From: an uncultured Actinomycetota bacterium
Lineage (GTDB): Bacteria > Actinomycetota > Actinomycetes > JAHEKZ01
Assembly (NCBI GenBank): GCA_963718235.1
Contig: CAVQYR010000002.1
Span: 800,001 to 864,000 of the forward strand
Direction of reading: 5' to 3'
DNA length: 64,000 nt
Every line of letters begins with the position of its first letter. The stretch's first letter is position 1. The notes beneath the pieces were generated by a model. It searched no databases. It saw nothing but the letters and a program-made list of their open reading frames with translations, and was not told the origin of the DNA. A program made the position numbers and the translations under genes. This document shows, piece after piece, positions 1-64,000 of this stretch.

Positions 1-308
1 CCTGCGCGCCCATCGTGAGGAGTCGGTCGTGGTCACCGGAGCCGACGAGGTCGTCGAGGAGCTCGGCCCCCTGGGCAGCTTGGCCCCGGAGCCTCAGGCT
101 GGCCACCTCGCCGTCCGACGGGCTCGCTCCGCAGGTCGCGGCCACGCTCGAGGCCCTTCCGGTCCGTCGGGGGGTGCCCATCGAGCGCCTGGCCCGCACG
201 GCAGGTGTGCCCGCTGACGCGGCGGCCCGAGCCCTGGACCAGCTGAGGCTGCTAGGTCTGGCACTCGTCGACGACGGCCGCTGGCGGCTGGCCGAACGGC
301 CGGAGTGA
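1..308 (+). CDS. dprA: DNA-processing protein DprA, C-terminal winged-helix part (partial; reading frame looks disrupted near 110)
   Basis: LVTGADEVVEELGP-like DprA end in the 29..217 frame, then a wHTH-like tail (LARTAGVP...LDQLRLLGL...DGRWRL) in the 15..308 frame; canonical position upstream of xerC. Confidence 0.7.
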   Translation, partial: CAPIVRSRSWSPEPTRSSRSSAPWAAWPRSLRLATSPSDGLAPQVAATLEALPVRRGVPIERLARTAGVPADAAARALDQLRLLGLALVDDGRWRLAERPE

Positions 309-378
309 CCGACGACCGGGCGGGCTCGGCCTGGCGAGCCCTCTTGATTGTGCGGCCTGCCGGACGCACCGTGGGGCG

Positions 379-1347
379 GTGACCTCACCCACCGCCTCCG
401 CCGCACCGGGAGGGGGACCGGGGAGCGGGGCTGAGCCGGCGCCGGCGCTGCAGGCTCTGCTCGGTCCCTTCGAGCGAGCGCTGCGGGTCGAACGGGGCCT
501 TGCGGCTCGCACGGTCACGGCCTACGTCAGCGACGTCGGCGGGTTGGTCGAGCACGCCGAGCGGCTCGGCGTGACGACGCCGGCCGAGCTGGACCTGGCT
601 GTCCTGCGCAGCTGGCTGGCCCTGCAGAGCACCCGGGGCAAGGCGCGGACGACCCTGGCCCGACGCACCTCCGCCGCACGGGCGTTCACCGGCTACCTCG
701 TGTCGCACGGGCTGGCCCCCGTCGACGCCGCGGCTCGGCTGGCCCGGCCGAAGGCGCACCGCCCGCTGCCCGCCGTGCTGCGCCACGACCAGGTGAACCG
801 GCTCCTGGACGCCTCGACTGAGCGGGCGGCTGACGGCGCTGCGGCGACGCTGCGGGACCTCGCGGTGCTGGAGCTTCTCTACGCGACGGGGATCCGGGTC
901 GGAGAGCTGGTCGGTCTGGACGTCGACGACGTGGACCACGAACGACAGGCGGTCCGGGTGCTGGGCAAGGGGGCCAAGGAGCGTTCGGTACCGATGGGGG
1001 TGCCGGCCCGGAGGTCTCTGGACGCCTGGCTGGAGCGGGGGCGGCCGCAGTGGGCCCGACCGGGCAGCGGGCCCGCGCTGTTCCTCGGGGCGAGGGGGGG
1101 ACGGCTCGACCAGCGAGCGGTCCGTACGCTGGTCCACCGGCACCTGGCCGAGGTCCCCGATGTGGCCGACCTCGGACCGCACGGCCTGCGGCACACCGCC
1201 GCGACGCACCTGCTCGAGGGTGGAGCCGACCTGCGTTCCGTCCAAGAGCTCCTCGGTCACGCTACGCTCGCGACCACCCAGATCTACACGCACGTGTCCG
1301 TTGACCGACTGAAGAGGGCGTATGACCAAGCGCACCCCCGCGCGTGA
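379..1347 (+). CDS. xerC: Tyrosine recombinase XerC
   Basis: [53 protein letters not shown] end; dprA-xerC synteny. Confidence 0.95.
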
Positions 1348-2182
1348 TGGTGCTGCCGCGTCACCTGCTGCCTCCGTCGAGGTCGACTTCGACGACGAGC
1401 CGGACCAGGCGTCGGCGGCCGACGCGGCGCTGAAGGCGCTGTGGCGGGAGTTCAAGGACACCGCCGAACCCGCCCTGCGGGAGCGGCTGATCCTGCACTA
1501 CTCACCGCTGGTCAAGTACGTGGCCGGTCGGGTGGGGGTCGGGCTGCCGCCCAACATCGAGCAGGCCGACCTCGTCTCCTACGGCATCTTCGGTCTGATT
1601 GACGCGATCGAGAAGTTCGACCTCGAGCGTGCGATCAAGTTCGAGACCTACGCGATCAGCCGGATCCGCGGAGCGATCATCGACGAGCTGCGGGCAATCG
1701 ACTGGATCCCGCGCTCGGTGCGCTACAAGGCGCGCGAGGTCGAGAAGGCCTACGCCTCCTTGGAGGCGTCGCTGCACCGAACTCCGTCGGAGGCCGAGGT
1801 TGCCGCCGAGATGGGGATCGCCCTGTCGGACCTCCACGCGATCTTCAGCCAGGTGTCCTACGTCAACGTCGTCGCCCTGGACGAGCTGCTCGGGGCCGGC
1901 GGTGACAAGGGCGACAAGCTGAGCCTGGTCGACACCTTGGAGGACCACCGGGCCGAGGACCCGGTGGCAGCCTTCGAGTCAGAGGAGACCAAGTACCTTC
2001 TGGCCAAAGCGATCAACCAGCTTCCGGAGCGAGAGAAGATCGTCGTCACCCTCTACTACTACGAAGGGCTCACGCTGGCCGAGATCGGCCAGGTGCTCGG
2101 GGTGACCGAGAGCCGGATCTGCCAGATGCACACCAAGGCGGTGCTCCAGCTGAGGGGCAAGCTGTCCGAACCTCTCGACTGA
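1322..2182 (+). CDS. whiG: RNA polymerase sigma factor WhiG/FliA (sigma-28 family)
   Basis: [67 protein letters not shown]; start uncertain. Confidence 0.93.
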
Positions 2183-2746
2183 GCCCAGCGGGAGCAGGGT
2201 CAGCGGGCCACGCAGCAGCAGCCGCGGGTCGAAGTACCGGGTGTCGTCACGCAGCCCCCAGTGCAGGCACGTCCACGGCCCGCAGTGGGGGCTGTAGGCC
2301 AAGGTGCCGAGCACCTCGCCGGCCCTGACGACGTCGCCCACCGAGACCCTTGGCTCGAGCGGCTCGTAGGTGGTGCGCAGCCCGTCACCGAGCCCCACCA
2401 CCACGACGCCCCGCCCGGCGAGCGAGCCAGCGAAGGTGACCGACCCGGCCACGGCGGCGACGACCGGGTCGCCGACGTCGCCGGCCAGGTCGACGCCGCG
2501 GTGACCCGCCTTCCAGGGGTCCTTGGGTGGGTCGAACTCGCGAACCACCACCGGCGGGCTCAGCGGCCAGGTGCCGACCACGGTCTCGGCGGCGGCCGGG
2601 GAGGCCAGCACCACCAGGACGAGCCCGCCCAAGCCGAGCGACGACAGGCTGAGCGTCCGCAGGCACAGCGTCCACAGGCTGAGCGCCCGCGGGCCCACCG
2701 AGACGCGGCGGGACCGAGCAGGGGCACGGGTGCGTCGGGAGGTCAC
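1979..2746 (-). CDS. M23 family metallopeptidase (secreted/membrane)
   Basis: GHRGVDL and CLHWGLR M23 motifs after a hydrophobic N-terminal segment; usual position divergent from rpsB; start uncertain; ORF runs on antisense into whiG. Confidence 0.85.
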
Positions 2747-2862
2747 GGCGACACCCTGGCCGACCCGGGCTCGAGGGGTTCGCCTGGCGTGGCCGGCTGG
2801 GGACGGGCGGGCGGACCGCCGCCCTGTGGACGACCGTTTTCGCCACGACGGCGTTCGCCCCG

Positions 2863-3081
2863 TACACTGACCGGGCGCGCCCTCCCGTCCTCGATGGCTG
2901 GGCGTGACATCGCACGTCCGCGCCTCGCGCCTCGGCGCAGGCAGGCCACTCGGTCCACAGCCTGGCTCAACCGCTCGACTGTGGTCGGTCACGTCGGACG
3001 TCAGGCGCCCACCCGACCGTGGTGGGCGAAGAACCGAGAACCGCGTCGGGCTCGCCCGGCGTGGGTGAGGAGCACCCGGCC
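2863..3081 (+). promoter_or_regulatory. rpsB-tsf promoter (-10 TACACT) and long 5' leader, probable S2 autoregulatory leader
   Basis: TACACT at 2863-2868, ~210 nt leader, GAGGAG RBS before ATG 3082; leader function inferred from known rpsB operons. Confidence 0.5.
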
Positions 3082-4128
3082 ATGGCCGTCGTCACCATGA
3101 AGCAGCTGCTCGAGAGCGGCGTCCACTTCGGGCACCAGACCCGTCGCTGGAACCCGAAGATGAAGCGGTTCATCTTCACCGAGCGCAACGGCATCTACAT
3201 CATCGACCTGCAGCAGTCGCTGTCGTACATCGACCGCGCCTACGAGTTCGTCAAGGAGACCGTGGCCCACGGGGGCTCGGTGATGTTCATCGGCACCAAG
3301 AAGCAGGCCCAGGAGGCCATCGCCGAGCAGTCGACCCGGGTCGGGATGCCCTACGTCAACCAGCGGTGGCTGGGCGGCATGCTGACCAACTTCTCCACGG
3401 TGCACAAGCGGCTGCAGCGGCTCAAGGAGCTCGAGCAGATCGACTTCGACGACGTCGCCGCCTCCGGCATGACCAAGAAGGAGCTGCTGGTGCTCCGGCG
3501 TGAGCGGGACAAGCTGGTCAAGACCCTCGGCGGCATCCGTGACATGCAGCGGATCCCGAGCGCGGTGTGGGTCATCGACACCAACAAGGAGCACATCGCC
3601 GTCGAGGAGGCCCGCAAGCTCAACATCCCCGTGGTCGCCATCCTGGACAGCAACTGCGACCCGGACGTCGTGCAGTACCCGATCCCCGGCAACGACGACG
3701 CGATCCGCTCGGTCGCGCTGCTGACCAGGGTCATCGCCGACGCCGTCGCCGACGGCCTGGTCGCCCGGGCCGGCGCGGCCAGTGGCGACGAGAAGCCCGT
3801 GGGTGCCGAGCTCGGCACCGACGAGCCCCTGGCCGAGTGGGAGCGCGAGCTGTTGGGCGCCGCGGAGACGCCGGCCCCCGAGGCACCCGCCGCGGAGGCC
3901 CCGGTCGAGACCCCGGCACCCGAGGCCCCGGCCGCGGAGGCCCCGGTCCGAGGCCCCGGCACCCGAGGCCCCGGCCGAGGCCCCGAGGCCCCGGTCGAGG
4001 CCCCGGCACCTGAGGCCCCGGTCGAGACCCCGGCACCTGAGGCCCCGGTCGAGACCCCGGCACCCGAGGCCCCGGCCGCGGAGGCCCTGGTCGAGACCCC
4101 GGCCGAGGCTGTCGAGCCCCAGGCCTGA
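3082..4128 (+). CDS. rpsB: 30S ribosomal protein S2 with long Glu/Ala/Pro-rich C-terminal repeat tail
   Basis: [38 protein letters not shown]. Confidence 0.98.
3859..4120 (+). repeat. Imperfect tandem repeat (27/42-nt units, EAPVETPAP / EAPAA) in rpsB 3' end
   Basis: Recurrent GAGGCCCCGGTCGAGACCCCGGCACC units. Confidence 0.9.
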
Positions 4129-4173
4129 CCTGTTTCCGTCGCACCACGAACCCAAGAAAGGGCTGCCACCCCC

Positions 4174-5795
<1,622 letters not shown>

Positions 5796-5829
5796 CGCCC
5801 GACCCGCTCACCCCGAAACAGGAGCTGCC

Positions 5830-6399
5830 GTGACTTCCGACACCATCGCCGAGAACCTGCGTGAGGCCGAGCAGAAGATGGGCAAGGCTGTGGCGGTGGC
5901 CAAGGAGGACTTCGCGTCCATCCGTACGGGGCGGGCCAACCCCGCGATGTTCAACAAGATCCTGGCCGACTACTACGGCACCCCGACCCCGGTGAACCAG
6001 CTGGCGTCGTTCCACTCGCTCGAGGCGTCACTCATGGTGATCACCCCCTACGACAAGGGCGCACTGTCGGCGATCGAGCGGGCGATCCGGGACAGCGACC
6101 TCGGGGTGAACCCGGTCGACGACGGTGTCGTGATCCGGGTGGCGTTCCCCTCGCTGACCGAGGAGCGTCGACGCGACTACATCAAGGTCGCCCGCACCAA
6201 GGCCGAGGACGCCAAGATCTCGATCCGCAACATCCGCCGGCACAGCAAGGACCACCTGGACAAGCTGTCGAAGGACGGCGACGCCAGCGAGGACGACGTA
6301 CGCCGCGCCGAGAAGCAGCTCGACGACCTGACGCACAAGTACACCGGCCAGGTCGACGACGTCCTCAAGCACAAAGAGGCCGAGCTGCTCGAGGTCTGA
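5830..6399 (+). CDS. frr: Ribosome recycling factor
   Basis: [27 protein letters not shown]; GTG start after AGGAG. Confidence 0.97.
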
Positions 6400-6403
6400 G
6401 GTC

Positions 6404-7267
6404 GTGTCCGCCCCCGAACCTGACGAGAGCCCGTCGGTCGCGACGTCTGTTCCCGGCCCCCCGGTCGGGCGGGCCGGGCGCAACCTCCCGGTCGCGGTCG
6501 GGGTGGGCGTCCTGCTCGCCGTCCTGGTGCTGCTGAGCCTCTACACGTACAAGTGGCTGTTCGTCGTCGTGGTGGTGGCTGCGATCGCGATCGCGGTGTA
6601 CGAGCTGGCCACGGCGGTGCGGTCCGCTGACGTCGTGGTGCCTTTGCTGCCGATGGTCGCCGCGAGTGCGGTCATGCTCGTCGCGGCCTACCTGGACGGT
6701 GCGGACACGCTGGCTGTCGCCTATGTCCTGACCCTGGTGCTTGTCGTGCTGGCCCGGCTCGTGCTCGGGCACCAGCGGCTGGTGCGGGACACCGTCGTCG
6801 CAGTGTTCGTGGTCACGTACGTGGCGCTGCTCGCGTCGTTCGCGATGCTGATGCTCGCCGAGCCGGACGGGCCCGACCGGATCGTGGTCTTCATCCTCGC
6901 GGTCGTGGCCAGCGACACCGGCGGCTACGCGGTCGGCGTCCTCACCGGTCGCCACCCCATGGCGCCGAGGGTGAGTCCGAAGAAGTCGTGGGAGGGGCTG
7001 GGCGGGTCCTTCCTGTTCGCCGCTGTCGCGTCCTCGCTCGCGTTCGCCGTGCTCTTGGACGCGTCCTGGTGGCGCGGTGCGTTGTTCGGCTGCGTGGTCG
7101 TGGTGACGGCCACCCTCGGCGACCTCGGCGAGTCGCTGATCAAGCGTGACCTCGGGGTGAAGGACATGAGCCGGCTCCTGCCCGAGCACGGGGGGCTGAT
7201 GGACCGGCTCGACTCGCTGCTGCCTACCGCCCCCGTGGCGGCGGTCCTGCTCCTCGCCCTGGTGTGA
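6404..7267 (+). CDS. cdsA: Phosphatidate cytidylyltransferase
   Basis: SPKKSWEG, GDLGESLIKRDLGVKDMSRLLPEHGGLMDRLDS. Confidence 0.96.
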   Translation: MSAPEPDESPSVATSVPGPPVGRAGRNLPVAVGVGVLLAVLVLLSLYTYKWLFVVVVVAAIAIAVYELATAVRSADVVVPLLPMVAASAVMLVAAYLDGADTLAVAYVLTLVLVVLARLVLGHQRLVRDTVVAVFVVTYVALLASFAMLMLAEPDGPDRIVVFILAVVASDTGGYAVGVLTGRHPMAPRVSPKKSWEGLGGSFLFAAVASSLAFAVLLDASWWRGALFGCVVVVTATLGDLGESLIKRDLGVKDMSRLLPEHGGLMDRLDSLLPTAPVAAVLLLALV

Positions 7268-7325
7268 TCCAGCCGGTGCTGGTGGTCGTGGGTCGGGGCG
7301 TCGCGCGGTGCGACAGAATGACTCC

Positions 7326-7946
7326 ATGACACTGGCCGCGAAGGCTCCGGAGGAGCGGCGACGCCGGATCCTGCGCGCAGCCGTCGACGTGGTGCGCGAC
7401 CGTGGCTTCGCGGGAACCCGGGTCGCTGACATCGCGGCCGCCGCCGGGACCAGCCCCGCCCTGGTGCTGTACCACTTCAGCAGCCTCAACGACGTGCTCC
7501 TCGAGGCGCTGACCATGACCGACGAGGAGTTCTACGACGACCTCGGCGGCGCGAGCGGCGACCCGCGCGACCGGTTGGCCCGGATGGCGACCCTGGCGGC
7601 GGGGGGCGGGCCGGGGTTCGGCGACTGGCAGCTGTACCTCGAGGTCTGGGTGCGGGCCCGGCACGACGAGCGGATCGACGCCGTCCGCCAGGAGCTCGAC
7701 GCGCGGTGGCGCGAGGCCCTGGTCGAGACGGTCGAGGCCGGCGTGGCAGAGGGCCTGTTCGACAGCCCTTCGCCCACCGACGCGGCCCTGCGCCTGTCCT
7801 CGCTCATGGACGGGCTGGCCGTCCAGGTCGTGCTCGGCGACCCCGGAGTGACCTCCGAGCGCATGGTCGAGCTGTGGCTTGCCGGGGCGGCCCGGGAGCT
7901 GTCGACCGACGCCGCCGACCTGCTGGCCCGCACCCAGGCGCTGTGA
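7326..7946 (+). CDS. TetR/BetI-type transcriptional regulator
   Basis: N-terminal HTH ([21 protein letters not shown]), C-terminal [11 protein letters not shown]. Confidence 0.9.
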
Positions 7947-9049
7947 TGCCCCAGCCCGGTGAGCTGACGTTCACCGCGCCCCGACGGGGCAAGCCGCCGC
8001 GACACCTCGCCGACCTCGACCGACCGGCGCGGCGGGCAGCGCTCACCGAGCTCGGTGAGCCGGCCTACCGGGCCGACCAGCTGTCCCGGCACTACTTCGA
8101 GCGCCACGTCGTCGACCCGGCCGAGATGACCGATCTCCCGGCGTCGACCCGGGCCGACCTGGTCGCGGAGGTGCTGCCGCCCCTGCTGACCCCGGTCGGC
8201 GAGCAGACGTGCGACCGTGGGACCACCGTGAAGAGCCTGTGGCGGTTGTTCGACGGGGCGCTCGTGGAGAGCGTGCTGATGCGCTACCCGGGTCGGGCGA
8301 CGGTCTGCCTGTCGTCCCAGGCCGGCTGCGGGATGAACTGCCCGTTCTGCGCCACCGGCCAGGCTGGCCTGACCCGCAACCTGTCCACGGCGGAGATCGT
8401 CGACCAGGCGGTGTCGGCGGCCCGCCTGATCGAGTCCGGCGCCGTGGCCGGGGGGCCTGGTCGGTTGTCCAACGTCGTGTTCATGGGCATGGGCGAGCCG
8501 TTGGCCAACTACCGCGCCGTCGTCGACGCCGTCCGGCGGCTGACCGACCCGGCGCCGGCCGGCCTCGGCCTGTCCCAGCGCTCGGTCACGCTGTCGACGG
8601 TGGGACTGGTCCCCGCGATGCGGCGGCTCCTGGACGAGGACCTCTCGGTCACCCTGGCGTTGTCCCTGCACGCCCCCGACGACGAGCTGCGGGACACCCT
8701 CGTGCCGGTCAACACCCGTTGGCCGGTGACCGAGGTGCTCGCCGCCGCGTTCGACTACGTCGACCGTACCGGGCGCCGCCTGTCGATCGAGTACGCGCTG
8801 ATCCGCGACATCAACGACCAAGCCTGGCGGGCCGATCGCCTGGGTGCGCTCCTCGCCGGTCGGCTCGCGCACGTCAACCTCATCCCGCTCAACCCGACGC
8901 CGGGGTCGAGGTGGACGGCGTCTCGACCGCAGGACGAGCAGGAGTTCGTCCGCCGGATCGAGGCCCACGGCGTGCCGGTCACCGTGCGGGACACCCGTGG
9001 ACGCGAGATCGACGGGGCCTGCGGCCAGCTGGCCGCCACGGTCGACTGA
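7946..9049 (+). CDS. rlmN: 23S rRNA m2A2503 methyltransferase RlmN (radical SAM)
   Basis: [34 protein letters not shown]; TGATG coupling to the TetR gene. Confidence 0.97.
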
Positions 9050-9097
9050 TCCGGCACGGCGACACCACCACCGGGATGCGCCGAGTCGGGCGCGTGA

Positions 9098-9691
9098 GTG
9101 TGCGAGGGTTCTGCCGTGTCCGTGACGTCCACGCTCGCCACTGCCTCGCGACGCGAGAAGGCTCGCGCCGTCGCCATGAGCCTCGTCCGCACGGGGCTCA
9201 CGGTCGGGGCCATCTTCTGGGTCTACGCCGCCACGCCGCGTGCCGCGGCTGGTGAGGAGGTCAAACAGGGTGCTCCGCTGCTGCTCGTCGCACTCGCGGT
9301 CTTCTTGGCCGTGTTCACCTGGCAGCTGCGCCGCATCCGGCGGTCCCGTCACCCCGGACTGCGTGCCGCCGAGGCGGGAGTGTCCAGTCTCGCCGTGTTC
9401 CTCGTCGGTTTCGCGATCGTCTACCTGTCCTGGTCCAGCGTCTACCCGAACGACTTCAGCGAGCCGCTGCAGCACGTGACGGCGATGTACTTCACGGTCA
9501 CCGTCTTCGCCACCGTGGGGTTCGGCGACATCACCCCGACCGCTGACCCGACCCGGATCATCACCTCGGTCCAGATGCTGCTGGACCTCGTCTTCATCGG
9601 CGCCCTGGTCAAGGTGCTCTTCCAGGTCGCCCAGAACGCCACGGCGGACCGGGAGCAGACCGAGGTCCCACCCCCTAGCATCGAGCCATGA
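9098..9691 (+). CDS. Small potassium channel family protein (ion_trans_2)
   Basis: YFTVTVFATVGFGDITP selectivity-filter motif; 4 hydrophobic segments; start may be 9116. Confidence 0.85.
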   Translation: MCEGSAVSVTSTLATASRREKARAVAMSLVRTGLTVGAIFWVYAATPRAAAGEEVKQGAPLLLVALAVFLAVFTWQLRRIRRSRHPGLRAAEAGVSSLAVFLVGFAIVYLSWSSVYPNDFSEPLQHVTAMYFTVTVFATVGFGDITPTADPTRIITSVQMLLDLVFIGALVKVLFQVAQNATADREQTEVPPPSIEP

Positions 9692-9855
9692 GCACCGTGG
9701 TGCCCCTGCTGCTCGGCATGGCCGCGCTCGTCCTTGCCCTGGGCGTGGTCGTGGGTGCGGTCACCGGCCGCGCCAAGGTCCGCTCGTGCTGCGCCGTCCC
9801 GGCCGACCGCGACCTGCGGCTGCGCGACGCCTCGCGTACCGGAGAAATAGTTTAG
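9688..9855 (+). CDS. Small single-TM protein, 55 aa, with Cys-Cys motif (not in ORF track)
   Basis: ATGA overlap with channel stop; MSTVVPLLLGMAALVLALGVVVGAVTGRAKVRSCCAVPADRDLRLRDASRTGEIV; GC3-rich codons. Confidence 0.65.
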   Translation: MSTVVPLLLGMAALVLALGVVVGAVTGRAKVRSCCAVPADRDLRLRDASRTGEIV

Positions 9856-9877
9856 CGTTGAACGATGTTGGACGGGC

Positions 9878-10702
9878 ATGGATCCTGAGTCCCAGTCCCA
9901 GTCCCAGCCAGGGAGCGTCGGTTCCGCGGGGGCGCGGCTGCCCGCCCTGTTCCTGAGTCACGGAGCCCCGCCCCTCGTCGACGACGACCGCTGGACCGGC
10001 GAGCTGCGCGCCTGGGCGGCTGCGCTGCCGACGCCCCGCGCGATCCTGGTCGTGTCCGCGCACTGGGAGTCCGCCCCGCTGGCGCTGGGTGCCACCCAAC
10101 CCACGCCGCTGACGTACGACTTCTGGGGCTTCGACGCGCGCTTCTACGAGGTGAAGTACCCCGCCCCGGGTGCGCCCGAGCTCGCCGACCGGGTTGAGGC
10201 CCTGATGCCGCGCGACCAGACGGTCGTGCGACAGCCCGCCCGGGGCCTCGACCACGGTGCCTACGTCCCCTTGACCGTGATGTACCCCGACGCCGCGATC
10301 CCCGTGCTGCAGCTGTCGCTGCCGACGCTCGACCCGGCCACCCTGCTGGCGCTGGGGGGCAGGCTGCGCCCGTTGCGCGACGAGGGGGTGCTCATCATGG
10401 GGTCGGGTTTCACCACGCACGGGCTGCCCTACCTGAGCGACTTCCACCCCGACGCCGCGGCCCCTGGGTGGTCCCAGGAGTTCGACGCGTGGACCCAGGA
10501 GTGCCTGTCCGCGGGTGACGTCGACTCGCTCGTCGACTTCCGGGCCCGGGCGCCGGGGATGCCCTACGCGCACCCCAGGATCGAGCACTTCAGCCCCCTG
10601 TTCGTGACCCTGGGTGCCGCCACCGCGCCGGACGCGGCGCCAGAACAGGTGGTCGACGGGTTCTGGATGGGCCTGGCCAAGCGGTCGATCCAGGTCGCCT
10701 GA
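9878..10702 (+). CDS. LigB/DODA-type (class III extradiol) ring-cleavage dioxygenase family protein
   Basis: FLSHGAP, VSAHW, GLDHGAYVPL, GSGFTTH, AHPRIEHF. Confidence 0.9.
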   Translation: MDPESQSQSQPGSVGSAGARLPALFLSHGAPPLVDDDRWTGELRAWAAALPTPRAILVVSAHWESAPLALGATQPTPLTYDFWGFDARFYEVKYPAPGAPELADRVEALMPRDQTVVRQPARGLDHGAYVPLTVMYPDAAIPVLQLSLPTLDPATLLALGGRLRPLRDEGVLIMGSGFTTHGLPYLSDFHPDAAAPGWSQEFDAWTQECLSAGDVDSLVDFRARAPGMPYAHPRIEHFSPLFVTLGAATAPDAAPEQVVDGFWMGLAKRSIQVA

Positions 10703-10728
10703 CTCCGTCCCACCAGGGCCGACGTCGG

Positions 10729-10740
10729 ATTGGATACAAT
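10729..10740. promoter_or_regulatory. Probable GntR operator ATTGGATACAAT
   Basis: Near-palindrome upstream of CoA-transferase; matches ATTGGATCCAAT at 13794-13805. Confidence 0.6.
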
Positions 10741-10773
10741 CTCCGAATCACTGGCACCTGATCGGGGACCCGC

Positions 10774-11940
10774 ATGACGCTCGCACCGCCCGGTGCTCTG
10801 GACGGCATCGTCGTCGCCGACTTCTCCCGGGTGCTGGCCGGCCCCTACGCCACGATGCTCCTGGCCGACCTGGGTGCCGACGTGATCAAGGTGGAGCGGC
10901 CCGGGGCGGGTGACGACACCCGCGCCTGGGGCCCGCCCTGGCACGACGACCAGGCCACGTACTTCCTGTCGGTCAACCGCAACAAGCGCTCGGCGACCCT
11001 CGACCTGCGTGACCCGGCCGGCTTGCTCGCCGCACGCACCCTCGCCCGGCGTGCTGACGTGCTCGTCGAGAACTTCAAGCCCGGCGCGTTCGACGCCATG
11101 GGGCTGGGCTATGACGACCTGAGGGTGGACAACCCCGGACTCGTCTACGCCTCGATCACCGGCTTCGGAACGGCCGGGGGCGCCGACCTCCCCGGGTACG
11201 ACCTGCTCGTCCAGGCCGTGGGGGGCCTGATGTCGATCACCGGCTCCCGCCCCGACGAGCCGGTGAAGGTCGGGGTCGCCCTGGTCGACGTCGTCACCGG
11301 GCTGCACGCCGCCGTCGGCATCCTGGCCGCGCTGCGGCACCGCGAGCGGACCGGTCACGGGCAACGGGTCGAGGTCAACCTTCTGTCGTCGCTGCTGTCG
11401 GCCCTCGTCAACCAGTCCTCCGCCTACGCCGCTGCCGGCTCGGTGCCGGCGATCATGGGCAACCGCCACCCGAGCATCGCTCCGTACGAGTCCTACCCCA
11501 CGGCCGACAAGCCGTTCGTGATCGCGGTCGGCAACGACGGGCAGTTCCGCCGGGCGATGAAGGTGCTCGGCCTGAGCGGGCTGGCCGACGACGAGCGCTA
11601 CGCCACGAACCCGCAGCGGGTGGCCCACCGCGACGCACTGCACGACCTGATGTGCGCGCGGCTGCGCACGCGGGGCGCTGACGAGTGGTTCGCGGCGCTG
11701 AGCGCGGTGGGCGTGCCCTGCGGCCCGATCAACGACCTGGCGGGCGCGTTCGACCTGGCCGCCCAGCTGGGCCTGGCCCCGGTGGCCGACGCCGACGGAG
11801 TCCCGACGGTGGCCAACCCGCTGACCCTCAGCGAGACGCCACCGTCCTACCGTCGACGTCCCCCTCGGCTGGGCGGGGCCACCGACGACGTGCTGGCCGA
11901 GCTCGGCCTGTCCGACACCGGGTCGGGGGTGCCAGCGTGA
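10774..11940 (+). CDS. CaiB/BaiF family III CoA-transferase
   Basis: DFSRVLAGPYATMLLADLGADVIKVE, NRNKRS, ENFKPG, GYD. Confidence 0.95.
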   Translation: MTLAPPGALDGIVVADFSRVLAGPYATMLLADLGADVIKVERPGAGDDTRAWGPPWHDDQATYFLSVNRNKRSATLDLRDPAGLLAARTLARRADVLVENFKPGAFDAMGLGYDDLRVDNPGLVYASITGFGTAGGADLPGYDLLVQAVGGLMSITGSRPDEPVKVGVALVDVVTGLHAAVGILAALRHRERTGHGQRVEVNLLSSLLSALVNQSSAYAAAGSVPAIMGNRHPSIAPYESYPTADKPFVIAVGNDGQFRRAMKVLGLSGLADDERYATNPQRVAHRDALHDLMCARLRTRGADEWFAALSAVGVPCGPINDLAGAFDLAAQLGLAPVADADGVPTVANPLTLSETPPSYRRRPPRLGGATDDVLAELGLSDTGSGVPA

Positions 11941-12590
11941 GCACGACCTTCCGGCGACCACCCACGGCCCAGGAGGCGGTCCTCGCCGAGGTCCGCCGGG
12001 CGATCGTCACCGGTGAGCTCAAGCCGGGGGAGCAGGTGCTCCAGGACGCCCTCGCGGAACGGTTTGGCGTGTCACGGGTGCCGCTGCGCGAGGCCCTGAA
12101 GATCCTCGAGGGCGAGGGCCAGGTCGTCTACCAGCCGCACCGTGGCTACTTCGTGGCCGAGCTCGACGTCGCCGACCTGCGCGAGGTCTACCGGATTCGT
12201 GACCTGCTGGAGTCGGAGGCCGTCCGGGTCGCCGTCCCGTCGGTCACCGCGGGGGACATCGAACGCCTCATCGACGCGGCGGCCGACGTCGACGCCGCGT
12301 CGGCGACCGGCGACCTCGTCGCGATGACCGAGGCGAACCGACGCTTCCACTTCACGATCATCGAGGCGGCGGGGATGCCCCGTCTGGCCCGGCTGGTGCG
12401 CATCCTGTGGGACGCCACCGACGCCTATCGGGCGCTCTACTACAGCGAGGCAGCGCACCGGGCCCACGTGCACGAGGAGCACCATGCCGTGGTCGACGCG
12501 ATCCGTCGCGGGGACACCGAGGCGGCCGTCCAGCTGCTGCGCACTCACCGAGAGCGCGCCGTCGAGGCGGTCGCCGCCGTGCTGGGGTGA
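11937..12590 (+). CDS. GntR/FCD family transcriptional regulator
   Basis: LAERFGVSRVPLREAL wHTH, NRRFHF...EH FCD motifs; GTGA coupling. Confidence 0.93.
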   Translation: MSTTFRRPPTAQEAVLAEVRRAIVTGELKPGEQVLQDALAERFGVSRVPLREALKILEGEGQVVYQPHRGYFVAELDVADLREVYRIRDLLESEAVRVAVPSVTAGDIERLIDAAADVDAASATGDLVAMTEANRRFHFTIIEAAGMPRLARLVRILWDATDAYRALYYSEAAHRAHVHEEHHAVVDAIRRGDTEAAVQLLRTHRERAVEAVAAVLG

Positions 12591-12591
12591 C

Positions 12592-13758
12592 CTAGCGGTA
12601 AGCCGACTCCCCGGTGAGCGCCTGTCCGACGACGAGGGAGTGGATCTCCTCGGTGCCCTCGTAGGTGAGCACCGACTCGAGGTTGTTCGCGTGCCGGAGC
12701 ACCGGGTACTCCAGCGTGACCCCGTTGGCGCCCAGGATCGTGCGTGACGTCCGGGCGATCTCGATCGCCTCGCGAACGTTGTTCAGCTTGCCCACGCTGA
12801 TCATCTCCGGCCTGATCGCGTGGTCGTCCTTGAGCCGGCCGAGGTGCAGCGCGAGCAGGAAGGCCTTGTCCAGCTCGAGGGTCATGTCGGCCAGCTTCTT
12901 CTGGGTCAGCTGGAAGCCGGCGATCGGCCGGTCGAACTGGACTCGCCCCATCGAGTAGTCGATCGCGGTCTCCAGGCAGTCCCTCGCGGCGCCCACCACA
13001 CCGAACACGATCCCGAACCGGGCCTCGGACAGCGCGGACAAGGGGCCCTTGAGCCCCCGGGCGTCGGGGAACGCGGCGTCGGCGGGGAGGCGCACGTTGT
13101 CGAGCACGAGCTCGCTGGTGACCGACGCGCGCAAGCTGAGCTTGCTCTTGATCGCCGGTGCGGAGAACCCCGGGACGTCGGTCGGCACGACGAACCCACG
13201 GATGCCGTCGTCGGTCTGGGCCCACACGACCGCGACGTCAGCCACCGAGCCGTTGGTGATCCACATCTTGGTGCCGTTGAGAACCCAGTCGTCGCCGTCG
13301 CGCTGGGCGTGGGTGCGCATGCCCGACGGGTTGGAGCCGAAGTCGGGCTCGGTCAGCCCGAAGCAACCGATGGTGTCGCCGGCGGCCATGCCCGGCAGCC
13401 ACTGCTGCTTGTGCTCCTCGCTGCCCCAGCGCCAGATCGAGAACATCGCCAGCGACCCCTGGACACTGACCAGCGAGCGGATGCCGGAGTCGACGGCCTC
13501 CAGCTCCAGGCAGGCCAGGCCGTAGGCGACCGCAGACGTACCAGCACAGCCGTAGCCCTCCAGGTGCATCCCCAGCAGGCCGAGCGCGCCGAGCTCCTTG
13601 GCCAGGTCGCGAGCGGGGATCTGCCCGGACTCGAACCACTCGGCGATGTGTGGACGCAGCTTGTCGTCGCCGTACTGGCGCACGGTGTCGCGGATCAGCC
13701 GCTCCTCCTCCGACAGCAGGGTGTCCAGGGCGAGCAGGTCCATCGGACGGACAGGCAT
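12592..13758 (-). CDS. Acyl-CoA dehydrogenase, glutaryl-CoA dehydrogenase type
   Basis: GCFGLTEPDFGS, GTKMWITNG, ESVLTYEGT; RBS GGAG upstream of ATG 13758. Confidence 0.9.
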   Translation of the reverse strand: MPVRPMDLLALDTLLSEEERLIRDTVRQYGDDKLRPHIAEWFESGQIPARDLAKELGALGLLGMHLEGYGCAGTSAVAYGLACLELEAVDSGIRSLVSVQGSLAMFSIWRWGSEEHKQQWLPGMAAGDTIGCFGLTEPDFGSNPSGMRTHAQRDGDDWVLNGTKMWITNGSVADVAVVWAQTDDGIRGFVVPTDVPGFSAPAIKSKLSLRASVTSELVLDNVRLPADAAFPDARGLKGPLSALSEARFGIVFGVVGAARDCLETAIDYSMGRVQFDRPIAGFQLTQKKLADMTLELDKAFLLALHLGRLKDDHAIRPEMISVGKLNNVREAIEIARTSRTILGANGVTLEYPVLRHANNLESVLTYEGTEEIHSLVVGQALTGESAYR

Positions 13759-13793
13759 GACGTCTCCAGGCGGGGCGGATCGGGGGACAGGCG

Positions 13794-13805
13794 ATTGGAT
13801 CCAAT
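13794..13805. promoter_or_regulatory. Probable GntR operator ATTGGATCCAAT
   Basis: Perfect 12-bp palindrome upstream of the acyl-CoA dehydrogenase. Confidence 0.6.
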
Positions 13806-13854
13806 ATATGACCCACCCGCTGTCGGTCACAACCCCGAGCCGTAGGGTCGGCGG

Positions 13855-15135
13855 ATGGGTGTTCTGGTCCGCGAGTACCACGACGACGACCTCGAGGGCG
13901 TCGTCCACCTGTGGGACGCCACCGAGCCGCTCGGCCAGGGTTCGGTGTTCACCGTCGCCGAGGGCATCGCCGCTCTGCGCGCCAACGAGCCGGCCGTGGT
14001 CGCCGTCTCGGCTGGGCGGATCGTGGGCATGGCCCTGGCCGAGGTCAGTGGCGAGCGGGCCTGGGTCCTGCGCCTCGCGGTCGACCCGGGACGCCGCGGC
14101 GAGGGACTCGTGAGCGCCCTGCTGCGCGAGCTGGAGCGCCTGCTGGTCGACGAGCACGTGCGGCGGATCGGCTACGTGCTGCCGGAGGAGGAGCTCCTGT
14201 CCGAGGGGCTGGTGAAGGCGGGGTACCAACGGCTTCCGGCGGTGGCCTACTTCGAGAAGGTCGAGGCCCTCGGTCCCGGCGAGGCCTCGGTGCTCAGCGG
14301 CCTGGGCGGGCGGATGCTCCCCTCGGACCTGTGGGCCCGGGTGGCCGGCATGCGCACCGAGAAGGAGCTGATCGAGCGGCGGGTGATCCTCCCGCTGGCC
14401 GAGCCGGAGAGGGCAGCGGCGCACGGCGTCGTCCCCCCGCGGGCGATCGTGCTGTTCGGGCCCCCCGGAACCGGCAAGACGACCTTCGCCCGCGGGATCG
14501 CCTCGCACCTGGGGTGGCCGTTCGTGGAGATCTTCCCGTCTCGGCTGGCCGCCGAACCCGGCGGTCTCTCGTCGGCCCTGCGCGACATGTTCGCCCAGAT
14601 CGGCGACCTCGAGCGGGTCGTGGTCTTCATGGACGAGGTGGAGGAGATCGCGTCACTGCGCGACGGCGTGCCCAGCTCGGCCGCGCACGGCGTGACCAAC
14701 GAGCTGCTGAAGCTCATCCCTCAGTTCCGCGAGCGGGACACCCGACTGCTGGTCGCGGCGACCAACTCCGTCCGGTCGCTCGACTCGGCGTTTCTCCGGC
14801 CCGGACGCTTCGACTACGTCATCCCCGTCGGCCCACCGGACGCCGACGCGAGGCGAGCCCTGTGGACCGCCTACACGCAAGGCCTGGGGAGCAGCGTCGA
14901 CATCGAGGCGCTGGTGAGGGCCAGCGAGGGGCTCACCCCCGCCGACATCGAGCACGCGGCACGGGTGGCCGCGCAGGCGTCGTTCGAGCGCGAGCTGGTC
15001 GACGGTGTCGGCGACGACGAACCAGGAGCATCGACCGTCGACTACCTCGAGGCGATCGGGCAGGCGCGACCGACGGTCACCGAAGCGATGGTGCAGGAGT
15101 TCAACGAGGACATCGACGCGTTCGCGCGGCTGTGA
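13855..15135 (+). CDS. GNAT acetyltransferase domain fused to AAA+ ATPase
   Basis: N-terminal LAVDPGRRGEGLVSALL (GNAT motif A); GPPGTGKT, VFMDEVE, ATN, LRPGRFD. Confidence 0.9.
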   Translation: MGVLVREYHDDDLEGVVHLWDATEPLGQGSVFTVAEGIAALRANEPAVVAVSAGRIVGMALAEVSGERAWVLRLAVDPGRRGEGLVSALLRELERLLVDEHVRRIGYVLPEEELLSEGLVKAGYQRLPAVAYFEKVEALGPGEASVLSGLGGRMLPSDLWARVAGMRTEKELIERRVILPLAEPERAAAHGVVPPRAIVLFGPPGTGKTTFARGIASHLGWPFVEIFPSRLAAEPGGLSSALRDMFAQIGDLERVVVFMDEVEEIASLRDGVPSSAAHGVTNELLKLIPQFRERDTRLLVAATNSVRSLDSAFLRPGRFDYVIPVGPPDADARRALWTAYTQGLGSSVDIEALVRASEGLTPADIEHAARVAAQASFERELVDGVGDDEPGASTVDYLEAIGQARPTVTEAMVQEFNEDIDAFARL

Positions 15136-15154
15136 CTTCCCTCTTCTCGCGCGG

Positions 15155-15517
15155 TTACTTGGCGATCACGTAGAACTTGCGGACCGGCTCGAGGATGTCC
15201 CAGCGGCCGCTCCACCCCTTGGGCAGGGTCAGCACGTCGCCGGCAGTGAGCTCGCGGCTGCTGCCGTCAGCATTGGTGAGGCGGGCCCGCCCGGCCATGA
15301 TCCGCACCGTCTCGGTGTCGGGGCGGTTCTCGATCGACCAGCCCCCGGGAGTGCAGGCCCAGACGCCGACCTGGACGCCGTCGGCGTCGTGCATGATCCG
15401 CCCGGACATCACCGGCTCGCCGACATCGGCTCCGACCCGCGGCCCCCAGTCCTCCAGCGGACCGTCCAGGTCGGCGTCAGTGGCAGCCAGGAACAGGGGA
15501 GAGGTGGTGACGTCCAT
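15155..15517 (-). CDS. Cupin domain protein (DUF861/EutQ-like)
   Basis: GVWACTPG, E...I..G, LPKGWSGRW, VRKFY. Confidence 0.88.
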   Translation of the reverse strand: MDVTTSPLFLAATDADLDGPLEDWGPRVGADVGEPVMSGRIMHDADGVQVGVWACTPGGWSIENRPDTETVRIMAGRARLTNADGSSRELTAGDVLTLPKGWSGRWDILEPVRKFYVIAK

Positions 15518-15670
15518 CGGAGCTCCTCGGGCTTTCGCGGGCTTGGTGCCGACCGGCTGGTGGGCTCGGTCTTCGCGGGATCAGGCAGTGGTTCACGCAG
15601 TGGCCCAGCATACCCGTGACGGGGAGTGACAAGATGCCTCGTCCGCGCGTCGTCGTTGATGGAGGAGCCC

Positions 15671-16987
15671 ATGTCCGACCGTCCGCTCACGGTCTTGTTC
15701 CTGCCGGAGTCGGCCTTCGGCCCGACCAACCAGTGCATCGGCGTCGGCGACGTGCTGCGTCGTCGTGGGCACCGGGTCGTGTTCGCGGCCGAGGCATCGT
15801 GGCGGGGCAAGCTGGAGCCCCACGGCTTCGAGGAGGAGCTCGTGCACCTCGCGGCACCTCCGGCCGACGACGAGCCCGACCAGGACGTCGGCCAGTTCTG
15901 GAAGGACTTCATCCGTGAGACGTCTCCGGAGTTCCGCAAGCCCACGGTCGACCAGCTCGCCACGTTCATCCAACCGACCTTCCAGGCCTTGATCGACGGC
16001 GCCAAGTACTGCGAGCCGCAGCTGAAGGAGATCGTCGAGCGGGTGCGACCCGACGTGGTGGTCGAGGACAACGTCGTCGCTTTTCCGGCGCTGCTCACCT
16101 CCGGTGGAGCGTACGTGCGGATCGTGTCGTGCAACCCGTTGGAGGTGAAGGGTCCTGGTGTTGCGCCGACGTTCTCGGGCCTGCCGGCCGACGACGACTC
16201 GCAGTGGGCGGCGTTTCGGGCGGAGTACGACCGCACGCACCGCGCGATGTGGGAGGACTTCAACACCTGGGTGCAGGAGCAAGGAGCACCGCCGCTGCCC
16301 GAGCTCGAGTTCATGCACGTCAGCCAGGCGGTCAACCTGTACGTGTATCCCGAGGAGATCGACTACACCGACGCCCGACCGCTCGACGACACGTGGCACC
16401 GGATCGACTCCAGCGTGCGCACCACCGACGAGGCGTTCGAGCTTCCCGACCAGCTGCGCGACCGTCCACCCGGCAGCGCCCTGGTGTACCTGTCCCTGGG
16501 CTCGCTCGGCAGCGCCGACGTCGACCTGATGAAGCGGCTCGTGGCCATCCTGGCGACCACCCCGCACCGCTACGTCGTGAGCAAGGGGCCGCAGCACGAC
16601 CAGTACGAGCTCGCCGACAACATGTGGGGGGCGGAGTTCCTGCCCCAGACCCAGGTGATCCCCCTGGTCGACCTGGTGATCACCCACGGCGGCAACAACA
16701 CGACCACCGAGGCACTCCACTTCGGCAAGCCGATGGTGGTGCTCCCGCTCTTCTGGGACCAGTACGACAACGCCCAGCGGGTCGACGAGACCGGGTACGG
16801 CGTCCGCCTGCCCACCTACGACTTCACCGACGACGAGCTGTCCGGTGCGGTCGACCGACTGCTCGGTGACCGGCAGCTGCGTCAGCGGATGGCGCAGCTG
16901 GGTGAGTCGATCCGGGCGCGGCGAGGGGTCGAGAAGGCCGCGCAGCTCATCGAGTCGGTCGGATCCGCCGGCTCCCGGGAGTCGTGA
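15671..16987 (+). CDS. Family 1 (MGT/UDPGT-like) glycosyltransferase
   Basis: VYLSLGSLGS, FLPQ...ITHGGNNTTTEAL..GKPMVVLPLFWDQYDNA; RBS GGAGG. Confidence 0.92.
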   Translation: MSDRPLTVLFLPESAFGPTNQCIGVGDVLRRRGHRVVFAAEASWRGKLEPHGFEEELVHLAAPPADDEPDQDVGQFWKDFIRETSPEFRKPTVDQLATFIQPTFQALIDGAKYCEPQLKEIVERVRPDVVVEDNVVAFPALLTSGGAYVRIVSCNPLEVKGPGVAPTFSGLPADDDSQWAAFRAEYDRTHRAMWEDFNTWVQEQGAPPLPELEFMHVSQAVNLYVYPEEIDYTDARPLDDTWHRIDSSVRTTDEAFELPDQLRDRPPGSALVYLSLGSLGSADVDLMKRLVAILATTPHRYVVSKGPQHDQYELADNMWGAEFLPQTQVIPLVDLVITHGGNNTTTEALHFGKPMVVLPLFWDQYDNAQRVDETGYGVRLPTYDFTDDELSGAVDRLLGDRQLRQRMAQLGESIRARRGVEKAAQLIESVGSAGSRES

Positions 16988-18339
16988 TCGACCCCGCTGC
17001 GCTTGCGCAGCAGGTGGCGCGGCTGGCGCCGCGCGTGCTGCTTCCCGACCGGGCCGGCACGACGACCACAGAGGTGGGCGCCCTGGTCCTGGTCGACCAG
17101 CTCGTGCTGGGAGACGAGCTGGTCGTGCTCCTGGTCAGGGACAGCATCGGCCGACTCCTGGTCGCCCCGGCTCTCGTGACGCCCTCCGGTCCCCGGCGGG
17201 CCCGGGTCGGCGACGGCGTCAGCGAGGCCCTCCTGCGGCTGCTCGTCGGCCGACCCGGTGAGCACGGCCGTTTCGTGCTGCAGCGGCTGCACGGTCGGTC
17301 GGTCGGCGGCGAACGGGCGATGGGGGTCGACCAGACGAACGAGTCGGTGGTCGTCGGTGAGACGGCCGTCGTCAAGTGGCTGTACCGGGTGAGCGGCGAG
17401 CACCCGGCTCCGGGCCGGTTGTCGCTGCTTGACCGGGCCGGGTTCTCGGCGATCCCCCAACCCTGGGGGTTCGTGTTCTGGCGCGACGACGCCGGCCGCC
17501 ACGTGCTGCTGGCGACCGTCGACGAGTACCTGGGCGACGCGACCAACGGCTGGACCTGGGGTGTCGACGACGTGCGGCGCCTGGGCCGCGGCGAGCTGAC
17601 CCTCGCCGAGGCCGCGGCACCGGCGTCGACGGTGGGCGAGATGGTCGGGGCCATGCACATCGCCTTCGCCACCGCCGGGGTCGCCCGGGCCGGCGCAGCG
17701 CAGTGCGAGCGATGGCGACAACAGGCTGACGCCGCGCTCGCCGCAGCCCTGGACGAGGTCGACGGAGCCGAGGGTGAGCGCCTGCGTGCTCGGGCAGACG
17801 ACATCGCGGACCGGCTGCGAGCCTGGTCGCGGATCGACGACCCCACGGTGATCCCCGTGCACGGGGACCTGCACGTCGGCCAGATCCTCAGGTACCGCAC
17901 GACCGACGGTGCGGAGGCTTACGCCGTCACCGACTTCGACGGGAACCCGGTGCTGGAGTCCGCCGAGCGGACCGCGGCGCAGCCGGCCGCCCGTGACGTC
18001 GCCGGCTACCTCCAGGCCCTGGACCACGTCGGGCGGATCGTCGTCAGGCGTACGGAGGGGGTCGACCTTCGGGTCGTGGACGACTGGATCGAGGCGGCTC
18101 AACAGGCCTTCCTGGACGCGTACCGGTCACGGCTCGAGCAAGCGGGTGCGGAGGTTCTGCTGCAGGAGGAGCTCCTGGACCCGATGCGGGTCGAGCAGGA
18201 GTGTCGGGAGCTCCTGTACGCCGTGCGCTACGACCCGACCTGGCGCTACGTGCCCGACGCCGCCATGGCAGCCTTGCTGGCCACGTCCGCCGGGCCGGCT
18301 GGCTCATCGGTGCCTGCGGCCCCGACCGAGGAGAGCTGA
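16984..18339 (+). CDS. Maltokinase/glucosamine-kinase-like phosphotransferase (APH fold)
   Basis: GVDQTNESVVVG...VVKW, VHGDLHVGQIL, TDFDGNP, RDVAGYL. Confidence 0.82.
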   Translation: MIDPAALAQQVARLAPRVLLPDRAGTTTTEVGALVLVDQLVLGDELVVLLVRDSIGRLLVAPALVTPSGPRRARVGDGVSEALLRLLVGRPGEHGRFVLQRLHGRSVGGERAMGVDQTNESVVVGETAVVKWLYRVSGEHPAPGRLSLLDRAGFSAIPQPWGFVFWRDDAGRHVLLATVDEYLGDATNGWTWGVDDVRRLGRGELTLAEAAAPASTVGEMVGAMHIAFATAGVARAGAAQCERWRQQADAALAAALDEVDGAEGERLRARADDIADRLRAWSRIDDPTVIPVHGDLHVGQILRYRTTDGAEAYAVTDFDGNPVLESAERTAAQPAARDVAGYLQALDHVGRIVVRRTEGVDLRVVDDWIEAAQQAFLDAYRSRLEQAGAEVLLQEELLDPMRVEQECRELLYAVRYDPTWRYVPDAAMAALLATSAGPAGSSVPAAPTEES

Positions 18340-19319
18340 TGGACCCGAAGCGATTCCTCGACGACCTGGAGGCCAAGCCGCAGGCGCTGGGCTCCCTGTC
18401 CGCCAGCATCGCCGGGGCCGACCCCTGGCGCGAGGCGATCGAGCGGGCCGGTCAGCCGGCCAAGCGCATCCTGTTCCTGGGGATGGGTTCGTCGACGTTC
18501 GCGGCGGGAGTGGCGGCAGCGAGGCTGCGCGCGTCGGGTCGGTACGCCGTGGCCGAGCTGGCCAGCTCAGCGCTGCTCCCACCGCCGAGTCCCGGCACGC
18601 TCGTTGTCGCGGTGTCGGCGTCCGGTGGCTCGACCGAGACCGTCGCCGCAGCACAGCGCTACGCCGGGCGGGTTCCGCTGGTGGCGCTGACGAACAGCGA
18701 GAGCAGCGTGCTGGCCGGTCTCGCCGACGTCACCGTGGCGATGGGGGCAGGCCCGGAGACCGGTGGCGTCGCATGCCGGTCCTTCCAGCACACCCTCGTA
18801 CTGCTCCTCGCCCTCGAGCGGGCCCTCGGCGCGACCGGACCGGACCTGGCCGCGACGGTTCGACGGTCCGCCGAGGCCACCGACGACCTCTTGTCCCGGC
18901 GTTCGGAGTGGCTGGAGCGCACCACCGACCTCCTGGCCGGACCCGCCGGCACCTTCGCCGTGGCGCCCGCTGCCCGGCTGAGCAGTGCCCAGCAGTCCGC
19001 ACTGATGGTCCGTGAGGGACCACGCCGTCCAGCGGTCGCCTCGGAGACGGGGGAGTGGAGCCACGTCGACGTCTACCTGACCAAGACCCTGGACTACCGC
19101 ATGCTGCTGTTCCCCGGCTCGGCCCACGACGCAGAGCTGCTGCGCTGGACCACCGAGCGCGAGGCGACGGTGGTGACGGTGGGCCGCGCGGTCCCGCAGG
19201 CGACGGCGTCGGTGCGGTTCCGCCATGACGACGACGACCTGGTCCGCCTCGTCAGCGACGTGCTCGTCGCCGAGCTGGTCGCGCAGCGGCTGTGGGCGCA
19301 GGGCCGGTCGACCCCGTAG
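18339..19319 (+). CDS. Two-SIS-domain protein (GlmS C-terminal/FrlB-like sugar-phosphate isomerase/deaminase)
   Basis: FLGMGSS, VSASGGSTET, LTN, LMVREGP...EWSH; TGATG coupling. Confidence 0.88.
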   Translation: MDPKRFLDDLEAKPQALGSLSASIAGADPWREAIERAGQPAKRILFLGMGSSTFAAGVAAARLRASGRYAVAELASSALLPPPSPGTLVVAVSASGGSTETVAAAQRYAGRVPLVALTNSESSVLAGLADVTVAMGAGPETGGVACRSFQHTLVLLLALERALGATGPDLAATVRRSAEATDDLLSRRSEWLERTTDLLAGPAGTFAVAPAARLSSAQQSALMVREGPRRPAVASETGEWSHVDVYLTKTLDYRMLLFPGSAHDAELLRWTTEREATVVTVGRAVPQATASVRFRHDDDDLVRLVSDVLVAELVAQRLWAQGRSTP

Positions 19320-19328
19320 CGGCTGCGA

Positions 19329-19883
19329 CTACGGCGCCGGACCGAGGACCCACAGCACGACGGTCTGCCCGCCGGAGGAGTTGCGCCACCGGTGCGGCTG
19401 GGTGGCCCGGAAGGTGAGGGCGTCCCCGGCGTCGAGGACGTGGGACTGCGCCTCGACGTCGACCGTGAGCTGGCCGGAGACCACGTAGGCGAACTCGACG
19501 TCGCCGTCGAAGGTGTACAGGTCGGCGCCACTCGTGCCGTCGGGCGACAGACAGGCGCGGATGACGGTGAACCGCCGCTGGTCACCCGACGACATGACGA
19601 CCTCGTCGAGGCCGTGTCCACCGAACTGGAGCGGGGAGCCCTCGTTGCGCCGGACCACCGCGGCGCTGGGCGGGTCGAACAGGTCGCCGATCCGCAGGCC
19701 GACCGCCTCGCACACGGCGAGGAGCGAGGGGACCGACGCCGACACCTCGTCACGCTCGAGCCGGCTGAGGAAGCCCTTGGTCAGCCCGGTCGTCTCGCCG
19801 ACCGCTGCGATGGTCAGCCCGCGCGCATGCCGGGCGTCCCTCAGCTTCTGTCCGACGCTCGACCGGTCGGGGCGCGTGGGCAC
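19329..19883 (-). CDS. XRE-cupin transcriptional regulator (PuuR-like)
   Basis: TGLTKGFLSRLERDEVSASVPSL HTH; cupin EFAYVVSG...GDALTF...PH. Confidence 0.9.
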   Translation of the reverse strand: MPTRPDRSSVGQKLRDARHARGLTIAAVGETTGLTKGFLSRLERDEVSASVPSLLAVCEAVGLRIGDLFDPPSAAVVRRNEGSPLQFGGHGLDEVVMSSGDQRRFTVIRACLSPDGTSGADLYTFDGDVEFAYVVSGQLTVDVEAQSHVLDAGDALTFRATQPHRWRNSSGGQTVVLWVLGPAP

Positions 19884-19891
19884 GGGCGGCC

Positions 19892-21292
19892 TCAGCCGTG
19901 GATGAGCTTCTCGAACGTGCGGGCGATGACTGAGGGGCGCCCGGTGCGAGCCTCCTCGGGATCAGCCGCCCCCATGGCGGTGAGCCCCGCGTTGACGCCG
20001 AGCCACCGCAGGGGTTCCGGCTCCCACTTGCGGGAACGGCGGTTCACCCACGGCAGCGTGGTGAGGTCGGTGTCCCGTCCGAGGATGAGGTCGGCCAGGG
20101 TCTGGCCTCCGAGGTGGGAGGTGCCCACGCCGTCGCCGACGTACCCGGCCGACCAGCCGAGCCCGGTGGCCTGGTCGAGCCCGACGGTGGCCCACCAGTC
20201 GCGGGCGATCCCGAGGGGGCCGCCCCACCGTGCGGTGACCTCGGCGTCGGCGACCTCGGGGAAGAGGTCGGCCAAGGTGCGTTGCAGCCAGGCGAACACC
20301 TTCTCGTCGCGGTCGAACTCCGGGTTCACCCGCGACCTGAAGTGGTAGGGCGCACCCCGGCCGCCGAAGGCGAAGCGGCCGTCGGCGGTGCGCTGCCCGT
20401 AGATGACCATGTTGCGCAGGTCGGCGAAGGTCTGCCGCTGGGACAGCCCGATCCGGCTCCAGGCCGCCTCGCTGAGCGGCTCGGTGGCGATCATCAGCGA
20501 GTACATCGGGATGACGTCGCGCTGGTGGCCGGGGAGGGTGGGTGTGTATCCCTCGGTGGCGCGCACCACGTAGGGCGCACGAACGTCTCCGCGGGTGGTG
20601 CGGACCACGCCGGGCTCGATCGCCGTGGCGGCGGTGTGCTCGTGGACGACCCCGCCACGACGCTCGACCGCCTCGGCCAGCTGACGGACGAGCTTCGCCG
20701 GGTGGATGGCCGCGGTGTGCGGGGTGTAGAAGCCACCCACGACACCCTGCGCCGCCGCCTGCTGCCTCGCCTCGTCGGCGGACAGCAGCCGGTAGTCCTC
20801 GTCGCCGAACCCCCACTGCCTGGCGTGCTCGACCTCGGCCCGCGCCTTGGCCAGCTGGACGTCACTGCGGGCGAGCAGCACCGTTCCGCCCTTGGCCCAG
20901 TCGACCGACATCTGCTCGGCCTCGACGACCCGCCCCACCTCGTCGACCGTGTCGAACATGGCCCGCTGCAGGCGCACCGCCTCCTCGCGCGAGGACTCGT
21001 GGGCGATCTTGTCCCAGGTGGCCGGGAACAGCGACGAGCACCATCCGCCGTTGCGCCCGGACGCGCCGTAACCGGCGAGCTCCTTCTCGACGACGACCAC
21101 GCGCAGCGTCGGGTCGTTGACGAGGAGGTAGTACGCGGTCCACAGACCGGTGTAGCCGGCTCCGACGATCGCGACGTCCGCCTCCACCGGCCCGGGTAGC
21201 GGCGCGCGAGGGGTGATGGGGTCGGGAAGCGTGCCCCACCAGAAGGACAGGCCGCGTGGGTCGGTCAGGGAGACGGGGCTCATCGGGTCCAC
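19892..21292 (-). CDS. FAD-dependent oxidoreductase (PuuB/DAO family)
   Basis: VGAGYTGLW, GASGRNGGW, IHPAKL, GYVGDGV, WEPEPLRW. Confidence 0.9.
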   Translation of the reverse strand: MDPMSPVSLTDPRGLSFWWGTLPDPITPRAPLPGPVEADVAIVGAGYTGLWTAYYLLVNDPTLRVVVVEKELAGYGASGRNGGWCSSLFPATWDKIAHESSREEAVRLQRAMFDTVDEVGRVVEAEQMSVDWAKGGTVLLARSDVQLAKARAEVEHARQWGFGDEDYRLLSADEARQQAAAQGVVGGFYTPHTAAIHPAKLVRQLAEAVERRGGVVHEHTAATAIEPGVVRTTRGDVRAPYVVRATEGYTPTLPGHQRDVIPMYSLMIATEPLSEAAWSRIGLSQRQTFADLRNMVIYGQRTADGRFAFGGRGAPYHFRSRVNPEFDRDEKVFAWLQRTLADLFPEVADAEVTARWGGPLGIARDWWATVGLDQATGLGWSAGYVGDGVGTSHLGGQTLADLILGRDTDLTTLPWVNRRSRKWEPEPLRWLGVNAGLTAMGAADPEEARTGRPSVIARTFEKLIHG

Positions 21293-21939
21293 TTCCGGAC
21301 GTAGGACGGGATCGGGTAGGGGGCGGCCAGGTCGGGGGCCGGGACGGGGCGTCCGAGCACCTCGGTCATGGGGACTACCCCGGCCCAGATCGGCAGGCTC
21401 AGGTCGTCCGGCTCGTCGGTCGGCGGACCGTCGGCGATCTTCACGGAGGTCTCGTCGAGGGGCAGGGCGAGGACCAAGGTCGCGGCGAGCTCCTTCTTGC
21501 TGGGGTGTCGGGCCTCCTGCCAGCGACCGGGCAGCAGGTGCTCGGTGATGAGGTGCAGCGCCTCTGACTTGGCCGGACCGGTCACCTTCGTCGCCACGCC
21601 CAGAACCATGGCACTGCGGTAGTGCATCGACGACTCGAAGGTCGAGCGGGCAAGGACCAGCCCGTCCAGGAGGGTCACCGTCAGGCAGGTCGGCTGGCCG
21701 CCGGCGAGGCCGCGGAACAGTCGGCTGCCCGTGGAGCCGTGGAACAGGACCTGCTCACCGTCTCGTGCGTAGGCGACGGGGACGACGTACGGCTGCCCGG
21801 CGTCGTCGCGCACGGCCAGGTGGGCCACCAGCCCGGCGTCGAGAACGGCGTGCAGGGCCGCGCGGTCGCGGACCGTCTTCTCGGGGAGCCGGCGGATCTT
21901 GGTGCGCTTCGTCGACCCCGGAGGCGGTGGCGTGGTCAT
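21280..21939 (-). CDS. Pyridoxamine 5'-phosphate oxidase-like FMN-binding protein
   Basis: HGSTGSR, TLLDGLVLARSTFESSMHYRSA, WAGVVP. Confidence 0.88.
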   Translation of the reverse strand: MTTPPPPGSTKRTKIRRLPEKTVRDRAALHAVLDAGLVAHLAVRDDAGQPYVVPVAYARDGEQVLFHGSTGSRLFRGLAGGQPTCLTVTLLDGLVLARSTFESSMHYRSAMVLGVATKVTGPAKSEALHLITEHLLPGRWQEARHPSKKELAATLVLALPLDETSVKIADGPPTDEPDDLSLPIWAGVVPMTEVLGRPVPAPDLAAPYPIPSYVRKWTR

Positions 21940-21965
21940 GGTGTCTCCCGTCATGGCGTCCGTTG

Positions 21966-22011
21966 CACGGCGTGGGGCTCGCGACGTCGTCGCCGCGAGC
22001 CCCACGCCGTG
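21966..22011 (-). terminator. 18-bp perfect hairpin downstream of the aminotransferase (terminator or mRNA-stabilising stem)
   Basis: CACGGCGTGGGGCTCGCG / CGCGAGCCCCACGCCGTG, 10-nt loop. Confidence 0.7.
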
Positions 22012-22028
22012 AGAACCGTTCTGACCGC

Positions 22029-23426
22029 TTAGAGGATGCCCCAGGCCTCGGTGAGGACCGAGCGAAGGATCTGCTCGATCTCGTCGAACTCCTTCTGACC
22101 GACGATCAGCGGCGGCGCGAGCTGGATGACGGGGTCGCCGCGGTCGTCGGCCCGGCAGTACAGGCCGTTGTCGTACAGCGCCTTGGACAAGAAGCCACGC
22201 AGGAGCCGCTCGGCCTCGTCGTCGTCGAACGTCTCCTTGGTCGCCTTGTCCTTGACCAGCTCGATCCCGTAGAAGTAGCCGGCGCCTCGGACGTCGCCGA
22301 CGATCGGTAGGTCGTTGAGCTTCTCCAAGGTCGACCGGAACGCACCCTCGTTGGCCTGGACGTGCTCGTTGAGCCCTTCGCGGGCGAAGATGTCGAGGTT
22401 GGCGAGGGCGACGGCGGCAGCAACCGGGTGACCGCCCCAGGTGTACCCGTGGGCGAAGTAGTTCGTACCGGTGGCGAACGGCTCGAACAGGCGGTCGCTC
22501 ACGATCATCGCGCCCAGTGGTGCGTAGCCGGAGGTGAGCCCCTTCGCCGAGGTGATGATGTCCGGCGTCACGCCGTAGCGCTTGGTGGCGAAGTAGTCGC
22601 CGATCCGGCCGTAGGCACAGATGGTCTCGTCCGACACGTAGAGCACGTCGTACTGGTCGCAGATCTCGCGCACCCGCTGGAGGTACCCCGGCGGCGGCGG
22701 GAAGCAGCCTCCTGAGTTCTGCACCGGCTCGAGGAACACCGCGGCCACGGTGTCCGGACCCTCGAACAAGATGGCCTCCTCGATCCGGTCGGCGGCCCAG
22801 CGGCCGAACGCCGTGAGGTCGTCACCGTGCTCGGGCGCGCGGTAGAAGTTGGTGTTCGGCACCTTGACCGCGCTGGGGACCAGCGGCTCGAAGTACATCT
22901 TGGCGTCGGGGATCCCCGTGATCGACAGGGCGCCGTGCGGCGTGCCGTGGTAGGCGATCGAGCGACTGATCACCTTGTGCTTCATGGGCTTGCCGGTGAG
23001 CTTGAAGTACTGCTTGGCCAGCTTCCAGGCGCTCTCGACCGCCTCGCCCCCACCGGAGGTGAAGAAGACCCGGTTGAGGTCGCCGGGCGCGAGCTCGGCC
23101 AAGCGGTCGGCGAGCTCGATCGCGGCCGGGTGGGCGTAGGACCAGATCGGGAAGAAGGCGAGCTCGCTGGCCTGCTTGGCCATCACCTCGGCCAGCTCGG
23201 TGCGTCCGTGCCCTGCCTGGACCACGAACAGCCCGGCGAGGCCGTCGAGGTACTTCTTGCCCTGGTCGTCCCAGATGTAGGCGCCGTCGCCCCGGGTGAT
23301 CACGGGGACGTGACCTCCTTGGGTGTACGTCGACATCCGGGTGAAGTGCATCCAGAGGTGGTCGCGGGCCTTGTCGGCCAGCTCGTCGTCGCCGCTCTCG
23401 GCCACGAACTGCGGTGAAACGGTCAT
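22029..23426 (-). CDS. Class III PLP aminotransferase (putrescine/omega-amino acid:pyruvate type)
   Basis: GGEAVE, AYHG, EPVQNSGG, SDETICAYGR, SAKGLTSGYAPLG, GYTWGGHP. Confidence 0.93.
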   Translation of the reverse strand: MTVSPQFVAESGDDELADKARDHLWMHFTRMSTYTQGGHVPVITRGDGAYIWDDQGKKYLDGLAGLFVVQAGHGRTELAEVMAKQASELAFFPIWSYAHPAAIELADRLAELAPGDLNRVFFTSGGGEAVESAWKLAKQYFKLTGKPMKHKVISRSIAYHGTPHGALSITGIPDAKMYFEPLVPSAVKVPNTNFYRAPEHGDDLTAFGRWAADRIEEAILFEGPDTVAAVFLEPVQNSGGCFPPPPGYLQRVREICDQYDVLYVSDETICAYGRIGDYFATKRYGVTPDIITSAKGLTSGYAPLGAMIVSDRLFEPFATGTNYFAHGYTWGGHPVAAAVALANLDIFAREGLNEHVQANEGAFRSTLEKLNDLPIVGDVRGAGYFYGIELVKDKATKETFDDDEAERLLRGFLSKALYDNGLYCRADDRGDPVIQLAPPLIVGQKEFDEIEQILRSVLTEAWGIL

Positions 23427-23914
23427 CGGGTTCCCCAGGTGTAGATCTGTTTACGGAGCTTCAGGTAGACGAAGCTTTCGGTGTGGCGGACGCCGGGGAT
23501 GCCCCGGATCCGACGGTTGATCACGTCGAGCAGGTGGTCGTCGTCCTCGCAGACGACTTCGACGAGGATGTCGTACGCGCCGGCGGTGATCACGACGTAG
23601 TCGACCTCCGGCATGGCCTCGAGCTTCTCGGCGACGACTTCCATGTCGCCCTCGACCCGGACCCCGATCATCGCCATCCGGGTGAAGCCCACGGACAGCG
23701 GGTCAGTGACCGCGACGATCTGCATCGCTCCGGAGTCCAGCAGACGCTGGACCCGTTGGCGCACCGCGGCCTCGGAGAGACCGACGGCCTTGCCGATGGC
23801 GGCATAGGGACGTCGGCCGTCCTCCTGGAGCTGCTCGATGATCGCCTTCGACACGTCGTCGAGGACGCTCCCGTTGCTCCGGTCGCGGCTGGCCACGGGA
23901 AGCATCCTGGCCAA
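23423..23914 (-). CDS. Lrp/AsnC family transcriptional regulator
   Basis: LQEDGRRPYAAIGKAVGLSEAAVRQRVQRL; RAM domain; start uncertain. Confidence 0.93.
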   Translation of the reverse strand: MARMLPVASRDRSNGSVLDDVSKAIIEQLQEDGRRPYAAIGKAVGLSEAAVRQRVQRLLDSGAMQIVAVTDPLSVGFTRMAMIGVRVEGDMEVVAEKLEAMPEVDYVVITAGAYDILVEVVCEDDDHLLDVINRRIRGIPGVRHTESFVYLKLRKQIYTWGTR

Positions 23915-24068
23915 CGGAAGTGGCCTTTGGCAAGTGAATCCGCAGCAGAACCGACGTTCCTCGACTGATTCAGTCTGTCGATCCGCAGAATCCTGCCGGA
24001 ATCTGTCGCAACCGAGCCCGGAGGTCTAGGCTGGGGGGGACGGTCCCCGTGCGACGTGGCGACCGCCC

Positions 24069-24104
24069 AGAACCAGCCCAAGAACCAGCCCAAAGACCAG
24101 CCCC
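24069..24104 (+). repeat. 3 x 12-nt tandem direct repeat AGAACCAGCCCA in dehydrogenase leader
   Basis: AGAACCAGCCCA AGAACCAGCCCA AAGACCAGCCCC just before AAGGAG RBS. Confidence 0.8.
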
Positions 24105-24119
24105 GTGCAAGGAGACCCC

Positions 24120-25562
24120 GTGAGCGACCGCGTGTACCGCAACTTCATCAACGGCGAGTCCGTCGACTCCGCCGACGGCCAGATGATGGATCTGGTCAAC
24201 CCCACCACCGGCGAGGTCTACGCCCAGGCCGCCAACTCCGGCGCTGAGGACGTCGACCGTGCCTTCGGCGCCGCCGCAGCCGCCTTCGAGACCTGGAAGG
24301 ACAGCACGCCGTCCGAGCGGTCGCTGGCGCTGCTGAAGATCGCCGACGCGATCGAGGCCCACGCCGACGAGCTGGTCGCCCTCGAGAGCGAGAACACCGG
24401 GAAGCCGCTGGCCCTGACCCTGAGCGACGAGATCCCTCCCATGGTCGACCAGATCCGGTTCTTCGCCGGGGCCGCGCGCAACCTGGAGGGTCGGGCTGCC
24501 GCGGAGTACATGGCCGGGCACACCTCGATGATCCGGCGCGAGCCGGTCGGAGTGGTCGGTCAGGTCGCACCGTGGAACTACCCGATGATGATGGCCACCT
24601 GGAAGTACGCGCCGGCGGTCGCGGCCGGTTGCACGACGGTGCTCAAGCCTTCGGACACCACTCCCGTCTCGACCGTCCGGATGGCCGAGATCGCAGCCGA
24701 GTTCCTCCCGCCGGGCGTCCTCAACGTGGTGACCGGCGACCGTGACACCGGTCGGGCACTGGTCGACCACCCGACCCCGCGCCTGATCTCCATCACCGGG
24801 TCCACCCGGGCCGGCATGCAGATCGCCGAGGCCGCGAGCAAGGACCTCAAGCGGCTGCACCTGGAGCTCGGAGGCAAGGCGCCGGTCATCATCTTCGACG
24901 ACGCCGACATCGCCGCCGCAGCCGAGGCCATCGCGGTGGCCGGCTACTTCAACGCCGGCCAGGACTGCACGGCAGCGACTCGAGTCATCGCCGCTCCCGG
25001 CGTCTACGACGACTTCGTCGCCGCGCTCACCGAGCAGGCGGCCGGCGTGGTCACGACCTACGACAACGGACCGTCCGACGAGGACGCCCTGCTGCCCCCG
25101 GTGAACAACATCAACCAGTACGAGAGGGTGCTCGGCTTCTTCGACCGGCTGCCGGACCACGCACGGATCACCACCGGTGGCGAGAAGATCGGTGACCACG
25201 GCTTCTTCATCAAGCCCAGCGTGATCGCTGACGTGCGTCAGGACGACGAGGTCATCCAGAGCGAGATCTTCGGCCCGGTGATCACCGTGCAGAAGTTCGG
25301 TGACGAGGCCGAAGCCCTGCGCTACGCGAACGGCGTCGACTACGGCCTGGCGTCGAGTGTGTGGACCCGTGACTTCGGTCGAGCGATGCGCATGGCCAAG
25401 GGGCTCGACTTCGGCTGCGTGTGGATCAACACCCACATCCCGCTGGTCGCCGAGATGCCGCACGGTGGCTTCAAGCACTCCGGGTACGGCAAGGACCTCT
25501 CGATGTACGGGTTCGACGACTACACGCGCGTCAAGCACGTGATGGCGAACATCGACTCCTGA
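24120..25562 (+). CDS. Gamma-aminobutyraldehyde dehydrogenase (PatD/Prr-like)
   Basis: [34 protein letters not shown]. Confidence 0.9.
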
Positions 25563-25574
25563 CCGAAGTCCAAC

Positions 25575-25615
25575 CAGTGAGGGGGAGTGTGCGCACCGCA
25601 CGCTCCCCCTCACTG
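25575..25615 (+). terminator. Strong hairpin terminator
   Basis: CAGTGAGGGGGAGTGTGCG-cac-CGCACGCTCCCCCTCACTG. Confidence 0.75.
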
Positions 25616-25929
25616 TGTTGCGCTGCGGAACGGATCCAGGGCCAGCAGAGTCGTGCGGTGGGTCCGACGCTCGAGTGTCCCGGTCCCGTTCGAGCAGCCG
25701 GTGCAGGGCGAGCGCAGCCGCGCTGCGTTCGACGAGCAGGACGTCCGGCGGCCTGCCAAGACGCCCGCGGAGGGTGTCCTTTCCGGGGTGTCGCGGGGTC
25801 CCGACAGCCTCTGAATCCGTTGCAGGGCCTTGACGACGCCACGGAATCCCTTGTCACCTCGTGCGCTCTCTGTCAGGATCGGCGGCCGGGACGTGACGTT
25901 CAGGGGCGCCGCACGTCGCGGCTGAGGAG

Positions 25930-27420
25930 GTGCACGTGAGCGGCAGTCAGTACATCGCCGGGCGACGAGTGTCAGGCACGTCAGGCACCAGCCACGACCT
26001 GATCGACCCGTCGAACGGGGAGGTCATCACCGAGCTCGACCTGGCCGGTCCTGACGACGTCGACGCCGCAGTGGCCGCGGCCAAGGCAGCGTTCCCCGAG
26101 TGGGCGGGAGCGACCCCGGCGGCGCGCTCAGACGCGCTCCATCGCTTCTCCGCCGTGCTGGCCGAGCGCGCCGCCGAGCTCGCGGAGGTCGAGAGCCGCC
26201 AAGCGGGCAAGCCGATCAAGCTCACGACCGAGTTCGACGTGCCGGGCACGATCGACAACACCTCGTTCTTCGCGGGTGCCGCACGCAACCTCGAGGGAAA
26301 GGCCAGTGGCGAGTACAGCGGTGACCACACGTCGTCGATCCGTCGCGAGCCGATCGGGGTGGTCGGCTCGATCGCGCCGTGGAACTACCCCCTCCAGATG
26401 GCTGGATGGAAGGTGCTGCCGGCGATCGCCGCGGGCAACACCATCGTCCTGAAGCCGGCCGAGCTCACCCCGCTCACGTCCCTCATGTTCGCCGAGGCCG
26501 CGACGGCAGCCGGGATCCCAGACGGCGTGGTGAACGTCCTGACCGGCCGGGGCTCCGTCGCCGGGCAGCACCTGATGGCCCACCCCGATGTGTCGATGGT
26601 GTCGTTCACCGGCTCCACGCCGGTCGGGCAGCAGGTGATGCAGACCGCCGCTGGGACGGTGAAACGGGTGCACCTCGAGCTCGGTGGCAAGGCACCCTTC
26701 GTGGTCTTCGACGACGCCGACCTCGATGCTGCGGTGAACGGTGCCGTTGCCGGCTCGCTGATCAACAGCGGCCAGGACTGCACGGCGGCCACGCGGGCCT
26801 ACGTCCAGCGACCGTTGTACGACGCGTTCGTGCAGGGAGTCGGCGACGTCATGCGTACCGTCCGGCTCGGGCCGACGGCAGACCCGAGCACCGACCAGGG
26901 GCCGCTGATCTCGCGCAGGCAGCAGGCCAACGTCGCAGGCTTCGTCGACCGCGCGCGAGGCTATGGCGCCAAGGTCGTCTGCGGCGGGTCCATCCCCGGC
27001 GGCGAGCTGTCGGTCGGCTCGTACTACGAGCCGACGCTCGTGGTCGACGTCGCGCAGGACAGCGAGATCGTCCAGCAGGAGATCTTCGGTCCCGTGCTGG
27101 TCGTGCTCCCGTTCGACAGCGACGACGACGGGTTCCGGATGGCCAACGACACGCCGTTCGGCCTGGCCGCGTCGGTGTGGACCACCGACGTGTTCCGCGC
27201 ACTGCGGGGTGCCGCCGAGATCCGGTCTGGCTGCGTCTGGGTGAACGACCACATCCCGATCATCAGCGAGATGCCACACGGGGGTTACAAGCAGTCCGGC
27301 TTCGGCAAGGACATGAGCCAGTACTCCCTCGACGAGTACACCAACGTCAAGCACGTCATGTACGACCGGACTGCAGCCGTGCGCAAGGACTGGCACCGCA
27401 CTGTCTTCGGTGACCGTTGA
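25930..27420 (+). CDS. Second gamma-aminobutyraldehyde dehydrogenase paralog
   Basis: [35 protein letters not shown] tail. Confidence 0.9.
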   Translation: MHVSGSQYIAGRRVSGTSGTSHDLIDPSNGEVITELDLAGPDDVDAAVAAAKAAFPEWAGATPAARSDALHRFSAVLAERAAELAEVESRQAGKPIKLTTEFDVPGTIDNTSFFAGAARNLEGKASGEYSGDHTSSIRREPIGVVGSIAPWNYPLQMAGWKVLPAIAAGNTIVLKPAELTPLTSLMFAEAATAAGIPDGVVNVLTGRGSVAGQHLMAHPDVSMVSFTGSTPVGQQVMQTAAGTVKRVHLELGGKAPFVVFDDADLDAAVNGAVAGSLINSGQDCTAATRAYVQRPLYDAFVQGVGDVMRTVRLGPTADPSTDQGPLISRRQQANVAGFVDRARGYGAKVVCGGSIPGGELSVGSYYEPTLVVDVAQDSEIVQQEIFGPVLVVLPFDSDDDGFRMANDTPFGLAASVWTTDVFRALRGAAEIRSGCVWVNDHIPIISEMPHGGYKQSGFGKDMSQYSLDEYTNVKHVMYDRTAAVRKDWHRTVFGDR

Positions 27421-27471
27421 CACGACTCGCACGTCCGGGCTGCAGCATCCTCGTCGCGTAGGATCCACGAC

Positions 27472-28695
27472 ATGGCGGATCCTGGCGGCTCGACGTCCGT
27501 CTTCGGCGGAGGCTCACCAGACACCGGTCTGAGTGCGTTGTCCCGACGGGGATTCCTGCGCGGGGTCGGTGCTGGGGGTGTGGCGACGGCCGCCGCTGGC
27601 GTCCTCGCCGCCTGTGGCGGCGCCGCCGAGGAGCCCGATGCCAGTGGTACCGCCACACCGACACCGACCGACGCCCTTGTCATCTCCAACTGGCGTGCCT
27701 ACATCGACCGGGGAACCGTCGACGGCCAGCGGGTGAGTCCCACGCTGGAGACGTTCGAGGACGAGACCGATGTGATCGTCTCGTACAACCAGGACGTCAA
27801 CGACAACCAGGACTTCTTCGACAAGATCCGCAACGCCTTGGCGGCCGGCCAGCCGACCGGGCGTGACCTGTTCATGCTCACCGACTGGATGGCGGCCAAG
27901 CTCATCCGCCTCGACTACCTGCAGCCCATCGACAAGGCCAACGTCCCCAACGCCACCAACCTGATCGCCCCGCTCACCGACGTGGTCTTCGACCCGAACC
28001 GCGACTACTCCCTGCCGTGGCAGTCAGGCCTCACCGGCATTGCGGTCAACCAGAACGTGTTCGCGGGCGACGTCACCACCATGACCGACCTGCTGACCGA
28101 CCCCCGCCTGAAGGGTCGGGTCACGGTGCTGACCGAGATGCGGGACACGATGGGGCTGCTGCTGCTGGAACAGGGTTCCAACCCCGCCGACTTCACCGTC
28201 GACGAGTGGGAGCAGGCGCTCGGGGTCCTGCAGGAAGCTGTCGACAGTGACCAGATCCGTGGGTTCACCGGCAACGACTATCTCCAAGACCTGCAGCGCG
28301 GTGACATCGCCGCGTGCCTGGCGTGGTCGGGCGACGTCATCCAGGCGCAGTTCGAGGATCCCAAGATCCTCTTCAACCTGCCTGAGGCCGGAGCGATGCT
28401 CTGGTCGGACAACATGCTGATCCCCAACGGTGTGCAGAACAAGCTCAACGCCGAGGCGTGGATGAACTACTACTACGACCCCGAGGTGGCCGCGCAGCTG
28501 GCGGCCGGGGTCAGGTACATCTGTCCCGTGCAGGGGGCCCAGGACGCGATGAAGAGGATTGACAAGAGCCTGGTGGACAACCCTCTGGTGTTTCCCACCG
28601 AGGAGGACTACGCCAAGCTCTCGGTGTTCCGTGGGCTCACCGAGGACGAAGCCACCGTCTTCACCGAGCAGTTCCTCGCCGTGCAGGGCGGCTGA
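27472..28695 (+). CDS. PotD/PotF-like polyamine-binding lipoprotein (Tat signal)
   Basis: SRRGFL Tat motif, LAAC lipobox, NWRAYID, WQSG, WSGD, WSDNM. Confidence 0.9.
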   Translation: MADPGGSTSVFGGGSPDTGLSALSRRGFLRGVGAGGVATAAAGVLAACGGAAEEPDASGTATPTPTDALVISNWRAYIDRGTVDGQRVSPTLETFEDETDVIVSYNQDVNDNQDFFDKIRNALAAGQPTGRDLFMLTDWMAAKLIRLDYLQPIDKANVPNATNLIAPLTDVVFDPNRDYSLPWQSGLTGIAVNQNVFAGDVTTMTDLLTDPRLKGRVTVLTEMRDTMGLLLLEQGSNPADFTVDEWEQALGVLQEAVDSDQIRGFTGNDYLQDLQRGDIAACLAWSGDVIQAQFEDPKILFNLPEAGAMLWSDNMLIPNGVQNKLNAEAWMNYYYDPEVAAQLAAGVRYICPVQGAQDAMKRIDKSLVDNPLVFPTEEDYAKLSVFRGLTEDEATVFTEQFLAVQGG

Positions 28696-28781
28696 CGGTT
28701 GCCCGGTTGCAGGATTCGGCCCTCGCCCCCGAACGGCGCGAGTGTCGACGGTTGGGCATACTGACCGCCGAGGTGAGAACG

Positions 28782-30206
28782 GTGGCAGCACAGATCCCGG
28801 ACCCGACAGGCTCACGGTTCCTTTCGTCGTTGGCCGACGCATCCCCACGGTCGCTGTGGCTCGACGATCCCGGCGCTCCTGAACCAGCCCCGGCCCTGGT
28901 CGGCCGGGTGCGGTGCGACCTGCTCGTCGTGGGTGGTGGCTTCACCGGCCTGTGGGCGGCCCTGCAGGCCAAGGAGGACGACCCGTCGCTCGACGTCGTC
29001 GTCCTCGAGGGCCGCGAGGTGGGGTGGGCGGCGTCGGGTCGAAACGGTGGCTTCGTGTCCAGCAGCCTGACCCATGGGCTGATCAACGGCGTCGAGCGCT
29101 TCCCCGACGAGATGCAGACCCTCGAGCGACTGGGCCACGAGAACCTCCAGGGCATCGAGGAGTCGCTGAAGACCTACGGGATCGACGCCGACTGGGAGCG
29201 CAACGGCGAGCTGACCGTCGCGTACGAGCCGTGGCAGATGGAGCACATCAAGACCATGCCCGAGCTGGGCGAGCGCTACGGCAGCACCGTGGAGGTGTGG
29301 GACGCCGAGCGGATCCAGGCCGAGGTCGCGTCGCCGACCTACGTGGGGGCCGCGTACGAGGCCGAGGGGACCGCGCTGGTCAACCCGGCCAAGCTCGCGT
29401 GGGGGCTGCGGAAGGCGTGCCTCGACCTGGGGGTGCGACTGTTCGAGCGCACACCGGTGACCGGACTGGCCGAGGAGTCCGGTCGCATGGTTGCCACGAC
29501 GGCTTACGGCCAGGTGCAGGCGAGCAAGGTCGCCTTGGGCACCAACGTGTTCCCGAGCCTGGTGAGACGGGCCCGCCCGTACGTCGTGCCGGTGTGGGAC
29601 TACGTGCTGGCGACCGAGCCGCTGACCGCTGACCAGCGCGCGTCGATCGGCTGGCAGCAGCGGCAGGGGATCGGTGACTCGGCCAACCAGTTCCACTACT
29701 ACCGGCTGACGGCCGACGACCGGATCCTGTGGGGCGGCTACGACGCGATCTACTACTTCGGCAACGGCATGGACTCCAGGCACGAGCACCGCCCTGAGAC
29801 CTACGCCAAGCTCGCCGCGCACTTCTTCACCACCTTCCCGCAGCTGGAGGGGGTGCGGTTCAGCCACGCCTGGGGTGGTGCGATCGACACCTGCACGCGG
29901 TTCTGTGCCTTCTGGGGACAGGCCTACGGCGGGAAGGTGGCCTATGTCGGCGGGTACACCGGCCTGGGCGTGGGGGCCACCCGGTTCGGTGCCCGGGTGC
30001 TGCTGGACCTGCTGTCGGGGCGGCCTACCCCGCGCACGGAGCTGGACTTCGTGCGAAACAAGCCGCTGCCCTTCCCCCCCGAGCCGGTGAAGTTCGCCGG
30101 GATCCAGCTGACTCGCTGGTCGATCGACCAGGCCGACCGGAACCAGGGGCGACGTAACTCCTGGCTGCGCACGCTCGACCGGCTGGGCCTGGGCTTCGAC
30201 TCCTGA
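28782..30206 (+). CDS. FAD-dependent oxidoreductase (PuuB-like gamma-glutamylputrescine/amine oxidase family)
   Basis: VGGGFTGLW, ASGRNGGF, QFHYYR, FPPEP, LGLGFDS end. Confidence 0.9.
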   Translation: MAAQIPDPTGSRFLSSLADASPRSLWLDDPGAPEPAPALVGRVRCDLLVVGGGFTGLWAALQAKEDDPSLDVVVLEGREVGWAASGRNGGFVSSSLTHGLINGVERFPDEMQTLERLGHENLQGIEESLKTYGIDADWERNGELTVAYEPWQMEHIKTMPELGERYGSTVEVWDAERIQAEVASPTYVGAAYEAEGTALVNPAKLAWGLRKACLDLGVRLFERTPVTGLAEESGRMVATTAYGQVQASKVALGTNVFPSLVRRARPYVVPVWDYVLATEPLTADQRASIGWQQRQGIGDSANQFHYYRLTADDRILWGGYDAIYYFGNGMDSRHEHRPETYAKLAAHFFTTFPQLEGVRFSHAWGGAIDTCTRFCAFWGQAYGGKVAYVGGYTGLGVGATRFGARVLLDLLSGRPTPRTELDFVRNKPLPFPPEPVKFAGIQLTRWSIDQADRNQGRRNSWLRTLDRLGLGFDS

Positions 30207-30342
30207 CCCAGCAAGTCGGTTTGCAGGGTGTATCCCAGACTGCTGGATCAGCGACAGCGTGCGACTTGATCGATCGGCTGCCGCGCGAGCAGACTGGGTG
30301 CACCGCGCAGACTCACCTCACCGGCACCAGGAAGGCACCGTC

Positions 30343-31848
30343 ATGAGCAGCCCAGCGAGCAAGCACGTCACCCACTGGATCGACGGCAAGCCGTTCGGTG
30401 GGGTGGCCGACCGCAGCGGGGACATCTTCGACCCGGCCACCGGCCAGGTCACCGGTCGGGTCGACTTCGCCGACGTCGCCCTCGTCGACGAGGCCGTCGC
30501 AGCCGCCCATGCAGCGGCCCAGGAGTGGGGACAGGCGTCGCTGGCCAAGCGCACCCAGGTGCTCTTCAGGTTCCGCGAGCTGCTCGACGCCCGCAAGGAG
30601 GAGATCGCCGCGATCATCACCGCCGAGCACGGCAAGGTGCTGTCGGACGCGCTCGGTGAGGTGAGCCGCGGCCAGGAGATCGTCGAGTTCGCCTGCGGGA
30701 TCCCCCATCTGGTCAAGGGCGGGTTCTCCGAGAACGTGTCGACCCGGGTCGACTCGTACTCGATCCGTCAGTCCCTCGGTGTGGTTGGCATCATCAGCCC
30801 GTTCAACTTCCCGGCGATGGTCCCGATGTGGTTCTTCCCGATCGCCATCGCCACCGGCAACACCGTGATCCTCAAGCCCAGTGAGAAGGACCCCTCCACC
30901 GCCAACTACCTGGCCGAGCTGTGGGCCGAGGCGGGACTCCCGGCGGGCGTCTTCAACGTGGTGCACGGCGACAAGGTGGCCGTCGACCGGCTGCTGGAGC
31001 ACCCGGACGTCAAGAGCATCTCGTTCGTCGGCTCGACGCCGATCGCCAAGTACGTGTACGAGACGGGTACCGCGCACGGAAAGCGCGTTCAGGCCCTCGG
31101 CGGGGCGAAGAACCACATGCTGGTGCTGCCCGACGCCGACCTCGACCTCGCCGCGGACCAGGCGATCAACGCCGGCTTCGGATCTGCGGGTGAGCGCTGC
31201 ATGGCGATCTCGGTGGTGCTCGCGGTCGACCCGATCGGCGACGAGCTGATCGCCAAGATCGTGGAGCGGATGGGCCGGCTGCGCACGGGCGACGGTCGTC
31301 GCGGCGCCGACATGGGTCCGCTCGTGACCGGGCAGCACCGGGACAAGGTGACCGGGTATGTGGCGGCCGGTGTCGACGAGGGGGCGACCCTGGTCGTCGA
31401 CGGTCGCGACGTTCAGCCCGACGGCGACGCCGACGGCTTCTGGCTCGGGCCGACGCTCTTCGACCAGGTCACCCCTGACATGTCCATCTACAAGGAGGAG
31501 ATCTTCGGCCCGGTGCTCTCGGTCGTCCGGGTGCCCTCCTACGACGCCGGGGTGCGCCTCATCAACGACCACCCCTACGGCAACGGAACGGCGATCTTCA
31601 CCAACGACGGGGGAGCGGCGCGCCGGTTCCAGAACGAGGTCGAGGTCGGCATGATCGGGGTCAACGTCCCGATCCCCGTGCCGATGGCGTACTACTCGTT
31701 CGGCGGCTGGAAGAGCTCGCTGTTCGGAGACCTGCACGCTCATGGTCTGGACGGCATCGCGTTCTTCACTCGTGGCAAGGTCGTGACCAGCCGCTGGCTG
31801 GACCCGAGCCACGGAGGCCTGAACCTCGGGTTCCCCCAGAACATCTGA
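30343..31848 (+). CDS. mmsA: CoA-acylating (methyl)malonate-semialdehyde dehydrogenase
   Basis: PFNFPAMVPMW, KPSEKDP, GGAKNH, GSAGERCMA, GVNVPIPVP. Confidence 0.93.
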   Translation: MSSPASKHVTHWIDGKPFGGVADRSGDIFDPATGQVTGRVDFADVALVDEAVAAAHAAAQEWGQASLAKRTQVLFRFRELLDARKEEIAAIITAEHGKVLSDALGEVSRGQEIVEFACGIPHLVKGGFSENVSTRVDSYSIRQSLGVVGIISPFNFPAMVPMWFFPIAIATGNTVILKPSEKDPSTANYLAELWAEAGLPAGVFNVVHGDKVAVDRLLEHPDVKSISFVGSTPIAKYVYETGTAHGKRVQALGGAKNHMLVLPDADLDLAADQAINAGFGSAGERCMAISVVLAVDPIGDELIAKIVERMGRLRTGDGRRGADMGPLVTGQHRDKVTGYVAAGVDEGATLVVDGRDVQPDGDADGFWLGPTLFDQVTPDMSIYKEEIFGPVLSVVRVPSYDAGVRLINDHPYGNGTAIFTNDGGAARRFQNEVEVGMIGVNVPIPVPMAYYSFGGWKSSLFGDLHAHGLDGIAFFTRGKVVTSRWLDPSHGGLNLGFPQNI

Positions 31849-31915
31849 CACCAGAACACCTGACACCCGGTTGGCCGATCGACGCGGGTGGCACCGTGGT
31901 CGACCATGACTCCTT

Positions 31916-32422
31916 GTGACCGCGCGACTGGCCGACCCACGAACTGACGTCGTCGCTGTGCTCCGTCGGTTCCACGCAGCGGTGGCCGAGCGCCGCGGCG
32001 AGCAGGAAGTCGTCGATGCGGTCGCCTCCTTCGCCCGTGAGACCTTCGCGGCGGCGTCGGTGACGGTCAACCACATGGACCACGTGCGCGGCCACTATCG
32101 GTCAGTGGTCAACCTCGGTCACCTCGGACCGGGTGAGTCGCTGCACCCGGCCGACGAGACCCACGGGTTCGCCGACTACCCGTGGACCACGATGGCGCTG
32201 CTCGCCGGCCGCGGCTACCGCTCCCACCTGTCGGACCCCGACTGCCCGGTGGAGTACCAGCAGCTGCTGCGCAGGCTGGGCAAGCCGGCGTGCCTCGGCG
32301 CGCCCATCCGCAGACAGGGAACGGTGATGGGTGAGCTGTGGCTCAGCCGGGACGACCCGTTCGCCGACCGCGACGTCGACCTGCTGACGGCGCTCGGGGC
32401 AGCGACCGCCCGCTACCTGTGA
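31916..32422 (+). CDS. Stand-alone GAF domain protein
   Basis: FADYPWT...CLGAPIRRQGTVMGELWLSR...F...DVDLL GAF-like pattern. Confidence 0.75.
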   Translation: MTARLADPRTDVVAVLRRFHAAVAERRGEQEVVDAVASFARETFAAASVTVNHMDHVRGHYRSVVNLGHLGPGESLHPADETHGFADYPWTTMALLAGRGYRSHLSDPDCPVEYQQLLRRLGKPACLGAPIRRQGTVMGELWLSRDDPFADRDVDLLTALGAATARYL

Positions 32423-32514
32423 AAGGCCCTGCCGCGGGGGCGGTCAGGGACCTGCGGGGGCCGGCTTCGGTGTCCGGGTCTCGCCGGTGAGGTCGGGTCA
32501 GTAGGCTCGTCCTC

Positions 32515-33543
32515 GTGACGCGATACGGACCCATGTTCGGCCCAGACATCACCTTCCTCGGCGTGCCGCGCTGCACCGTCGACGAGCCGGACACCTACGC
32601 CGATGCCGACGTCGTCATCGTCGGGGCGCCCTTCGACGGCGGCACCTCGCACCGACCTGGGACGAGGTTCGGTCCGATGGCCATGCGGGGCACCGACTAC
32701 CTCCCCCACGACGGCTCGCGCCCGCACATGGCGATGCGGGTCGATGCGCTCACCGACGACCTGACCGTCGTCGACGCCGGTGACCTCGAGGTGTACTCCG
32801 GCGACGTCGTCCGCAGCTGCGCCACGATCGAGCAGGCCGTGAGCACGATCGCCGCAGCCGGCAAGGTGCCCCTCGTCCTGGGTGGTGACCACACGATCAC
32901 CTGGCCCGACGTCACCGGTGTGGCGCATGCGTACGGTTTCGGCCGGGTCGCGGTCATCCACTTCGACGCCCACGCCGACACCGGCGACATCGAGTTCGGG
33001 TCGCTGTACGGACACGGTCAGCCGATGCGCAGGCTGATCGAGTCCGGGGCGGCGCGAGGGGACCGGTTCCTGCAGATCGGGTTGCGCGGCTACTGGCCCG
33101 GCCCGGAGACCCTCGACTGGATGGCCGACGAGGGCATGCGGTCGTTCCACATGAGCGAGATCGTCGAGCGCGGTCTCGACGCAGTGCTCGACGAGGCCTT
33201 CTCGATCGCGACCGACGACTGCGACGCGGTGTTCTTGTCCGTGGACATCGACGTCTGCGACCCCGGGCACGCGCCCGGAACCGGCACGCCAGAGCCCGGA
33301 GGGCTCACGGCCCGCCAGCTGCTCGACGCGGTGTCCCGGATCTGCTACGAGCTGCCGGTGGCGGGGATTGACGTGGTCGAGGTCTCCCCGCCGTACGACC
33401 ACGCCGAGATCACCGTGCTGCTCGGCAACCGGGTCGTGCTGGAGTCCTTGGCCGGGCTGGCCCGCCGGGCCCGCGACGCGGAGTCCGGGACCGTGTGGAA
33501 CCGGGCCACGCCCCTGCTGGACGGTCGCGGCACCGCGCGCTGA
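32515..33543 (+). CDS. speB: Agmatinase-family ureohydrolase
   Basis: GGDHT, HFDAHAD, DIDVCDPGHAPGTGTPEPGG, VEVSPPYD; exact substrate uncertain. Confidence 0.88.
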   Translation: MTRYGPMFGPDITFLGVPRCTVDEPDTYADADVVIVGAPFDGGTSHRPGTRFGPMAMRGTDYLPHDGSRPHMAMRVDALTDDLTVVDAGDLEVYSGDVVRSCATIEQAVSTIAAAGKVPLVLGGDHTITWPDVTGVAHAYGFGRVAVIHFDAHADTGDIEFGSLYGHGQPMRRLIESGAARGDRFLQIGLRGYWPGPETLDWMADEGMRSFHMSEIVERGLDAVLDEAFSIATDDCDAVFLSVDIDVCDPGHAPGTGTPEPGGLTARQLLDAVSRICYELPVAGIDVVEVSPPYDHAEITVLLGNRVVLESLAGLARRARDAESGTVWNRATPLLDGRGTAR

Positions 33544-33584
33544 GGCCCCCGCGAGGCAGGTCGGCCCCGCGGCTGATCGCACTG

Positions 33585-33599
33585 ATTACTCTGCGTGAC
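33585..33599. promoter_or_regulatory. Putative BldD box ATTACTCTGCGTGAC
   Basis: Matches all fixed positions of the Streptomyces BldD consensus NTNACNC(A/T)GNGTNAN. Confidence 0.5.
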
Positions 33600-33731
33600 G
33601 ATGCCTGACCCCTCGTGTCCACCCGTTCGGGCGACCAACTCCGGCCCCCGCGATGGCGACAACTAGTCCCAGGGGGGACCGAGCTACCGGCCGTTCCCAC
33701 CCGTTCGTCGCAACGCAAGGGAAGGGGAGCG

Positions 33732-33836
33732 ATGAAGAAGATCGACAAGGGGACCCTGGTGCGCGGCTCTGCCGCACTCGCAGGTCTCGTCGCCCTGGTC
33801 TCCACGGTCGGAGCCGGGACCAAGTGGATGCACTGA
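33732..33836 (+). CDS. Small peptide 1 (34 aa) MKKIDKGTLVRGSAALAGLVALVSTVGAGTKWMH
   Basis: RBS GGGGAG upstream; basic N-terminus, hydrophobic core; paralog immediately downstream. Confidence 0.8.
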   Translation: MKKIDKGTLVRGSAALAGLVALVSTVGAGTKWMH

Positions 33837-33848
33837 GAGGGGGATGAC

Positions 33849-33953
33849 ATGGAAGACATCAAGACCGCAGTCATCTCTCGGGTCTTGATCAGCGCCGGCA
33901 CGGTCGTGACTCTCGTCTCGGTCGTCGGTGCAGGTCGGAAATGGTGTCACTGA
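33849..33953 (+). CDS. Small peptide 2 (34 aa) MEDIKTAVISRVLISAGTVVTLVSVVGAGRKWCH (not in ORF track)
   Basis: RBS GAGGGGG; 14/34 ungapped identity to peptide 1, 11/15 in the C-terminal part; overlaps start of GGDEF-EAL ORF. Confidence 0.8.
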   Translation: MEDIKTAVISRVLISAGTVVTLVSVVGAGRKWCH

Positions 33954-36079
33954 CACCACGCCGTGGAGGGGTCGCCGGCTCGCCGGCGGCCCCTCGTCGT
34001 CATGACACGTTGCCGCTCGAGGTCTACATCGCCACGGTGTCGGTCATCGGTGTCTCCCTGCTCGCCCTGACCTGGTGGTTGGTCCCACCTGCCTTGATGT
34101 TCAGCGCCGCGACCTGGACCGATGCCACGTCGCCGGTGACCGTCGTCCTGCTGCTCGGCATCGCGCTCGTGCTCGGTGAGCTGCGCCCGATCCCGATCTC
34201 GCGCGGAGGCGACCTCACCGACTGGATCTCCATCTCGACCACGTTCGCTGTGGCCCTGATCGTCCTGGGGCCGGTCAGTGTCGCCGTCGTCGCGCAGGCC
34301 GCGGCCGTCCTGATCGACGACGTGCGGATGCGCCGCGCGTTCAGCAAGGTGGCGTTCAACGTCGGCCAGTACGTCATCACGATCATCGCGGCCCGGGTGG
34401 TCTACAGCCTGGTCTCGGGCACCCCCTTCGCGGCGCCGGCCACCACCTTCGAACCGACACCGGCAGCACTGCTCGGTGCGATCGCGGCGGGAGCCATGTT
34501 CGTGCTCGTCAACCACGGGCTCGTGTCGACCGTGGTCGCACTCCAGAGCCGGCAGCCGATCCTGGTGATCATGAGCGGTGACATCCGCTTCCAGTCCATG
34601 ACCAACGGGGTCCTGGCGGCGCTCGGTCCCATCGCCGCGGTCGCCGTGCAGCAGCAACCGCTCATGCTGCCCCTCCTCATCGCACCGGTCCTGGCGGTGT
34701 ACCGCAGCGCCGACCTGGCGATCCAGAAGGAGCGACAGGCGCACCACGACACCCTGACCGAGCTGCCGAACCGCGAGCTCTTCCGCGACAAGGCGGAGCG
34801 GGCGCTGGCCGAGTCCCAGCGGTCGGGCGTGCCGCTCGCGGTGATGATGATCGACCTGGACCACTTCAAGGAGATCAACGACACCCTGGGCCACCACATC
34901 GGCGACGACCTGATCCGAGAGGTCGCCACCAGGCTGGACCAGGCGCGTCCCATCGGCTCCACGGTGGCCCGCCTGGGCGGTGACGAGTTCGCCGTCCTGC
35001 TGCCCGACGTACCAGACCTCTCGGTGGCCGAGGAGGTCGCCACGTACATGCTCTCGGTGCTCGGCAAGTCGCTGTCCGCCGGCGGGGTGCGGCTCGTCGT
35101 CCAGGCCAGCATCGGGATCTCGCTGGCGCCCGACCACGGGCACGACGTGCACACCCTGATGAAGAACGCCGACATCGCGTTGTACGAGGCCAAGCGGGAG
35201 CGAGCCAGGTTCTGCGCCTACCAGCCCGACGAGGACGTCCACACGCCGCAGCGGCTCGCGATCCTGGCCGACCTGCGCACCGCCGTGGACGAGGGGCAGC
35301 TCTTCCTGGAGTTCCAGCCCAAGATCGACCTGGCGACCGACACCGTGATGGGTGCGGAGGCCCTGGTGCGGTGGAACCACCCCACGCGGGGCATCATCAG
35401 GCCGGACGACTTCATCCCCCTCGCCGAGAACACCGGGCTGATCACCCCGATCACCTGGTTCGTCATCGAGCGGTCCCTGCAGCAGTGCCGCTACTGGCGT
35501 GACCAGGGCCTGCCCCTCGGGGTGGCGGTGAACCTCTCGGTGCGCCACCTCAGTGACATGAGCCTGCCCGACCGGATCGGCGTCGCCCTCGAACGCTGGG
35601 GTGTGCCGGCGTCGGAGCTCACCGTCGAGGTCACCGAGAGCAGCATCATGACCGACCCCCAGCGCGCGATGGGGGTCATCCGACACCTGCGCCAGGTGGG
35701 GATCGGTGTCGCGATCGACGACTACGGGACCGGCCACGCGTCGTTGACGTACCTCAAGCGTCTCGAGATCGACGAGCTGAAGATCGACAAGTCGTTCATC
35801 ATGCACATGTCCGCCGAGGGCAACGACCCGATCATCGTCCGGTCGACCATCGAGCTGGGGCACAACCTCGGACTCCGGATCGTGGCCGAGGGCGTCGAGG
35901 ACGCCGACACGTTGGGCTGGCTGCGCGAGGTGGGCTGTGACGTCGCCCAGGGCTACCACATGGCCCGACCGATGGCCCCGGAGGCCGTCGAGGAGCTGGC
36001 CCGACGCCGGCTGGGCGAGCCGACGGAGACGCCCGTGCTGTCCAGCGGCGGACGACTGCGCCTGGTGGGAACGGCATGA
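33941..36079 (+). CDS. Membrane-anchored GGDEF-EAL diguanylate cyclase/phosphodiesterase with multi-TM N-terminal sensor
   Basis: ~7 hydrophobic segments, DLDHFKEINDTLGH, RLGGDEF, EALVRW, DDYGTG, KIDKSF, AEGVE, QGY. Confidence 0.95.
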   Translation: MVSLTPRRGGVAGSPAAPRRHDTLPLEVYIATVSVIGVSLLALTWWLVPPALMFSAATWTDATSPVTVVLLLGIALVLGELRPIPISRGGDLTDWISISTTFAVALIVLGPVSVAVVAQAAAVLIDDVRMRRAFSKVAFNVGQYVITIIAARVVYSLVSGTPFAAPATTFEPTPAALLGAIAAGAMFVLVNHGLVSTVVALQSRQPILVIMSGDIRFQSMTNGVLAALGPIAAVAVQQQPLMLPLLIAPVLAVYRSADLAIQKERQAHHDTLTELPNRELFRDKAERALAESQRSGVPLAVMMIDLDHFKEINDTLGHHIGDDLIREVATRLDQARPIGSTVARLGGDEFAVLLPDVPDLSVAEEVATYMLSVLGKSLSAGGVRLVVQASIGISLAPDHGHDVHTLMKNADIALYEAKRERARFCAYQPDEDVHTPQRLAILADLRTAVDEGQLFLEFQPKIDLATDTVMGAEALVRWNHPTRGIIRPDDFIPLAENTGLITPITWFVIERSLQQCRYWRDQGLPLGVAVNLSVRHLSDMSLPDRIGVALERWGVPASELTVEVTESSIMTDPQRAMGVIRHLRQVGIGVAIDDYGTGHASLTYLKRLEIDELKIDKSFIMHMSAEGNDPIIVRSTIELGHNLGLRIVAEGVEDADTLGWLREVGCDVAQGYHMARPMAPEAVEELARRRLGEPTETPVLSSGGRLRLVGTA

Positions 36080-36089
36080 GGGGGACGAC

Positions 36090-36737
36090 ATGCTGATCCT
36101 CGTGCTGGCGGTTGCGGCTCTCGTGTCGCCCTTCCTGTTCGGTGGCCGGCTGAGTCGGCTGGCGCAGATCCACCTCACTGCCGTGTGGATCCCGGTCGCC
36201 GCGCTGCTGGCTCAGATCGTGATCATCGAGGTCGTTCCGGACGCCTCACGCGTGGTCCTCGAGGCGGTGCACCTGGCCACCTACGTGGCGGCCGGGGTGT
36301 TCGTGGTGCTCAACCGTCGGGTTCCCGGACTCTTGATCATCGCGGTCGGCGCTGCCCTGAACGGGGTGACGATCGCCCTGAACGGCGGAACCCTTCCGGC
36401 CAGTGAGGCCGCCCAGCGACTGGCGGGCATCGAGTCGACCCCCGGTGAGTTCATCAACTCCGCCGCGCTGACCGACCCGGTGCTTCCGATGTTCGGCGAC
36501 ATCTTCGCCTGGCCGGCGCCGCTGCCGCTGGCGAACGTGTTCAGCCTGGGCGATGTGGTCATCGTGTTCGGAGCGTTCTACGGCGCGCAGAAGATCTGCG
36601 GGTCCCGCCTGGTCAAGCCCTGGCAGGAACGGGCAACCGACGAGGCTTCGGCCAGCGGCTCCGACAGCGTTCGCAGCGTGTCGCAGGAGAGCAGTGCGGC
36701 TCCTCACGCTCCAACGGAGTCGACTCCTCTAGTCTGA
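36090..36737 (+). CDS. DUF5317 family membrane protein
   Basis: GGRLSRL, GAALN..IALNGG.LP, GDIF, NVFSLGD pattern; RBS GAGGGGG. Confidence 0.82.
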   Translation: MLILVLAVAALVSPFLFGGRLSRLAQIHLTAVWIPVAALLAQIVIIEVVPDASRVVLEAVHLATYVAAGVFVVLNRRVPGLLIIAVGAALNGVTIALNGGTLPASEAAQRLAGIESTPGEFINSAALTDPVLPMFGDIFAWPAPLPLANVFSLGDVVIVFGAFYGAQKICGSRLVKPWQERATDEASASGSDSVRSVSQESSAAPHAPTESTPLV

Positions 36738-36803
36738 CCGGATCGTTGGTCGTCACCTGGGCGGCGGCCAGGCTGCCGGCGTCCCGAAAGGACCCTCAAC
36801 TCC

Positions 36804-38024
36804 ATGCGAATCCTGCTCATCGGAGCCGGCGGCGTCGGCTCGGCCGTGGTTCCGATCGCGGCCCGGCGGTCGTTCTTCGAGACGATGGTGGTCGCCGACT
36901 ACGACCGCGCGCGAGCCGATCGGGCCGTGGCGCAGGTCGGGGACCCGCGGTTCGTGGCCGACCAGGTGGACGCGTCGAACGCCGAGTCCGTGGCGGACCT
37001 CGTCCGTTCGCACCGGATCACCCATGTGCTGAACGCGGTCGACCCGCGCTTCGTGCTGCCGATCTTCAACGGCGCACTCGCCGGAGGTTCCGACTACCTC
37101 GACCTGGCCATGTCGCTCTCCTTCCCGCACGCCGACGACCCCTACCACCAGACGGGGGTGAAGCTGGGTGACGAACAGTTCGCCGCCGCCAAGGAGTGGG
37201 AGCAGCACGGCCGCCTCGCGCTCGTCGGCATCGGCGTCGAGCCCGGGCTGTCCGACGTCTTCGCCCGATACGCGGCCGACGAGCTGTTCAGCGAGATCGA
37301 CGAGGCAGGGGTGCGTGACGGCTCCAATCTCGAGGTCGACGGGTACACGTTCGCGCCGTCCTTCTCGATCTGGACGACGATCGAGGAGTGCCTGAACCCA
37401 CCGGTGATCTGGGAGAAGGGCAGGGGATGGTTCACCACCGCCCCCTTCTCCGAGCCGGAGGTGTTCGACTTCCCCGACGGGATCGGACCGGTGGAGTGCG
37501 TGAACGTCGAGCACGAGGAGGTTCTGCTCATCCCACGATGGGTCGACTGCAAGCGGGCGACCTTCAAGTACGGGCTGGGCGAGGACTTCATCAACGTGCT
37601 GCAGGTGCTGCACAAGCTCGGGCTGGACCGCACCCAACCGCTGGCCGTCGGGTCGGTGGAGGTGAGCCCCCGTGACGTGGTGGCTGCCCTCCTGCCCGAC
37701 CCGGCCTCGCTCGGCGACCGGATGAGAGGCAAGACGTGTGCCGGCACGTGGGTCACCGGAACGGGCAAGGACGGGCGGCCGCGCCAGGTGTACCTGTACC
37801 ACGTCGTCGACAACGAGTGGTCGATGCGGGAGTACGGGTCGCAGGCCGTGGTGTGGCAGACAGCAGTGAACCCGGTGATCGCTCTGGAGCTGTTGTCCAA
37901 CGGGTCATGGTCGGGGGCCGGGGTCCTCGGACCGGAGGCCTTCCCGCCCGTCCCGTTCCTGGACGCCCTGGTCGACTACGGCTCACCGTGGGCGATCCGC
38001 GAGGAGACCCCGGCCGCCGAGTAG
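36804..38024 (+). CDS. Saccharopine dehydrogenase / carboxynorspermidine synthase family protein
   Basis: LIGAGGVG, GVEPGL, FSIWTTIEECLNP, VEHEEV, GPEAF. Confidence 0.88.
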   Translation: MRILLIGAGGVGSAVVPIAARRSFFETMVVADYDRARADRAVAQVGDPRFVADQVDASNAESVADLVRSHRITHVLNAVDPRFVLPIFNGALAGGSDYLDLAMSLSFPHADDPYHQTGVKLGDEQFAAAKEWEQHGRLALVGIGVEPGLSDVFARYAADELFSEIDEAGVRDGSNLEVDGYTFAPSFSIWTTIEECLNPPVIWEKGRGWFTTAPFSEPEVFDFPDGIGPVECVNVEHEEVLLIPRWVDCKRATFKYGLGEDFINVLQVLHKLGLDRTQPLAVGSVEVSPRDVVAALLPDPASLGDRMRGKTCAGTWVTGTGKDGRPRQVYLYHVVDNEWSMREYGSQAVVWQTAVNPVIALELLSNGSWSGAGVLGPEAFPPVPFLDALVDYGSPWAIREETPAAE

Positions 38025-38035
38025 CCGCGCGGCGG

Positions 38036-39394
38036 TCAGCTGCGGGGAGCCGAGCCCTGGTCAGAGAGCAGGTTGTCCAGGACGGGGCCGAGCACCGAGG
38101 CGATGGCCCGCGCCTTGCGCACCTGCTGGCGGGTCCAGGCCGTCTCCTCGGAGTGCGAGCACTCCAGCAGCCCGACTGCGCGGCCCGCGCTGGCCGCGGG
38201 CACCATCATCAGACTGCGCCAGCCGTGGGTGCCCATCCAGGCGATCTCGGCCGGGTCGGCCTCAGGGGCGCTCGCCAGGACCTGCGCCATCTGCATGCTC
38301 GAGAGCACGGCTCGGCTCGTGGCGTAGTCGGCGAGGGGGTAGCGGACCCCTTCGGGCTTCCATCGACCCGGTTCGACCGCCTCGAGCCACTGGCCGGTCG
38401 GGTCGACGAACGACAGGTCCGCCTGGTCGCAGCCGAGCACGTCGGCGACCATGACCATGAGTCGGGCGAGGGTGTCCAGGTCGGCGGCGTCGGACAGCCG
38501 GCCGATGAGGTGCTCCAGCGTGGGCGTGCCGTTGACCTCGGAACCGCGACCACCCACGGCCATGGCCCGTGCGAACGAGGACTCGCACGTGAGCCGCGCC
38601 GCCTCGCTCGCCTCCTCGAACTGCGCGACCGGCATGCCGATCACCCAGCCCTGCGCCTCGGCGACGTCCAGCTCGGCCAGGACGTAGAGGTCCTCCAGGC
38701 TCTCGACGCCCTCGGCGCACACCGCGGCGCCCACCTGGGCCGCGTAGCGCACGATCGCCTCGACCATGGCGGCCTTTCCGGGCTCGGACTCGACCCCGGT
38801 GACCAGCGAGCGGTCGAGCTTGAGCAGGTCGGGCGAGAGCGCCATGACGCGCTGGAGCCCCGCGTACCCCTCGCCGACGTCGTCGACGGCGATCCGGGCA
38901 CCGCGCCCGCGAAGGGCCTCCAGCACGAGGTGGACCCGGTCGGGGTCTTCGACCGCCTCAGTCTCGGTGATCTCGAACTGCAGCCCGGTGAGGTCGAACG
39001 GCAAGACGTTCTGCAACTCGTTGGAGCCGAGGACCGAGGGGCTGACGTTGACCGACAGGAGCACGCCGTCGGGTCGGTTCGCGCCGAGCTGGAGTGCTCG
39101 GTCGACGGCTCGCGCCTCGAGCATGGGTCCGAGCCCGACGCTGTGCGCCATGGTGAACCAACGGTCAGGGGTGAGCGAGGGGCCGCCATGGGTGAACCGG
39201 GCCAGCGCCTCGTAGGACAGGACCCGCCCGGTCGCCAGGCCGAGGATGGGTTGGACGACGATGCTCGGCGAACCGGCGTGCAGGGCCGTGACGACCAGCG
39301 AACGCACCTCGTCGCTGCCCAGGTCGACCGCCGGGTTCGAAGGGGGAGGTGTGGGCAGCGAGGAGCCGGACGTGCTCGTCGTGGTCATCGACAT
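38036..39394 (-). CDS. EAL phosphodiesterase with C-terminal GAF domain
   Basis: QPI, YEALARF, SVNVSP, EITE, DDVGEG, KLDRSL, AEGVE, QGW; C-terminal YPLADY...GLLE GAF. Confidence 0.9.
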   Translation of the reverse strand: MSMTTTSTSGSSLPTPPPSNPAVDLGSDEVRSLVVTALHAGSPSIVVQPILGLATGRVLSYEALARFTHGGPSLTPDRWFTMAHSVGLGPMLEARAVDRALQLGANRPDGVLLSVNVSPSVLGSNELQNVLPFDLTGLQFEITETEAVEDPDRVHLVLEALRGRGARIAVDDVGEGYAGLQRVMALSPDLLKLDRSLVTGVESEPGKAAMVEAIVRYAAQVGAAVCAEGVESLEDLYVLAELDVAEAQGWVIGMPVAQFEEASEAARLTCESSFARAMAVGGRGSEVNGTPTLEHLIGRLSDAADLDTLARLMVMVADVLGCDQADLSFVDPTGQWLEAVEPGRWKPEGVRYPLADYATSRAVLSSMQMAQVLASAPEADPAEIAWMGTHGWRSLMMVPAASAGRAVGLLECSHSEETAWTRQQVRKARAIASVLGPVLDNLLSDQGSAPRS

Positions 39395-39676
39395 CCGCTC
39401 GTCCTCACCCCTCACTGCGCTGGTCTCTGCTCACGCTCTGCCCGGCCCGTGTGCAGCGCCGAGCGCTGACCCGGTCCGGATGCGGAGGTGAGGGCCCCGC
39501 GGGACCCTCATGGGCCTTGGAGTCGGCAGGTGCACGGCCGCGATGTAGCGCCCGACGGGGGAGTGTGCCAGAGGTTACGCCGATCGGGTGAGGCCCGCAC
39601 GACCCTGGACAGGAGCGGTGCCGGGCCCTACCGTGGCGTCGCCCTGCGCCGGACGGCGCGGCGAACGGAGGCAGTG

Positions 39677-41230
39677 ATGGCCACCCAGTCCGAGGCGCCG
39701 ACCAGCGGCGGAGCCGGCGAGAAGGGGCTCAAGAGCGGGGCGATCGGGTTCGTCTCCGGGGTCGTGATCGGGGTGGCGTCGACCGCTCCGGGCTACAGCC
39801 TGGCGGCCGTGCTGGGCCTGGTCGTCTTCGCGGTGGGGTTCCAGGCGCCGGCGATCATGCTCCTGGCGTTCGTGCCCATGCTGTTCATCGCGGCGTCCTA
39901 CTACTACCTGAACCGGGCCGACCCCGACTGCGGAACGACCTTCGCCTGGGTCACCCGGGCCATGGGGCCGTACTGGGGCTGGATGGGTGGCTGGGGGATC
40001 ATCGTCGCCGACATCATCGTCATGGCGAACCTGGCCGAAGTCGCCTCGATCTACACGTTCGACCTGTTCGGCATCGACAGCGAGAGCAAGTGGCTCGTCG
40101 TCGGGCTCGGCGTGGTCTGGATCGCCGTGATGACCTGGATCACCTGGCGCGGCATCGAGCTCTCAGCGCGCACCCAGCTCTTCCTGCTGGGGGCCGAGAT
40201 CGCTGCGCTGGTCCTCTTCGCCGCTGTCGCCTTGTTCCGGGTCTACTTCGGTGACGTCGCCGGGTCGGTCGATCCGTCCTTGTCGTGGCTGAACCCGTTC
40301 GCGATCGAGGGCACCGATGGCCAGAGCGCCCTTCAGGCGATGACGGCTGGGCTGCTGCTGGCCCTGTTCATCTACTGGGGCTGGGACTCCACGGTAACCG
40401 TCAACGAGGAGACCGAGGACTCCGCGGAGGCCCCGGGGCGGGCCGCGATCTGGTCGACCATCATCCTCCTCGGGATCTACGTGATCGTCTCCGTCGCCGC
40501 GATCGCCTATGCGGGACCGGCGTTCCTCGCCCTGGAGGAGAACCAGGGCGACGCCCTGGGGGTGCTGGCCGCCGACGTCTTGGGTCCGCTCAGCTGGGTG
40601 CTGATCATCGCGGTGCTCACCAGTGCGGCCGCTTCTACCCAGACCACGATCCTGCCGACGGCCCGCACGATGCTCTCGATGGGGGCCAAGGGAGCGGTGC
40701 CCAAGTACTGGGCGAGGATCCACCCGCGCTACCTGACGCCCGGACCAGCGACGCTGTGGATGGGTGCCCTGAGCATCATCTGGTACGTCGGCTTGAAGAT
40801 GGTCTCGGAGAACATCCTCTACGACGCAATCGCGGCCCTCGGCCTGATGATCGCTTTCTACTACGGCCTGACCGGGTACGCCGCGGTCATCTACTACCGC
40901 CGTCACCTGTTCGACAGCGTCAAGGCGTTCGTCATGGTCGGGGTCGCGCCGCTGGTCGGGGCGCTGATCCTCACCTGGGCGCTCGTCCGGTCGGCGATCG
41001 ACCTGGCCGACCCGGCCAACTCCGAGTCCGGGACCTCGTGGTTCGGCTACGGTCCGCCGCTGGTCATCGCGGTGGGCTTCATGGTGCTCGGGCTGATCTT
41101 GATGATCGTCATGCGGGTCACGAGCCCGGAGTTCTTCCGGCGCAAGCCCGAGGTCGTGCCCGAGGAGATCGGTCTGTCGGTGTCGAGCCGGGCCGGCGCC
41201 ACCGCTGACCGCAAGGGAGAGGAGTCCTGA
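39677..41230 (+). CDS. APC family amino acid/polyamine permease
   Basis: ASTAPGYSLA, FIYWGWD, NEET; ~12 TM. Confidence 0.92.
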   Translation: MATQSEAPTSGGAGEKGLKSGAIGFVSGVVIGVASTAPGYSLAAVLGLVVFAVGFQAPAIMLLAFVPMLFIAASYYYLNRADPDCGTTFAWVTRAMGPYWGWMGGWGIIVADIIVMANLAEVASIYTFDLFGIDSESKWLVVGLGVVWIAVMTWITWRGIELSARTQLFLLGAEIAALVLFAAVALFRVYFGDVAGSVDPSLSWLNPFAIEGTDGQSALQAMTAGLLLALFIYWGWDSTVTVNEETEDSAEAPGRAAIWSTIILLGIYVIVSVAAIAYAGPAFLALEENQGDALGVLAADVLGPLSWVLIIAVLTSAAASTQTTILPTARTMLSMGAKGAVPKYWARIHPRYLTPGPATLWMGALSIIWYVGLKMVSENILYDAIAALGLMIAFYYGLTGYAAVIYYRRHLFDSVKAFVMVGVAPLVGALILTWALVRSAIDLADPANSESGTSWFGYGPPLVIAVGFMVLGLILMIVMRVTSPEFFRRKPEVVPEEIGLSVSSRAGATADRKGEES

Positions 41231-41640
41231 TGGGCACCATCGTGCTCGGCTACGACGGCAGCGAGGGCGCCAAGGAGGCGCTGCGGGTGGCCACCGACCT
41301 CGCGAAGGGGCTGGGGGACACGGTCCTCGCCATCTTCGGCTACGCGCAGTTCGCCCCGGGTGGTGAGAACCGCGACCACGAGCTCGCCGTGGCCGACCTG
41401 GCCCAGGGTCGGCTCGACGAGGCCACGGAGGCGCTCACCGCAGCCGGTGTCTCCTGCGAGGAGCTGCTCGTGCACCGCCACGCGGCCGAGGCGCTGCTCG
41501 AGGTGGCCGCCGAGCGACAGGCCCGGATGATCGTCGTCGGTTCGGCGGCTGAGCACCCGCTCGTGGGGGCGCTGCTCGGCTCCACGGCCTACAAGCTCGT
41601 CAACCGGTCGGACATCCCCGTGCTCGTCGTCCCCGTGTGA
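41230..41640 (+). CDS. Universal stress protein
   Basis: IVLGYDGS, IVVGS...LLGSTAYKLV...PVLVVP. Confidence 0.92.
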   Translation: MGTIVLGYDGSEGAKEALRVATDLAKGLGDTVLAIFGYAQFAPGGENRDHELAVADLAQGRLDEATEALTAAGVSCEELLVHRHAAEALLEVAAERQARMIVVGSAAEHPLVGALLGSTAYKLVNRSDIPVLVVPV

Positions 41641-41652
41641 CCCCACCCCCCG

Positions 41653-41719
41653 CCCAAGTTGATCTTGGACATCATCTGCCAGGTCAAGCGCTCAGAGGAC
41701 CATCTTCTGCCTGCTCAAC
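41653..41719. repeat. REP-like intergenic element, copy 1
   Basis: CCCAAGTTGATCTTGGAC-N30-CATCTTCTGCCTGCTCAAC; second copy at 59863-59929. Confidence 0.75.
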
Positions 41720-41743
41720 AGGGCAGAGACCGGTGCGGTCGGG

Positions 41744-43135
41744 TCAGGAGGCAGCGGCGAACGCCTTGTCGAGCACGGTCAGGGCCTCCTCGAGCAGGTG
41801 GTCGGGCATGACCAGGGGCGGCAGGAAGCGCAGCACGTTCCCGTAGGTGCCCGCGGTCAGCACGAGCACACCCTCGGCGTGGCAGTACTTCGTCACCGCG
41901 GCGATCACCTCGGTGTTCGGTGTGGTCGTGCCGGGCTGCACGAGCTCGACGGCGAGCATGGCCCCACGCCCACGGACGTCGCCGATGACCGGGTACTTGG
42001 CCTGCATCTCCTTCAGCCGCGGAACCATGATGTCGTTGATGTGCTGCGCGCGTCCGACCAGGTCGAGCTCCTCGATCGTGCGGATCGCACCGAGCGCACC
42101 TGCGCACGCCACCGGGTTGCCGCCGTAGGTGCCGCCGAGCCCGCCCGGGTGGACGGCGTCCATGAGCTCGGCCCGGCCGGTGACCGCCGCGAGCGGCATG
42201 CCGCCTGCGATGCCCTTGGCCGTGGTGATGATGTCGGGCACGACGGAGTCCCAGTCGCAGGCGAACATCTTGCCGGTGCGGGCGAACCCGGTCTGCACCT
42301 CGTCGGCGATGAACACGATGCCGTTGGCCTTGGCGAACTCGGCCAGCCCGGAGAGGAACCCCTCGCCGGGAACGATGAACCCGCCCTCACCGGCGATCGG
42401 CTCGATCAGGATGGCGGCCACCTGGTCGGCCCCGATCTCCTTCTCGATCTTGCTGATGGTCTGGGCGAGCGCCTCGTGGCCGGAGTTCTCCGCGCCACCG
42501 GGCCAGCGGAACGGGTAGGCCAGGGGCATCCGGTAGATCTCGCCGGCGAACGGGCCGAACCCGTACTTGTAGGGCATCGACTTGGCGGTGAGGGCCATGG
42601 TCAGGTTGGTGCGGCCGTGGTAGCCGTGCTCGAACACGACGACGGCCTGTCGCTTGGTCGCGTACCGGGCGATCTTCACCGCGTTCTCCACGGCCTCGGC
42701 GCCGGAGTTGAACAGCGCCGTCTTCTTGGCGTGGTCGCCGGGGGTCAGCCGGTTGAGCTGCTCGGCCACGGCGACGTAGCCCTCGTACGGAGTGACCATG
42801 AAGCAGGTGTGGGTGAACTGGGCGACCTGCTGCTGCACGCCCTCGACCACCGCGGGTGCGGCGTTGCCGACGCTGGTGACGGCGATGCCGGAGCCGAGGT
42901 CGATCAGGGAGTTGCCGTCGACGTCGACGACGACGCCCCCACCGGCGGCCGTGACGAAGATGGGCAGGATCGTTCCGACCCCGTCGGCCACGGCACCGGT
43001 CTTGCGGCCGAGTAGCTCCACAGACCTCGGGCCGGGGATCGCGGTGACGACGCGGCGCTCCTGGGGCAGGTCGGGCCCGCCGAGGGGTGCGCTGGGCGCG
43101 CCGGCGATGGCACTGCCGGTGGTGGTGTCGCTCAT
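41744..43135 (-). CDS. gabT: 4-aminobutyrate:2-oxoglutarate aminotransferase
   Basis: NSGAEAVENAVKIAR, YHGRT, EPIAGEGG, DEVQTG, AKGIAGG, GGTYGGNP. Confidence 0.93.
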   Translation of the reverse strand: MSDTTTGSAIAGAPSAPLGGPDLPQERRVVTAIPGPRSVELLGRKTGAVADGVGTILPIFVTAAGGGVVVDVDGNSLIDLGSGIAVTSVGNAAPAVVEGVQQQVAQFTHTCFMVTPYEGYVAVAEQLNRLTPGDHAKKTALFNSGAEAVENAVKIARYATKRQAVVVFEHGYHGRTNLTMALTAKSMPYKYGFGPFAGEIYRMPLAYPFRWPGGAENSGHEALAQTISKIEKEIGADQVAAILIEPIAGEGGFIVPGEGFLSGLAEFAKANGIVFIADEVQTGFARTGKMFACDWDSVVPDIITTAKGIAGGMPLAAVTGRAELMDAVHPGGLGGTYGGNPVACAGALGAIRTIEELDLVGRAQHINDIMVPRLKEMQAKYPVIGDVRGRGAMLAVELVQPGTTTPNTEVIAAVTKYCHAEGVLVLTAGTYGNVLRFLPPLVMPDHLLEEALTVLDKAFAAAS

Positions 43136-43239
43136 GGGAATCGCCGTCCTTGGTTGCGAGGGTGCGGCCAGGGTAAGCACAGGGCCGCCAACTCGTCGCC
43201 CTGACCCGATGGACAATCAGTCCGCTACGCTTGGCCGCC

Positions 43240-44844
43240 ATGTCCACCTCCGGGTCCACCTCCAGGTCGGACGCACCACCGACCCCGACCGGCCGCCTTC
43301 GGGCTCCCACGCTGCGCACCGTGCTCGGCATGCCGGGGCTCTCGGTCGTGCTGCGGTGCGGGCGCGACGCGCTCGACCGGCCGGTGCGCTGGGTCGCGGT
43401 CAGCGAGCTGGAGGACCCCACCCCCTATCTCGAGGGCGGTGAGCTGCTGCTGACGACCGGCCTGCGGCTCACCGACGACAACGCAGCCGAGTACGTCTCG
43501 CGACTGGTGGACGTCGGTGTCACCGGGCTCGGGCTCGGGGTTGGACTCACCCACGACGTCGTGCCCGAGCCGTTGCTGGACGCTGCCGAGCGGGCGGGTC
43601 TCCCGGTCCTGGAGGTGCCGGAGCCCACCTCGTTCATCGCGATCAGCCAGGCCGTCTCGGACCTGCTGGCCGCGGCGGAGTACGAGGCGGTGTCCCGGGC
43701 GGTCGGGGCCCAGCGCGACCTGACCCGTGCGGCGCTCGCCCCCGATGGTGCGGGCGCGGTCGTTGCCCGGCTGGCCAAGGAGCTGGCTGCCCAGGTGGTC
43801 CTGCTCGACGCCGCAGGTCGGATGGTCCACGCGGCACCGCGCGAGGCCGAGGCCCTGCTGGCGTCCCTCGGCCCGCAGGTCGAGCGGCTGCGCGGTCACG
43901 GGGCCAATTCGTCGGCGGCCTTCGACCACGAGGGGCGGTTCGTCGTCCTGCAACCCCTGGCTGCGGCAGGTCGGGTCCGTGGTTACCTGGCGCTGGCCCG
44001 ACCGGCGCCGTTCACCGTGCCCGACCACCAGCTCATCGGGGTGGGGGTGGCCCTGGTCGGGCTGGCACTCGAGCGACCTCAAGGCACCGACACCGCTCGT
44101 CGCGACCTGCGGGATGCCGTCTTTGCGCTCCTGGCCGACGGTTCACCCGCGACGACACTGCCGATGGCCGCGGTGGGTTGGCACGAGCTGATGGCCGGAC
44201 CGATCCGGGTGCTGGTCACCGAAGGGCCGGGCGCGCGACTGCTGGAGCTGCTGGAGGCGGTGGAGGACTCCGCGGCCGACCCCGGGTGGAGGGGCGCCGC
44301 GCGCGACGAGGACCGCCTTGTCGTGCTGGTCGCCTCGGTGACACCCGACGAGCCCGAGGGCGGGACCACCTCACTCGACCCATCGGTGCCGCCCGAGGTG
44401 GCCGAGGTCGTGTCGCTCGGTCCAGACCTGGCGTGGGGCGTGAGCGACGTCGTGGTGGCCGACCATGGGCTGGCCGACGGGCTCCGGCAGGCCCGCCGGG
44501 CGTGGGCAGCGTCCGAGCCCGGCGCGGTGCGGGTGTTCGGGGAGCTGGGGCGAGGCGGCGTGGTCGGCCTGATCGACCCCGAGGCCGGTCGCGGCTTCGC
44601 CGACCGCCTGCTGGCTCCGCTGGAGTCGCGCGACCGGGGCGACCTCGTGGCCTCGGTGCGGGCCTGGCTGGCCCACCTGGGGCAGTGGGACGCCGCCGCG
44701 ACCAGCCTCGGGGTCCACCGGCACACCCTGCGCTACCGGATGCGGCGGGTCGAAGAGCTGTTGGGCCGAAGCCTCGACGACGCGGGCCTGCGCGCCGACC
44801 TGTGGGTCGCCCTGGCGATCCGCGACCGGGACGCTGCCGACTGA
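43240..44844 (+). CDS. PucR family transcriptional regulator
   Basis: VRWVAVSELEDPTPYLEGGELLLTTG; C-terminal LGVHRHTLRYRMRR. Confidence 0.93.
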   Translation: MSTSGSTSRSDAPPTPTGRLRAPTLRTVLGMPGLSVVLRCGRDALDRPVRWVAVSELEDPTPYLEGGELLLTTGLRLTDDNAAEYVSRLVDVGVTGLGLGVGLTHDVVPEPLLDAAERAGLPVLEVPEPTSFIAISQAVSDLLAAAEYEAVSRAVGAQRDLTRAALAPDGAGAVVARLAKELAAQVVLLDAAGRMVHAAPREAEALLASLGPQVERLRGHGANSSAAFDHEGRFVVLQPLAAAGRVRGYLALARPAPFTVPDHQLIGVGVALVGLALERPQGTDTARRDLRDAVFALLADGSPATTLPMAAVGWHELMAGPIRVLVTEGPGARLLELLEAVEDSAADPGWRGAARDEDRLVVLVASVTPDEPEGGTTSLDPSVPPEVAEVVSLGPDLAWGVSDVVVADHGLADGLRQARRAWAASEPGAVRVFGELGRGGVVGLIDPEAGRGFADRLLAPLESRDRGDLVASVRAWLAHLGQWDAAATSLGVHRHTLRYRMRRVEELLGRSLDDAGLRADLWVALAIRDRDAAD

Positions 44845-44931
44845 GCACTTGTCCATGATGGCGGCACGAGTGCCTCCTTCTGGACGCGGCGGCCATCAGG
44901 TCCTCGAGACCACTCGACCTAACGTCGGCCC

Positions 44932-46374
44932 ATGACCGACATCCATCCGTTCTGGCTCGCCGGCCGCCCAGCCACCAGCGAGGCGACCCTCGACGTCTTC
45001 AACCCCCACACCGGTGCGGTCGTCGGCGCCGTGTTCGTCCCCACCCCGGCCCAGGTCGAAGCGGCCGTCGCTGCGGCGCACGACAGCGCGGAGGCGGCGC
45101 AGCGGCTGACCCTGGCCCAGCGCGCCGACGCCCTGGCCCACGTCTCGCGGCGGATCACCGAGCGGGCCGAGGAGATCGCCACCCTGATCACCGCCGAGAA
45201 CGGCAAGCCGATCACCTGGGCCCGGGTCGAGGCGACCCGGGCCGCCAGCGTGTTCCGCTGGGCCGCCGAGGAGACCCGTCGCTGGAACGGTGACGTGCAG
45301 CGCCTGGACACCGAAGCCGCCAGCGCGGGGCGGATGGCGCTGGTCCGGCGGGTCCCCAAGGGTGCAATCCTCGGGATCGCGCCGTTCAACTTCCCGTTGA
45401 ACCTGGTGGCCCACAAGGTGGCGCCGGCGATCGCCGTCGGTGCACCGATCCTGGTCAAGCCCGCTCCGGCGACCCCGCTGTCGGCGCTGCTGCTGGGAGA
45501 GCTGCTCGCCGAGACCGACCTGCCCGAGGGCATGTGGTCGGTGCTGCCCGTGCCGAACGACGCCATGCCTGACCTCGTCGCCGACCCGCGGCTGCCGATC
45601 ATCTCGTTCACCGGCTCCGCGCCGGTCGGCTATGCGATCCAGGCCTCGGTGCCCCGCAAGCACGTCGTCCTCGAGCTGGGCGGCAACGCCGCTGCCGTCG
45701 TCCTGGCCGACTACTCCAGCGACGCCGACCTGGAGTGGGCGTCCTCTCGCATCGCGACCTTCGCCAACTACCAGGCGGGGCAGTCGTGCATCTCGGTGCA
45801 GCGGGTGCTGGTCGACCGTTCGCTGTACGACACGCTGGTCCCGATGGTGGTCGAGAAGGTCCAGGCCCTGCCGACGGGTGACCCCACCGACGACGCCACG
45901 GTCGTCGGCCCGCTCGTCGACGAGAACGCCGCCCGCCGGGTGGAGCAGTGGATCGACGAGGCCGTGACGGCCGGAGCGATCGTGCTGACCGGGGGACAGC
46001 GGGACGGGGCGCATGTCGCACCCGCCGTCCTGGTCGACGTGCCCGCAGACGCCAAGGTCGCCTGCGAGGAGGTCTTCGGACCGGTGGTCATCCTGAGTCC
46101 GGTCGACGGCGTCGACGACGCGGTCGCCACGGTCAACGCCTCGCGCTTCGGTCTGCAGGCCGGGGTGTTCACCCACGACCTGCAGACTGCGTTCCGGCTG
46201 CACCGTGACCTGCACGTCGGCGGCGTGGTGATCGGTGACGTGCCGAGCTTCCGGGCCGACCAGATGCCCTACGGCGGGGTGAAGGAGTCCGGCGTGGGCC
46301 GCGAGGGCGTGCGCTACGCGATGGAGGACTTCACCGAGGAGCGGGTCCTGGTGCTCACCGGCCTCGACCTCTGA
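44932..46374 (+). CDS. Aldehyde dehydrogenase family protein
   Basis: PFNFPLNLVAHK, LELGGN, GQSCISVQR, EEVFGP, PYGGVKESG. Confidence 0.93.
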   Translation: MTDIHPFWLAGRPATSEATLDVFNPHTGAVVGAVFVPTPAQVEAAVAAAHDSAEAAQRLTLAQRADALAHVSRRITERAEEIATLITAENGKPITWARVEATRAASVFRWAAEETRRWNGDVQRLDTEAASAGRMALVRRVPKGAILGIAPFNFPLNLVAHKVAPAIAVGAPILVKPAPATPLSALLLGELLAETDLPEGMWSVLPVPNDAMPDLVADPRLPIISFTGSAPVGYAIQASVPRKHVVLELGGNAAAVVLADYSSDADLEWASSRIATFANYQAGQSCISVQRVLVDRSLYDTLVPMVVEKVQALPTGDPTDDATVVGPLVDENAARRVEQWIDEAVTAGAIVLTGGQRDGAHVAPAVLVDVPADAKVACEEVFGPVVILSPVDGVDDAVATVNASRFGLQAGVFTHDLQTAFRLHRDLHVGGVVIGDVPSFRADQMPYGGVKESGVGREGVRYAMEDFTEERVLVLTGLDL

Positions 46375-46423
46375 CGCACTCCCCGGCAGCCCAGAAGCAC
46401 AGCACCGCCCCGTTCCGGAGTCA

Positions 46424-46453
46424 TGGCTGGAATCGTGGCCCGGATTCCAGCCA
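46424..46453 (+). terminator. Hairpin downstream of the aldehyde dehydrogenase
   Basis: TGGCTGGAATC / GATTCCAGCCA inverted repeat. Confidence 0.55.
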
Positions 46454-46631
46454 CAGCTGCGGAATGCAGACCTGTGTCGTGAACCGAAGAGCACGCCGGG
46501 TGCGACAGGGAGGGTGACTGCCACCTTTGGAGGCTACCGATGACCCGTCGCGCTCACCACCATGGTGGTCACCGGCGGCCAGGTTCTGCGGGCGCTGGTC
46601 GTTGGGGCCGGTGAGGGGCACAGTGACGGAC

Positions 46632-47210
46632 ATGGCGTCGGCCGGGCACGCACATGGCACCGGGTACGGGAGCGAACCGCGCCCGGACGGCCGCAGCGAC
46701 GCCGATCTGCTGCTGGCGCTCGGCGGCGGTGACCGCAGTGCGCTCGAGCCGCTGTACGAGCGGCACGCGCCGTGGCTGTTGCTCCGGCTGCAGCGTCGCT
46801 GCGCGGACGCCGGTCTCGTCGACGAGGTGGTGCAGGACACGTTCGTCGCTGTCTGGCGATCAGCGCGGCGCTACGACGGGCGTGGTGAGGTCGCCGCGTG
46901 GATCTGGGGGATCGGCGTTCGACGACTCGTCGACGCCGTGCGACGTCGCCCCCGGGGAGTACCGGTGGCGGAGGTTTCGGGCGACGGCGTTGAGCTGTCG
47001 GCCGAGGAACGGGTGCTGCTCGGCGTGGAGTACGGCGACTTGGCGGGCGCACTCGATCGCCTGTCACCTGAGCTGCGGGCCGTGGTCCAGGCGACGGTCC
47101 TCGACGGGCTGACCACCAACGAGGCGGCGCGTCTGCTCGGCATCCCCCAGGGGACGGTGAAGACCCGCATGTCGCGCGCGCGGGTGCAGCTAAGGGAGGA
47201 ACTGGCATGA
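46632..47210 (+). CDS. ECF RNA polymerase sigma factor
   Basis: DEVVQDTFVAVW, AAWIWGI, LGIPQGTVKTRMSRAR. Confidence 0.92.
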   Translation: MASAGHAHGTGYGSEPRPDGRSDADLLLALGGGDRSALEPLYERHAPWLLLRLQRRCADAGLVDEVVQDTFVAVWRSARRYDGRGEVAAWIWGIGVRRLVDAVRRRPRGVPVAEVSGDGVELSAEERVLLGVEYGDLAGALDRLSPELRAVVQATVLDGLTTNEAARLLGIPQGTVKTRMSRARVQLREELA

Positions 47211-48031
47211 CTTGGCATCTCAGCGACGGTCTCGTGGACCAGTACGTGACAGGCACTCTCGCGGGAGCCCGAGCGGCGTCGGTCGAGGCCCACACGATGG
47301 CCTGCGACCAGTGCCGGGCGGAGCTGGTCGAGTCCGCCCGACAGGCGGTTCCTTCCGCCCGGCTCAGTGCGGTCTGGGCCGAGGTCCAGGCGGAGGTCGA
47401 CGCGCCGCGTCCCACCTGGGGGGAGCGCCTGGCGCTTAGGCTCGGAGTGGACGCCGACGAGGCTCGGCTGGTCGCGACCGCACCGTCACTGCGGGCTTCC
47501 TGGTTGGCGGCGCTGGTGTTGGTCCTGGGGTTCGCCGGCTTGGCGCCGGCGATGCGCGACGGGACGCCGCTGCTCCTGCTCGTCGTCGCACCGTTGGTCC
47601 CGGTGCTGGCGGTTGCCGGCGCCTACGGACGACTGGTCGACTCGTCATTCGAGGTGGCGCAGGCGACGCCCTACCCCGCAGGTCGGCTTCTGCTGCTGCG
47701 GGTGCTTGCCGTGCTCGTCGTGTCACTCGCCATCACCGCCATGTTCACCCTTGCCTTCTCGCAGGGCTGGCGGCCCTTGGTGTGGCTGCTCCCGGCCTTG
47801 GCGATGGTGTCGTTGTCGTTGGTGTTGGCGCGGTGGCTGCCGCTCGCCCTCGCCGCGGCGGGAGTGTCAACCACCTACCTGCTGGTCGTCGCGACCAGCA
47901 TTGTTGAAGGCCCGGACGTCACCGTCGTCTTCGAAGGCACCGCAGGCTGGGCCTGGGCGGCGGTCCTCGTCGGCTGTCTCGCGATCCTGGCCTCCCCACC
48001 CCATCGGCGCGCCATCAGGAGGTTGTCGTGA
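47207..48031 (+). CDS. Zinc-binding (HxxxCxxC) multi-TM anti-sigma factor
   Basis: EAHTMACDQCR followed by several TM segments; ATGA coupling. Confidence 0.88.
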   Translation: MTWHLSDGLVDQYVTGTLAGARAASVEAHTMACDQCRAELVESARQAVPSARLSAVWAEVQAEVDAPRPTWGERLALRLGVDADEARLVATAPSLRASWLAALVLVLGFAGLAPAMRDGTPLLLLVVAPLVPVLAVAGAYGRLVDSSFEVAQATPYPAGRLLLLRVLAVLVVSLAITAMFTLAFSQGWRPLVWLLPALAMVSLSLVLARWLPLALAAAGVSTTYLLVVATSIVEGPDVTVVFEGTAGWAWAAVLVGCLAILASPPHRRAIRRLS

Positions 48032-48885
48032 ACGATTCCATCGTGGTGCAGGACCTGGCCAAGCGGTTCGCCCGCACCCGGGCGCTGGAGGACGTCTCCT
48101 TCTCACTGTCGCGCGGCGTCACCGGCCTGCTCGGGCCCAATGGTGCGGGCAAGACCACGCTGCTTCGCATCCTGGCGACCGTCCTTGCTCCCGACGCCGG
48201 CCGGCTGTCGGTGTGCGGTCACGACCCCGCGCACCTCGACGGCCGCACCGAGATCCGTCGCCAGCTCGGCTACCTGCCGCAGGACCCCGGGTTCCAGCGC
48301 GGTTTCAGTGCGTTCGAGTTCGTCGACTACCTGGCGATCCTCAAGGAGCTCGGCCCGGCGCGGGCGCGCCACGACGAGGTCCGCCGCGTCCTCGAGCTCG
48401 TCGACCTCACCGCCGTCAGCGGCAAGCGCATCCGTGCCCTGTCCGGGGGGATGCGCCGTCGAGTCGCCTTGGCCGCGGCGCTGCTCGGCGACCCCGCACT
48501 CCTGGTCCTGGACGAGCCCACTGCCGGGCTCGACCCGGAGCAGCGGCTTCGCTTCCGCGAGCTCGTGTCCCGTGCCGGAGAGGGGCGCACGGTGGTGCTG
48601 TCCACCCACCAGACCGAGGACGTCGCGGCGTTGTGCCACGACGTCGTGGTGCTGCACCACGGTCGGGTGCACTTCCAGGGAGGGCCGGCCGAGCTGGCGT
48701 CGGTGGCCAACGGGCGGGTGTGGTTCGGGCCAGAGCGCGACCCCCAGGCCCGGATCGCCTGGCGCGGGGGCGACGGGCAGTTCCGGCACCTGGGCGAGCC
48801 GCCCGCGGGGGTCATTGTCAGCAGCCCGACGCTGGAAGACGGGTACCTGTGGCTGGTCGGGGACTCCGAGGCGGCAGCGGCATGA
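48028..48885 (+). CDS. ABC transporter ATP-binding protein
   Basis: GPNGAGKT, LSGGM, VLDEPT, STH. Confidence 0.95.
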   Translation: MNDSIVVQDLAKRFARTRALEDVSFSLSRGVTGLLGPNGAGKTTLLRILATVLAPDAGRLSVCGHDPAHLDGRTEIRRQLGYLPQDPGFQRGFSAFEFVDYLAILKELGPARARHDEVRRVLELVDLTAVSGKRIRALSGGMRRRVALAAALLGDPALLVLDEPTAGLDPEQRLRFRELVSRAGEGRTVVLSTHQTEDVAALCHDVVVLHHGRVHFQGGPAELASVANGRVWFGPERDPQARIAWRGGDGQFRHLGEPPAGVIVSSPTLEDGYLWLVGDSEAAAA

Positions 48886-49730
48886 CGGCCGAGGCCCTCA
48901 CCGCGGGTCCTGTGGTCGACCGCGGTAGTCGTTCGCTGCGCAGCCGGTGGGCGCTGGGCCGCGTCGAGGCCCGGCGCATGCTCACCAACCCCGCCTACGC
49001 CGTGCTCCTGGCGTTCATCCTGCTGAGCACCGGCGGGCTCACCGTGAGTGGTGACCAGCGTGGCTGGGTGCCGACGAGGCCGGAGGCGTACGACCGGCTG
49101 CAGGGCCTGCTCGTCCTCTACGCCGGGCTGGCGACCTACGTCGTCGCCCACCTGGTGTCGACGTCGGCCCGGCGCAGCGGTGCGCAGGCACAGCTGGCGT
49201 CGGCGCCCGGGGGGGAGCGGACCCGGATCCTGGGCCTGGTGCTGGGGATCGTCAGGGGACCGCTCGTCGTGGCAGCTGCGCTGCTGGCCGTGCTCGCGTG
49301 GCTGGGCAACGACGTCCGGCTGGCGTCCGGCCAGGCCCCGCTGAGCGGGCTCCAGCTGGTCCAGCTCGCCCTCATGGTGCTGGGCGGTGGCGTGTTCGGG
49401 GTCATGGTTGCCACCTGGCTGCGCTTCCCGGGGTCCTTGCTCCTCGGCCTGTTCACCCTCGTGTTCGTCACCGGCTGGTTGGCGGGTGACGCGGCGGCCT
49501 ACGCAGGGTGGTTGCCCCCGCTGGTGCCGTTCCTCACGGCTACCGACTGGTTCGACGCGGTGCCGCTCACCGGAGCGGTTCACGCCTGGCACACGGTGTA
49601 CATGGTCGGTCTCTGCGGGCTCGGCGTGGTGGCGGCAGCGCTGCACGATCCGGCGCGCCGGGTGCCGTGGGTCATCACCGGGGCCGTCGTCCTCGCCGTG
49701 ACCGCCGCCGCAGCGACGGCGCAGGCATGA
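48882..49730 (+). CDS. ABC exporter permease-like membrane protein
   Basis: Multi-TM, ATGA-coupled to ATPase. Confidence 0.75.
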   Translation: MTAEALTAGPVVDRGSRSLRSRWALGRVEARRMLTNPAYAVLLAFILLSTGGLTVSGDQRGWVPTRPEAYDRLQGLLVLYAGLATYVVAHLVSTSARRSGAQAQLASAPGGERTRILGLVLGIVRGPLVVAAALLAVLAWLGNDVRLASGQAPLSGLQLVQLALMVLGGGVFGVMVATWLRFPGSLLLGLFTLVFVTGWLAGDAAAYAGWLPPLVPFLTATDWFDAVPLTGAVHAWHTVYMVGLCGLGVVAAALHDPARRVPWVITGAVVLAVTAAAATAQA

Positions 49731-50446
49731 CCCGAGCCACGCCGGCGCCTGGCCGGTGGGACGCCCCGACCCGCGCGAGCTTCGCGGAGCTGCTGAGCTG
49801 GCTGCCGCGTGCGGCGAACCCGGTTCCGGCGCTCGTAGCCGTCGCAGGCGCCCTCGCGCTGGTGTGGTGGCAGTGGCAGTACCTGGAGTCGTTGGACCGT
49901 CGGCTCTGGCTGGTGCGAGAGGGCAGCGTCATGGTCGTGCTGGGTGTGCTGTACCTGCTCGATGACCCCGCGCGTCGCTCGACGGCGGCGGCCGTCACGA
50001 CGCTGCGGCGCCGGACGACCGTGACTCTTGCGGTGGCGGCCGCCGTCATCGCCGGGGCGTTCGCGGTGCTGGTCGCCGTGGCGAGCCTGCGGGGTGACAT
50101 GGGTGCCGCGGTGGGTGGCCTGGCCGTCGAGGTCGCCACCGTGGCAACGGCCGGGGCGGCCATCACCCTGCTGCTGCAGCGCACCCAGGACCTCGACGAG
50201 CCGGCGACCGCGGGGGCGATGACCGTGCTCGCCCTGCTCGCGGTGGTGCCGGTCGTCGCCCTGCGTTGGCCGCTCCTGGTCGCCCCTGGACCGGAGTGGG
50301 CGGCCGCTCACATGCGGTGGGCCGTCGTCACCGGCGCCGCCGTCCTGACGCTGGTCTGGGTCACGCGGGACCCGGCCACCACGCTCCGGGGCATTGTCCG
50401 GGCAGCCGGGTCGAGACCGGTGGCGGTAGGTGCGGTGAGTCGATGA
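49727..50446 (+). CDS. Second ABC permease-like membrane protein
   Basis: Multi-TM, LLDDPA and RDP motifs, ATGA-coupled. Confidence 0.72.
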   Translation: MTRATPAPGRWDAPTRASFAELLSWLPRAANPVPALVAVAGALALVWWQWQYLESLDRRLWLVREGSVMVVLGVLYLLDDPARRSTAAAVTTLRRRTTVTLAVAAAVIAGAFAVLVAVASLRGDMGAAVGGLAVEVATVATAGAAITLLLQRTQDLDEPATAGAMTVLALLAVVPVVALRWPLLVAPGPEWAAAHMRWAVVTGAAVLTLVWVTRDPATTLRGIVRAAGSRPVAVGAVSR

Positions 50447-51372
50447 GCGACGGTCGTGACGCGGCGCTGCCTCCCCTGCAGTACCTCGAGACGGCTCTCG
50501 ACGTCATGCAGCAGCACGCATTGATGTCGCCCTCGGTGGACTGGGACGGGCTTCGCGGCGAGGCGATGGCGCGCAGCGGGGGTGCCTCGAGCACAGCCGA
50601 CTGCTACCCGGCGATCGAGTGGGCCCTGGTGCAGCTGGGCGACCACCACAGCTTCTTCGAACCGCCCGATCGCGGCAGCGGGGCGATCCGTGACGGCACC
50701 TATCGGGACGAGCTGAGTCTGCCCTCGTTCGAACGCGGCGACGGGGACACCGCGACCCTCGTGGTGCCGGCGTTCCGGGGCTCACCGACCGCCGCCCGTA
50801 CCTACGCCGACACACTGCGCGGGCTGGTGCACGAAGCGTCGGCCGACGGCGTGACGAGCTGGGTCGTCGACGTCGCCCAGAACGGTGGGGGCAGCATGCT
50901 TCCCATGATCGCGGGGCTTGCACCGCTGCTCGGCGCCGGGACCGTGGGCGGGTTCTTGTCGGCTGACGGTGCCGTGACGCCATGGACGCTCGACCCCGCG
51001 GGTGCGCTGTTCATCGGGGACGAGGCGATCGTTCCCGGCTGGCACCATCCGTTGGACCCCGCACTGGCCAAGGCGCCGGTGGGTGTGGTGACCGGACCGG
51101 TGACTGCGAGCTCCGGTGAAGCCGTTGTTCTCAGTCTTCGGGGCCGCCCCCGAACCCGAAGCTTCGGAGCGGCCACTCGGGGGCTGGCGACCTCCAACGA
51201 GGTGTTCGACCTGGCCGACGGTGCCTCTCTCATGGTCATGACGGCCTGGATGGTGGATCGTCAGGGGGCCAAGTACCCCGGGGCGGTCGTTCCGGACGTC
51301 GTCGTATCGAGTGGCGAAGACCCGCCACGGGCCCAGGCTGCTCGCTGGGCTGCTGGCACGAGCCGACTCTAG
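50443..51372 (+). CDS. S41 family peptidase
   Basis: LGDHHS, VDVAQNGGG, TASSGE, FGAATRG, VVPD. Confidence 0.85.
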   Translation: MSDGRDAALPPLQYLETALDVMQQHALMSPSVDWDGLRGEAMARSGGASSTADCYPAIEWALVQLGDHHSFFEPPDRGSGAIRDGTYRDELSLPSFERGDGDTATLVVPAFRGSPTAARTYADTLRGLVHEASADGVTSWVVDVAQNGGGSMLPMIAGLAPLLGAGTVGGFLSADGAVTPWTLDPAGALFIGDEAIVPGWHHPLDPALAKAPVGVVTGPVTASSGEAVVLSLRGRPRTRSFGAATRGLATSNEVFDLADGASLMVMTAWMVDRQGAKYPGAVVPDVVVSSGEDPPRAQAARWAAGTSRL

Positions 51373-51380
51373 GAGCGCCC

Positions 51381-51986
51381 ATGTTCCTCGCCGACCCGCC
51401 GCTGGACCCGCAGGTGCGTGCGATGTACGACCGCGACCTCGTCGACGACGGGTACGTCGCCAACAGCACGCGGATGTGGGCCTGGCGCCCCGACGTGTTC
51501 GACGCCTTCAAACACACGCGGGTGGTCACCGGCGAGGCCATGACGTTGTCCGACCGAGAGTTCGCCCTGCTGCTGGCGTCGACGGTCTCGGCGGAGCGCG
51601 ACGGCTACTGCTCCCTCGCTTGGGGGTCGGCACTGGCTCTGCAGACCAGCGACGAGGTGGCCGCGGCCGTGCTGTCGGGTGAGACACCGGCCGAGCTGAC
51701 GCGGCGGGAGGTCACCCTCGTCAACTGGTGCCGAGCGGTCGTCCGCGACGCCGCGGCGACCACCGCGACCGATGTGGACGAGCTGCGCGCCGTGGGCTTC
51801 GGCGACCGCGACATCTTCGAGGTGACCGCGATCGTCGCGTTCCGGATCGCCTTCTCGACGGTTCGGCTCGCGCTGGGTGTGCAACCCGACGTCCAGCTCG
51901 CCCAGGGTGCCAGCAGTGCCGTCCGGGAGGTGGTCGACTTCGGGCGACCGGTGGCCGACGAGCCCTCCGCCACGGTGGTCGGCTGA
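51381..51986 (+). CDS. Carboxymuconolactone decarboxylase/AhpD-like protein
   Basis: YCSLAWG, DVDELRAVGFGDRDIFE. Confidence 0.8.
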   Translation: MFLADPPLDPQVRAMYDRDLVDDGYVANSTRMWAWRPDVFDAFKHTRVVTGEAMTLSDREFALLLASTVSAERDGYCSLAWGSALALQTSDEVAAAVLSGETPAELTRREVTLVNWCRAVVRDAAATTATDVDELRAVGFGDRDIFEVTAIVAFRIAFSTVRLALGVQPDVQLAQGASSAVREVVDFGRPVADEPSATVVG

Positions 51987-52013
51987 GGACGACCCGGCGA
52001 ACGGGACGACGGC

Positions 52014-52775
52014 CTACCGGGGCAGGGGTGGCCGGTAGCTGTCGGCGTGACCGATCGACTCGGCGAGGCTGAGCATGATCTGCTCGAACATCGGCTCGCC
52101 GTCGGGCATCGCCCAGTTCAGGTGGCCGAAGGTCTCCATGGCGACGCAGCCGTAGATGCGCACCCAGCCCTCGAGGAACCGCACGACCGCACCGAGCGGC
52201 ATCCCGGGGGCGAGCGTGTCGGTGAGCCAGGTCCAGTACTGGAGCAGGCCCTCCTCGATCCCCGGGACGAGCGCGTCGCCCTCGGGCACCTCGAACGGCG
52301 CGACGGCCCACATCTGCATGAACGCCGCCGCGAACAGACTGCCGAAGCGGCTGCTGGCCTCCTGGCATGCGTTGCTGGGGGTCTCGCCGAACGCGGTGGG
52401 CGGGGTGGCGAACATGAGCGCGAACTCGTGGGGGTGCGCCATGGCCCACCGCCGGAACGCCCGGCCGAGCTCGAGGATCTGGCCGAACGGGTCGTCGTCG
52501 GGCACCCCCTCGCGCGCCGCCTCGAGCTGGTCGCACAGCTCGCCGTACAGGTCGACCGTGACCGCCTCGACGAGGTCCTCGAGGCTGGGGAAGTAGCGGT
52601 ACAGGGCGGGAGCAGTCAGGCCGACCTCGCGGGCGACCGCCCGCAGCTGGATCCCGCTGGGTCCGTGCGCCACGAGCTCCTGGCGGGCCGCCGCCTTGAT
52701 CTCCTGGACCGTCTGGGCCCGCACCCGGTCACGGCGCGGCTGCAGCGGCGTGGGGGTGGTGGCCGCGGTGCTCAT
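52014..52775 (-). CDS. TetR family regulator (WHG-type C-terminus)
   Basis: LRAVAREVGLTAPALYRYF; WVRIYG; RBS GGAGG. Confidence 0.92.
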   Translation of the reverse strand: MSTAATTPTPLQPRRDRVRAQTVQEIKAAARQELVAHGPSGIQLRAVAREVGLTAPALYRYFPSLEDLVEAVTVDLYGELCDQLEAAREGVPDDDPFGQILELGRAFRRWAMAHPHEFALMFATPPTAFGETPSNACQEASSRFGSLFAAAFMQMWAVAPFEVPEGDALVPGIEEGLLQYWTWLTDTLAPGMPLGAVVRFLEGWVRIYGCVAMETFGHLNWAMPDGEPMFEQIMLSLAESIGHADSYRPPLPR

Positions 52776-52806
52776 CAGACCTCCGGAGAAACGTTCGTGA
52801 ACGGGC

Positions 52807-52862
52807 TTGACAACTGTGAACGACGTTAGCATAGTGAACGCCGTTAAGTAAACGTCGTTCAC
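52807..52862. promoter_or_regulatory. mmpL promoter (TTGACA-N17-CATAGT) overlapped by three AACGNCGTT palindromes (TetR operators)
   Basis: AACGACGTT 52819-27, AACGCCGTT 52837-45, AACGTCGTT 52851-59. Confidence 0.75.
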
Positions 52863-52918
52863 CGATCGTCCGCCTCTCAGGGTAGACCCGGTGGCCCGCC
52901 CGGAAGGTCCTCCACGCC

Positions 52919-55180
52919 ATGTCCCTGCTCCTCTCCCGCTCCGGCCCTACCCCGCAGCGCGACCTCACCCCCTCCGACCCCGCCATCGACCGGGGCCTGT
53001 TCCCCCGGCTGGGCCGGGTCATCTACCGGCACCGGCGCCTCACCCTCGGGCTCACCGGCCTGCTCCTCGTCGTGGCCGGCGTCTGGGGCACGAGTGTGTT
53101 CGGCGCCCTCGGTGGGGGTGGCTTCGAGGACCCGGGCAGCGAGTCGTCGAGGGCCGCGGCCGTGATCGACAACCGGTTCGGCCACCTGGGGGCCGACGTG
53201 ATCGTGGTCTACAGCGCTCCTCAGGGGAGCACATTGACCGTCGAGGACCCGGCCTTTCGGTCATCGGTGGAGGACGCGCTCGCGACGGTTCCGCCGTCGG
53301 ACCTCACCAGCGTGAGCACCTACTGGTCGTCGGGTCGTTCACCCACGTTCGTCACTGCCGACGGCCGCACCACCTACGCGGTGCTGCAGCTGGCGGGTGA
53401 CGACGCCCAGGCCCGCGAGGACGCCTACACGGCCGTGGCCGACGGTCTCGTGGCCGACGGTCTGACCACGCTGCGTGGGGGACCGGTCCCGGTGTTCGTC
53501 GCGATGAACACCCAGGTCGAGGAGGACATTGCGCGAGCCGAGTCGTTGTCGTTCCCGCTGCTCCTGGTGCTGCTCGTGGTCGTGTTCGGCTCACTCGTGG
53601 CGGCCAGCCTCCCGTTGGCGGTCGGCGCAGTAGCGATCCTTGGTGCGTTCACCGTCCTCAAGCTGCTCACCCTGTTCACCGACGTCAGCATCTTTGCGGT
53701 CAACATCGTCACCATGCTGGGCCTGGGCCTGGCGATCGACTACGCCTTGTTCATCGTCGGCCGGTTCCGTGAGCAGCTGGCGGCGGGGGACAGTGTCGAG
53801 GACGCCGTCGTGCACACCGTGGCCACCGCAGGGCGCACCGTCGCGTTCTCGGGGCTCACCGTGGCGGTGGCCCTGGGCGCCCTGCTCCTGTTCCCGATGA
53901 ACTTCCTGCAGTCGATGGGCTACGGAGGTATAGCCGCGGTGCTCGTGGCCATGCTGGCCGCGCTCACCATGCTGCCCGCGCTGCTCGGAGTGCTCGGCCC
54001 GCGCGTCAACAAGCTGGCCATGCCCTGGGCCCGTTCGCGCGTCACCTCGGAAGCCGACCCCTCGCAGGGGATGTGGGCCCGGGTTGCGCGCGTCGTCATG
54101 CGCCGTCCGCTGATCGTGGCCGGGGGCACGGTGGCCCTGCTCGCCGTCCTGGGCCTGCCGTTCTTCTCCGTCGCCTTCGGTGGGGTCGACCAGCGCGCGC
54201 TGCCTGAAGGCACCGAGTCACGGGTGGCCATGGAGACCCTTCAGCGGGAGTTCCCCGCCACGTCAGCGCAGCCGATCCAGGTCGTCGTTCGCGGTGCGGA
54301 CGAGTCGGCCGTCGCCGGGTATGTCGACGAGCTCGGCGCACTGCCGGGCGCGACGTCGGCCCAGGTCGTGGCGGTCGACGGAGACGCAACGCTCGTCGAC
54401 GTGACGTTCGACGGGATCGCGACGTCGGACAGTGCACGAGCCCTGGTCGACGACGTGCGCGCGACGCCCACTCCGGCCGGTGCATCGTCGGAGGTCGCGG
54501 GTGAGTCGGCGCGGTTGACCGACCTGCTGTCCAGCCTCGGCGACCGGCTGCCGTGGGCAGGGCTGTACCTGTTCGTGACGACGTTCGTGCTGCTGTTCAT
54601 GGCGTTCGGGTCGGTCGTGCTGCCGATCAAGGCGATGGTCATGAACGTGCTCTCCCTGTCGGCCACGTTCGGCGTGCTGGTGTGGGGCTTCCAGGACGGA
54701 AACCTGTCCGGACTCCTCGGGTTCACCTCGACCGGCACGCTCGAGGCCACCCAGCCGGTGCTGATCCTGGCCATGGCGTTCGGCCTGTCCATGGACTACG
54801 AGGTGTTCCTGCTCAGTCGGATCCGCGAGGAGTGGGACCGCACCGGCGACAACTCCCTGGCCGTCGAGCGCGGCCTGCAGAAGACCGGGCGGATCATCAC
54901 CAGCGCCGCGCTGCTGTTCGTCGTGGTCGTCGGGGCGTTCGCCACGAGCGGGATCACCTTCATCCAGATGATCGGGGTCGGACTGGCGGTCGCCGTGCTC
55001 ATCGACGCCACCGTCGTCCGGGCGCTGCTCGTGCCGGCCACGATGCAGCTGCTGGGTCGCTGGAACTGGTGGGCGCCGGCCCCGCTCGCGCGCTTCTGGG
55101 AGCGGTTCGGCGTCCGCGAGTCCGACCAGGTCGCCCTTCCCGCGCAGTCACCGGAGGTGCCGCAGCCCAGCACCGCCTGA
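52919..55180 (+). CDS. MMPL family RND transporter
   Basis: [39 protein letters not shown]. Confidence 0.95.
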
Positions 55181-55189
55181 CCCATGCGT

Positions 55190-55247
55190 CGACTCCGGAG
55201 CCGTGGCGGCTACGAGCACCTCCGAACCCGCCACAGCTCCGGAGTCG
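55190..55247 (+). terminator. Long hairpin after mmpL
   Basis: CGACTCCGGAGCCGTGGCGG ... CCGCCACAGCTCCGGAGTCG. Confidence 0.65.
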
Positions 55248-55271
55248 CGTCGATGGGGGACACTGGTCGGC

Positions 55272-56480
55272 ATGCGTGACGTCGTGCTCCTCGGGTCGAC
55301 CGGGTCGATCGGGACCCAGGCCGTCGACGTCGTGCGGGCCAACCCCGACCGGTTCCGGGTCGTGGGCCTCGCCGCCGGCGGGGCGAACGTCGAGCTGCTG
55401 GCCCGACAGGCCCTCGAGCTCGACGTCGACGTCGTTGCCGTGGCCCGGGCCACCGCCGCCCAGGACCTCCAGCTCGCCCTCAACGCCGAGGCCCAGCGGC
55501 GTGGATACGAGACGGGCGACGCTGCCCTGCCGAAGGTGCTCGCCGGGCCCGACTCCGCGGCCGAGGTGGCGGCCTGGCCCTGTGACGTCGTGCTCAACGG
55601 CATGACCGGCTCGATCGGGCTCGCCCCCACGCTGGCCGCGCTGCGGGCGGGGAGCACGCTGGCGCTGGCCAACAAGGAGTCGCTGATCGTCGGTGGCCCG
55701 CTGGTGAAGGCCGCCGCTCAGCCCGGTCAGATCGTCCCGGTCGACTCCGAGCACTCGGCGTTGGCCCAGGCGCTGCGCGGCGGCTCGGCCCAGGAGGTCC
55801 GGCGGCTGGTGCTCACCGCCAGTGGTGGCCCCTTCAGGGGGCGCCCGGCCGAGGGCCTGGCCGACGTCACCCCCGAGCAGGCCCTGGCGCACCCCACGTG
55901 GGACATGGGTCCGGTCGTCACCGTGAACTCGGCCACCCTGATGAACAAGGGGCTGGAGCTCATCGAGGCGCACCTGCTGTTCGACGTGGCGTACGAGCGG
56001 ATCGCGGTCGTCGTCCACCCGCAGTCGGTCGTGCACTCGATGGTCGAGTTCATCGACGGGTCGACGCTGGCCCAGGCCAGCCCGCCCGACATGAAGCTGC
56101 CGATCGCTCTTGGCCTGGGCTGGCCCGACCGGGTGCCCGACGCTGCTGCCGCCTGCGACTGGACGACGCCCGCCACCTGGCAGTTCGCCCCGCTGGACGA
56201 CGAGGCGTTCCCGGCAGTGGGGCTGGCCCGCCGGGCCGGTGAGGCAGGCGGAACCACCCCCGCGGTGCTCAATGCGGCCAACGAGCAAGCGGTGTCGGCC
56301 TTCCTGGAGGGGAACCTGGCGTTCCCCCGGATCGTCGCAACCGTGGAACAGGTCGTTCGCGAGCACCTGACCACCCGATCGGGTGAGCCGCTTGAGGTCG
56401 AGCTGTCCGTGGCCGACGTCTTGAAGGCCGAGACCTGGGCCAGGACCAGGGCCGACCAGCTGCTCGAGGGAGTCCGATGA
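55272..56480 (+). CDS. dxr: 1-deoxy-D-xylulose-5-phosphate reductoisomerase
   Basis: [35 protein letters not shown]. Confidence 0.98.
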
Positions 56481-57772
56481 ACGTGGCCGCACTGCTCGGT
56501 GTGCTGTTCTTTGCCGTGGGCGTGGCCGCCTCGATCGCCCTGCACGAGGTGGGACATCTGCTGCCCGCCAAGCGGTTCGGGGTCAAGGTCACCCAGTACA
56601 TGGTGGGGTTCGGCCCGACGATGTGGTCGCGTCACAGGGGCGAGACGGAGTACGGCCTCAAGGCGGTGCCGCTGGGTGGTTACATCCGGATGATCGGCAT
56701 GTTCCCGCCCAGGCGCAACGCCGAGGGCCAGCTGGTGCACAGCACGGCGACCACCGGCCCGATCCAGTCGATGATGGAGAGCGCCCGCAGCCAGAGCGCC
56801 AGCGAGGTGCAGCCCGGTGACGAGGACCGGGTCTTCTACAAGCTCAAGACCCGCCAGAAGCTCGTCGTCATGCTCGGCGGGCCCACCATGAACCTGTTCA
56901 TCGCCGCAGTCCTGTTCACCATCGCCATGAGCGGGCTCGGCACACCCCAGCTCACCCCCACTGTCGACGCCGTCGTGCCGTGCGTGCCAGCGGTCGGTGC
57001 CACCGACTGCGCCGACACCGACCCGCAGAGCCCGGCGCAGGCGGCCGGCGTCCAGGCCGGCGACGTGGTGGTGGCCATCGACGGCGAGCCGGTCTCGGAC
57101 TGGACGACAGCGTCCGACGTCATCCGGGCCTCCGGTGGCCAGCAGGTGACGCTGACCGTGCTGCGCGACGGCTCCGAGCAGGACCTCACCGTCGACGTCG
57201 TCGCCACCAAACGACCGAGCGTGGACGACCCGGACACCTACGTCGACGCCGGCTTCGTGGGCATCCGCCCCACCATCGAGCAGGTGCGCCAGCCGTTGAC
57301 CGCGGTGCCGGCCCAGATGTGGGACTTCGGCGTCAAGTCCGGCCAGGCCGTGCTGAGCATCCCGGCGAAGATGGTCGGTGTGTGGCAGGCCGCCTTCGGT
57401 GACGCCGAGCGCGACATCAACGGACCGGTCAGCGTGGTCGGCGTGGGGCGGTTCAGCGCCGAGGTGGCGGCCGACCAGGCCAGCATCTCGTGGCGCATGT
57501 CGAACCTGCTCATGCTCCTCGCAGCGCTCAACATGGCGCTGTTCCTCTTCAACCTCATCCCGCTGCTGCCGCTGGACGGCGGTCACGTGGCCGGCGCGCT
57601 GTACGAGGGAGCCAAGCGTGAGGTCGCCAAGTGGCGTCATCGCCCCGACCCCGGCCCGGTCGACGTCGCCAGGGCGCTCCCGCTGGCCTACGGGGTGGCG
57701 TTCCTGCTGATCGGCATGTCCGCGCTGCTGATCTACGCCGACGTCGTGAACCCGATCCGGCTGAGTGGCTGA
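56477..57772 (+). CDS. rseP: Site-2 (M50) zinc metalloprotease with PDZ domain (RseP/Rip1)
   Basis: [18 protein letters not shown]; dxr-ispG synteny. Confidence 0.93.
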
Positions 57773-57825
57773 CCCTCGCCGAGATCGGCTGCGCGCCCGG
57801 GGATCGGCCAGGGGATACTGGCTCC

Positions 57826-59007
57826 ATGACGTCGACGCCCATCGCTCTCGGCATCCCAGCCACACCGCCGAAGCCGCTGGCCCCCCGGCGCCACACCCGA
57901 CAGCTCGTTCTGCGCCACCCGACGCACCCGGTCGCGGTCGGCGGCGACGCCCCGATCTCGGTGCAGTCGATGACGACCACGGTCACCGCCGACGTCAACG
58001 CCACCCTGCAGCAGATCGCCGAGCTGACTACCTCGGGCTGCCAGATCGTGCGGGTCGCGTGTCCCAGCCAGGACGACGCCGAGGCGCTCTCCGCGATCGC
58101 CACGAAGTCGCAGATCCCGGTGATCGCCGACATCCACTTCCAGCCCAAGTACGTGTTCGCGGCGATCGACGCCGGGTGCGCCGGCGTGCGGGTGAACCCC
58201 GGCAACATCAAGCAGTTCGACGACAAGGTCGGTGAGATCGCCCGAGCCGCCGGCGACGCCGGAGTGCCGATCCGGATCGGCGTCAACGCCGGGTCGCTCG
58301 ACCCGCGGCTGCTCGCCAAGTACGGCAAGGCCACGCCCGAGGCGTTGGTCGAGTCGGCCCTGTGGGAGTGCTCGCTGTTCGAGGAGCACGGCTTCCGCGA
58401 CATCAAGATCTCGGTGAAGCACAACGACCCGGTGGTCATGGTCGCGGCGTACCGGCAGCTGGCCGAGCAGTGCGACTACCCGCTGCACCTGGGGGTCACC
58501 GAGGCCGGCCCCACCTTCCAGGGGACGATCAAGTCCGCCGTCGCCTTCGGGGCGCTGCTGTCCGAGGGGATCGGCGACACGATCCGCGTGTCGCTGTCGG
58601 CACCCCCGGTCGAGGAGGTCAAGGTCGGTTCGGCGATCCTCGAGTCGCTCGGCCTGCGCGAGCGCGGGCTCGAGATCGTGTCCTGCCCGTCCTGCGGACG
58701 GGCCCAGGTCGACGTCTACACACTGGCCGAGCAGGTGACCGCAGGTCTCGAAGGACTCACCGTTCCGCTGCGCGTCGCCGTCATGGGCTGCGTGGTGAAC
58801 GGGCCGGGGGAGGCGCGTGAGGCCGATCTGGGCGTTGCTAGCGGAAACGGCAAGGGCCAGATCTTCGTCAAGGGTGAGGTGATCAAGACGGTGCCCGAGG
58901 CGGCGATCGTGGAGACCCTGATCGAGGAGGCCCTCAAGCTCGCCGAGCAGATGGGCTTCGACCCGGATGCGACAGCCGACGGGTCGCCGCAGGTCGTCGT
59001 CGGCTGA
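57826..59007 (+). CDS. ispG: 4-hydroxy-3-methylbut-2-en-1-yl diphosphate synthase
   Basis: [40 protein letters not shown]. Confidence 0.98.
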
Positions 59008-59011
59008 CCCG

Positions 59012-59854
59012 ATGCTCACGACGTCCACCCTTCGGCTGCTCGGCGAGCGCGACCTGGACGCAGCGCTCGCGATCTTGGCCCAGGACCCGGTGTCCAACGT
59101 GTTCGTCGAGTCACGCGTGCGCGCCTGCGACGGGCGGGCCTGGCGGCTGGGCGGTGAGCTGTGGGGCTACATCGACCGTGGACAGGTCCGGTCGTTGTGC
59201 TACGCCGGCGCGAACGTCGTGCCGGTGCAGGCCGACGACGCGGCGATCGTCGCCTTCGCCGACCGGCTCCTGCGCCAGGGCCGGCGCTGCTCGTCGATCG
59301 TGGGTGACGCCTGGCAGGTCGCATCGCTGTGGAGCCTGCTCGAGCCGGCCTGGGGTCCTGGCCGGGAGGTCCGAGGCGACCAGCCGCTGCTCGCCATCGA
59401 CCACGACCCCCTGGTGGCGCCGGACCCGCTGGTCCGGCCCGTGCGGCCCGACGAGCTCGACGTGCTGCTCCCGGCCAGCATCGCGATGTTCACCGAGGAG
59501 GTCGGCGTCTCACCGCTGGCCCACGACGGCGGCGGGCTGTACCGGGCCCGGGTGAGCGAGCTGATCACCACCGGTCGCGCGTTCGCCCGGATCGAGGACG
59601 GCCGGGTCGTGTTCAAGGCCGAGGTGGGTGCGGTGTCGCCGTCCGCGTGCCAGGTGCAGGGGGTGTGGGTGGAGCCGAGCCGTCGCGGTGAGGGTCTGTC
59701 GACGCCGGGCATGGCTGCGGTGGTCGCCCTGGCCCGGGCGTCGCTCGCGCCGACGGTGAGCCTCTACGTCAACGGGTTCAACGCGCCCGCGCGGCGCGCG
59801 TACGACCGGGTCGGCTTCACCCAGGTCGGCACCTTCACCACCGTCCTCTTCTGA
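59012..59854 (+). CDS. GNAT family acetyltransferase (DUF4081 type)
   Basis: QVQGVWVEP..RGEG, SLYVNGFN..A..AY..VGF; conserved after ispG. Confidence 0.9.
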   Translation: MLTTSTLRLLGERDLDAALAILAQDPVSNVFVESRVRACDGRAWRLGGELWGYIDRGQVRSLCYAGANVVPVQADDAAIVAFADRLLRQGRRCSSIVGDAWQVASLWSLLEPAWGPGREVRGDQPLLAIDHDPLVAPDPLVRPVRPDELDVLLPASIAMFTEEVGVSPLAHDGGGLYRARVSELITTGRAFARIEDGRVVFKAEVGAVSPSACQVQGVWVEPSRRGEGLSTPGMAAVVALARASLAPTVSLYVNGFNAPARRAYDRVGFTQVGTFTTVLF

Positions 59855-59862
59855 CCCCCACC

Positions 59863-59929
59863 CCCAAGTTGATCTTGGACTTGATGTGCAGGTTCGACGG
59901 TGCTGGGCAGCATCTTCTGCATGATCAAC
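59863..59929. repeat. REP-like intergenic element, copy 2
   Basis: CCCAAGTTGATCTTGGAC-N30-CATCTTCTGCATGATCAAC with terminal inverted repeat GTTGATC/GATCAAC. Confidence 0.75.
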
Positions 59930-59948
59930 TTTGTTCTGGGGGGTTGGG

Positions 59949-60446
59949 CTAGCGGTAGTGGATGGTGGCGAACGGCCAGGCGTCGTCCAACCACTGCTGG
60001 ACGACGGCCGCCAGCTCGGCGTCGAGGGGAGCCCGAGACACCCGGACCCAGGACCGCACCAGCGCGTCGACGTCCGCGTCCTCGCTGGGGTACACGTACA
60101 CGCACCCGATGACGTCGTCGTCAGCCAGCGCGCGCACCGTGTAGGTGAAGCCCAGCCGTTGCTCGAAGTGCCGGGCGTGCATCTCCAGGTCGCCGAGGTT
60201 CTCCGCCAAGGACATGGGGTGCGGCCATCGCCGGTGCTCGAAGCCCGGGGTCGCGTGGATGTGCTCCACCGACGACGTCCAGGCGGCGTAGTCGGCCTCG
60301 TTGTGCTGGGGGCCCAACGGCTCCAGCCAGAACTGGTCGGTGCGCGGCGGGCCGGGCAGGACGAACGAGTCGGGCACGAACGGCCCGCCGTGCCCCGGCT
60401 GCGGCTCGTCGAGCTCGTCGATATCCGGTAGGTCGGGGTCGGCCAT
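59949..60446 (-). CDS. N-acetyltransferase-fold protein
   Basis: LEPLGPQHNEADYAAW, GFTYTV, GCVYVYP, WPF. Confidence 0.8.
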   Translation of the reverse strand: MADPDLPDIDELDEPQPGHGGPFVPDSFVLPGPPRTDQFWLEPLGPQHNEADYAAWTSSVEHIHATPGFEHRRWPHPMSLAENLGDLEMHARHFEQRLGFTYTVRALADDDVIGCVYVYPSEDADVDALVRSWVRVSRAPLDAELAAVVQQWLDDAWPFATIHYR

Positions 60447-60528
60447 GGGTGGGACAGTAGTGCGACGTCGATAGTCTCGGCGCGAGCCACACCCACGTCA
60501 GAACGACCTTCGGACCGAGGAGCACCCG

Positions 60529-62298
60529 GTGCTGCAACGCATGTCGACCCTGTTCCTTCGCACCCTGCGCGAGGACCCGGCCGACGCCGAGGTGCCCAGC
60601 CACCGGCTGCTGGTGCGGGCCGGCTACGTGCGCCGGGTCGCGCCGGGCATCTACAGCTGGCTGCCGCTGGGTTACGAGGTGCTGCGCAACATCGAGCGGA
60701 TCGTCCGCGAGGAGATGAACGCGATCGGGGCCCAGGAGGTCCACTTCCCGGCGCTGCTGCCGCGTGAGCCGTACGAGATCAGCAACCGCTGGACCGAGTA
60801 CGGCGACAACATCTTCCGGCTGAAGGACCGAAAGGACGGCGACTACCTGCTCGGCCCCACCCACGAGGAGCTCTTCACGCTTCTGGTCAAGGACCTCTAC
60901 TCCTCGTACAAGGACCTCCCCGTCTGGCTGTACCAGATCCAGACGAAGTACCGCGACGAGACCGCGCCCGCGCGCCGGCATCCTGCGAGGCCGGGAGTTC
61001 GTCATGAAGGACTCCTACTCCTTCGACGTCGGCGACGAGGGGCTGCAGAAGTCCTACGACGCCCACCGCGACGCCTACATCCGGATCTTCGACCGGTTCG
61101 GCTTTGACTACGTGATCGTCGAGGCGATGTCCGGGGCGATGGGCGGCTCGGCCAGCGAGGAGTTCCTCGCGTCCGCCGAGCACGGCGAGGACACCTACGT
61201 GCGCTGCACTTCGTGCGACTACTCGGCCAACGTCGAGGCCGTGCGGGTGCGCGGTGCCCGACCCCATCGCGTGGGACGAACCTGCCTGCCGCGCACGTCG
61301 AGGACACTCCCGACACCCCGACCATCGACACGCTCGTGGCCCACCTCGACGTGGCGTTTCCCCGCGACGACCGTCCGTGGCATGCGGCCGACACGCTCAA
61401 GAACGTCATCGTGATGCTGCTGCACCCCGACGGCACGCGCGAGCCGCTGGCGATCGGCGTCCCGGGCGACCGCGAGGTCGACGAGAAGCGCCTGCAGGCC
61501 CAGGTCGAGCCGGCCGAGCTGGCCGCGTTCACCGAGGACGACTTCGCCGCCAACCCGGCCCTGCGCAAGGGGTACATCGGCCCGGCGGCGCTCGGGGCGA
61601 ACAACCCGTCCGGCATCCGCTACCTCGTCGACCCCAGGGTCGTCGACGGCACCCAGTGGGTCACCGGTGCCGACCAGGACGGCCGCCACGTGCTCGGCCT
61701 GGTCGCCGGGCGCGACTTCACCGCCGACGGGCTGATCGAGGCCGCCGAGGTGCGCGAGGACGACGAGTGCCCGCGGTGCGGCGAGGCGCTGTCGATCGCG
61801 CGTGGCATCGAGATCGGCCACATCTTCCAGCTCGGCCGCCGGTTCGCCGAGGCGCTCGACCTTCGCGTGCTCGACGAGAACGGCAAGCTGGTCACGGTCA
61901 CCATGGGCTCGTACGGCATCGGCATCTCGCGCGCCGTTGCAGCCATCGTGGAGAACTCCCACGACGAGCAGGGCATCGTGTGGCCGCGTGAGGTGGCCCC
62001 CGCCGACGTCCACCTGGTCGCCACCGGAAAGGACGAGGCGATCTTCTCCGCCGCCGAGGCGCTCGCGGTTGACCTCGACCGGGCCGGGGTGCGGGTCATC
62101 TACGACGACCGGCCCAAGGTGTCGCCCGGTGTGAAGTTCAAGGACGCCGAGCTGATCGGTGTTCCGACCATCGTGGTGGTGGGCAAGGGCCTCGCCGACG
62201 GCGAGATCGAGGTGCGCGACCGGGCCACCGACCTGCGCACGACGGTGCCGGCCGACGAAGCCGCAGCGCGCATCGTCGAGGCCATCCGGGAGAGCTGA
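60529..62298 (+). CDS. proS: Proline--tRNA ligase, interrupted by three +1 frameshifts (likely sequence errors)
   Basis: [28 protein letters not shown] / [12 protein letters not shown] / [22 protein letters not shown] spread over successive frames. Confidence 0.93.
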
Positions 62299-62300
62299 GC

Positions 62301-63011
62301 GTGCCGGTCGAGGCGGTCATCTTCGACTGGGGCGGCGTGCTGACACCGTGGCACACGATCGACCTGCGCGAGCAGTGGCACGCCTACAGCGCCGTCCACG
62401 AGCCGGCACGCGCCGACGAGCTCGCGGTGCTGCTGCTCGAGGCCGAGGACGCGTGCTGGCGAGCTGGCCGCCAGCACCAGCGGTCGGCGACGCTCGACGA
62501 GGTGTTCAGGGGGGTTGGGATCGAGCCAACGGGGCCACGGCACGAGGCGGCGCTGGCCGCGTACCACGCATTCTGGATGCCACACACCATGGCCGACCCC
62601 GACGCGACAGCGACCCTGACGGCGCTGCGGGAGCGTGGCATCAAGGTGGGCGTGCTCTCCAACACGTTGTGGAGCCGGGAGTTCCACGAGGCCGTGTTCG
62701 AACGGGACGGTCTGCTGCCGCTCATCGACGGTGCCGTCTACTCCAGCGAGATTCCCTACACCAAGCCCCACCCTGGGGCCTTCACCTCCGCGATGGCGGT
62801 CGTGGGGGTCAGCGACCCGGCCGTGGCCGTGTTCGTCGGTGACCGTCCCTTCGAGGACATCCATGGCAGCAAGTCGGTGGGCATGCGCGGGGTGCTGGTT
62901 CCTCACAGCGACATCCCGACCAGCCAGCGCGGGCACGTCGAGGGCGAGCCGGACGCCGTGATCCACCGGCTGCTCGACCTGCTCCCGCTGGTAGACGCGT
63001 GGTCAGCCTGA
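62301..63011 (+). CDS. HAD family hydrolase
   Basis: FDWGGVL, LSNT, KPHP, VGDRPFEDI. Confidence 0.9.
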   Translation: MPVEAVIFDWGGVLTPWHTIDLREQWHAYSAVHEPARADELAVLLLEAEDACWRAGRQHQRSATLDEVFRGVGIEPTGPRHEAALAAYHAFWMPHTMADPDATATLTALRERGIKVGVLSNTLWSREFHEAVFERDGLLPLIDGAVYSSEIPYTKPHPGAFTSAMAVVGVSDPAVAVFVGDRPFEDIHGSKSVGMRGVLVPHSDIPTSQRGHVEGEPDAVIHRLLDLLPLVDAWSA

Positions 63012-63413
63012 CGCCAGGCCGGGCAGGGCAGGTACCTCGCCGCTCCAGCGGTAGGAGCGGACGGCGGAGTCGCGCAGCCAAGCGGCCGCCGTCCGTCGCC
63101 ACAGCTCGTCGCCGGTCGCGACGAGCTGGGCGTAGGCGGTCGCGGACGCCGCCTCGATCTGGGCGGCCAGCGCGCGTGCCTGGGCGGCCGCGACGACGGG
63201 GGAGTCCGGCTCGTACGCCGGTGCGGCTGGGGTGGGCGTCGCTGACGCCTCGACCAGGGCTGCGGTCAGGAGGTCGCGACGCTGCCGGTGCACGTCGTAG
63301 GACTCGCGCGCCAGCTGGTCGTCCGGCCCGAGCCGACCTCCGACGATGCCGTACCCGAACACCGCCGAGTGCTCGACGGCGAGCGCGCCCTGCAGCGACG
63401 CGAGGTCAGCCAC
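63003..63413 (-). CDS. Ferritin-like DUF4439 protein
   Basis: ALAVEHSAVFGYG, HRQRRD, ALPGL end; conserved upstream of rimP. Confidence 0.85.
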   Translation of the reverse strand: MADLASLQGALAVEHSAVFGYGIVGGRLGPDDQLARESYDVHRQRRDLLTAALVEASATPTPAAPAYEPDSPVVAAAQARALAAQIEAASATAYAQLVATGDELWRRTAAAWLRDSAVRSYRWSGEVPALPGLASG

Positions 63414-63891
63414 GCGTGCCTCGCAACGACGCAGCCAGGGCCGCATCGCTCGCCGCGATCGAGGCGAGCAGGGCGGCGTCGGACCCGGACTCCGGTTCGG
63501 TGACCGCGCGCTGCGTCTGGTCGGCGGCCAGGTCCAGGGCCCGGACGAACGCCGCGGCGGTGCGGGGACCGGTCGGAGCACCGTCCAGCGCACCCAGCGC
63601 ACCAGCCGCGCGCAGGGCGTCGACATGCGCGCCCAGCACCCGCTGCGCCTCGCTGAGGGTCAACGACTCGGCCCAGTCGAGCAGGGCCAGCTCGCGCAGC
63701 AGCACCGCGTCCAGCTCCGGCCGCCGGACCGCGCTCGTCGTCGAGTCCGGAGCGGTCGAGGACGCGTCGGGTCCTTCGGCCTCCGTGCACCCGACCAGCG
63801 CGACTGCACCGGCCAGCCACGGCACCGCGAGCACGGTCCGACGGGAGAGGGCGGGAACACCGCCGGTGTCGGGGCGGTCGGGCTCGGTCAC
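63406..63891 (-). CDS. Tat-type lipoprotein of unknown function
   Basis: SRRTVL, LVGC lipobox, LLASIAAS. Confidence 0.7.
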   Translation of the reverse strand: MTEPDRPDTGGVPALSRRTVLAVPWLAGAVALVGCTEAEGPDASSTAPDSTTSAVRRPELDAVLLRELALLDWAESLTLSEAQRVLGAHVDALRAAGALGALDGAPTGPRTAAAFVRALDLAADQTQRAVTEPESGSDAALLASIAASDAALAASLRGTRG

Positions 63892-63977
63892 CGCGGCAGC
63901 ATCGCACGAGCGGTCCCTCCCCGGACCGTTAGGCTGGCCGGACAACCGATCACACAACTGGACCCCTCGGAGGCACC

Positions 63978-64000
63978 ATGAGCGCCGTCGCCGACCGCGT
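63978..64000 (+). CDS. Start of next gene, probably ribosome maturation factor RimP (partial)
   Basis: GGAGG RBS and ATG; identity only from synteny. Confidence 0.35.

What the first reader, a model, noticed from the sequence alone, without database searches (positions are those of the whole stretch)
36090..36737. DUF5317 protein carries signal peptidase II (LspA)-like motifs
Seen: GAALNGVTIALNGG, then GDIF (Asp137) and NVFSLGD (Asp155), with the two Asp 18 residues apart. Known: LspA (peptidase A8) has a GGAxGNxxDR segment and two catalytic aspartates in VxDF and FNxAD motifs with similar spacing, and cleaves just after a hydrophobic helix at a small-residue lipobox. Inference: DUF5317 is a diverged A8-like aspartyl peptidase, and its substrates are the adjacent peptides, whose VGAG resembles a lipobox without the lipidated Cys.
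Basis: inference. Interest (0 to 1): 0.78.

Follow-up and report, generated by a model that had tools for sequence, protein, structure and literature searches.

The report
DUF5317 travels with Trp-tailed mini-peptides
A small membrane protein of unknown function with two never-changing aspartates is consistently encoded next to tiny peptide genes and a membrane sensor, which points to an undescribed peptide-based signalling unit, but no kinship to the lipoprotein signal peptidase it was compared with could be detected.

Summary
The motifs are real. The ORF at 36090-36737 is a DUF5317 protein, and Asp137 and Asp155 are invariant in 169 of 169 distinct family members. Kinship with LspA (peptidase A8) is not supported. 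There is no Pfam or profile match. The only profile-profile alignment is 27-33 columns long, at a P value that decoys also reach. The model has five helices rather than four. Only 4 of LspA's 14 conserved residues have counterparts.

The link to the adjacent peptides holds. Mini-ORFs of about 30 aa ending in GxK[W/F] sit beside DUF5317 in 20 of 20, 55 of 58 and 46 of 62 loci in three sets. They also sit beside it where the GGDEF-EAL gene is missing. They occur almost only in DUF5317-positive genomes: 32 of 33.

The usual third partner is a MASE9-type membrane sensor joined to GGDEF-EAL, HD-GYP or histidine-kinase outputs.

My best reading, at 0.33, is that DUF5317 is a dedicated peptide-maturation enzyme acting at the outer membrane face. 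It would work like LspA or AgrB without being related to them. A non-catalytic docking role is almost as likely. No function has been shown.

The parts
33732..33836 (+). Mini-peptide gene A (34 aa). It has a basic N-terminus, one hydrophobic helix, and a C-terminal VGAG-T-K-W-MH.
   Evidence: Translation. A purine-rich stretch (GGAAGGGGAG) lies before the ATG. It is a member of the 30-sequence peptide alignment A2. The A2 profile hits it at E 6.1e-14. An RNA-library contig covers 33588-33841, which is a weak hint only.
33849..33953 (+). Mini-peptide gene B (34 aa), a paralogue ending VGAG-R-K-W-CH. Its stop overlaps the start of the next gene.
   Evidence: Translation, alignment A2, and an A2 profile hit at E 7.3e-17.
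33941..36079 (+). Membrane sensor enzyme (712 aa): an N-terminal MASE9-like polytopic domain of about 260 aa, followed by GGDEF and EAL domains.
   Evidence: Pfam gives GGDEF 1.1e-46, EAL 9.8e-73 and MASE9 0.018, the last below cut-off. Its membrane domain aligns with the N-terminal domains of HD-GYP proteins next to subfamily-B DUF5317 at hhalign probability 98.7%, E 4.5e-16, over 211 columns. Profiles of these domains hit histidine kinases that pass Pfam's MASE9 cut-off.
36090..36737 (+). DUF5317 protein (215 aa). It has five predicted transmembrane helices, a 55-residue outer loop, and a disordered C-terminal tail from about residue 180.
   Evidence: The AlphaFold2 model has pLDDT 90 and pTM 0.80.
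36348..36389 (+). The GAALNGVTIALNGG segment (residues 87-100) at the end of helix 4, with invariant G87, N91 and N98.
   Evidence: 169 of 169.
36495..36506 (+). The GDIF motif with invariant Asp137, at the start of a short strand in the outer loop.
36534..36554 (+). The NVFSLGD motif with invariant S152, G154 and Asp155, running from a strand into the first turn of helix 5.

Best explanation
Shown: the gene belongs to a conserved three-part membrane module.
(1) One or more mini-peptide genes of 28-36 aa, each encoding a basic N-terminus, one hydrophobic helix and a C-terminal small-G-x-K-[W/F] motif followed by 0-5 residues.
(2) A MASE9-type polytopic sensor domain. In this window it is fused to GGDEF-EAL; elsewhere it is fused to HD-GYP or a histidine kinase.
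(3) DUF5317, a 5-helix protein whose invariant residues (N91, N98, P103, D137, S152, G154, D155) gather at the outer end of helices 4 and 5 and in the loop between them.

Inferred mechanism: the mini-peptides insert N-in and C-out, so their G-x-K-W end lies at the outer membrane boundary next to DUF5317's paired aspartates. DUF5317 acts on that end as a dedicated maturation enzyme. Most likely it is a hydrolase cutting near the small-residue/G-x-K-W junction. The matured peptide, or the released short Trp peptide, is then read by the MASE9 domain, which sets c-di-GMP synthesis or breakdown in this organism.

On this reading DUF5317 works like LspA or AgrB. It is a membrane enzyme that trims a helix-anchored peptide at the outer leaflet. 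It is not a detectable member of either family.

Shown: the gene linkage, residue invariance and predicted topology. Inferred: direct contact, catalysis, the cleavage site and perception by MASE9.
For: Residue invariance: D137, D155, S152, G154, N91, N98, P103 and G87 are invariant in 169 of 169 distinct domains, and across subfamilies with 22-34% identity.

Geometry and topology:
- In both models the strands 137-141 and 149-152 flank a 7-residue loop directly before helix 5. From that register I infer that the two Asp are neighbours.
- Loops 1 and 3 and the C-terminal side are rich in K+R (3.33, 1.47 and 4.07 per sequence). Loop 2 has 0.17, and the long loop 4 has a net acidic charge. This puts the Asp pair outside.
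- The peptides have a mean N-terminal net charge of +2.

Linkage to the peptides:
- 19 of 19 subfamily-A loci plus the window.
- 55 of the 58 genome loci that have the sensor upstream.
- 46 of 62 metagenome loci, against a background of 7 hits in 186 kb elsewhere in those loci and 59 in the 3,172-kb genome.

The peptide stays with DUF5317 when the sensor gene is absent:
- L118 is a peptide plus DUF5317 pair between unrelated genes on the opposite strand. L121 is a second such case.
- L170-L172 have a peptide ORF ending 56-60 nt before a DUF5317-MFS fusion gene.

Co-occurrence: 32 of the 33 genomes with a strong peptide hit (E <= 1e-4) carry DUF5317, against 97 of 201 overall. Excluding the unpublished genome G035 gives 31 of 32.

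Many peptides to one DUF5317, as expected of substrates or ligands and not of fixed subunits:
- Genomes with a single DUF5317 hold up to 6 peptide ORFs.
- Some of these are orphan pairs far from any sensor.

Export link: 7 of the 10 long representatives scanned are DUF5317-MFS fusions.

In this genome, the two other MASE9-like genes have neither a peptide nor a DUF5317.
Against: - No similarity to any protease family was found by sequence.
- Many peptides end exactly at K-W, or have Pro in the small-residue position (GAPRKW, GAPKKW). A cut after 'GAG' would therefore release only 2-3 residues and would place Pro at the scissile site. That does not look like a signal-peptidase site.
- In several loci the second peptide lacks a hydrophobic helix (for example those ending VPGRKWGC or PGYKWV). 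It is unclear how such peptides would reach an outer-face site.
- Subfamily-B candidate peptides are amphipathic, and they were found in only 5 of 21 loci.
- Sixteen of 62 eligible metagenome loci, and 3 of 58 genome loci, showed no peptide with my filters.
- An invariant acidic pair could equally bind the conserved Lys or a cation.
- Related genomes are not independent, so the counts overstate the number of independent observations.
- Translation of the mini-ORFs is not shown.
Confidence: 0.33

Rival explanations
1. Non-catalytic partner. DUF5317 is a docking or co-receptor subunit. Its outer acidic pocket (D137 and D155, with N91, N98 and S152) holds the Lys-Trp end of the membrane-anchored mini-peptide. 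The complex modulates the MASE9 sensor, in the way small membrane proteins modulate sensor kinases (MgrB-PhoQ type; recalled).
For: - An invariant acidic pair lies at the same membrane face as a nearly invariant Lys (K31 invariant, W32 in at least 90% of the 30 sequences in A2).
- Peptides that end exactly at K-W, and the GAP variants, fit a helix-cap-plus-anchor motif better than a cleavage site.
- The three genes are neighbours in three different arrangements.
- No protease-like sequence signal was found.
Against: - The Asp pair stays invariant in subfamily B, where the candidate peptides have H, S, K or R before Trp.
- Several dispersed peptide loci per single DUF5317 fit a many-to-one enzyme or receptor better than a fixed subunit.
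- DUF5317-MFS fusions, and peptide plus DUF5317 pairs without a sensor, are not explained.
Confidence: 0.25
2. Export or insertion helper. DUF5317 recognises the mini-peptides and helps move their charged C-terminal end across the membrane, or hands them to an MFS exporter. The polar invariant residues line a translocation groove and not an active site.
For: - 7 of 10 long representatives are DUF5317-MFS_3/MFS_1 fusions, and 12 metagenome loci were flagged as fused.
- An MFS gene lies directly downstream in L076 and upstream in L121.
- A peptide ORF lies directly upstream of the fusion genes in L170-L172.
Against: - Most DUF5317 genes are neither fused to nor adjacent to a transporter. Only 1 of 40 loci in the first set has one, and none of the 63 in the second set were flagged.
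- Five helices with a large outer loop is small for a translocase.
Confidence: 0.13
3. Peptide-modifying transferase. DUF5317 attaches a group, for example a lipid-linked one, to the conserved Trp or Lys near the C-terminus, as ComQ prenylates the Trp of ComX (recalled). The Asp and Asn residues bind a metal-phosphate donor.
For: - The Trp sits 0-5 residues from the C-terminus, beside an invariant Lys.
- An Asp/Asn/Ser cluster lies at the membrane boundary.
- The overall peptide / polytopic sensor / accessory-protein layout resembles comQXPA (recalled).
Against: - No similarity to any transferase family.
- The protein is very small for a lipid-linked-donor transferase.
- No donor-synthesis genes were noticed in the neighbourhoods I scanned with Pfam.
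Confidence: 0.1
4. One reading: DUF5317 is a truly diverged member of peptidase family A8 (LspA), with the same catalytic dyad and fold.
For: - The motifs resemble each other. G-x-x-x-N lies in the helix before the loop in both (G87/N91 against G102/N106).
- An Asp lies 18 residues before a second Asp in F-[S/N]-x-[G/A]-D at the start of the last helix. This equals the Asp118/Asp136 spacing of S. aureus LspA (PMC6952399 passages).
- Both Asp pairs lie at the outer surface.
- hhalign's only local alignment pairs NVFSxGD with VFNxAD.
Against: - No PF01252 match at E <= 1.
- BLASTP against the genome's own LspA finds nothing (best E 19).
- The DUF5317 profile finds no LspA in the PDB sequences at E <= 10, while the genome's own LspA finds three.
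- The hhalign P of 0.0012-0.006 is matched by decoys at 0.0017-0.012, and it places D137 one column out of register.
- The model has five helices and only a 5-residue loop where LspA has its beta-cradle.
- Only 4 of the 14 conserved LspA residues have identical counterparts by my motif mapping. The Asp-Arg of GNxxDR is Thr-Ile here, and the Ile is invariant in alignment A1.
- The genome already has a normal LspA.
- The peptides have no Cys after GAG (0 of 30).
Confidence: 0.04
5. The mini-ORFs are regulatory leader ORFs, not products. They would control translation of the downstream sensor gene, and DUF5317 would relate to the MASE9 sensor for another reason, such as sensing a lipid or an ion.
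For: - The mini-ORFs lie directly upstream of, and co-directional with, the sensor gene in most arrangements. In the window the second ORF's stop overlaps the sensor's start.
- The most conserved part is the last few codons, as in known arrest peptides (recalled).
Against: - Orphan peptide pairs exist that are followed by unrelated genes.
- Peptide plus DUF5317 pairs exist without a sensor.
- The hydrophobic helix is conserved.
- Two to five tandem copies occur, and in the window each copy is preceded by a purine-rich stretch.
Confidence: 0.08

Closest known systems
Lipoprotein signal peptidase LspA (peptidase family A8, PF01252; structures 5DIR, 6RYO)
   Same: Both are small polytopic membrane proteins. 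Both have two invariant Asp at the outer membrane surface, the second in F-[N/S]-x-[A/G]-D at the start of the last helix, and G-x-x-x-N in the preceding helix. The presumed partner in both cases is a helix-anchored peptide with small residues at the outer boundary.
   Different: No sequence or profile kinship was detected. DUF5317 has 5 helices against 4, and no cradle between the first two equivalent helices. There are 46 residues between the Asn and the first Asp, against 12 in LspA. Ten of the 14 conserved LspA residues have no counterpart. The peptides carry no lipidated Cys. The genome also has a separate, normal LspA.
agr system: AgrD peptide, AgrB membrane peptidase, AgrC polytopic sensor kinase (recalled, not tested here)
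   Same: A small peptide gene, a dedicated polytopic membrane protein and a polytopic membrane sensor are encoded together. Several peptide variants exist.
   Different: DUF5317 has no AgrB match in Pfam. AgrB uses a His/Cys pair (recalled). The peptides here are conserved and not hypervariable. The output is c-di-GMP turnover, HD-GYP or a kinase. No thiolactone-forming Cys is conserved.
comQXPA: ComX peptide with modified Trp near its C-terminus, ComQ modifying enzyme, ComP multi-helix sensor kinase (recalled, not tested here)
   Same: A conserved Trp lies a few residues from the peptide's C-terminus. The accessory protein has essential Asp residues. The sensor has about 8 membrane helices.
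   Different: ComQ is related to prenyl-diphosphate synthases and DUF5317 is not. ComX precursors lack a membrane helix.
Phr-type pro-peptides and peptidase-containing ABC exporters (recalled)
   Same: The window's peptides read as a signal-peptide-like n/h/c region followed by a 3-6 residue tail, as in Phr precursors. The DUF5317-MFS fusions recall a processing domain fused to an exporter.
   Different: The tails can be of zero length after K-W. No Opp/Rap-type partners were seen. The fused exporter is MFS and not ABC, and the putative active site faces outward.
MASE9 membrane sensor domain (PF20972; bioRxiv 10.1101/2021.11.05.467447, passages read)
   Same: The partner sensors here carry this domain with the same three output types that the preprint lists (HD-GYP, GGDEF-EAL) plus histidine kinases.
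   Different: In the passages I read, the preprint reports no ligand and no partner proteins. Full-text search finds no paper containing DUF5317 or PF17248. Its supplementary Figure S5 could not be seen.

Membership tests
Peptidase A8 (LspA, PF01252) | A match to the family's sequence profile | tested here: not met
   hmmscan against Pfam at E <= 1 lists only PF17248. The DUF5317 profile against PDB sequences at E <= 10 finds no LspA, although the genome's own LspA finds 6ryo, 5dir and 9emz. The hhalign P of 0.0012-0.006 is no better than decoys.
Peptidase A8 (LspA, PF01252) | Four transmembrane helices with a beta-cradle after helix 1 (PMC6952399) | tested here: not met
   The AlphaFold2 model (pLDDT 90) has five membrane helices. 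The loop between helices 2 and 3 is 5 residues long. The only strands lie in the loop between helices 4 and 5.
Peptidase A8 (LspA, PF01252) | Two invariant Asp at the outer membrane surface, the second at the start of the last helix | tested here: met
   D137 and D155 are invariant in 169 of 169 domains. The outer location follows from loop charges. D155 is in the first turn of helix 5. A catalytic role is untested.
Peptidase A8 (LspA, PF01252) | The 14 conserved residues clustered at the active site (Asp21, Lys25, Asn52, Gly54, Gly102, Asn106, Asp109, Arg110, Val116, Asp118, Phe132, Asn133, Ala135, Asp136 in S. aureus) | tested here: not met
   This is my own motif mapping, not a tool alignment. 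Identical counterparts exist only for Gly102, Asn106, Asp118 and Asp136 (G87, N91, D137, D155). Asn133 and Ala135 correspond to S152 and G154. Asp109 and Arg110 correspond to T94 and I95. I found no counterpart for the N-terminal four or for Val116.
Peptidase A8 (LspA, PF01252) | Fold similarity to solved LspA structures | tested here: inconclusive
   No LspA chain appeared in the Foldseek or VIA-align lists for the whole model or for residues 76-178. By the tools' own rule, absence from a list does not exclude a family. No coordinates were available for a direct superposition.
Peptidase A8 (LspA, PF01252) | A substrate with a lipobox ending in a diacylglyceryl-Cys at +1 | tested here: not met
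   None of the 30 aligned peptides has Cys after G-A-G. The position holds T, R, K, V, W or S.
Peptidase A8 (LspA, PF01252) | Inhibition by globomycin or myxovirescin | not testable with these tools
   This needs a bench assay.
DUF5317 (PF17248) | A match above Pfam's gathering score | tested here: met
   80.8 bits against a cut-off of 25, covering residues 27-164. There are 2,127 representatives at E <= 0.001.
MASE9 (PF20972), for the neighbouring sensor's membrane domain | A match above the gathering score, or demonstrable homology to members | tested here: inconclusive
   The direct Pfam hit is 15.4 bits, below the cut-off of 24.3. However, hhalign against the HD-GYP N-terminal domains gives 98.7% and E 4.5e-16. 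Profiles of these domains also hit the histidine kinases L197 and L206 at about 1e-36 to 1e-38, and those kinases pass Pfam's MASE9 cut-off at 29.7 and 29.2 bits.

The most novel reading that the evidence does not exclude
Self-made, Trp-tailed mini-peptides are the so-far unknown ligands of MASE9 membrane sensors. DUF5317 would be a new class of outer-face membrane aspartyl enzyme that matures them. Together they would form an agr/ComQXPA-like peptide signalling circuit, widespread in Actinomycetota and possibly beyond, since both Pfam families ring in Thermus and Thermotoga. The circuit would feed into c-di-GMP turnover or two-component phosphorylation.
Probability: 0.2. Interest if true: 0.85.

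Novelty: new variant of a known kind. Interest (0 to 1): 0.62.

Why it matters
MASE9 sensors were defined in 2021 with no known signal (bioRxiv 10.1101/2021.11.05.467447, passages read). DUF5317 has no literature at all in the library searched.

The comparative evidence here names two concrete partners for these sensors: an unannotated family of mini-peptides of about 30 aa, and DUF5317. It also identifies eight invariant residues to mutate, and cultured, harmless carriers in which to test them (Demequina, Cellulomonas and Kineosporia). That makes the question 'what do MASE9 sensors sense?' directly testable.

If DUF5317 proves catalytic, it would add a membrane-embedded aspartyl enzyme with no detectable relative among solved structures. 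If it does not, the module is still a new case of mini-proteins governing c-di-GMP and kinase signalling.

Tried and rejected
Fold searches:
- Foldseek of the whole model against the PDB gave 7 rows, best E 6.4, with no LspA.
I could not superpose coordinates, because none are handed out.

Complex prediction of DUF5317 (residues 1-180, alignment A1) with the peptide alignment A2 gave no verdict. The scores were 0.33, 0.22 and 0.24, median 0.24, against a mark of 0.32, and the controls were not run. I use this neither for nor against binding.

Other searches that gave nothing:
- The ESM Atlas returned only DUF5317 clusters, and nothing usable once that family was skipped.
- NCBIfam had no family for DUF5317 or the peptides.
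- Rfam had no match in window 30000-40000 at E <= 1, or in seven subfamily-B loci at gathering score.
- The promoter and terminator scan of 33400-36950 found no promoter-like site and one weak terminator-like site inside the DUF5317 gene, which is within chance.
- The metagenome scan with the single fusion protein P0187 found no relative. The scan with alignment A5 worked.
- The conserved subfamily-B leader is not present upstream of the window's peptides.

Sequencing runs: no run held half of the stretch. In the laid runs most pieces were 90-95% alike and piled up on the conserved GGDEF segment. I draw no habitat or expression claim from them beyond the one RNA-library contig named under Noticed in passing.

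Considered and dropped:
- Leaderless bacteriocins. The peptides are conserved across families, mostly single-locus, and tied to sensors.
- A GxGD-type (prepilin peptidase or presenilin) relationship. Those active sites face the cytoplasm, from recall. I ran no profile test of this.

Supplements of the MASE9 preprint could not be seen and may hold neighbourhood data.
Full report
**Observation.** The ORF at 36090-36737 (+) encodes a 215-aa protein. It matches Pfam DUF5317 at 80.8 bits against a cut-off of 25.
- GAALNGVTIALNGG is residues 87-100.
- GDIF holds Asp137 (nt 36498-36500).
- NVFSLGD holds Asp155 (nt 36552-36554), 18 residues later.

These are family signatures. Both Asp are invariant in 60 of 60 representatives and in 41 of 41 sequences spanning two subfamilies. 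They are also invariant in 169 of 169 distinct domains gathered from 181 loci, together with G87, N91, N98, P103, S152 and G154. The family is large, with 2,127 cluster representatives at E <= 0.001. It occurs in 97 of 201 sampled genomes of the same class (this tally includes four unpublished genomes).

**Is it an LspA relative?** The genome has an ordinary LspA elsewhere (PF01252, E 1.6e-36). Its sequence shows the recalled motifs GGALGNLIDR, VVDW and FNLAD. Tested against it, DUF5317 shows nothing:
- BLASTP gives a best E of 19.
- Pfam lists only PF17248 at E <= 1.
- A DUF5317 profile finds no LspA chain among PDB sequences at E <= 10. The genome's own LspA finds 6ryo, 5dir and 9emz.
- hhalign of the DUF5317 alignment against 29 actinobacterial LspA sequences gives one local alignment. 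These sequences came from the loci, with L054 from an unpublished genome left out. The alignment is 27-33 columns long and pairs NVFSxGD with VFNxAD, at P 0.0046, 0.0012 and 0.006 in three runs.
- Reversed decoys give P 0.0047-0.012. The best of 40 block shuffles gives 0.0017. The alignment is therefore at noise level, and it puts D137 one column out of register.

LspA is defined by four helices, a beta-cradle after helix 1, an outer-face Asp dyad and 14 conserved residues (PMC6952399, passages read). DUF5317 shares the outer-face Asp pair and, by my motif mapping, 4 of the 14 residues. It differs in helix number, in lacking a cradle at that position, and in the Asp-Arg of GNxxDR. The fold searches are told under Tried and rejected.

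I conclude that the resemblance is a motif-level analogy. I leave 0.04 for true remote homology.

**Anatomy.** The AlphaFold2 model (pLDDT 90, pTM 0.80) has helices at 2-16, 33-48, 54-74, 81-97 and 153-170, with a 55-residue loop between the last two.
- Modelled alone, residues 76-178 show short strands at 102-104, 123-124, 137-141 and 149-152.
- Strands 137-141 and 149-152 flank a 7-residue loop just before helix 5. From that register I infer that D137 and D155 are neighbours. No coordinates were available to measure the distance.
- Mean K+R per sequence is 3.33, 1.47 and 4.07 in loop 1, loop 3 and the C-terminal side. It is 0.17 in loop 2, and loop 4 is net acidic.
- This gives an N-out, C-in topology with the invariant cluster at the outer face.

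**The window's gene order.** Four tightly packed genes lie on one strand:
- Peptide A at 33732-33836.
- Peptide B at 33849-33953.
- A 712-aa membrane GGDEF-EAL protein at 33941-36079, overlapping B's stop.
- DUF5317 at 36090-36737, 10 nt after the GGDEF-EAL stop and behind a GAGGGGGA stretch.

**Comparative genomics, first set.** I fetched 40 loci from the class survey with 6-kb flanks. They split into subfamily A (19 loci plus the window) and a looser subfamily B (21 loci).
- All 20 A loci have a homologous membrane-domain-GGDEF-EAL gene directly upstream on the same strand.
- All 20 have at least one mini-ORF of 28-35 aa just upstream of that gene.
- Thirty of these peptides align with invariant A28 and K31, and with G27, G29 and W32 in at least 90%.
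- Several A loci carry a second peptide that lacks the helix but keeps G-[R/H/Y]-K-[W/F].
- In subfamily B there is no GGDEF-EAL. A pair of genes on the opposite strand lies downstream. In L074 these are HD_5 (HD-GYP-type) proteins, one with a MASE9 hit just below cut-off. Their N-terminal domains were found in 12 of 21 B loci.
- Those N-terminal domains align with the A-type membrane domain at hhalign probability 98.7%, E 4.5e-16, over 211 columns.
- Upstream of that pair, 5 of 21 B loci have an amphipathic ORF of 20-25 aa ending in a basic or polar residue plus Trp.

**Second set.** This comprised 63 named genome records, at least ten of them on the same contigs as the first set.
- Of 60 loci with at least 3.1 kb upstream, 58 have the sensor gene, and 55 of those have a peptide.
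- The two without a sensor, L118 and L121, have a peptide ORF directly upstream of DUF5317.
- L118 is a bare peptide plus DUF5317 pair between unrelated genes on the opposite strand. L121 has an MFS gene upstream.

**Third set.** This comprised 80 metagenome loci, found with an alignment of DUF5317-MFS fusions.
- Same-strand sensors are rare here.
- The divergent upstream gene is a histidine kinase in 5 of 5 cases scanned. Two of them pass Pfam's MASE9 cut-off. In the 2 MFS-fusion loci scanned it is a GGDEF-EAL protein.
- The peptide ORFs lie between, co-directional with the sensor.
- 46 of 62 loci with at least 500 nt upstream have such an ORF within 2.6 kb. The same filter gives 7 hits in 186 kb elsewhere in these loci, and 59 in the 3,172-kb genome.
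- 33 of 40 loci with at least 1.3 kb upstream have a MASE9-like domain.
- In L170-L172 a peptide ORF ends 56-60 nt before a DUF5317-MFS fusion gene, with no sensor found nearby.

**Co-occurrence.**
- The peptide profile, run over the same 201 genomes, hits 33 genomes at E <= 1e-4, and 32 of these carry DUF5317. The exception has its peptide 54 nt from a contig end.
- Genomes with one DUF5317 hold up to six peptide ORFs. Some are orphan pairs next to unrelated genes.
- In this genome, two further MASE9-like genes have neither peptide nor DUF5317.
- Among 14 control genomes, DUF5317 rings in exactly two, Thermus thermophilus and Thermotoga maritima. These are also the only two where MASE9 passes its cut-off.
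- Related genomes are not independent, so all these counts overstate the number of independent events.

**Mechanism.** Three things are shown: a peptide / MASE9-sensor / DUF5317 triad, with peptide plus DUF5317 as the pair that persists; an invariant polar cluster with two Asp at the outer face; and many peptides per DUF5317.

I favour a dedicated maturation enzyme acting on the G-x-K-W end, most likely a hydrolase (0.33). My reasons are these:
- The cluster is invariant even where the peptides' basic residue varies.
- The peptides behave as multi-copy substrates or ligands.
- Exporter fusions occur.
- In known peptide/sensor modules the third membrane component is usually a processing enzyme or exporter (recalled).

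Against it:
- Peptides that end at K-W, and GAP variants, make a signal-peptidase-like cut after GAG unattractive.
- Helix-less second peptides should not reach an outer site.
- No protease signal exists in the sequence.

A non-catalytic docking role (0.25), an export or insertion role (0.13), a transferase role (0.10), leader-ORF regulation (0.08) and true A8 membership (0.04) remain open.

**Novelty and limits.** No paper in the searchable library contains DUF5317 or PF17248. The only relevant MASE9 text reports no ligand or partner in the passages I read, and its supplements were closed. The peptides match no NCBIfam or Pfam model. The general kind, a peptide plus polytopic sensor plus dedicated membrane protein, is known from agr and comQXPA (recalled). 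The parts here are new. No function, contact or translation is shown by any search.

Noticed in passing
L073:2931-3153 (+), L089:9302-9524 (-), L091:2905-3127 (+), L094:9297-9519 (-), L095:9258-9480 (-): A conserved leader of about 130 nt lies upstream of the subfamily-B mini-ORFs. It starts at an invariant TTGACAACT and contains a hairpin whose arms change in a compensatory way between loci (CACGAGC/GCTCGTG, CGCGGAC/GTCCGTG, CACGGGC/GCCCGTG, CACAGGC/GCCTGTG). Rfam has no family for it, and it is absent from the window. It may be an undescribed regulatory RNA or operator.
   Followed up: partly
window 38036-39415 (-): A second c-di-GMP gene lies on the opposite strand about 1.3 kb downstream of DUF5317. 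It is a 459-aa ORF that the EAL query hits ('EAL:opp'). The same opposite-strand hit recurs in relatives L062, L063, L066, L067 and L068. I did not scan it with Pfam.
   Followed up: no
G000:C2:722865-726255 (outside the window; L102:1165-3246 for the first gene): Two tandem genes have MASE9-like membrane domains (profile E 3.6e-24 and 2.8e-14). The first is a 693-aa GGDEF-EAL protein directly after an ORF that I read by eye as a DNA ligase. Neither has a mini-peptide or a DUF5317 nearby.
   Followed up: partly
L246 (about 4481-4700, -), L247 (about 4390-4620, +), L248 (about 4701-4930, -), L249 (about 1510-1736, +): These are orphan pairs of mini-peptide genes far from the DUF5317 locus, in three genomes of the same family. 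No sensor or DUF5317 lies within the 6-9 kb fetched. The neighbours include a D-Tyr-tRNA deacylase, an M20 peptidase and an aldo-keto reductase.
   Followed up: partly
window 33588-33841: A 258-nt contig from a metatranscriptome library (run X19, record 9) lies on the leader and the whole of peptide gene A with one differing letter. A second contig lies on 35899-36051. The tool warns that DNA can be present in such libraries, so this is only a weak hint of transcription.
   Followed up: partly
L064 (2621-3580) = L107: One genome carries four to five tandem mini-peptide ORFs upstream of the sensor gene, including two nearly identical copies.
   Followed up: no
L074:4516-5853 (-), L094:3016-4092 (-): Subfamily-B DUF5317 genes repeatedly sit beside a divergent biotin carboxylase gene and, further on, a T2SSE-type secretion ATPase gene. 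Whether this is functional or plain synteny is unknown.
   Followed up: no
L121:3438-5597 (+); P0131, P0135, P0138: Some DUF5317 proteins carry C-terminal extensions of 300-540 aa with no Pfam domain. In high-GC DNA, part of this may be an artefact of long open frames.
   Followed up: no
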